In this document: one piece after another, positions 1 through 25,427 of the stretch
How positions within the stretch are numbered: the first letter of the stretch is position 1
Layout: every line of letters starts with the position of its first letter
Assembly: GCA_051747585.1 (NCBI GenBank)
Contig: JBNJGH010000043.1
Location: 1 to 25,427 of the forward strand
Source: Candidatus Rifleibacteriota bacterium
GTDB lineage: Bacteria > Muiribacteriota > Ozemobacteria > Ozemobacterales > Ozemobacteraceae
Direction of reading: 5' to 3'
Length of the DNA stretch: 25,427 nt
Program-made: the position numbers and the translations under genes
The notes under the pieces: model-generated
The model's database searches: none
What the model saw: only the letters and a program-made list of their open reading frames with translations
What the model was told of the DNA's origin: nothing

Positions 1-347
1 GAACTAACTTTTGAAAGTTCAATTTCTCTTTTAAACAGCCTGGCTTCAGCGGGATACTGCAAATCACTGGTAGCATCAAAGTCTATGTCTGCTTCGCCCA
101 GGGGGTATCTTGAAACCGGGGAGACATTGTGATCAACAATCTCTTCAAGGCTGTCATAGCCAAAGCCTCTGAAAATTTCTATGGGTTCGCGGGCCAGAGA
201 AAAAGCAAGGAATTCGTAGTAAGCATCCATCGAGCCCTCGTTGGATGCTTTATTCATCCATAAAATCGAAAGTATCGCGATTGAAAGAAAAGCCATCGCA
301 ATTACTATTTCGAGCATGGTAAAAGCTTTTTTTCTTTGTTTTACCAT
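1..347 (-). CDS. Prepilin-type N-terminal cleavage/methylation protein (pilin/pseudopilin-like), 3' end outside the window
   Basis: Not in the ORF track. Manual translation from ATG at 347 gives MVKQRKKA|FTMLEIVIAMAFLSIAILSILWMN..., a class III signal (basic leader, A|F, E at +5, hydrophobic helix). The frame stays open to the window edge. Confidence 0.85.
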   Translation of the reverse strand, partial: MVKQRKKAFTMLEIVIAMAFLSIAILSILWMNKASNEGSMDAYYEFLAFSLAREPIEIFRGFGYDSLEEIVDHNVSPVSRYPLGEADIDFDATSDLQYPAEARLFKREIELSKVS

Positions 348-2450
348 CTAGTCATGCTCCACCATTCTTTGAAAATTGACCCAGCGGGAAATATTTATCT
401 GAAAAACATCTTTACCGGGTTTTAAGGCAGGGTCGTATTCAATTTTATGTTCTACTCCTGCTCCTTTTTTCCATTCATCCATTCGAAGCATATCTACGGC
501 CAGCGAGCCTTTCAAATTCAGTGGTTCAAGTGCTTTTATGTGCCCGCCATAGTAGTTGTTTCGTCCCATGCTTACCAGAGAAACTTCTATTAAATCACTT
601 GTTTTAATAGTAATTGGAGAGCCGCGAGTTACAAGCACACACAGACTGTCATCTTCAGTTTTTTCTATGCCGGAACTGATCGTTATGCTCGGGGCGATTA
701 TTACCCCCTGGCCGTTAATTTCTACCGGTCCACCGCTTCCGCCAATTTCCAGGGGTTCGGAAGTTTCAATGATTCCACGAAGATTAAGCTTCTTTTCATC
801 CGGATTGTAAATTCCAAATTTTTTAAGCTGTGCGTTAGTTACTTTTCGTCGAATCCAAAGATTTACATGAGCATAAGGAACAGATGCATCAAGTGGATTG
901 TCATATATGTTAGTTGCACGATAATTAAAGAACTTTGGTTGAGGGTAGCTATGACTTGAGTCTTCGTTATAGGTAGACTCTTCATCAAGAATCGAAAGTA
1001 CCTCAGGGTATGAATTTGCGTAATTACTGGCAATGTAATCATATTTAATCATTGATCTTAAATCATTTGTGCCTGGAACTTCACTAATTTCTTCGTTCTT
1101 GAATACCGGATATACTTCTTCTTTAAAATCTTGTACAATATCGGGATAATCACTGAATGGAAGTGTGTCGCTTTCATCACTGAAGCCTTCTTCCCATTCT
1201 GCGTAAATAGTGGCATCACTGAGGTCGACATAAAAATAACCAAAATGGAAAAATCTTTGCCTTACATCTCCTTCAAGAAAGTCAGATAGCTTGTTTTCCG
1301 GTAGAATTTTTATTCCGGAATAAAAATTCGGATAGGGATCCAGGCCTTCTGATATTTGTTTGCCGCTGTTAGTAAGGTATCGATAATTTTTTCGTTTAGC
1401 ATCACTTATGCCATCATCTGTGCAGGGATATTTCTGGTAGGCAAAAACTCCCTTGTGCCCGTACATATCGAAGTCTTCAAAGTCGCCACCTTCATCTTCA
1501 ATATGATCTTTAACTTCTTTTTCAACAAAGCTTTCTAAACTTGGGAAAATCTGATTGGTGGCATTTTCGTCTACCACAAGAATTTCTGGCTCTTCAAGGG
1601 GCGTGGGTATAAAATCTTTTCTTGCCTCATCAATATTGAGGTAAACGTAGTCACCCGAAGTGTTGCCCAGAAAGATCTTTCCGCATTCTGCAAATGAAAG
1701 GCCGGTTTGATCAATCGTAAGTTGCCACTTCTCAGGGTTAAGGCTGTAACCCTGAGTTGTTTCAAACTCCTTTTGCCCGTTGCGGATAAAAAGAGCGTAA
1801 TCAAGAACATAATTCTGAGCGTATTCATTTCGTTGGTTGCCATTGTCGCGCTTCGTTATCATGGAAACAACTTTGTAATCGTGATGGCGGGTAATATGGC
1901 AGGCACTTTTAATCTGTTTTTTAAATTCGTCTTTAGGTGTTACTGAAACCTTAATTTCAAGGGTCCCTAATCCCTCTTTGTCGCCATAGTATTTTCCGGT
2001 GCCGGTTGAGTCTTTATTACGAAAATCTATTAATCTGGCTTTGGCTTCAATATTGAATTTCTGTCCGTTTAAAATGTTCTGGGCCTGGGCGCGGGTAAGA
2101 GAAACATCTATCTCTTTTCCTTTGCTGTCTTTGTTATTCAAAGACATGGTTGTGCAATCAATCTCGTTTCTGCGATTGACGATGTCGTCAAAAAAGGCGC
2201 CGTCTTCATTCTGAGTTTGTTGATAGATGTAGAGGAATGCTTCATCCATGGCCGACTCAGCCAACTGGCGCGCAATTTCGGATGCCTGAAAGCGAAAAGC
2301 GTCTGACTGTGCCTGGCGAGACATATAGTGAAATTGGACTGCAAGCATGCCAATTATAATCATGACAAACAGAGCAGTAAACATGGCTATGCCGCGTTTG
2401 CAGTTTTTCCTCTGAAAAAGGATTGTTGAACCCTCTGCAAAAATCTTCAT
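348..2450 (-). CDS. Large PilX/GspK-like minor pilin or pseudopilin (700 aa)
   Basis: N-terminus KRG|IAMFTALFVMIIIGML...ARQLAESAMDEA resembles the PilX-type N-terminus (no E5). Its stop abuts the ATG of the pilin-like gene. Confidence 0.65.
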   Translation of the reverse strand: MKIFAEGSTILFQRKNCKRGIAMFTALFVMIIIGMLAVQFHYMSRQAQSDAFRFQASEIARQLAESAMDEAFLYIYQQTQNEDGAFFDDIVNRRNEIDCTTMSLNNKDSKGKEIDVSLTRAQAQNILNGQKFNIEAKARLIDFRNKDSTGTGKYYGDKEGLGTLEIKVSVTPKDEFKKQIKSACHITRHHDYKVVSMITKRDNGNQRNEYAQNYVLDYALFIRNGQKEFETTQGYSLNPEKWQLTIDQTGLSFAECGKIFLGNTSGDYVYLNIDEARKDFIPTPLEEPEILVVDENATNQIFPSLESFVEKEVKDHIEDEGGDFEDFDMYGHKGVFAYQKYPCTDDGISDAKRKNYRYLTNSGKQISEGLDPYPNFYSGIKILPENKLSDFLEGDVRQRFFHFGYFYVDLSDATIYAEWEEGFSDESDTLPFSDYPDIVQDFKEEVYPVFKNEEISEVPGTNDLRSMIKYDYIASNYANSYPEVLSILDEESTYNEDSSHSYPQPKFFNYRATNIYDNPLDASVPYAHVNLWIRRKVTNAQLKKFGIYNPDEKKLNLRGIIETSEPLEIGGSGGPVEINGQGVIIAPSITISSGIEKTEDDSLCVLVTRGSPITIKTSDLIEVSLVSMGRNNYYGGHIKALEPLNLKGSLAVDMLRMDEWKKGAGVEHKIEYDPALKPGKDVFQINISRWVNFQRMVEHD

Positions 2451-2501
2451 ACTTTCAGTTTACTATTAAATTATAATGCAGGCAAGTAAACAGGTCAGGG
2501 T

Positions 2502-2836
2502 CAGCAATTCTCGGTCAGTGACCATCAGTTGGTTTCAGAAAAGAAAATAACCACAGAGCGCACAGAGAACACAGAGATTTTTTTTCAGCCATTGTTTCCT
2601 TCTTCATCAAGCCTTCAGAAAAGCACTCGTGTTTTTCTGAAGGCTTGATGAAGAAGGAAAAGCCGGGCGGTGAAACCGCCGGCTATTTGTCCACAGGACA
2701 AATCCTGGCTGAAAAAGATTAAAAAATCAACTCTGTGCCCTCGGTGGCCTCAGTGGTTTAAATTCTATATTTGACAGAAAGAAATAAAACCAGAACTTTT
2801 TGTAACCAGCTAATAATGATTGACCGAGAATTCCTG
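2502..2836. mobile_element. Non-autonomous MITE (335 bp) with TIRs and a 9-bp target-site duplication, carrying nested palindromes
   Basis: Left end CAGCAATTCTCGGTCA (2502-2517) matches the right-end reverse complement CAGGAATTCTCGGTCA (2821-2836) at 15/16, with imperfect extension to ~40 bp. GGTCAGGGT is duplicated at 2493-2501 and 2837-2845. Confidence 0.85.
2549..2758. repeat. Nested REP-like palindromic element: CACAGAG-type arms, inner 28-bp perfect inverted repeat, two small hairpins
   Basis: AACCACAGAGCGCACAGAGAACACAGAG (2549-2576) pairs imperfectly with CTCTGTGCCCTCGGTGGCCTCAGTGGTT (2731-2758). TTTTTCAGCCA (2581-2591) pairs with TGGCTGAAAAA (2706-2716). Perfect 28-bp IR at 2595-2622/2633-2660. 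Hairpins at 2661-2684 and 2685-2703. Confidence 0.85.
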
Positions 2837-2916
2837 GGTCAGGGTAGAAATTTATTTTAGAGCGTGGTAAGTTTTTTTAGATTAATTTTTTGTATAAACT
2901 TTTAATGGAGATAAAA

Positions 2917-3852
2917 ATGACAGAGGAAAAAAAATATCGACTGGTTACCCGAAGCGATTTTGATGGACTGGTTTGTGCCGTATTATTTAAAGAAATGGAT
3001 ATGATAGATGATATTAAATTTGTTCATCCAAAAGATATGCAGGATGGCAAAATTGAAATTACCGGACGGGATATAACCACTAACCTGCCTTATGTCGAAG
3101 GCGCGCATCTGGTTTTTGATCATCATTTGAGTGAAACTATCAGAAATCAGGGTAAAAAAGATAATCACATTATAGACCCTGATGCCAAGTCTGCGGCTAG
3201 AGTCGTTTACAACTATTATGGCGGCAAAGAAAAATTTCCCAGAATCAGCGAAGAAATGATGGAAGCTGTTGACAAGGCTGATGCTGCTCAATTTAGTCTC
3301 GATGAGATTTTACACCCCAAAGACTGGGTTCTTCTAAATTATCTGATGGATCCCCGCACCGGGCTGGGGCGTTTCAGAACTTTTAGAATTTCAAACTATC
3401 AGCTGATGATGAAGCTTATTGACTGTTGCAGAGATATGACAATCAGTGAGATTCTCGAAATGCCTGACGTTAAAGCCAGGGTAGAACTTTATTTTGAGCA
3501 GGAAGAAAAATTTAAAGAACAGCTTAAAAGATGTTCAAAGATTTATAAAAATCTCATTGTTCTCGATCTTCGTGATGAAGAGATTATTCATGCAGGTAAC
3601 AGATTTATGATTTACGCTCTGTATCCTGATTGTAATATTTCCATCCATATTCTCTGGGGATTCAGAAAACAAAATACGGTATTTGCCGTCGGAAAATCAA
3701 TTGTTAATCGCAGCTCAAAAACAAATGTGGGCGAGCTGATGCTTAAATATGGCGGCGGTGGACACCATGCTGCAGGAACCTGCCAGATCGACCATGATAA
3801 AGCACCGCAGGTATTGCAGGAACTCATTGAGCAAATTAATCAGGATGGCTGA
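2917..3852 (+). CDS. DHH/DHHA1-family phosphoesterase (exopolyphosphatase-like / NanoRNase-pAp phosphatase-like)
   Basis: Motifs RSDFDG, FDHH and C-terminal GGGGHHAAG. ATG at 2917 with GGAG at 2907-2910 is preferred over the TTG at 2890. Confidence 0.85.
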   Translation: MTEEKKYRLVTRSDFDGLVCAVLFKEMDMIDDIKFVHPKDMQDGKIEITGRDITTNLPYVEGAHLVFDHHLSETIRNQGKKDNHIIDPDAKSAARVVYNYYGGKEKFPRISEEMMEAVDKADAAQFSLDEILHPKDWVLLNYLMDPRTGLGRFRTFRISNYQLMMKLIDCCRDMTISEILEMPDVKARVELYFEQEEKFKEQLKRCSKIYKNLIVLDLRDEEIIHAGNRFMIYALYPDCNISIHILWGFRKQNTVFAVGKSIVNRSSKTNVGELMLKYGGGGHHAAGTCQIDHDKAPQVLQELIEQINQDG

Positions 3853-3875
3853 TTTCCGCTTTACTTATTTCAGGT

Positions 3876-3929
3876 AATAAAAAACCGCATTGATTACATT
3901 AAAAGGTGTTTTTAATGCGGTTTTTTATT
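3876..3929. terminator. Bidirectional intrinsic terminator between convergent genes
   Basis: AATAAAAAACCGCATT (3876-3891) and AATGCGGTTTTTTATT (3914-3929) form an IR with T-tracts on both strands. Confidence 0.75.
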
Positions 3930-4437
3930 TTTCGGCTTTCCAATCCTGAAGCATTTCTTTTGCTTTTGCCAGCTCTTTGCCTGAAAGTCGAAATTCAAGT
4001 TCCCGTCTTAATCTTTTTGCATCTTTATCGCCCTGCTTTTCTGCAAGAGAATACCAGAAATAGGCTTTAACAGGGTCACTTTCGACGCCTTCACCATTTT
4101 CATACATGGTTCCCAGGCTGAATTGCGCATTCATATAATTTTGTCTGGCAGATTTCTCATACCATTCTGCCGCTTTCTTGTGATCTTTTTCAAAATTCAT
4201 GCCGCAATAGTACATAAAAGCAATGTTTGCTTGAGCTTCGGCATGGCCTTTTTTGGCAGCAGGTAAAAATATTTCAGCGGCTTTTTTAAAATCACCACTT
4301 TGATAAGCTTTGCCGCCTTCTTCCAAGGTTGGTTCTTTTTTGCAACAACCGGTAAAAAAGTAACAGCCAGTTAATAAAAAAACTAATAGTATTTTTGTAA
4401 ATCTTTTGTTTACAGAAAACATCTTCAAGGTCCTCAA
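3925..4437 (-). CDS. Sel1-like repeat (TPR) protein, probable lipoprotein
   Basis: Sel1 motifs GHAEAQANIAFMYYCG and AQFSLGTMYENGEGV..AYFWY..A..QG. Hydrophobic leader with lipobox-like LLTGC/FFTGC. Confidence 0.85.
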   Translation of the reverse strand: MRTLKMFSVNKRFTKILLVFLLTGCYFFTGCCKKEPTLEEGGKAYQSGDFKKAAEIFLPAAKKGHAEAQANIAFMYYCGMNFEKDHKKAAEWYEKSARQNYMNAQFSLGTMYENGEGVESDPVKAYFWYSLAEKQGDKDAKRLRRELEFRLSGKELAKAKEMLQDWKAEK

Positions 4438-4559
4438 AATTTTGATACTTTGAATTTATAGTTTTTTAAGCTGTTTGTAAAGCTTAGTTTATGTGAATTC
4501 TGGCGTAAATCTGTTTAATATTGTATTATTTTCCGAAGTAAAAAAGAATTTGAGGCGGA

Positions 4560-7454
4560 TTGGGTATAATGAAGCGAAGAATAAAAATGGTTTTACCTCT
4601 CATTTTTGCATTCGTTTTAACTCTGATGCCTTATTTATTACTGGAATTTACTCAGTTTCAACGTAATTCAGTGCAGCAAGAGCGCAATCTATATCTCTGG
4701 GAACAAAAAGCCAATAATTATCTTCAATTTTTTTCAATTCTCTGGTCTTATGAGTTGCAGTTAAAAAGGCGTATGATGGTTTTTCGCCGAAACCAGGGTG
4801 ATAAAATCATTAAAAGCAATGACCCGGCAAAAGCATTTGCCGCCGAGTTGAAAAAAAGATTTCCTGAAAGCTGGTTGCCTCTTGTTTCTTATGCAGGTAT
4901 ATGTGACTCCGATGGTGAAAATTTCAAACTTTTCAAGGGTGATTTGTTTGGAAATAGTCAGCGTTTTGTTTTCAAAACTATCCTCTCTGCCCTTGCTGGC
5001 GATTCCGAGCCGCAGGGATATCAAAAGAAACAACTCGATACATTTGTAAGCGGCAGACTTAAAAATGATTTAAATTTTGATTTAATAAAAAAGTATCGGC
5101 GCGGAAAAATTTGCTACGTAAAATACAAAAAGCAGAACCGTCTCATGATCTGGGATAAGATTCAAAATGGTAATAAAAAAATTGTTTATTGTTGTTTTTT
5201 TAAAAATGAATTATTAAGCGTTGATGAATCTTTGAAACTGGCATTGAAAATGTTGTCCGGGCCTTTTCCTGATGTTGATGCGGCGCTGGTTCCCGTAGAA
5301 AACAGGCTGCCCGATTATGATCCTGTTACCATCGATAACTTTGGTTCCCAGAGGGTAATGTCCGAGCTTCTTCTAAAAGAACAAGAGGGAGTATCGAGAA
5401 AAGAGCTGTTACCTGTTGGAAAAGTGGTTAAACACAGTGATTCCAACGTCATTCGTGGATTTGTCGCTTCTAGAATACCCTATGAGATCTGGCTGTTTAA
5501 ACCACCGGAAAAGAAAATTGTCAACGAGGCTGAAAAATTTATTTTCCTTTTTCGACTGGGTTTCTTCTCTATCTGGCTTTTATTTTTTACCCGGGTTCTT
5601 ATAACCGCTAAACCTCTTGGCTTAAGTATTTCAGGTTGGCTGAGTTTTATTTTTATTGCCATTGGAATATTGCCGTTGATAGTTCTTTATATCGCTGGTA
5701 CATATCATCTGGAGTCTTCGGCCTTTCGTTATGAACAGCAGACCTTGAAAAATATTATAAGGCAGTTTGAAGAAGCCGACGTGTCGGGTGGTTCAATTTT
5801 AACTGAATTTAGAAGACTTTGTCGAAAAATAGAAAGCCGGCCTTTCTGGAAAAAGGCTCTGGTAAAATGGGATCCCCAGGAGTGGAAAAAAGCCTTGAAA
5901 AAAGTCCCTGAATTGTTTGCAAAAAGTGGGCTTGAGTTAAGTTTTTGTTGCATTTATCCGCCTCCTGTAGCTGAATTAGAAATTCCTTATTATGACAGCG
6001 GTTTTGGCAAAAAACTTTCAAAGCGTGACAAGCATTTGGCCAGTTTTTATTATAACTGGGTAATGAAGTCATATTTTAATTTAAATCCCGATTTGACTTT
6101 TGGTAAGGATTTCCAAATGGAATTTTTTGAAGGCAAGGAAGGAGAAGAAATTCTTCGTCTCTTTATGGGAAATCGGGCGGATAGCGATTATTTTGAAATG
6201 GGCAACCAGCGCCAGTTTTTTTATCAGAATTTTATCATGAAAGACGGTATGATTCGTAACTGGTATTTTTTCAAAGCAGATGTTGTTGCACCTTTTCGCA
6301 ACTATCTCAAAGCCAAGGTAACCGATTGGAATGATATTAACAAAAATACGAATTTTGGTCTGGCAAAAGTAGACTATCCCGACTCGAAAACTATTCTACC
6401 CAAAAGCACGGGGAACAATAGAGATTTTATCCGTTTAAACAATCATGCCAGTCATTTAATTGAATTGGCAGCATCAACCAATTCCAGAATATTCAAGCAG
6501 AATGAAAATACCATGGTGGTTGTTTATCCTTGCCGCAAATCAGGTAATTTTATCTTAGCGGCGGTTATAGCATTTAGAGATATGCATGAGCGCATAAGAA
6601 CCCAAAGCTATATTCTGGCTTTAATTCTGATATTGTTAACAATTCCGGTATTTTTTATATCCCGATTTATCGCGACTTATCTGGTTAGACCGCTCAAGGC
6701 AGTTGAGGCCGGTTTAACCAGAGTTGCCGATCAGAACTTTACCTCGAGAATAAGTCTCAATAGACAGGATGAGCTGGGAACCCTGGCTGATGCTTTCGAT
6801 AAAATGGTTGATGGAATTATTGAAAGGCATAATTTAGGCAGATTTGTTTCTGCGGGTCTGGATAATAAAATCGCGAGCGAAGATAATGTAATCGCAAACC
6901 AGTGGGAAAAAAATTATGCAGCTGTTTTATGCCTCGATATAAGGGGTTTTACTACCCTCAGCGAAAAATATCTTGTTAGAGATATAGTTTCGATGTTAAA
7001 CGAGCATCTTTCCGAAATGGCGTTATGCATAACCAAAAGTGGAGGATTGATCGAGCAGTTTATTGGTGATGCCATTCTGGCCGTTTTTCCCGGTGAGGAT
7101 GAAAAACAAGCGGCTAATAAAGCTATTAGAGCGGCTATGCGTATGATGGCGGCTCACAATAAACTGGTCGAAAAAAGAAATAATGAAGGAAAATTTGTCT
7201 ATAAAGTGGGAATTGGGATTGAAGTGGGACAAATAGTTTCGGGAGTTGTTCAACTGGGCGACAAAAGCGAATATGTCATGATTGGCACTTCGAGAAGCCG
7301 CTCAGAAGAACTTGAATCTCAATCTAAACAGGGTAGAGCTTCAAGAATAATTTGTTCTGAAAAGGTTAAAAATCTTACGGATGATTATAGTTTTATAAAA
7401 CTCCCTGATGGCGATGGCTGGGAAATTGTTCTTCCGGAGGATCAGGAAGTATGA
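4560..7454 (+). CDS. Membrane-bound HAMP + class III cyclase-domain protein, C1-like half (metal-binding Asp pair only)
   Basis: About four TM segments, HAMP (RPLKAV...DELGTLADAFDKM), cyclase motifs LDIRGFT and FIGDA. The specificity Lys and catalytic Asn/Arg are replaced. Confidence 0.85.
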   Translation: MGIMKRRIKMVLPLIFAFVLTLMPYLLLEFTQFQRNSVQQERNLYLWEQKANNYLQFFSILWSYELQLKRRMMVFRRNQGDKIIKSNDPAKAFAAELKKRFPESWLPLVSYAGICDSDGENFKLFKGDLFGNSQRFVFKTILSALAGDSEPQGYQKKQLDTFVSGRLKNDLNFDLIKKYRRGKICYVKYKKQNRLMIWDKIQNGNKKIVYCCFFKNELLSVDESLKLALKMLSGPFPDVDAALVPVENRLPDYDPVTIDNFGSQRVMSELLLKEQEGVSRKELLPVGKVVKHSDSNVIRGFVASRIPYEIWLFKPPEKKIVNEAEKFIFLFRLGFFSIWLLFFTRVLITAKPLGLSISGWLSFIFIAIGILPLIVLYIAGTYHLESSAFRYEQQTLKNIIRQFEEADVSGGSILTEFRRLCRKIESRPFWKKALVKWDPQEWKKALKKVPELFAKSGLELSFCCIYPPPVAELEIPYYDSGFGKKLSKRDKHLASFYYNWVMKSYFNLNPDLTFGKDFQMEFFEGKEGEEILRLFMGNRADSDYFEMGNQRQFFYQNFIMKDGMIRNWYFFKADVVAPFRNYLKAKVTDWNDINKNTNFGLAKVDYPDSKTILPKSTGNNRDFIRLNNHASHLIELAASTNSRIFKQNENTMVVVYPCRKSGNFILAAVIAFRDMHERIRTQSYILALILILLTIPVFFISRFIATYLVRPLKAVEAGLTRVADQNFTSRISLNRQDELGTLADAFDKMVDGIIERHNLGRFVSAGLDNKIASEDNVIANQWEKNYAAVLCLDIRGFTTLSEKYLVRDIVSMLNEHLSEMALCITKSGGLIEQFIGDAILAVFPGEDEKQAANKAIRAAMRMMAAHNKLVEKRNNEGKFVYKVGIGIEVGQIVSGVVQLGDKSEYVMIGTSRSRSEELESQSKQGRASRIICSEKVKNLTDDYSFIKLPDGDGWEIVLPEDQEV

Positions 7455-10400
7455 AACTACCCAGATTGCTTGCTGTCATAAGTTCCTTTGTATTTATTTT
7501 TATTTTAATCCTTATTTTGCAGGGCAATATCAGCAGAAGCGAAAAAAGTTCTGAAGATTTTATCAGTCAGGCTTATACAATCTGCGAGGAAATGCAATAT
7601 AAAGCAGATGTTGATCTTCAGATACAGCAATGGTTCGCAAAATTTCGCGAAGAATTGAATGAAAAGCCTGGAACATATTTTCAAGGATGGAAAGAACCGG
7701 AATTTCTTGCTCATAATTTGCCACCCCATACCCTGGCAATTGCTGAAGCCAGTGAAGATGGTAGAATGCTGAGATTTGCAAATATAAAAGGAAATATGAA
7801 AGAAGGGTTGGCAGAACTCTTTGTTCTTCTTTCAGTTAAATACAAGGTTAAATTTTCTGATTACATCCTTAAAAAAGAGTTCTCAGACAAACTTGAAGAA
7901 TGTAATGACCTGCTTCAGGATTTTATCGGTTTTGATGCTGCCAGGATGAATATGATTGTGCTGCGCTCCTCAAGAATGTCTGTGTATAACGATGTAGACC
8001 ATAGAAATGTCTGGTTTTACTGGGACAGGTTTCAAAAAAAGGGCGGGGGCGAATTTTTTATTTTCAGCAAAATACGAGTAGAAGATCTCGAGCCTTATTA
8101 TGCTTATAGATCATACCTTAAAAACAATCTCTACCAGAGATTTTCCTGCGCTTATTACAATGAAGAAAAAAGAACTTTTATTGCCAGTCGAGATTTTGAG
8201 AGGAAGGTAGATGAGGATAGTCTCAAGGCTATAAGCAGAGCTGCTGCCAGTATTGAAAAGAAACATGCTGATCAGTCTGAAATGCAGTTTACCCGTTTGA
8301 AAACCAAAAGTAAGCTTATTATTCTGGGCAGATACATTGGAATGGCAGGCCTTAGGCCTGTAGTCGCCTTTGATTTGCCTGCCAGAAATTACGGCAAGTT
8401 AGCCGACCCGGCCAAACTGCCCTTTCTGGTTATTCTATCTCTGGTTGTCGTTTTCCTGGTTAATGCTCTTGTTTTTGACCGGGGGCCGGTTGTCAGAGTC
8501 GGTTTTGTGTTGTTGATGGCAATCAGTTTTGCTATTCTAATGCCTTTTTTTCTGGGACAGTCGGTCTTCGATCTAATCTTAAAAGAAGCCTACGAAAAAG
8601 AACGTCTGAAAATTGAAAGGGATTTGCACCAGACTCTTATCGGTATAGACAGCGGATTTAAGTTTAATCAACTTAATTTGGCTCAGCGTATAGAGGAAAT
8701 ATTTAAGCGGCCTGAGATTATCAATAAACTGCATCAGGAAGAAGTTAGCTCTACTAGTGCAGATTTGCAGAATTCAATTACGGCCGAGCTGGTTGAAATT
8801 TTCTTTGCTGACCTGACTGAAGGTTACTCTGAAGTTCCTGAACAATATAGAACATTGAATGCTCTTATTATTGCCGGTCCCAATGGTTTTATAAGATATT
8901 TCAACAAATATCGCGATAAAAAAATCTTTTCAGAAAACACTCTGGATACGATAGAGTCAATGTATATTATTTTAACTACCTTCAAGAATCAATTGTTTAA
9001 ACTTTACCCTGAGGAAAGCTTTGATCCCGAATTTTACCAGCAGCATCAAAAAGATTCCGAAAGCAAAATAGAAAAACTCAAGTTTGAAGAAATTCGTGAT
9101 AAATTGCAGAAATCCCTTGGCCCTGAGAAATTTCACGAAATCATGTACAGCAAAGTTTTAAGTATGACTTTGCGTTCTACATTAGGGCGGACTTTGATTA
9201 CCAGCTATCCAGTAAAATACAAAAATAAATACCGATATTTTGCCAGTGTTGTATGGGATGAATTTTCCGTTTGTCCTACATATTTAAGACGAGCATTTGA
9301 TCTCCGTCTCAAGGCAGATAAAAGAGAAATCGAAGCTTCTGAAAACTCGTTTTTTCAAAAGCTGGACCCGGCAAACTATATTTCAAGAAAGCCTATAGTG
9401 CTTATGGCATACGATGGCTTTCGATTTGATGCTTTTTCTACTCTCGATAATGAGCCACAGGTGTTGAGCAATCTTACCAAAGATACTTATAGAAGTAAGA
9501 TGCTGCTGAAGCACGAAACCTCAGGCAAAGATGCTTCACTTTATGAGATTTTTCCCGGTAAAAACATGTCGGTTTATGTTATTGGTGCTAAACAGAATAT
9601 CACTCATCTGCAACAGATAAGAAGATTGAGAACCAGCACTTTTATTATTGCAATGATTATCTATCTTATCTTTGCCTTTTTTGCGGCAAAAAATCTAAGC
9701 AGATCTTTTACCAGCCCATTGCAGCATATTTTATGGGGTCTGAATAGAGTTGAGAAAAATGATTACTCAGTTCGTCTTAAAGCAAATCGCGAAGATGAGT
9801 TTGGCTCTATTTCGCGGGCGTTTAACAACATGACCCGAAGACTGAGCGAAAAAGATCTGCTGGGCAAATTTGTATCTGATCCGGTTAAGCGCCTGGCTGC
9901 AGATCCTGAACTTTTACTTCAGGCCTGTGAAGGAGTAGAAGAAGAAGTAACTATCGTATTTGCCAGGCTGGAAAATTTTTCTGAGCTTGCTTTACAAACC
10001 AGAGAAGATGAGGCCAGACAGTATCTTGAATTCAGTTTAAGCAAATTTTTCAAGCGAGTCGAAGAATGTGGCGGAGAAATCGATAAGGTTATAGGTTCTC
10101 AGCTTCTGATTGTCTTTTTTCACCGTAAACTTGGCAAGAAAAAGGCTGTTGAAGCAGCCAAAAAACTTGCTGAAACTATTACAAAAGATTTTGCCGGCAA
10201 ACACAGCTTTAAACCTGTTTTCGGTGTCAATATGGGACGGGTCATTTCAGGTATTATCGGCGCTCCTTCAGTAAGAATGGATTATACAATCATAGGTGAT
10301 CCGGTTAATGTGGCTGCTCGATTATGTTCTCTGGCAAACAGTAAAAATCGACCCATAATTATTTCCGGACAGGTTAAAGAAATACTGGGAGAAGATGTTA

Positions 10401-10474
10401 AAGCCGAAAGGATTAATATTGAAAAAGTCAGGGGCAAGCGACAGGAGGTTAAGGTATTCAGTCTCTTCAGCTAG
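7451..10474 (+). CDS. Membrane-bound HAMP + class III cyclase-domain protein, C2-like half (K/T/N/R only)
   Basis: ATGA overlap with the previous gene. TMs, HAMP (SPLQHI...DEFGSISRAFNNM), DYTIIGDPVNVAARL intact. Both metal-binding Asp are replaced (FARL, IGSQ). Confidence 0.85.
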   Translation: MKLPRLLAVISSFVFIFILILILQGNISRSEKSSEDFISQAYTICEEMQYKADVDLQIQQWFAKFREELNEKPGTYFQGWKEPEFLAHNLPPHTLAIAEASEDGRMLRFANIKGNMKEGLAELFVLLSVKYKVKFSDYILKKEFSDKLEECNDLLQDFIGFDAARMNMIVLRSSRMSVYNDVDHRNVWFYWDRFQKKGGGEFFIFSKIRVEDLEPYYAYRSYLKNNLYQRFSCAYYNEEKRTFIASRDFERKVDEDSLKAISRAAASIEKKHADQSEMQFTRLKTKSKLIILGRYIGMAGLRPVVAFDLPARNYGKLADPAKLPFLVILSLVVVFLVNALVFDRGPVVRVGFVLLMAISFAILMPFFLGQSVFDLILKEAYEKERLKIERDLHQTLIGIDSGFKFNQLNLAQRIEEIFKRPEIINKLHQEEVSSTSADLQNSITAELVEIFFADLTEGYSEVPEQYRTLNALIIAGPNGFIRYFNKYRDKKIFSENTLDTIESMYIILTTFKNQLFKLYPEESFDPEFYQQHQKDSESKIEKLKFEEIRDKLQKSLGPEKFHEIMYSKVLSMTLRSTLGRTLITSYPVKYKNKYRYFASVVWDEFSVCPTYLRRAFDLRLKADKREIEASENSFFQKLDPANYISRKPIVLMAYDGFRFDAFSTLDNEPQVLSNLTKDTYRSKMLLKHETSGKDASLYEIFPGKNMSVYVIGAKQNITHLQQIRRLRTSTFIIAMIIYLIFAFFAAKNLSRSFTSPLQHILWGLNRVEKNDYSVRLKANREDEFGSISRAFNNMTRRLSEKDLLGKFVSDPVKRLAADPELLLQACEGVEEEVTIVFARLENFSELALQTREDEARQYLEFSLSKFFKRVEECGGEIDKVIGSQLLIVFFHRKLGKKKAVEAAKKLAETITKDFAGKHSFKPVFGVNMGRVISGIIGAPSVRMDYTIIGDPVNVAARLCSLANSKNRPIIISGQVKEILGEDVKAERINIEKVRGKRQEVKVFSLFS

Positions 10475-11469
10475 GGACCGGCAAAAATTATACGGCCAAA
10501 AACCGCGCTGTGGTCAGAAAACATTTGTTCTGTTTCGAGCCGCCTGGTTGCTAGTCTGGTTTTAAGTGGTTTCTGGCTGACAACCATAATGTAATCAAGC
10601 TTTTTTGTTCTTCGAATTCCGCCTGCTGTAGGCAAATTGCACGAGCCACGTAAAAAGTCAGCCTCAATAAGTTTGCCAATTTCATGAGGCTTTAAATTAA
10701 AATCTCCGCCAAGTATTTTTAAGTCACTGCTAAAACTGCTGACAGTTCGTTTTAACAGTTCGAATTGATTGAAGTTAGGCCTGTAGGAATGCCGGGGCGA
10801 TGACGAATAAAGATGGGTGTTGAAAATCGAAATTTTGTGGCCATCTAGTTCAATATCTGTTTTCAACAAACCTTTTTGAGCTAAAAGTTCTTCGATTTTA
10901 TGGCGTATAGATAATGGATAAGGAATGAATTGCGCATGTTGAATTTTATATTTACACAGGGTTAACAGGCCTGATCTATTGTAAAGACCTGAAGTCTTGA
11001 ACGATAAATTATAGTCAGGCAGCAATCTGGCTATTTCAACAATACTGTTTTTGTCCCAGACTTCTTGTAAAAGAATTATTTCAGGGTCCAGCCTTTTTAT
11101 GGAATTAACGAAATAAGATATTCGTTTTTTCTGTTCTTTTAACAGTGGCGGCGGAAACAGATAAAGATTGGCAGTTATTATCTTGAGACTTTTGTCGCTT
11201 TTAGCACGCCTGTTTGGCTGATTGCGATTTACCGTTATAGTTTTATTGTTGCTCAAAGCTGTATAGACCCCGGTTTTAAAGAAAATTTTATTGATCAGAT
11301 ATCCTGCTAAGCTTCTTTTAAAAGTGGTCAGAGCTTTTTCAATTTTTTTTAGCGGCTTTCGGTCAAACTTTTCGAGCATTCTTTTTCCTGAGCCGTAAAG
11401 ATTTAAGCAGGTAAAAAGAAAGCAAATTGTCAGCAGAAGAGAATTTATTGCCGGCTTAGAGATTTTCAT
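10471..11469 (-). CDS. Endonuclease/exonuclease/phosphatase (EEP) family protein, probably exported
   Basis: Motifs ITAN, LLQEV, SGL, NTHL, GDFN, LDYI and SDH, plus an N-terminal hydrophobic segment. Confidence 0.85.
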   Translation of the reverse strand: MKISKPAINSLLLTICFLFTCLNLYGSGKRMLEKFDRKPLKKIEKALTTFKRSLAGYLINKIFFKTGVYTALSNNKTITVNRNQPNRRAKSDKSLKIITANLYLFPPPLLKEQKKRISYFVNSIKRLDPEIILLQEVWDKNSIVEIARLLPDYNLSFKTSGLYNRSGLLTLCKYKIQHAQFIPYPLSIRHKIEELLAQKGLLKTDIELDGHKISIFNTHLYSSSPRHSYRPNFNQFELLKRTVSSFSSDLKILGGDFNLKPHEIGKLIEADFLRGSCNLPTAGGIRRTKKLDYIMVVSQKPLKTRLATRRLETEQMFSDHSAVFGRIIFAGP

Positions 11470-11606
11470 AATTAAACAATAAATAAATTTGAAATAAAAT
11501 TAAAGTAGTTAAATTGAGAGTAAAAACCGAGCTTTGTCGAGAAAAAAGGCGAAAAAGAACTCTAAGCTTCTAAAAATGGCTTTTAGTGTCGATCATGCTG
11601 CGACGA

Positions 11607-11633
11607 TAAATATATTAGAAGCTAAGACGATAG
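11607..11633 (+). promoter_or_regulatory. Possible sigma28 (FliA)-type promoter
   Basis: TAAA-N15-GACGATAG against the consensus TAAA-N15-GCCGATAA, ~40 bp upstream of the small ORF. Confidence 0.35.
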
Positions 11634-11673
11634 CGAAAAGCCACCCCCCGGTCTGAAAAATAAGGAGCAAAAA

Positions 11674-11793
11674 ATGAAATCAGCAAAGAGAAAAAAAATA
11701 ATAGATAAGCTGATTAATCCGTTTCTGGTTGAACCCTTTATTAAAAGGAATCAACGTTCTTACAAAAGCCCTGCTTTAATAGCAGAACGCTAA
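11674..11793 (+). CDS. Small basic ORF, 39 aa (MKSAKRKKIIDKLINPFLVEPFIKRNQRSYKSPALIAER)
   Basis: SD TAAGGAG (11661-11667) lies 6 nt before the ATG. The stop is just before the SD of the next gene. Confidence 0.55.
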   Translation: MKSAKRKKIIDKLINPFLVEPFIKRNQRSYKSPALIAER

Positions 11794-11809
11794 AATAAGG
11801 AGGCTTGTT

Positions 11810-12751
11810 ATGGCAGTAACCGAAGTAATTGCCAGACTATATGACTCAGGAATGCAGAAACTGGAAAAAAAGGCTGAAGCTGCTGACAAAGAATTCAGCG
11901 AGGTTTTGAATGAATTGAAAAAGTCAGAGCAAAGTGAAGATCAATGCAAAACCTGCACTGAGGACGTGGAAAAAGCAGAGGGTGGTGAAGCAAATGACGC
12001 TATTGAAACCTCTGGCAATGAAGAGGTTGCGTCGGCAGCCGGCTTTAGATTCAGTATATTTATAAGAACAAGCTCCAGCATACAAAGCTATGGAGACGAT
12101 ATGATGAACCGATTCATCGATGCTACCAGAGATTTCACCAAAGCATTATACCAACAGGATACCCAAAAAATAGATGGTCTGGATTCATACCTGGGACAGG
12201 CCCAGCAGGCCGCAACTTCAGGACAACAGCAAACCCTGGATTTTGTCGACCAGATACTCAGTGCAGCAGATAACGGATTGAAAGCTGCCACAAACTCCAT
12301 AAATGCAGCAGGTATGATGTCGGGTTTTAATCTTTCGATGAACTCTGCTATGCCGGGCACGAGCTCAGCCGATATAGCCGGAGTATATTTGCAGGATGCA
12401 TTTAAAAATGGATTTCCGACTAATAATCCAACAACTACAGCAAAAAGCTCTGATTTAAAAATTATTAAGCAACAGACTGATTATGATGAAACAGCTGAAT
12501 TACAGAAGATAAGCAATTCAAATGAACCCGGCGAAAATCAAATTCTGGATAAATTTCTTGAAATGCTCGACGAAATGACATCAAATTTTGAAAAGCCGGC
12601 GTCTGCCATAAGCGAATATAGTTTTAAATTCGCCTACAGCAGCTTGTTTCAATCAAATGCTTCAGGCGTTGAACAGGAAGAAGCAGTTGTTGATTCAGTT
12701 CAAGACAAAGGTACGGATGCGAGTGAAAGTAATGAAACTTTAAAAGCTTAA
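11810..12751 (+). CDS. Hypothetical acidic, low-complexity protein (313 aa)
   Basis: Long ORF with strong SD TAAGGAGG and a downstream terminator. No recognisable catalytic motif. Confidence 0.75.
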   Translation: MAVTEVIARLYDSGMQKLEKKAEAADKEFSEVLNELKKSEQSEDQCKTCTEDVEKAEGGEANDAIETSGNEEVASAAGFRFSIFIRTSSSIQSYGDDMMNRFIDATRDFTKALYQQDTQKIDGLDSYLGQAQQAATSGQQQTLDFVDQILSAADNGLKAATNSINAAGMMSGFNLSMNSAMPGTSSADIAGVYLQDAFKNGFPTNNPTTTAKSSDLKIIKQQTDYDETAELQKISNSNEPGENQILDKFLEMLDEMTSNFEKPASAISEYSFKFAYSSLFQSNASGVEQEEAVVDSVQDKGTDASESNETLKA

Positions 12752-12803
12752 AACCTTCTTAAAATTTAAGGGGGAAAAGGGATATTGGGTGCAAACCATA
12801 TTT

Positions 12804-12833
12804 AACGCCAACAGGAGGTTGGCGTTTTTTTTT
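12804..12833 (+). terminator. Intrinsic terminator
   Basis: AACGCCAAC-AGGAG-GTTGGCGTT followed by a T-run. Confidence 0.85.
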
Positions 12834-12923
12834 GTCTGCTAATATGCTATTTTCAGGTATGTAATTGTAATATTTGAATAAATTTAAATTTTGATTATCT
12901 GAATCAGGCAAAGGAATAAAAGT

Positions 12924-13766
12924 ATGATTAATAAAGACCCGATTAAAGAATTTTATCAGCATAGATGGGCGCTTAATTATGGTGATACGGCCAAAAAAGA
13001 AACTCCCGAATTCTGGGATGAAAGAGCTGGTGATTTTGCTGCCAAAGCCCATTCTGCTAATGCCAAAGCCGATAGCGAAGCTTTTCTTGACCGCTTTAAG
13101 TGGGATGCAAACGAAACAGTTCTTGATGTGGGAGCAGGGCCTGGTACCTTTGCTGTTCCGCTCGCTAAAAGAGTCAAGAAAGTAACTGCTACAGACTTTT
13201 CCCGGGCAATGCTCGATGAATTGAAGAATGCGGCCAAAGAACAAAATGTAAACAATATTGACATTCTAGCGGGACGATGGCTGGAACTTAATCATATAGA
13301 ACCTCATGATACGGTAATTGCTTTAAACAGTCTTGGAGTCATTTCAACCGATGCCAATCATGTCTCTCATCTTGAAATGACGTTAAAAAAGCTTGCAGAA
13401 TGTTGTAAAAAAAGATTGTTAGTTTTGTTGCCCCATGCCGATTCTCCACTTCCGCCAGAATTACGGGCAAAACTCAGCTTAGATGAAATTTCTATCGAGC
13501 GGCGGCGTATCGCGGTTTTATACTACGCAATGATCGATTGTGGCATGCTGCCTTCTTTGCTTATAATTAAAAGGCCTTTTCGCTGGACTTTTAAAGATAT
13601 CGACGAAGCTGTTGAAACTCTTCTGATTAAGGCCGGGGTTAAAGAAACTGGCAAATTCTCTAAAATTATGGAAGAATTTTTGCAAAACCGAATTAAAAAA
13701 GACGAAACAGGTCGTCTTTTTCTTGCTTACGAAATTTCTCAGGCTTTATACGTCTGGGAAAAATAA
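12924..13766 (+). CDS. Class I SAM-dependent methyltransferase
   Basis: Motif I VLDVGAGPG and VTATDFSRAML, with N-terminal FWDERA. Confidence 0.9.
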   Translation: MINKDPIKEFYQHRWALNYGDTAKKETPEFWDERAGDFAAKAHSANAKADSEAFLDRFKWDANETVLDVGAGPGTFAVPLAKRVKKVTATDFSRAMLDELKNAAKEQNVNNIDILAGRWLELNHIEPHDTVIALNSLGVISTDANHVSHLEMTLKKLAECCKKRLLVLLPHADSPLPPELRAKLSLDEISIERRRIAVLYYAMIDCGMLPSLLIIKRPFRWTFKDIDEAVETLLIKAGVKETGKFSKIMEEFLQNRIKKDETGRLFLAYEISQALYVWEK

Positions 13767-13784
13767 AATAAACTCGCTGACATA

Positions 13785-13822
13785 TAAAAAGCCCGACCTG
13801 TTTTTAACAGATCGGGCTTTTA
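13785..13822. terminator. Bidirectional intrinsic terminator
   Basis: AAAAGCCCGAcCTGTT...AACAGaTCGGGCTTTT between convergent genes. Confidence 0.8.
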
Positions 13823-13831
13823 TAGTTTGAG

Positions 13832-15850
13832 TTAAAAAAGTTTTGCTACTGCTTTTTTCACTTCATCTTCATCTGGAATAAAGGGTAGGGTGATCTGGTA
13901 GTCTTTTTCTTTCCTGTTAAATTCCGCGCTTACTTCGACGGCATTTTTGCAGCGGCCCCAGGCTCTTCTGGAAACACCGCACATTACATCCCAGGTCATC
14001 GACTGTCGAATAATTTCATCAACTCTGTCGCTTCCGTCAAGAACAAGACCAAAGCCACCATTAATTGATTTGCTTATTCCTACACCACCGCCGTTGTGCA
14101 GCGATATAAGACTCATGCCCCTTGCTGCATTGCCCGCATAACATTGAATCGCCATTTCCGCAGTTATATTGCTGCCGTCTTTAATGTTTGCAGTTTCGCG
14201 ATAGGGTGAATCAGTTCCGCCGGTATCGTGATGATCACGACCAAGCATAATTGGCCCGGTTTCGCCATTGCGCACCATTTCGTTGAATTTAAGAGCGATT
14301 TTAACTCTGCCTTCTGTATCCTGATAAAGAATTCTCGCTTGTGTTCCCACAACCAGATTGTTTTTTTCAGCGTCTCTTATCCAGACATAGTTGTCACGAT
14401 CTTGAGACCGTCGATTTGGGTCTATGCATTCCATAGCCGCTTTATCTGTTTTCTGAAGATCTTCTTTTCTGCCGCTCAGACAAACCCATCTGAATGGACC
14501 GTAGCCATAATCAAAAAGCATTGGTCCCATAATATCTTCTACATAAGATGGGAAAATAAAGCCTTCTCTGGTATCTTTGCCATTAGCACATATCTCGGCG
14601 ACACCGGCGTCGTATACAGCTCTCATAAAAGCATTGCCGTAATCAAAAAAGTAGGTTCCTCTTTCGCTCAATGTTTTGATTGCTTTGAAATGAGCTTTTA
14701 AAGACTGATCTACCTTTTCTTTGAATTCCTGTGGATTTTTTTCGAGTATTTCTGTTCTTTTCTCGAAGCTCAGACCTTTAGGGCAATAGCCGCCATCGTA
14801 AACTGCGTGACATGAAGTCTGATCAGAAAGCAGCTCAATATGAATATTGTTGTCGACTGCGTATTCAAGCAGATCGACTATGTTGCCGTAAAATGCAATA
14901 GAGGTAGAGCTTTTCTCTTTTACATGCTTGTCTGCCATTTCAAAAGCTTCTTCAGGAGTTTCGGCAATGAGCGAAACCCAGCCCTGCTCATGACGGGTTT
15001 TTATTCTTGAATAGTCAACTTCGGCTACAATTCCTACGCCATTGGCAATTTCGATAGCTTTTGGCTGAGCACCGCTCATGCCACCGAGGCCGGAAGACAC
15101 AAACAGGTGTCCGGTAAGATCTTTGTCAGGTGCAATTCCAAGTTTCATTCGCCCGGCATTTAAAAGGGTGTTGAAAGTTCCGTGAACTATTCCCTGAGGC
15201 CCGATATACATCCAGCCCCCGGCTGTCATCTGGCCATAATTTGTTACTCCCAGTTGCATAGCTCTGTGCCATTCTTCCTGATTATCAAACATGCCAATCA
15301 GAAGGCCATGCGACATAATTACTCTGGGTGCAGATGGATGAGACTTGAACAGGCCCATGGGATGCCCTGACATTACTACCAGAGTTTGATCACTTGTCAG
15401 CTTTTGCAGATATTTTTTTAAAAGGCGGTATTGCATCCAGTTCTGGCAAACCTGACCGGTTTCGCCGTAAGTTACAAGCTCGTATGGGTATAGTGCAATA
15501 TCAAAATCGAGGTTGTTGTCGATCATTACCTGAAAGGCTTTGCCCTCAATGCAATTGCCTTCATACTCGTCGATGGGTTTGCCGTAAATTCTTTCCGTGG
15601 GTCTGAACCTGTAGCCGTAAATTCTGCCTCTGGTTCGCAATTCTTCAAGAAATTCAGGAATAAGTTTCTCGTGTAATTCCGGTGGTATATATCTTAAAGC
15701 ATTTTTGAGAGCGATTTCTGTTTCGTTTCTGGTAAGGTTAAACCCTCTGTCCGGTGCTCTTCTAATACCTTCTTCAAATTTTGGATATTCCGGCAAAACC
15801 GGGTCCAGCTTTATTTTCATGGCTTGTGCAATGTCTTTATTGTTAAGCAT
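13832..15850 (-). CDS. hutU: Urocanate hydratase, long (~670 aa) form
   Basis: Motifs ELVTYGETG, YGQMTAGGWMYIGPQGIVHGT, GLGGMSGAQ, SDQTSCH, GPFRW, GRDHHD, DSPYRET, HNGGGVG. Confidence 0.97.
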   Translation of the reverse strand: MLNNKDIAQAMKIKLDPVLPEYPKFEEGIRRAPDRGFNLTRNETEIALKNALRYIPPELHEKLIPEFLEELRTRGRIYGYRFRPTERIYGKPIDEYEGNCIEGKAFQVMIDNNLDFDIALYPYELVTYGETGQVCQNWMQYRLLKKYLQKLTSDQTLVVMSGHPMGLFKSHPSAPRVIMSHGLLIGMFDNQEEWHRAMQLGVTNYGQMTAGGWMYIGPQGIVHGTFNTLLNAGRMKLGIAPDKDLTGHLFVSSGLGGMSGAQPKAIEIANGVGIVAEVDYSRIKTRHEQGWVSLIAETPEEAFEMADKHVKEKSSTSIAFYGNIVDLLEYAVDNNIHIELLSDQTSCHAVYDGGYCPKGLSFEKRTEILEKNPQEFKEKVDQSLKAHFKAIKTLSERGTYFFDYGNAFMRAVYDAGVAEICANGKDTREGFIFPSYVEDIMGPMLFDYGYGPFRWVCLSGRKEDLQKTDKAAMECIDPNRRSQDRDNYVWIRDAEKNNLVVGTQARILYQDTEGRVKIALKFNEMVRNGETGPIMLGRDHHDTGGTDSPYRETANIKDGSNITAEMAIQCYAGNAARGMSLISLHNGGGVGISKSINGGFGLVLDGSDRVDEIIRQSMTWDVMCGVSRRAWGRCKNAVEVSAEFNRKEKDYQITLPFIPDEDEVKKAVAKLF

Positions 15851-15968
15851 TCCTTTTCCTCCATTTATTAGCCTGAATCTTTTAAGACAATATAATATTT
15901 TTGGCTTGCAAGATAAACCTTTAGTTTGCTTTCTTTTATGTTAGAATTCTTTTCTGGGATTTAAAGCT

Positions 15969-18059
15969 GTGAGCAAAAAGAACTTCAGAACCTACAGACT
16001 TCAGGTGGTGGTTTTCTTTTCATTTCTGGCGCTGTTTTCTCTAATTGTCGCCGGAATAATTTTATATGGTTATCGAACCAACACCGAAATAATGCTTAAA
16101 ACTTCTGACGAACTGCTGTATCAGATCTCAGAAACCATTATCAAGCAAACGGTTAAACACTTGGAACCGGCGCAAAAAACCGGTTATTTGCTCAGGCGGA
16201 TGATTGAAAGAGGAACTACTTTTAACAGCCGTCCAGATCTAATCGAAACCCTCTTTATGGAAACTCTTGATATTTACCCCCAGTTTTCTGCCGTATATCT
16301 GGGCGATGAAAGCGGCAACTTTATTATGTCGCGTAGAAAAATAAACGGCGATTTTACTATAAAAGTTATTTCCCGTACTTCTGAGCCTGTAGGCGTAATA
16401 GAGGTAACCCGTACATCTGGGGGCGAAATGATTAGTACAGACTCGAGTATGGTTATCGACTACGACCCACGCGAAAGACCCTGGTATATAGCCGCCAAAG
16501 AGCAGGAGAAGGCTGTCTGGAGTAGTGAATACCGGCTTTTTTCTGATCAGGTGCCGGGCATTACCAGTGCGCATCCGGTTTTTGATGACAATGGGGCTTT
16601 TCTGGGAGTAATAGGAATAGATTTCAGACTTGGGGAGCTTTCAGAATTTTTAAAAAGCTTGAAAATTGGAAATTCGGGAATTGCCTTCATATTAGATAAA
16701 ACAGGTAATGTTCTTGCCTATCCTGAAAGATCAGACATTCTTGATCGTGTCAATGCCTCACCGCGCTCACCTATACAGGAAGAAATAAATAGCGGCTGGA
16801 TAGGCAAAGCGCTGAATATTTTTCTTGAAAATGAACAAAGAAAATTTATTTTTACTCATAACAGCATTCGCTATATTGCATCTTTCAGACGCTTTCCCCT
16901 AAGCTACGGAAAAGAATGGAACCTGGGCATTGTCGTGCCTGAAGATGATTTTACCGGACCCATTGCCAGAACCCACGAAACAACTCTGCTTTTTTCTTTC
17001 TGGTTACTTATTATTGGCGGATTTTTAACCTCCGCACTTTCGCGAGAGCTTACCGAGCCAATTAAAAGTCTTACTTTCGAAGCAGATAAAATCAAAAGCC
17101 TCGATTTTGAAGGCGAAATAAAAATTAAATCGCCTGTTACCGAAATACAGCGTATGGGCGAAACTATGAATTCAATGAAAAAGGCTTTGAATGCTTTTAA
17201 AAAATATGTTCCTTCAGGCATTGTCCAAAGTCTGGTTTCAACTCGTGACGATGCCAGGCTCGAGGCTCAATCAAAAGAAATAACTCTTCTTTTTACTGAT
17301 ATTTACGATTTTTCTACGATTACCGAGCGTGTGCAACCTGCTGAACTTATGGAGCAGCTTTCATTATATTTCGATGAAATTGGTGCGATTATTCATAAAC
17401 ATGAAGGCACTATCGATAAATATATCGGCGATTCGGTGATGACTTTCTGGGGTGCGCCCCTTAGTGATGATGATCAGGCTTTAAAGGCATGTCGGGCAGC
17501 AATGGAAATTATCGAAGCTGTTGCAAAGCTTAACGAAAATTGGAAAAAACAAAATCGAAACCCTTTGCACACCAGGATAGGTATTAATACAGGAGACTCG
17601 CTCGTGGGAAACTTTGGTTCTTCTGACAGATTCAATTACACCGCTATCGGTGACCAGGTGAATCTGGCCAGCAGGCTCGAGGCGCTGAATAAAATTTATC
17701 TTTCCCGCATTATTGTCAGTGAATCTACCATGCTTAAGGCTTCAGGCGAGTTCGTTTTCAGGCCTTTAGATATTGTTGCGGTAAAAGGAAGGAAAAAAAG
17801 CGTTAAAATTTACCAGCTACTCGGAAGAATTGATGACGAGAAAGCCGAGCAAAATAAAAAGCTTTCTGAGATGACAGTAAAAGCCCTGGAAAAATATCTT
17901 GCCCGCGAATGGAGACAGTCTTACGAGTTATTTCAGGAAATTCTTGGCGAATTTAAAGACGATTATATTTCAGAAATGTATATGATTCGCTGCCGCGAAC
18001 TAAACGAAAAACCTCCGGGAAAAAACTGGGATGGTGTTTTTAAAATAGAATTTAAATGA
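15969..18059 (+). CDS. Membrane adenylate cyclase: TM-Cache-TM-HAMP-class III cyclase, C-terminal TPR-like tail
   Basis: Cache motif YDPRERPWY. Complete catalytic set FTDIYDF, DKYIGD, YTAIGDQVNLASRLE. K and T indicate ATP specificity. Confidence 0.92.
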   Translation: MSKKNFRTYRLQVVVFFSFLALFSLIVAGIILYGYRTNTEIMLKTSDELLYQISETIIKQTVKHLEPAQKTGYLLRRMIERGTTFNSRPDLIETLFMETLDIYPQFSAVYLGDESGNFIMSRRKINGDFTIKVISRTSEPVGVIEVTRTSGGEMISTDSSMVIDYDPRERPWYIAAKEQEKAVWSSEYRLFSDQVPGITSAHPVFDDNGAFLGVIGIDFRLGELSEFLKSLKIGNSGIAFILDKTGNVLAYPERSDILDRVNASPRSPIQEEINSGWIGKALNIFLENEQRKFIFTHNSIRYIASFRRFPLSYGKEWNLGIVVPEDDFTGPIARTHETTLLFSFWLLIIGGFLTSALSRELTEPIKSLTFEADKIKSLDFEGEIKIKSPVTEIQRMGETMNSMKKALNAFKKYVPSGIVQSLVSTRDDARLEAQSKEITLLFTDIYDFSTITERVQPAELMEQLSLYFDEIGAIIHKHEGTIDKYIGDSVMTFWGAPLSDDDQALKACRAAMEIIEAVAKLNENWKKQNRNPLHTRIGINTGDSLVGNFGSSDRFNYTAIGDQVNLASRLEALNKIYLSRIIVSESTMLKASGEFVFRPLDIVAVKGRKKSVKIYQLLGRIDDEKAEQNKKLSEMTVKALEKYLAREWRQSYELFQEILGEFKDDYISEMYMIRCRELNEKPPGKNWDGVFKIEFK

Positions 18060-18088
18060 TTAACTGCTTTAAGACGTTCCCGGGTGGT

Positions 18089-19654
18089 TCAGGGGCTAAC
18101 CTTCTCGGCTTTCATCGGTTGAACTGCCGGTAAGGTCATGTCAACTTCTGCGGGTGCTTTAGCGGCAGGGTTGGCTCCTTCGATTTCACTTCTTTTCTCG
18201 AGAATGTTCCGGATTAAGATGTTTTTTAAAGGGGTAACCATAAAAGGAGTTTTTCCGGCAAGATTTTTGTGCCAGGGGTCAGCACCGTTTTTTAATAGTT
18301 TGCTGGTGATTTCATAAAATCCGTTAGAGGCAGCCAGGTGCAGAGCTGTATTCCCCCTGATGTCTTCAATGTTAACATCGCAGCCATTGTTGATTAAAAA
18401 AGACACTATTTGCATGTTGTTCTGTTGTACTGCTAGATGAAGCGGTCCTTCATCGAATCTATTGCGGGCAAATACTTCTGCTCCGGCAGTTACAAGCTGT
18501 GGAACCAGCTTATTCTGACTTTTTCTCACCGCATAATGCAAAGCCGTATTGCCTGTTAGATCTTTTTTATTTACGTCGCAATTCTTTTTTATCAATGCGG
18601 CTGCCAGCTGAGAATTCTCAGCAATTATGGCAAGAATTAAAGCGTGTCGACCTACTCCATCAGTTGCATTTATATCTGTGACTTTTTCCAGTAGTAAAAA
18701 AGCAGAATTAAATTTTTTATTGATAATTGCATAGCAAAGCAGGGGAGTTTGGGCCTTGCTTTTTATATCCGGACTAATGCCGCTACCCAGAAAACTTTTG
18801 ATTTTTGTTAGATTCTGTTCGTAAACCGCTTGAAAAAGTTCAGGCTGTTGTGAGCTGGTGCTGTTTTTTATTGCAAATGAGTTCGGTAGGGGCCAGCCGC
18901 CATAAAGATTGAATTCAAACATTAGCTGACTTTTGCTCATCGTGCCACCACGACTTTGTAGATACATCGAAATATCACGGTTTTTGCTGAAGGCAAGATC
19001 GCCGGGAGTCCAGCCATATTGCATTTTTGCTGAAGGATCTGCACCATTTTCACACAATAAAACTGCTGCTTCGAGGTTGCCCCCTCTTGCTGCAAAATGC
19101 AGTGGAGTGTAGCCGCCATTGGTTCGTGAATCTACGTGAACTCCCGCCCTTAATGATGCTTTGATTACTTCGGTGTAACCTTCTTTTGCCGCCAGATGCA
19201 GGGGGTATCTGCCGCTTTTGTTGCACTTTGCCAAAGGAGCTTTGTGTTTTAAAAGTAGTTTAACGCATTTCGAGCTGTTGTTTTTTAAGGCAAGGTGAAG
19301 GGGTGTGTTGCCGCGCTTGTCTCGCGCGCCTGCTTTGAAGCCGATGCTCAGTAACTTGGCAACGAAAAGCGGCTTGCTTGCAATACAGGCAAGATGAAGA
19401 AGATTACGTCTGCTTTTTCGTTCTATTGAATTAATAAATGATGGAGAATTTGTTTTATTGACAAGCATTTCATCCGGGGTTTTCTTAACATATTCTAAGA
19501 TTCCCGCTTTTTGCCGCTGATTTCTGCTGGTGCTTCTGTCAGTTGGGACTTCATATCCCATTCGGTTTAAAACTAATATCAGAAAAATAATAACTAAAAC
19601 AATGTTCCTGGCGTTGAAAATTGTTTGCTCATTCTGATCTTGATATCTGGACAC
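18089..19654 (-). CDS. Membrane-anchored ankyrin-repeat protein
   Basis: Many G-x-T-P/A-L-H-x-A repeats in two blocks, an N-terminal hydrophobic helix, and a GTG start with AAGGA upstream. Confidence 0.92.
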   Translation of the reverse strand: MSRYQDQNEQTIFNARNIVLVIIFLILVLNRMGYEVPTDRSTSRNQRQKAGILEYVKKTPDEMLVNKTNSPSFINSIERKSRRNLLHLACIASKPLFVAKLLSIGFKAGARDKRGNTPLHLALKNNSSKCVKLLLKHKAPLAKCNKSGRYPLHLAAKEGYTEVIKASLRAGVHVDSRTNGGYTPLHFAARGGNLEAAVLLCENGADPSAKMQYGWTPGDLAFSKNRDISMYLQSRGGTMSKSQLMFEFNLYGGWPLPNSFAIKNSTSSQQPELFQAVYEQNLTKIKSFLGSGISPDIKSKAQTPLLCYAIINKKFNSAFLLLEKVTDINATDGVGRHALILAIIAENSQLAAALIKKNCDVNKKDLTGNTALHYAVRKSQNKLVPQLVTAGAEVFARNRFDEGPLHLAVQQNNMQIVSFLINNGCDVNIEDIRGNTALHLAASNGFYEITSKLLKNGADPWHKNLAGKTPFMVTPLKNILIRNILEKRSEIEGANPAAKAPAEVDMTLPAVQPMKAEKVSP

Positions 19655-19677
19655 AGGTTAAATCCTTGTTGCAAAAT

Positions 19678-19894
19678 TAGTTATTATCCATTTAGTAGTA
19701 TTAGCAAGTTTCAAGACATTTTTGTTTTTTTGTTATGTACTACATTTTAGCATATCAAAGATTGCTTCGTCGTTCTGCTTCGCATAAAGCTTCGCAGAAC
19801 TTCTCGCAATGACAATTTGGGGCTGTCATTGCGAGCGAAGCGAAGCAATCTAAATGTCTTGAACCGGTTTCAACAAACAAATGGATAATTACTG
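19678..19894. mobile_element. Degenerate MITE-like element containing a nested REP-type palindrome
   Basis: TAGTTATTATCCATTT (19678-19693) matches the right-end reverse complement CAGTAATTATCCATTT. Flanks GTTGCAAAAT/GCTGCAAAGT match 8/10. Inner perfect 12-bp IR at 19710-19721/19852-19863. Confidence 0.6.
19759..19851. repeat. REP-like palindrome of the GTCATTGCGAG...GAAGCAATCT type
   Basis: AGATTGCTTCG (19759-19769)/CGAAGCAATCT (19841-19851). CTCGCAATGACA (19803-19814)/TGTCATTGCGAG (19824-19835). Side hairpin GTTCTGC/GCAGAAC (19772-19800). Confidence 0.85.
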
Positions 19895-19975
19895 GCTGCA
19901 AAGTTTCATTTATTGAATTGTAGCATAAAGGTTGCTAAAATTGCTTAAATTTGCCACGCCGAAAGGAATGAGAGA

Positions 19976-21043
19976 ATGAAACTATTCAGAAGCGATTTGT
20001 TGCAGGCCGGCCCCCCTGCAGATATTTCAGTGCCGCGTAAAAAGCACATGATGTGTTTGAATGAAAGCGTGCTGGATCCCTATCAGGTTATTGATGAAGC
20101 TTTCGCGCAGACAATGAAAGACATAAGGCTTAATCGATATTTCAGCCATGTAACCTCAGATTTGAAAAGAGAATTAATTGATTATGTCGGGCACAATGTT
20201 GCTGGCGATAACTTACTCTGGGGCAATGGTGCCGATGATATGCTTTTTGCAACTTTTCTCGCTGTGAGAGAAAACAATAATGCTTTTGTGCTTTCTCATG
20301 CACCTTCCTATTTTGATTATTCGACTTATAGCAGAGCAGCAGGGCTTAATATAAAATTTCAAAACTTCAATTCAGATTTTTCTTTCGACGAAGAAGAGTA
20401 TTTAAGTATTTTGAATCAACCCGACTGCCGCCTTGGGGTGCTTTGTAATCCCAATAATCCTACCGGGCATATGCTTGATGACGATCAAATTCTTTACATT
20501 CTTAAAAATACGCAAAAACCTGTTTTAATCGATGAAACCTACTTTGAATTTTCCGGGAAAACCTTCGTTGATTATATTAACAAGTTTAAAAATTTGATTA
20601 TAGTTCGCTCGTTTTCCAAGTCTTTTTCTGCTGCTGGGCTGCGTTTCGGTTATCTGTTGAGCGCGGCCGAAAATATCCAGCAGATACGAAAAGTTCAAAC
20701 AATTTTTAATACGGGTATTCTGGTTCAGGCCTTCGTGCTTACCATGCTTTTAAATAAAAATGTGTTTCTGGGCCATGTGAAGAAAACAATCGATCTGAAA
20801 GAAAAATTGCTCAAGCGCATGCAGAGCATTTCCGGCATGAAAATCTGGAAAACCTCGACAAACTTTTTAACCTTTTCGCCTGGCGACAAATCTTTGCCTT
20901 TATTTGAATATTTAAAAGAAAAAGAAATTGCAATAAGAAATGTAGGAGCGCACCCAATACTGAAAAACCATCTGAGAGTCAGTATCGGAAGCGCCCAACA
21001 ATGCGACTTGTTCGCCGATGCTGTAGAAGATTTTCTAAAATAA
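19976..21043 (+). CDS. hisC: PLP-dependent class I/II aminotransferase, histidinol-phosphate transaminase-like
   Basis: GNGADD, CNPNNPTG, DETY and RSFSKSFSAAGLRFGY (PLP lysine). A CobD-like paralogue is not excluded. Confidence 0.7.
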   Translation: MKLFRSDLLQAGPPADISVPRKKHMMCLNESVLDPYQVIDEAFAQTMKDIRLNRYFSHVTSDLKRELIDYVGHNVAGDNLLWGNGADDMLFATFLAVRENNNAFVLSHAPSYFDYSTYSRAAGLNIKFQNFNSDFSFDEEEYLSILNQPDCRLGVLCNPNNPTGHMLDDDQILYILKNTQKPVLIDETYFEFSGKTFVDYINKFKNLIIVRSFSKSFSAAGLRFGYLLSAAENIQQIRKVQTIFNTGILVQAFVLTMLLNKNVFLGHVKKTIDLKEKLLKRMQSISGMKIWKTSTNFLTFSPGDKSLPLFEYLKEKEIAIRNVGAHPILKNHLRVSIGSAQQCDLFADAVEDFLK

Positions 21044-21057
21044 GGCTAAATATCAGC

Positions 21058-21220
21058 CCCCGACAACCGGCAGTTGTTGCCTCGCGCCAGGCCACCAGGG
21101 GAGTTTCGATATCGCTATCGAAATCGGGGCTCGGGATCGAATAAAGAGATTTACTTCATAATTTTTCGATAAACAAAACCGACCCCGACAACCGATATCT
21201 GTCGCCTGGGGCAAGGCCAC
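21058..21220. repeat. Imperfect 38-bp direct repeat flanking ATCG-rich short repeats
   Basis: 21058-21095 and 21183-21220 match at 30/38 (CCCCGACAACCG...AGGCCAC). TTTCGATATCGCTATCGAAATCGGGGCTCGGGATCGA lies between them. Confidence 0.6.
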
Positions 21221-21243
21221 ATAGAGAATTGCCGGAGTGAAAG

Positions 21244-22851
21244 TTAAAAAAGGTTGTCGTTTTGCGAAGCTTCTAGAACAATCGGGCTGCTCAAGAGCGA
21301 CAAGGGCCCGCTTCCCGGAGTAGGTTTGCTGTTTACTCTGCTGTGAGCGGATTTTTCCTGTCCCAGGGAAAATCTTTTTGCCGGAGATGTGGTGTCGCTG
21401 CTTCGTCGGTTCGGACAAATCGATGCATGACCTACGGTTTCGACTTTTATCATGTTTGTTCCGCCGCTTCGGCCAACCGGAAGACCTGCAACCAGAATAA
21501 CAGTATCACCATCTTGTATCATGCCGGTTTTTCGGCTGAGTTTTATTGATTCGCGATACAGCTCTTCAATACTGTCGAATTTATAACCCATAACCGGAGT
21601 AATACCCCAGTTAATGCTTAGTTGATTATATAGCTTCTGATTTGAAACAACGGCAATTATTGGAATTCCGGGCCTGAGCTTGGAAAGCGCCTGTGCTGTT
21701 TTTCCTGTTTCGGTAACGGTTATTATTGCAGCTGCACCTACATTGTAAGCTGTTGCTATTGAAGCGTCCGTAACTGCGCTGGTGCGATCCGGGTATTTTT
21801 CAAACTTGGAAAAAGCTGAATAAATTCTTTTGTAATCAATTGCGTCTTCGGTATTGCGAGCAACCCGGTCAAGAAGCTCGACACAATTAACCGGATATTT
21901 TCCGATCGATGTTTCGCCAGAAAGCATTACGGCGGAAGTAAAATCATATATTGCGTTTGCTACATCCGAAACCTCTGCTCTGGTTGGTCGAGGCGACTTT
22001 ATCATGGAGTGCAGCATCTGAGTTGCTGTTATGACTGGTTTCCCGGCCATATAACATCGTCTGATAATCTCTTTTTGCACTATGGGAACTTCTTCAGGAA
22101 GCAGCTCTACGCCAAGGTCACCTCTGGCAACCATAATTCCGTCTGCTACTTCGAGAATCTGATTGAAATTTACCAGACCCGCATGATTTTCGATTTTTGC
22201 AATTACTTTGATTTCAGGTTTGCCTTCAACATCGAGAATAGCTTTGACTCTTCTAATGGTGTCTTCTGATTCTGAAAACGAGACGGCGATGAAATCAAAA
22301 TCGTTCGCAGCTGCAAATCTAATATCTTCCCGGTCTTTAACAGTAGGGTTGGGAAGATTGAGCTGCAGCCTGGGTACATTTACGCCGCGTTTTGACTTTA
22401 TTATGCCATCATTCATGATTTCACAGACAATGTTTTCATTATCCGGAATACTTATAACCTGTAAATTGATCAGTCCATCGTCGAGCAGAATCGTATTGCC
22501 CGCCTCAATCATTTCAGGCAGTTTATTGAAACTGATGCTTATTTTTTCAGCATTTCCGATTACGTCCTGGGTTGTAAGGGTAATGGTTTTTCCTGTTTCG
22601 AGTTCCAGGCAATCGTTTTCGACTTCACCGGTTCTTATTTCGGGACCTTTGGTGTCGAGAAGCAATGCAACGGGCTTTCCCATTTCTTTTCTGAGTTTTT
22701 TTATTCTTTCGACTCTAGTGCCGTGCTCCTGAAAATCTCCATGGGAAAAATTAAGTCTGGCGACATTCATTCCGGCATTGATAAGATCTTTTAATACATT
22801 TTCTTCTTCTGCGGCAGGGCCAAGTGTGACTAATATTTTGCTTTTTCTCAT
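21244..22851 (-). CDS. pyk: Pyruvate kinase with an atypical C-terminal tail
   Basis: ARLNFSHG, DTKGPEIRT, IAKIEN, GIMVARGDLGVE, ATQMLHSM, PTRAEVSDVANA, MLSGET. Confidence 0.97.
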   Translation of the reverse strand: MRKSKILVTLGPAAEEENVLKDLINAGMNVARLNFSHGDFQEHGTRVERIKKLRKEMGKPVALLLDTKGPEIRTGEVENDCLELETGKTITLTTQDVIGNAEKISISFNKLPEMIEAGNTILLDDGLINLQVISIPDNENIVCEIMNDGIIKSKRGVNVPRLQLNLPNPTVKDREDIRFAAANDFDFIAVSFSESEDTIRRVKAILDVEGKPEIKVIAKIENHAGLVNFNQILEVADGIMVARGDLGVELLPEEVPIVQKEIIRRCYMAGKPVITATQMLHSMIKSPRPTRAEVSDVANAIYDFTSAVMLSGETSIGKYPVNCVELLDRVARNTEDAIDYKRIYSAFSKFEKYPDRTSAVTDASIATAYNVGAAAIITVTETGKTAQALSKLRPGIPIIAVVSNQKLYNQLSINWGITPVMGYKFDSIEELYRESIKLSRKTGMIQDGDTVILVAGLPVGRSGGTNMIKVETVGHASICPNRRSSDTTSPAKRFSLGQEKSAHSRVNSKPTPGSGPLSLLSSPIVLEASQNDNLF

Positions 22852-22944
22852 TGCTATAGCTGAATTAATACAGCACTCCTTTTCTTGATTATGTGCTGCT
22901 TTTTATAAGCAATAATTATGCCACTTTTTCTGATCAAAAATTGA

Positions 22945-23802
22945 TCAATTGCGCTGTTGTTGTATCATTTGTTCGAGACTTTGCCAGCCTTTAAGCTGGT
23001 CAGGGGTTAAGGTGCAATTGCCTGAAGTTTGTTGGCGGTGTTTTATTGCCCTTAGCCATTTGCGGGTCTTTCTCGGTAGCTGCAATTTTTGATTTACTAC
23101 CAGACCGGTAATTTTCTGTTGCTGGTGTGATCGTAAGACTCTAGTTTTCTTTTTGTTTGGACGGTAAGAAAAATCGGTCAATGCTGTTCGGCTTAGCCTG
23201 AGCAACTCTCTGATTGCCGTGTCATCGTCTTGCATCAAAGAAAAAGTAATGTCGTCGGCATACCTGGTATAGGTTGCGTCATATTTGTTGGCAATGCCGG
23301 CAAGACGTGCATCGAGTCGGTAATTGATCAGGTTGCTCAGTCTGGGGCTGGTGGGAGCACCCTGAGGTAGAGAGCCCCGGTAGGTCGTTAATCTAGTCAG
23401 GAACTCTGCTACTTCGTTGTTCCAGCCGATTTTCTTGAAATAATACTTTACCCGGGAACTTTTAGTCGAGGAGAAGTAATCTTTTATATCAATTTTTATT
23501 ATTACCTTTTTCCCGAGGTGGGGCAGTGCGTTATGAACTATAGATTTCTCAGACTCAAAACCGCAACAGCACAGGTGAGTTTTAAGGCCTGCAAGCAGTC
23601 GGTAGTTAATTAGTCTTTGAATCTTTTTTAGCTCTGCATCGGGAGCTTGAATTGTTCTGATTTTTCCGCTTTTACTTTTTAGTTCGAATTCCCGATAAGC
23701 AGGCTTGAACTGATCAACTTTTATTTGCTTAACTTTTAAAAAGTTTCCCAGGTCATCAAGATTTTTACCGGTTAATTTAGTTATCCAGTCAAAAAGTCCC
23801 AT
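22945..23802 (-). CDS. Retron-type reverse transcriptase, minimal (285 aa)
   Basis: KIDIKDYF, LPQGAPTSP and YTRYADDITFS, plus retron signatures NAxxH (NALPH) and VTG-like KITGLVV. SD GGGAG upstream. Confidence 0.9.
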   Translation of the reverse strand: MGLFDWITKLTGKNLDDLGNFLKVKQIKVDQFKPAYREFELKSKSGKIRTIQAPDAELKKIQRLINYRLLAGLKTHLCCCGFESEKSIVHNALPHLGKKVIIKIDIKDYFSSTKSSRVKYYFKKIGWNNEVAEFLTRLTTYRGSLPQGAPTSPRLSNLINYRLDARLAGIANKYDATYTRYADDITFSLMQDDDTAIRELLRLSRTALTDFSYRPNKKKTRVLRSHQQQKITGLVVNQKLQLPRKTRKWLRAIKHRQQTSGNCTLTPDQLKGWQSLEQMIQQQRN

Positions 23803-23824
23803 TTTCCGCTCCCTTTAATTTAAG

Positions 23825-23850
23825 AAAGGCGCAGCTTTGCCTGCGCCTTT
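23825..23850 (-). terminator. GC-rich 10-bp hairpin between ncRNA and RT start (terminator/attenuator or processing signal)
   Basis: Sense AAAGGCGCAG-GCAAAG-CTGCGCCTTT followed by CTT. Confidence 0.45.
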
Positions 23851-23957
23851 ACCCTGCCAAGAACAGGGTGTTCTTGCACCCATTTAAGAAGAAGCTCTAA
23901 AAAGAGCCCGGCTGACGAAACATCAGCCTGTGCCATTTAAGGCAACGCCAGGGTAAA
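23848..23957 (-). ncRNA. Putative retron msr-msd ncRNA
   Basis: Perfect 9-bp IR (23949-23957/23848-23856; sense TTTACCCTG...CAGGGTAAA) enclosing three small stem-loops and an 8-bp hairpin. Unpaired G at 23948 directly after the 5' arm. Lies directly upstream of the RT. Confidence 0.75.
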
Positions 23958-23985
23958 TTAATTTTAAGATTTTTCAGCCTTAAAT

Positions 23986-24633
23986 TCAAGATAAAATAAA
24001 ATTTTGAATGGCCCATTGACAACAGCCGACCATTATTCCTATTATCCCGCCCAGGCGAATTATCATAGCCATTTCACGATCTGCAATTTTATTGATAATT
24101 CCTTCGAGCTTGTCCAGATCCATGCGGCTGACTTTGTCAAAAACAATGTCATGTACTGAAATCTTTTTTGCCGCTTTTTCTGCCGCTTTATCCAGCAAAC
24201 CAGGGATCTGTTTTTTCAAAGCCGATATTATTTCTCTTTCCAGAAGATCCATAACAGATTTTACCAGGCTGTTGGCGCTGATTGTAACAAAGGGTATTCT
24301 ATCGAGGTATGATTTAATGTAGTTTTTTACTTTTTCTTCTGTTTCAGCGCGATTGTGCTTCATTTGCTCTTCAATAATGGGATCCAGATCAGAGGGTTCA
24401 ACTTTACGTATAAGCTCTTCTATATTGATTAACTCGCCCTCTACAATTTTGCCCAGATTTTTAGCCAGCTCTTCCTGGCGCTTGGGTAAAAGTCCCTGAA
24501 ATTTAAACAGGATAAGATTTACCTGTTTTTTGGGGTGAAACAAAGCCTTTATAGCAAGCCAGTTGGTTATCCAGCCGATAAAACCGCCTAACAAGGCAGA
24601 AATAAAAAGGCTCAGCCAGATACTTTCAATCAT
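23986..24633 (-). CDS. DUF445/YheB-like membrane protein
   Basis: N-terminal GGFIGWITNWLAIKALFHP, QGLLPKRQ.ELA, and C-terminal E..MI.RLGG.IG..VG..Q, typical of DUF445. Confidence 0.85.
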   Translation of the reverse strand: MIESIWLSLFISALLGGFIGWITNWLAIKALFHPKKQVNLILFKFQGLLPKRQEELAKNLGKIVEGELINIEELIRKVEPSDLDPIIEEQMKHNRAETEEKVKNYIKSYLDRIPFVTISANSLVKSVMDLLEREIISALKKQIPGLLDKAAEKAAKKISVHDIVFDKVSRMDLDKLEGIINKIADREMAMIIRLGGIIGIMVGCCQWAIQNFILS

Positions 24634-24747
24634 TTGCCATCCCCTGAATATGTAACTCTAATAATTCTACTTTTCTTTCGCCTAACATTCAACATTTCAC
24701 CGCGCAATTCTCGTTTACTTGAATGATCAAAGATTATAAATAGAAGT

Positions 24748-24775
24748 TTGACTTGAATGCCTTTTATGCTAGATT
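24748..24775 (+). promoter_or_regulatory. Putative sigma70 promoter for the flavodiiron gene
   Basis: TTGACT-N16-TAGATT with an extended -10 TG. Confidence 0.45.
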
Positions 24776-24822
24776 TGCTAGTAGAAAGAATAAGAAAGTT
24801 TTCACAATCAGGAGGAAAACAA

Positions 24823-25427
24823 TTGAAACATAAAATAGCTGAAAATATCTATTGGGTCGGTGCTCTGGAATGGTCGAAAGAATATTTTCATGGTCATGAA
24901 TTATCGATCAGGCATGGCACAAGCTACAACTCATATTTTATCGATGACGAAAAAAAAGTTCTTATAGACATGGTCAGGCTAAATCATTGCGATGACCTTT
25001 TCCGGCACATCGAAGAACATGTAAAAATAGAAGACCTCGATATATTGATTATCAACCATGCAGAGCCTGATCACGCAAGCTCTCTGCCTCGATTGCTGGA
25101 AAAGAACCCGGATCTGGAAATCTATGTAAGCCGTGGGGGCAAAACTTCAGTTTCAAGACACACGCCTCAGGCTGAAAATCTTAAAGTAGTCAAAACCGGC
25201 GACAGCATATCCACCGGCAGTAAAACCCTTAAGTTCTTTGAAGCCCAAATGTTGCACTGGCCTGACACAATGTTTACTTATTGTGTTGAAGACAAAGTTT
25301 TGTTTTCAGCAGATGCTTTTGGTCAGCACTTTGCCAGCAGCGAACGATTTGCCGATGAGGTCGATGAAAAGGGCCTCTGGTATGAGGCCGAGAAGTATTT
25401 TGCCAACATTTTGACTCCTTATTCTCC
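24823..25427 (+). CDS. fprA: Flavodiiron protein (FprA/A-type flavoprotein), 3' end outside the window
   Basis: Not in the ORF track. TTG start after AGGAGG; manual translation MKHKIAENIYWVG...GTSYNSY...NHAEPDH...MLHWPD...LFSADAFGQH. Confidence 0.92.
   Translation, partial: MKHKIAENIYWVGALEWSKEYFHGHELSIRHGTSYNSYFIDDEKKVLIDMVRLNHCDDLFRHIEEHVKIEDLDILIINHAEPDHASSLPRLLEKNPDLEIYVSRGGKTSVSRHTPQAENLKVVKTGDSISTGSKTLKFFEAQMLHWPDTMFTYCVEDKVLFSADAFGQHFASSERFADEVDEKGLWYEAEKYFANILTPYS

Follow-up and report, generated by a model that had tools for sequence, protein, structure and literature searches.

A bacterial gene pair carrying complementary halves of a class III adenylate cyclase site and predicted to act as a heterodimer

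Gene organization and domain layout

The window, which is the whole stretch of DNA that was analyzed, comprises 25,427 nucleotides from an uncultured bacterium (Candidatus Rifleibacteriota). It contains two overlapping genes, A and B, with the following features.

4560..7454, + strand: gene A (C1-like subunit), class III domain with D793/D837 and without K/T/N/R/KGK
4647..5534, + strand: first extracellular domain of A, spanning about residues 30-325
5703..6611, + strand: second extracellular domain of A, residues 382-684, with a predicted double PDC (dCache-like) sensor fold
6666..6818, + strand: A HAMP domain, residues 703-753 (Pfam)
6912..7391, + strand: class III domain of A, the metal-binding half (D793, R795, F797, T798, E802, D837)
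7436..7454, + strand: GGAGG within A (7436-7440) and the stop/start overlap ATGA (7451-7454)
7451..10474, + strand: gene B (C2-like subunit), 1007 amino acids, same layout as A
9695..9847, + strand: B HAMP domain, residues 749-799 (Pfam)
9941..10462, + strand: class III domain of B, the half for adenine selection and the transition state

Gene A encodes 964 amino acids from TTG 4560 or 961 from ATG 4569. The ATG is the more likely start codon, since M-x-R-R is found at this position in 6/6 orthologues and forms the first residues in 5/6. Both open reading frames, the ATGA overlap, and the motifs quoted in an earlier sequence-only reading of this DNA were present in the sequence. Translational coupling via the GGAGG motif and the overlap appears likely, and a four-base overlap occurs in 33 of 63 split pairs of relatives. 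The locus was syntenic across the orthologue regions tested. The flanking genes DHH, Sel1, and EEP are syntenic as well; they were set aside as parts of the system, with Sel1 and EEP lying on the opposite strand. No effector gene co-oriented with the pair was found among the window genes, and promoter and terminator scans gave results at chance level. The source genome (G000) holds 34 class III domains and 10 cNMP-binding matches.

The earlier reading had also proposed a common layout of transmembrane (TM) segments, large domains, HAMP, and cyclase, which was borne out. A hydropathy scan placed four TM segments in each protein, near residues 10, 330, 361, and 685 of A and residues 6, 323, 350, and 728 of B. 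Pfam identified HAMP and Guanylate_cyc (PF00211) in both, the latter with E values of 1.6e-12 (A) and 1.4e-13 (B), and yielded no match to H-NOX or PAS. The two proteins are full-length paralogues (profile-profile probability of 100% over 928 columns, 14% identity). The B HAMP domain shares 80-84% identity with its counterparts in the three closest orthologues.

Extracellular domain 1 of A had no match in a Pfam search but shows weak homology to domain 2 (91% probability in a profile comparison, E 1e-6, 102 columns). The model of domain 2 reached a pLDDT of 94, and its best Foldseek matches were dCache-type sensor domains (top E 5e-7). Sensors of this type have a long N-terminal helix and two PDC modules; superposition of domain 2 on dCache structures gave Z scores of 9-10 and an rmsd of 4-7 A. 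No Cache match was obtained by Pfam for the sensor domains of 56 family members, and a PDB sequence search with the sensor domain returned no notable match.

Complementary catalytic residues

Alignment confirmed the central observation of the earlier reading, that A keeps the Asp pair and loses K/T/N/R while B does the reverse. In A, the metal-binding aspartates are D793 (in LDIRGF) and D837 (in FIGDA), and the K, T, N, and R positions are occupied by Q833, V906, S913, and E917, respectively. B retains K879, T946, N953, and R957, with R839 and S883 standing in for both aspartates. The C-terminal KGK loop is missing from A and kept in B as RGK (994-996). Neither protomer holds the full six-residue set, whereas all six canonical residues and KGK are present across the pair. 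The class IIIb mark, Lys together with Thr or Ser where the base is selected, is found in B, where K879 and T946 align with CyaB, and not in A. The closest solved relatives of the pair are bacterial CyaB, CyaC, and OaPAC; the A model superimposes on CyaB with a Z score of 23.9 and an rmsd of 2.1 over 179 aligned residues.

Pairing and conservation in relatives

A and B belong to a large family of 4-TM, HAMP-coupled, putatively dCache-like receptors in Riflebacteria-type genomes. The sequence-only reading had named beforehand what would count against it, namely homologues of A and B that are found apart from each other and lack the complementary pattern. In a relative assembled in two contigs (G014), the pattern held: a complementary neighbor was present for 18/18 A and 18/18 B domains. 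This genome contains 58 cyclase domains, comprising 21 intact, 18 A, 18 B, and 1 with both halves lost. The 36 A and B domains account for all clustered domains (36/36) and form strictly alternating pairs; like-with-like arrangements made up 0/24 adjacent links, and 0/21 intact domains had a cyclase neighbor. When the labels were shuffled 100,000 times, no shuffle matched the pairing seen in the genome; the pattern is not due to chance.

The proposed survey for conserved pairing yielded 88 A-B pairs in 20 relatives, 63 of them split and 25 fused. In-frame fusions occurred in 13 genomes and encode chains of about 2000 amino acids with the Asp half first, in the TM-C1-TM-C2 order known from mammals, and with cyclase domains 1011-1324 amino acids apart and TM segments in between. 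Fused forms, the expansion of the family, and repeated origins are additions beyond the earlier reading. Across 80 regions, 92/92 Asp-losing domains kept N and R, 91/91 domains that had lost N or R kept both Asp, and R was retained in 7/91 A. These regions were picked by similarity to B and include kin that are not independent, so that only G014 and G000 represent unbiased censuses.

Conservation follows the same division. Among 88 A, R795 is conserved in 99%, F797, T798, E802, and N814 in 100%, and E919 in 98%, and the KGK lysine is replaced by a gap in 94%. Among 88 B, D950 is found in 100%, V952 in 99%, and the G of KGK in 95%. The distances of A and B correlate (rho of 0.71; best of 999 permutations, 0.26), a relationship also expected from co-duplication of neighboring genes.

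Exceptions were an A without an adjacent B in an A-A-B run (L051), a lone B (L093), a B-A-B run with one B in excess (L097), a solo 183-amino-acid domain with DD but no R (C173 of G000), and a conserved solo domain devoid of both halves (C75 of G000, and G014). No adjacent complementary pair was found among the PF00211 matches listed for G026, G028, G029, and G036 (one genome each). Taken together, the comparison strongly supports reading A and B as a heterodimer.

Origins of the pairs

Intact single-gene members form the base of the A/B family tree. Intact members of the family include C14 in G000 and 387460 and 4380447 in G014. The basal pairs are split and already complementary. The A and B subtrees mirror each other. 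Complementary pairs with GAF, dCache, or other sensors fall elsewhere in the tree, and a single origin of all A, or of all B, was rejected by an AU test on a chosen 47-row subset (96 rows in the large set). We lean slightly toward the view that bacteria invented a one-site heterodimeric adenylate cyclase several times, that single Riflebacteria genomes hold a series of intact homodimer, split, and fused eight-TM forms, the last paralleling the animal enzyme, that complementary loss preceded fusion, and that the freed second pocket, with its conserved acid and lysine, is a regulatory site.

Predicted complex

Modeling of the cytoplasmic parts of A and B as a complex gave a score of 0.84, compared with 0.01 for the best of three controls. 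The mark applied was reached by 116/157 solved and 2/215 mismatched pairs. Contact agreement between runs was at least 95%, and partner pLDDT was at least 86. The modeled interface includes B residues 946-957 and 993-998, and the HAMP domain of A is predicted to pack on that of B. The high score may stem from resemblance to cyclase dimers of class III that have been solved.

Proposed mechanism and alternatives

We consider it probable that A and B, which are paralogous four-helix receptors with opposite catalytic halves, assemble into a class IIIb adenylate cyclase that is an obligate heterodimer and has a single working site. Because the two proteins lack opposite halves of the site that makes cAMP, they probably work just as a mixed pair. 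A would supply the two Mg-binding aspartates (D793 and D837) and the phosphate loop (R795-T798), and B would contribute K879/T946 for adenine selection, N953/R957 for catalysis, and the RGK loop for binding pyrophosphate. The four extracellular domains, which differ from one another, would signal via TM4, a HAMP bundle composed of both A and B, and the linker helices, and the single site would close in response; cAMP output would then depend on both chains. The sequences themselves show the residues, the layout, the pairing, and the fusions; dimerization in cells, activity, product, and signaling are what we infer from these comparisons.

The mirror pocket would be noncatalytic. Across the family, its lining consists of an acid and a lysine from B and a basic or amide residue from A, and a Lys adjoins the second Asp position in about 98% of B partners. 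We read it from these residues as a putative structural plug or regulatory pocket; since it is not drifting freely, it may be a plug rather than a ligand site.

One unlikely alternative is that the pair makes another cyclic nucleotide or merely binds nucleotide as a pseudoenzyme. Product calls based on residues can fail, as illustrated by 6YII, which was deposited as an 'adenylyl cyclase-like ATP-binding protein' and is a clade A pyrimidine cyclase according to PMC11224242. The K and T of B are nevertheless conserved in 97% (85/88) and 100% (88/88) of partners, as in class IIIb adenylate cyclases, the canonical set including KGK is complete across the pair, and a co-oriented effector gene was not found in the window.

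It is similarly unlikely that A, B, or both are active homodimers using noncanonical residues, their adjacency being merely a tandem duplication. In some mycobacterial cyclases, replacement of K, T, or N is tolerated. D or E is kept at the second Asp position in 80/88 B partners, and some B-then-A lineages have lost just one Asp or just R. However, the B of the window, atypical at this second position, has neither Asp, and its A partner has R replaced by E and no KGK loop. Loss of a single Asp or Arg abolished activity of the adenylate cyclase tested in PMC4821796, and neither the strict alternation nor the A+B fusions would be needed by homodimers.

A role as separate dominant-negative or tuning subunits, with intact cyclases or proteins from other pairs as the main partners, seems very unlikely for A and B. 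The fixed one-to-one adjacency, the fusions, and the mirrored subtrees all count against it, even though the 34 class III domains of the source genome include intact C14 of the same architecture, arrays of two or three pairs permit mixing, and solo dead domains exist. Some cross-pairing is compatible with an A/B heterodimer. Neutral decay of two duplicates, complementary by accident, is hardly credible: fragmented loci (L048, L063, and L091) and one doubly inactivated pair (L273) do occur, but open frames and opposite faces are conserved across 20 genomes, cyclase domains are 47-60% identical compared with 19-52% for sensors in six orthologues, and the conservation counts contradict it.

Significance

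Within the family, a single receptor architecture occurs naturally in intact, split, and fused form. Since all three are available, work in E. coli can address in what order they arose, how specific the partners are, and how the degenerate pocket is used. Single-gene annotation would label 36 of the 58 cyclase domains of G014 as dead, although they likely form 18 working enzymes. The family also suggests two-input receptors for cAMP engineering.

Comparison with known cyclases

Chloroflexus sAC-like proteins carry two class III domains in one chain. This also applies to PycC clade A (6YII), a bacterial protein that makes cyclic pyrimidines in defense, as described in PMC11224242. Unlike these tandems of directly adjacent soluble domains, A and B reside in separate genes, or 1011-1324 amino acids apart in fusions, as whole membrane receptors. 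A 2022 review gives fused bacterial class III adenylate cyclases as unknown; tandem bacterial cyclases nevertheless exist (PycC clade A). Neither a two-gene bacterial heterodimeric adenylate cyclase nor Riflebacteria cyclases were found in a search of titles and abstract openings that covered a minority of the subscription literature.

Bacterial class III adenylate cyclases described so far homodimerize and have two equal sites (PMC9552081 and PMC4821796). HAMP-coupled enzymes of the CyaB/CyaC type share the fold, K/T specificity, and sensor-TM-HAMP-cyclase logic of A and B, except that neither A nor B holds the full residue set. An engineered mycobacterial pair, D300A and R376A, shows the same division of labor, with each mutant inactive alone and both together forming an active, regulated dimer (PMC4821796); it is a laboratory construct, whereas A/B is a natural, conserved state.

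In metazoan soluble guanylate cyclase, the residues are split between alpha and beta subunits, and homodimers are inactive, according to PMC3591389. It resembles A/B in being encoded by two genes; unlike it, A and B are bacterial membrane receptors with ATP-type K/T and without H-NOX/PAS matches. In mammalian membrane adenylate cyclase, C1 provides the Asp pair and C2 the base and ribose contacts (PMC9223806). Like the proposed A/B dimer, this enzyme has one active and one degenerate pocket, and it shares the TM-C1-TM-C2 order, Asp half first, with the fused family members. It differs in being one class IIIa chain with two 6-TM anchors, as opposed to two genes with 4 TM per half in the window, where the halves also bear two large, putatively dCache-like extracellular domains and HAMP and are of the Thr type (IIIb) and not the Asp type. 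A/B and the mammalian enzyme appear to be analogous rather than orthologous.

Complementary residue losses in two overlapping cyclase genes

Two overlapping genes, the C1-like A and the C2-like B, both encode proteins with a class III cyclase domain.

4560-7454 (+), gene A: HAMP and class III cyclase domain, four hydrophobic segments
7451-10474 (+), gene B: HAMP and class III cyclase domain, four hydrophobic segments

Both open reading frames were found as the sequence-only reading had described them, including the ATGA stop-start overlap and the common TM/HAMP/cyclase layout. A GGAGG motif lies ten bases 5' of the B start, and orthologues suggest ATG 4569 as the start of A. A and B are full-length paralogues by sequence comparison. 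Given the order of TM segments and a HAMP domain in the cytoplasm, we infer that both 300-350 aa domains of each protein are extracellular. The complementary degeneracy claimed earlier was borne out residue by residue. A carries the Asp pair (D793 and D837), has Q, V, S, and E at the base-selecting and catalytic K, T, N, and R positions, and ends before the C-terminal pyrophosphate (KGK) loop; in B, R839 and S883 occupy the aspartate positions, and K879, T946, N953, R957, and RGK are retained.

The A/B neighborhood is syntenic in the tested orthologue regions. An acidic 313-aa protein without a Pfam match (11810-12751, +) shows synteny with A/B in six of them, and a 700-aa protein, also without a Pfam match (348-2450, -), adjoins the locus in five; we take the N-terminus of the latter to resemble a pilin. 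Elsewhere in the window are a pyruvate kinase (21244-22851, -), whose roughly 65 C-terminal residues beyond any Pfam match are possibly a frameshifted tail, and a stand-alone 285-aa reverse transcriptase (RVT_1; 22945-23802, -).

Pairing of A-type and B-type domains in related genomes

Domains were scored as A-type (Asp pair kept, N/R half lost), B-type (the reverse), or intact. For an unbiased census, every PF00211 match (58) in the two-contig relative genome G014 was retrieved and scored, yielding 21 intact, 18 A-type, 18 B-type, and 1 doubly dead domain. All 36 domains with a same-strand neighbor within 3.6 kb were A or B and none was intact, and 0 of 24 links joined like with like. None of 100,000 label shuffles equaled the observed pairing, the paralogues not being independent. 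The conserved pairing that the sequence-only reading had proposed to look for across genomes is present. Three of the 18 pairs were fused, and two solo intact proteins share the four-TM layout.

A second set, 80 regions from the best 150 listed matches to B and therefore biased, contained 88 A-B pairs from 20 genomes. Of these, 63 were split, with a four-base overlap in 33, and 25 were fused (in 13 genomes). The unpaired remainder comprised two A and one B truncated at a contig or region boundary, a lone A, a lone B, two B with A downstream only, and one A with B upstream only. Homologues without the complementary pattern had been named as evidence against the proposal; among the 186 complete domain matches in these B-like regions, all 92 Asp-losing domains kept N, R, and T (K in 89), and all 91 domains losing N or R kept both Asp. 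The loss spans entire faces of the cyclase fold, beyond single residues. A Candidatus Ozemobacter sp. locus (L142) reached 49% in its best segment, and Atlas clusters were mostly from Ca. Rifleibacteriota. The complementary A/B pair is real and conserved.

The window's own genome (G000) holds 34 class III domains: 11 intact, 11 A-type, 7 B-type, 4 partial, and 1 doubly lost. Contigs C16 and C43 each carry a complete pair in the order A-B, and C167 one in the order B-A; on C113 (1984 aa) and C212 (truncated at the 5' end), an A and a B domain share a single frame. In three further cases, an A gene lies at a contig end and the truncated ORF behind it gives a weak to moderate match to the B profile (E values of 1e-7, 0.001, and 0.03). 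The C173 domain, which stands alone and lacks R, and the C75 domain, which has neither half, are exceptions to this pattern.

The C75 protein (6186-8435) is a conserved, solo 2-TM homologue, also found in G014 (1518484-1520760), and is a candidate regulatory pseudo-enzyme. A sub-lineage in B-A order (C7:1102-4110; G014 1698308-1713169, loci L122 and L123) has His in place of the first Asp and sits in an array of three pairs. The window also encodes an intact dCache-HAMP class III cyclase (DD, KTNR; 15969-18059, +), which groups in the tree with, among others, a split dCache pair of genome G030 (L230) that shows complementary losses; this pair represents a separate origin of the split.

Evidence for repeated origins of the split

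A quick tree covering 150 domains, with 4 partial rows left out, recovered the four-TM family, TM-sensor-HAMP-cyclase receptors including A and B, as a single clade (SH-aLRT 96), with the intact C14 protein of G000 and its G014 orthologue basal. The A and B subtrees were mostly mirrored (rho 0.71). In a concatenated tree of 98 rows (96 pairs plus two intact proteins, doubled, as outgroup; SH-aLRT support), the pairs at the base consisted of separate genes with complementary losses already in place; the fused forms fell into two clades, at a count of three state changes. An early single fusion followed by fissions is about one step costlier by our reading of the tree. Under either scenario, we infer, with SH-aLRT as the only support measure, that complementary loss preceded fusion.

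In other genomes of the phylum, complementary pairs or fusions turned up in 13 of 16 regions chosen for close matches; among them were soluble tandem-GAF pairs and one dCache pair. The tandem-GAF pairs at loci L231, L232, L227, and L228 have matching complementary losses (Pfam on L231 and L232). At 79 loci of other lineages, 80 of 82 domains were intact, and the remaining two formed one pair in a Bacteriovoracaceae genome; 81 genomes around it added two pairs, one complementary and one dead in both members. In this group, L179 (5212-8056), L272, and L273 hold pairs of roughly 480-aa proteins; the N-terminal part of the L179 pair matches no Pfam family, and nearly all catalytic residues are gone from both L273 members. 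AU tests on 47 selected rows rejected a single A clade (P = 0.0003) and a single B clade (P = 0.0002), which supports repeated origins of the split, in four lineages of the sample.

Structure models and the second pocket

The model of A (pLDDT 88.7) has a cyclase domain closest to CyaB and CyaC. Its extracellular domain 2 resembles dCache sensors (Z 9-10, rmsd 4-7 Å) without a Cache Pfam match, and domain 1 is weakly homologous to domain 2. A706-964 and B751-1007, modeled with ATP and Mg, scored 0.84 versus 0.01 for the best control; the passing mark was attained by 116 of the 157 solved pairs and 2 of the 215 mismatched ones. Since class III dimers abound among solved structures, likeness to them may explain the pass. 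The model score does not rank the heterodimer over a homodimer. Contacts agreed by at least 95% between runs (partner pLDDT of at least 86), and the predicted complex has a mixed A/B HAMP bundle, with the T/N/R and RGK segments of B in the interface.

In the family, the second Asp position of B is D or E in 80 of 88 cases, the next residue is Lys in about 98%, and the lysine position of A is K, R, or Q in 80 of 88; constraint on the second pocket thus persists. The window's B deviates here (S883, Q884, and Arg at the first Asp position); speculatively, this Arg is perhaps a compensating charge.

Proposed mechanism and comparison with known systems

As described in excerpts of the respective papers, C1 residues bind metals and C2 residues contact base and ribose (PMC9223806), the residue split of sGC leaves inactive homodimers and a pseudosymmetric cavity (PMC3591389), and an engineered Asp-less bacterial monomer and an Arg-less one complement each other (PMC4821796). 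By this precedent, A and B very probably constitute a heterodimeric adenylate cyclase: their cyclase domains would join to form a single ATP site and a single dead pocket, with output driven through the mixed HAMP. Cyclic nucleotide-binding proteins of the same genome (10 cNMP-binding matches) could read the resulting cAMP signal.

Chloroflexus sAC-like enzymes have a two-domain layout. Bacterial class III adenylate cyclases homodimerize, and a fused dimeric form is unknown in bacteria, according to part of PMC9552081; the latter statement needs a caveat because of these enzymes (cited in an excerpt of PMC11006738) and clade A PycC, with two class III cyclase domains in tandem (excerpt of PMC11224242). 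Excerpts of PMC9433096 and PMC10745434 added nothing on bacterial heterodimers, and a search of titles and abstract openings, mostly of open-access papers, did not turn up any account of a bacterial heterodimeric adenylate cyclase encoded by two genes. The heterodimeric principle is already familiar from eukaryotic cyclases; what this family adds is the series from intact through split to fused forms, together with the repeated origins of the split.

Follow-up and report, generated by a model that had tools for sequence, protein, structure and literature searches.

A stand-alone retron with a compact reverse transcriptase and a covarying RNA, from an apparently unnamed retron lineage

The locus and its features

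The window considered here is the whole stretch of DNA that was analysed, 25,427 nucleotides in length. On its minus strand a DUF445 gene is followed by a 184-bp spacer containing a structured non-coding RNA (ncRNA), by the open reading frame (ORF) of a reverse transcriptase (RT) and, after a further 94 bp, by the pyruvate kinase gene (Table 1). The Pfam matches of both flanking genes confirm the position that an initial annotation, made from the sequence alone, had given to the RT unit, and every RNA element which it had listed upstream of the RT was found again at the same coordinates. Two features were absent from that annotation and were seen here, namely a GC-rich hairpin with a T-rich run past the 3' arm of the RNA and a sigma70-like pair of boxes. 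Since the DUF445-RNA and RNA-RT junctions are each spanned by contigs from separate sediment runs, the layout is no assembly artefact. The host genome assembly is 93.6% complete, and the GC content along the window reveals no foreign island. Inspection by eye of other translations from the window (4560-10474 and 15969-18059) suggests three large membrane proteins whose C-terminal domains are adenylate-cyclase-like.

Table 1. Features of the retron locus and its flanking genes, in window coordinates.
Feature	Position	Strand	Basis
Pyruvate kinase (pyk) gene, downstream flank, outside the retron system	21244-22851	-	Pfam
Retron reverse transcriptase ORF, 285 aa, no fused domain	22945-23802	-	ORF list and Pfam
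GC-rich hairpin (10 bp, 23825-23850) with T-rich tail in the ncRNA-RT gap; putatively terminator-like or a processing signal	23820-23850	-	
Retron ncRNA (msr-msd), 110 nt, closed by a 9-bp a1/a2 stem	23848-23957	-	Folding, covariance
a1/a2 inverted repeat, 3' arm	23848-23856	-	Complementarity, covariance
Opposing G	23857	-	Faces G23948, as in retrons
msd template: linker and short hairpin (23858-23876), predicted end point	23858-23893	-	
Stem-loop 3 (SL3), probable reverse-transcription stop	23894-23907	-	Hairpin conserved in position
msr stem-loop 2 (SL2), most conserved element, predicted RT-recognition hairpin	23910-23928	-	97% of cells paired, 5/8 pairs compensatory, invariant loop bases
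msr stem-loop 1 (SL1)	23931-23944	-	4/4 aligned pairs compensatory
Predicted branching G (2'-OH primer)	23948	-	First base past the 5' arm, opposite G23857; homologues alike
a1/a2 inverted repeat, 5' arm	23949-23957	-	9/9 complementary; 6/8 aligned pairs compensatory
Putative sigma70-type ncRNA promoter (-35, 23984-23989; -10, 23961-23966)	23961-23989	-	9/12 consensus; overlaps the DUF445 stop codon
DUF445 gene, upstream flank, outside the retron system	23986-24633	-	Pfam

The reverse transcriptase

The RT contains the motif NALPH (N91-H95; NAxxH, region X), D105, YADD (Y181-D184) and ITG (I231-G233; VTG-like, region Y), and the residues H95, D105, D183, D184 and G233 are invariant in 46 sequences. 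As RVT_1 was the only Pfam match, the protein is, as first described, a 285-aa RT with these motifs and no fused domain. The NCBIfam retron models score it at 191-210 bits, compared with 48 and 43 bits for the group II intron and DRT2 models. The AlphaFold2 model (pLDDT 92, pTM 0.87) has the Ec86 RT as its best structural match (TM 0.83), Foldseek ranks 1-17 are all retron RTs, and a profile search against solved structures also places Ec86 closest (E 3e-59). Model scores and fold are thus retron-like; a position of the RT outside the retron clades, which the initial annotation had named as refuting its proposal, was not observed. The only other RT match in the genome (L269:1369-2844, G000:C198) is a protein of 491 aa with an FADD motif, apparently a group II intron maturase.

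A conserved RNA family

At the locus itself, the segment 23960-23846 folds with -49 kcal/mol (z -4.58), and none of 200 shuffled sequences was equally stable. A search of Rfam with the locus RNA gave no match, while the covariance model built here, R1, scores the ncRNA at 79.9 bits (by construction) and finds a single copy in the genome. The arm-G...G-arm layout was detected in 36 of 42 loci with close RTs, one of the 36 being mis-parsed. Of the six loci without a detected layout, four were subsequently picked up by the covariance model, as was the mis-parsed one. For the alignment 29 of the 36 loci were used, six with a long msd and the mis-parsed one being dropped. In these homologues 95.3% of the cells of the a1/a2 stem, SL1 and SL2 taken together are paired, a value which falls to 34-51% once the partners are slid against each other, and 15 of 20 pairs are compensatory against 8.6 in shuffles, covariation counts which kinship among the homologues inflates. 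The two G contexts served as search anchors, so that their invariance in the alignment is partly by construction; the same two-G pattern is visible in the raw upstream DNA of homologues, independently of the anchored script. Applied to 83 sources, the model matched the window, 13 of 17 untrained clade loci and 1 of 65 other sources, the latter weakly. The upstream structure is therefore conserved and covarying among homologues, as the initial proposal of a retron implied. Weak matches to the RNA model were also recorded at L076:5734-5837 and L132:246-323; the RT of L076 lies outside the clade, yet the SL2 sequence is identical.

A survey of 49 loci, from which four mis-parsed ones had been left out, describes the RNA further. 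The G-to-G span has a median of 92 nt. In nearly all loci the msd hairpin starts on the opposing G or only a few bases away from it, and differences in its length reflect extension of the helix; its loop is often one same short sequence across phyla, on stems that differ. A hairpin at the position of SL3 is present in 41 of the 49 loci (21.7 expected from shuffles), and the upper bound of the RT-DNA, taken up to SL2, has a median of 53 nt (range 46-108). For the locus under study the predicted RT-DNA is likely to measure 36 nt if SL3 halts copying, with a maximum of 52 nt. A DNA-specific stable msd loop was also considered: a loose pattern, used with no control, fits 32 of the 49 loci and is absent here, and it was not taken as proof.

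As regards expression, a hairpin of at least -10 kcal/mol lies past the 3' arm in 48 of the 49 loci, followed in 35 of the 49 by at least four T within 8 nt, and 39 of the 49 have a TTG (-35-like) box 40-52 nt upstream of the branch G, a count that has no shuffle control. Because of this recurring box, the downstream hairpin and the T-rich tail, the ncRNA is probably transcribed from a separate promoter and probably ends in a terminator-like element. At this locus the scan for sigma70-like boxes is, taken alone, not above chance (eight found, 4.7 expected), and a strict terminator scan did not flag the GC-rich hairpin with its T-rich tail.

RT and RNA together very probably constitute an active retron making a short msDNA. 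For 36 of the 98 retrons in a published census no RT-DNA was visible in E. coli (10.1101/2024.01.25.577267), and type VI retrons are reported to stand outside the constitutive pattern (10.1101/2025.10.22.683967). Together with the very short msd, the latter report would suit a functional ribonucleoprotein (RNP) that makes hardly any msDNA, or none, in the resting state and starts synthesis only upon a trigger, or an RT serving mainly as an RNA-binding protein. Nevertheless, the invariance of all catalytic residues and the retention of the msd hairpin at or near the opposing G, with its length changing by helix extension, argue for copying, and such a resting RNP is regarded as quite improbable.

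Position among the retrons

In FastTree phylogenies of 129-131 PADLOC-labelled RTs the lineage forms its own clade with a support of 1.0, apart from the sampled types X, XI, XII, XIII, I-C, II-A and III-A and from clade 11. The trees were made without types I-A, I-B and IV-IX and without Ec107 itself, whose PADLOC and PDB scores for this RT are lower; the supports are FastTree local values, deep nodes are weak, and an unfinished IQ-TREE tree, which carries no supports, keeps the clade. When 35 representatives were added, a wider clade (0.97) was obtained, splitting into a main branch (0.72) and a sister branch (0.86). The latter includes RTs fused to TIR, CHAT, EAD5, trypsin and DUF1266 domains, and also two unfused RTs (L116, L166) for which R1 likewise gives a match. 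Clustered at 50% identity, the proteins scoring 315 bits or more form at least 66 clusters, and the named hosts include Planctomycetota, Verrucomicrobiota, Hydrogenedentes, Armatimonadota, Acidobacteria and Riflebacteria. As judged from the PADLOC scores and the sampled tree, this is a separate clade of retron RTs with its own RNA family, apparently unnamed.

Within the sister branch the C-terminal domains are swapped between trypsin, TIR, CHAT, EAD5 and transmembrane plus DUF1266 (P0313, P0320, P0324, P0326, P0328, P0337, P0146-P0148, L035); these fusion RTs sit outside clade 8, and their ncRNAs were mostly not seen. Other appendages comprise a C-terminal HTH_40 domain (P0145, P0290, P0305, P0309, L113) and a fused IHF/HU-like domain (P0257), and matches of about 720 aa such as P0149 and P0151 consist of two RT-like halves in tandem. 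Recoding was considered for members flagged with an internal TGA and was dropped, since the two that were checked have a normal C-terminal stop codon.

Retrons without an effector have already been described, in the Ec107 branch of clade 2 and in clade 11 (PMC7736814), so that the novelty lies in the lineage and its traits and not in the idea. In the openly accessible literature, preprints included, no description of this lineage was found. Three motifs of its RNA are absent from three supplement files of the PMC copy of 10.1101/2024.01.25.577267, files which may not contain all sequences. The reference tree of PMC7736814 may carry members of the lineage as clade-less entries. In the accessible part of the supplement table of PMC13712802 there is no Riflebacteria row by name, and planctomycete rows without typical partners are binned as XIII, X, III-A5 and clade11-B, some of which may belong here.

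With the retrons of clade 11 and of the Ec107 branch the lineage shares an architecture in which msr-msd and RT stand without an accessory gene, a setting among housekeeping genes and taxon-restricted inheritance (PMC7736814; PMC13712802 for clade11-A/B). Unlike clade 11, whose RTs measure about 420 aa, the RT here has 285 aa, and it scores 215 bits with the PADLOC outgroup model compared with 364-438 bits for members. The RT of a Tsukamurella clade11-B locus, with neighbours as in the SPIRE table row, is 36% identical and groups elsewhere, and model R1 had no match near the RT of four clade-11 loci, the Tsukamurella one included. By PADLOC scores and tree the RT is therefore outside clade 11. 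Whether the low-confidence planctomycete clade11-B rows of SPIRE correspond to this lineage was considered and not confirmed, and true clade-11 RTs do occur in Planctomycetaceae (L049:1160 and L100:5600), where they have an amphipathic-looking N-terminus and a different, longer ncRNA. The Ec107-like PADLOC model gives 213 bits (rank 16 of 57), whereas the loci that score 287-340 bits with it group with III-A; by its RT the locus is thus no member of the Ec107 branch, Ec107 itself not being among the tree sequences.

The best PADLOC model is RT_XIII, with 263 bits, and an SL2 loop motif similar to that of the lineage occurs upstream of some type XIII-like RTs; moreover, type XIII (clade 10; Mx162, Mx65, Ne144, Sa163) is reported to be vertically inherited. 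The core type XIII RTs, however, reach 450-530 bits and form a separate clade, whereas lineage members score 215-310 bits. Type XIII-like loci have a neighbour of about 550 aa, the SWIM protein by position and size, in 15 of 27 cases, with no homologue found beside the lineage or in the genome. With its RT outside clade 10 and neither SWIM nor WGR/ARM partner genes found, the retron does not belong to type XIII. Type X (clade 7) is similar in its short RT (a model of 272 positions, full-length match of 240 bits) and in its Planctomycetota and aquatic hosts, and is a weakly supported neighbour in one tree (0.73), in which a single type X RT was sampled and deep nodes are weak. At a true type X locus, in contrast, RT_X scores 401 bits compared with about 200-250 for lineage members, and R1 had no match. 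Type X also has a large upstream partner (an IHF-like/VHL membrane protein) and no ncRNA model, and no such gene was found beside the lineage or in the genome.

Retron-Eco1 (Ec86, type II-A3) is the closest solved structure and has the same opposing-G layout. It carries an NDT effector and an msDNA of 86 nt, whereas here there is no effector and the predicted msDNA is 36-52 nt. Types XI and XII, in which the RT is fused to trypsin or TIR (clade 8), resemble the sister branch in the kinds of C-terminal fusion; they differ from the present retron in their RT clade and in the fusion itself.

Neighbouring genes and the search for a partner

Across 44 loci no neighbour is shared between phyla, apart from repeat proteins and two pairs of housekeeping genes whose offsets differ. 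Among 100 neighbours within two genes of the RT, PADLOC matched one, an ABC ATPase; these were taken from 111, redundant Riflebacteria being dropped, with simple calling of ORFs of at least 70 aa. Pfam assigns the neighbours to murB, aldolase, TrkH, HflX, RlmL and similar families. As a positive control, the same script recovered the shared adjacent partner in the type XIII-like loci (15/27). The observation that the unit has no toxin-like gene, made at first for this locus, consequently extends to the whole lineage. The linked or fused effector that marks the tripartite defence retrons (types I-XIII) was not found, and it is practically certain that the retron locus has no effector in cis. 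A search for a concealed toxin ORF of small size, of the sort found in type VI, led to its rejection: no small ORF is conserved, and all that recurs are antisense shadows of the RT, fragments whose ends shift. DUF445 was likewise discarded as a partner on account of its distribution, since it occurs in genera without the retron and, with this query, was not found in a genus that bears it (g4, see below).

Neither the effector clusters of types XIII, X, II-A and III-A nor SWIM had a match in the host genome, at its 93.6% completeness. None of 78 viral loci reached the scores of the lineage (best 260 bits, compared with 315-466), and the 59 plasmid and eight phage records that match do so at no more than 42% identity, no member of the lineage being found in either collection. 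The viral contigs contain a retron-like RT clade of their own (L193, L200, L201, L203, L206, L215, L246; support 0.999) with PADLOC scores of 234-277 bits and no strong type. Its neighbours include an upstream protein of about 510 aa in six, a MoxR-like AAA ATPase in three and a downstream protein of about 290 aa in three, and it may represent an undescribed phage-borne RT system.

Distribution, inheritance and selection

Within the host family (51 genomes) the RT is present in all genomes of the genera designated g1 (6/6), g10 (1/1) and g4 (7/7), and was not found in g5 (0/15), g12 (0/7) or g7 (0/4). The DUF445-pyk gap houses the retron in g1 and g10; in g4 it lies elsewhere. The corresponding site of g5 is empty in five of 15 genomes and holds other genes in six, pyk falling outside the fetched stretch in four; this gap is variable (L313-L329), being empty or containing the gene of a secreted-looking protein or a proline-tRNA-ligase-like gene. 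Since the retron was not found in any of the 15 genomes of this sister genus, it is dispensable. A sample of Planctomycetaceae has it in 18 of 151 genomes, yet in 5/7 and 16/19 within two genera, with changing neighbours, and in one further family the RT is found in three of 81 genomes. Carrier genomes are kin and not independent, and these presence counts are descriptions rather than tests. For g1 and g10 the RT tree agrees with the DUF445 tree, and dN/dS ranges from 0.058 to 0.21 in the nine unsaturated pairs of 13, drawn from four lineages. Within g1 synonymous sites are saturated while RT and RNA are intact. The retron is thus retained vertically and genus-wide under purifying selection, in the manner of a core gene.

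Two explanations are affected by this pattern. A decaying relic of a defence retron that has lost its effector would agree with the fused effectors of the sister branch and with the repeated absence from related genera; nevertheless, the low dN/dS values in four lineages, the intact frames and the preservation of RT and RNA in g1 despite synonymous saturation largely refute decay, which is considered very unlikely. A domesticated role outside defence, in which the msDNA hairpin or the RNP would act in cell physiology (a nuclease or a DNA-binding protein, for instance, might be drawn off by such a decoy) and would need no toxic partner, is better served: presence is near-fixed in several genera, inheritance is vertical and under purifying selection, the retron is neither near defence genes nor found on mobile elements, the msd loop is often conserved across phyla on varying stems, and domestication has been suggested for vertically inherited retrons (PMC7736814). 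On the other hand, the retrons of tested function in the literature surveyed are anti-phage, immune-type domains are present in the sister branch, and whole genera lack the retron. Such a role is possible, although we consider it unlikely on the whole.

The N-terminal helix and the membrane

Residues 2-11 of this RT are predicted to form an amphipathic helix (AlphaFold2 pLDDT 45). Among the 120 closest proteins, the N-terminus meets an amphipathic-helix test in 65 and has a transmembrane helix in seven; 43 fail the test, many of them still starting with a similar aromatic pattern, and five are truncated. Of the 66 cluster representatives, 26 have predicted transmembrane helices at the N-terminus and two at the C-terminus, 17 show the amphipathic pattern and 21 neither; members from Planctomycetaceae mostly have one or two predicted helices, and one subgroup has 8-10. 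All of these membrane signals are hydropathy predictions, from which it appears somewhat probable that the RT associates with the membrane through its N-terminal helix. In 23 clade RTs (P0122-P0144) an N-terminal domain of about 450 aa with 8-10 predicted transmembrane helices has no Pfam or Atlas match; the ESM Atlas returned nothing informative for this fusion, and for the RT only generic retron clusters.

These helices raise the question of a self-contained defence system, in which the membrane helix of the RT would itself be the effector, as a minimal fused version of Ec48, and loss of the msDNA would lead to membrane damage by the RT. Many members do have one to three transmembrane helices, and 8-10 in the subgroup, and defence by Ec48 depends on the transmembrane helices of its two-helix effector (10.1101/2020.06.21.156273). 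Against this, only some 10 residues precede the RT core here, the appendages are non-homologous across the lineage, and similar N-termini occur in the clade-11 planctomycete RTs. They are also present in many ordinary proteins. A self-contained system of this kind is accordingly held to be improbable. A wider formulation, namely a cross-phylum lineage that shed its toxin and became core-like, with a membrane-anchored RT whose msDNA hairpin would be among the smallest, and with a task different from classical sequestration of a toxin, either the RT helix being the effector or the particle having a role outside defence, is judged possible, though on the unlikely side.

Proposed mechanism and significance

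The reading preferred here joins these elements into a domesticated stand-alone retron with a short msDNA, tethered to the membrane and acting on an unlinked host partner; taken as a whole it is tentative, and we would give it somewhat less than an even chance. According to this scheme, the RT would bind the 110-nt RNA through SL1-SL2, prime from the 2'-OH of G23948 by a 2'-5' bond, as in Ec86-type retrons, and copy the 3' hairpin and the linker into a branched DNA of 36-52 nt. RNase H, of which an RNase HI is encoded in the host genome, would then trim the template, the short DNA remaining bound to the RT, again by analogy with Ec86-type retrons. To judge from the sequence, its own promoter and the terminator-like hairpin could supply the ncRNA in excess over the RT mRNA, and the RT-RNA-DNA particle is likely to sit on the inner membrane, tethered by the N-terminal helix. 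There it would guard or regulate a host protein encoded elsewhere, and, in the least certain step, phage or DNA-stress proteins that damage or capture the short hairpin would release the unlinked partner.

The role of a sentinel acting in trans on such a host protein is favoured in view of the immune domains in the sister branch and of the defensive function of tested retrons, and is put forward with some reserve, at a chance a little under even. Several observations weigh against the combined reading: no trans partner was found in the genome; the fixed presence, the housekeeping neighbours and the lack of phage or plasmid members are unlike most defence systems; the sister genus g5 was found to do without the retron; and the N-terminal helix is modelled with low confidence.

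The role of effector-less retrons is stated as open in PMC7736814. The present lineage is a third such case, independent of the other two; it comes with a defined RNA model and spans at least 66 protein clusters, and it could reveal the task of retrons that lack the customary killer partner. Its clean presence and absence in sister genera, the sister branch with fused immune domains and the RNA model make this function testable by phylogenetic profiling together with deletion. Finally, an RT of 285 aa with an RNA of 110 nt is a compact candidate for retron-based editing tools, and the msd hairpin varies naturally across the lineage from about 15 to more than 60 nt.
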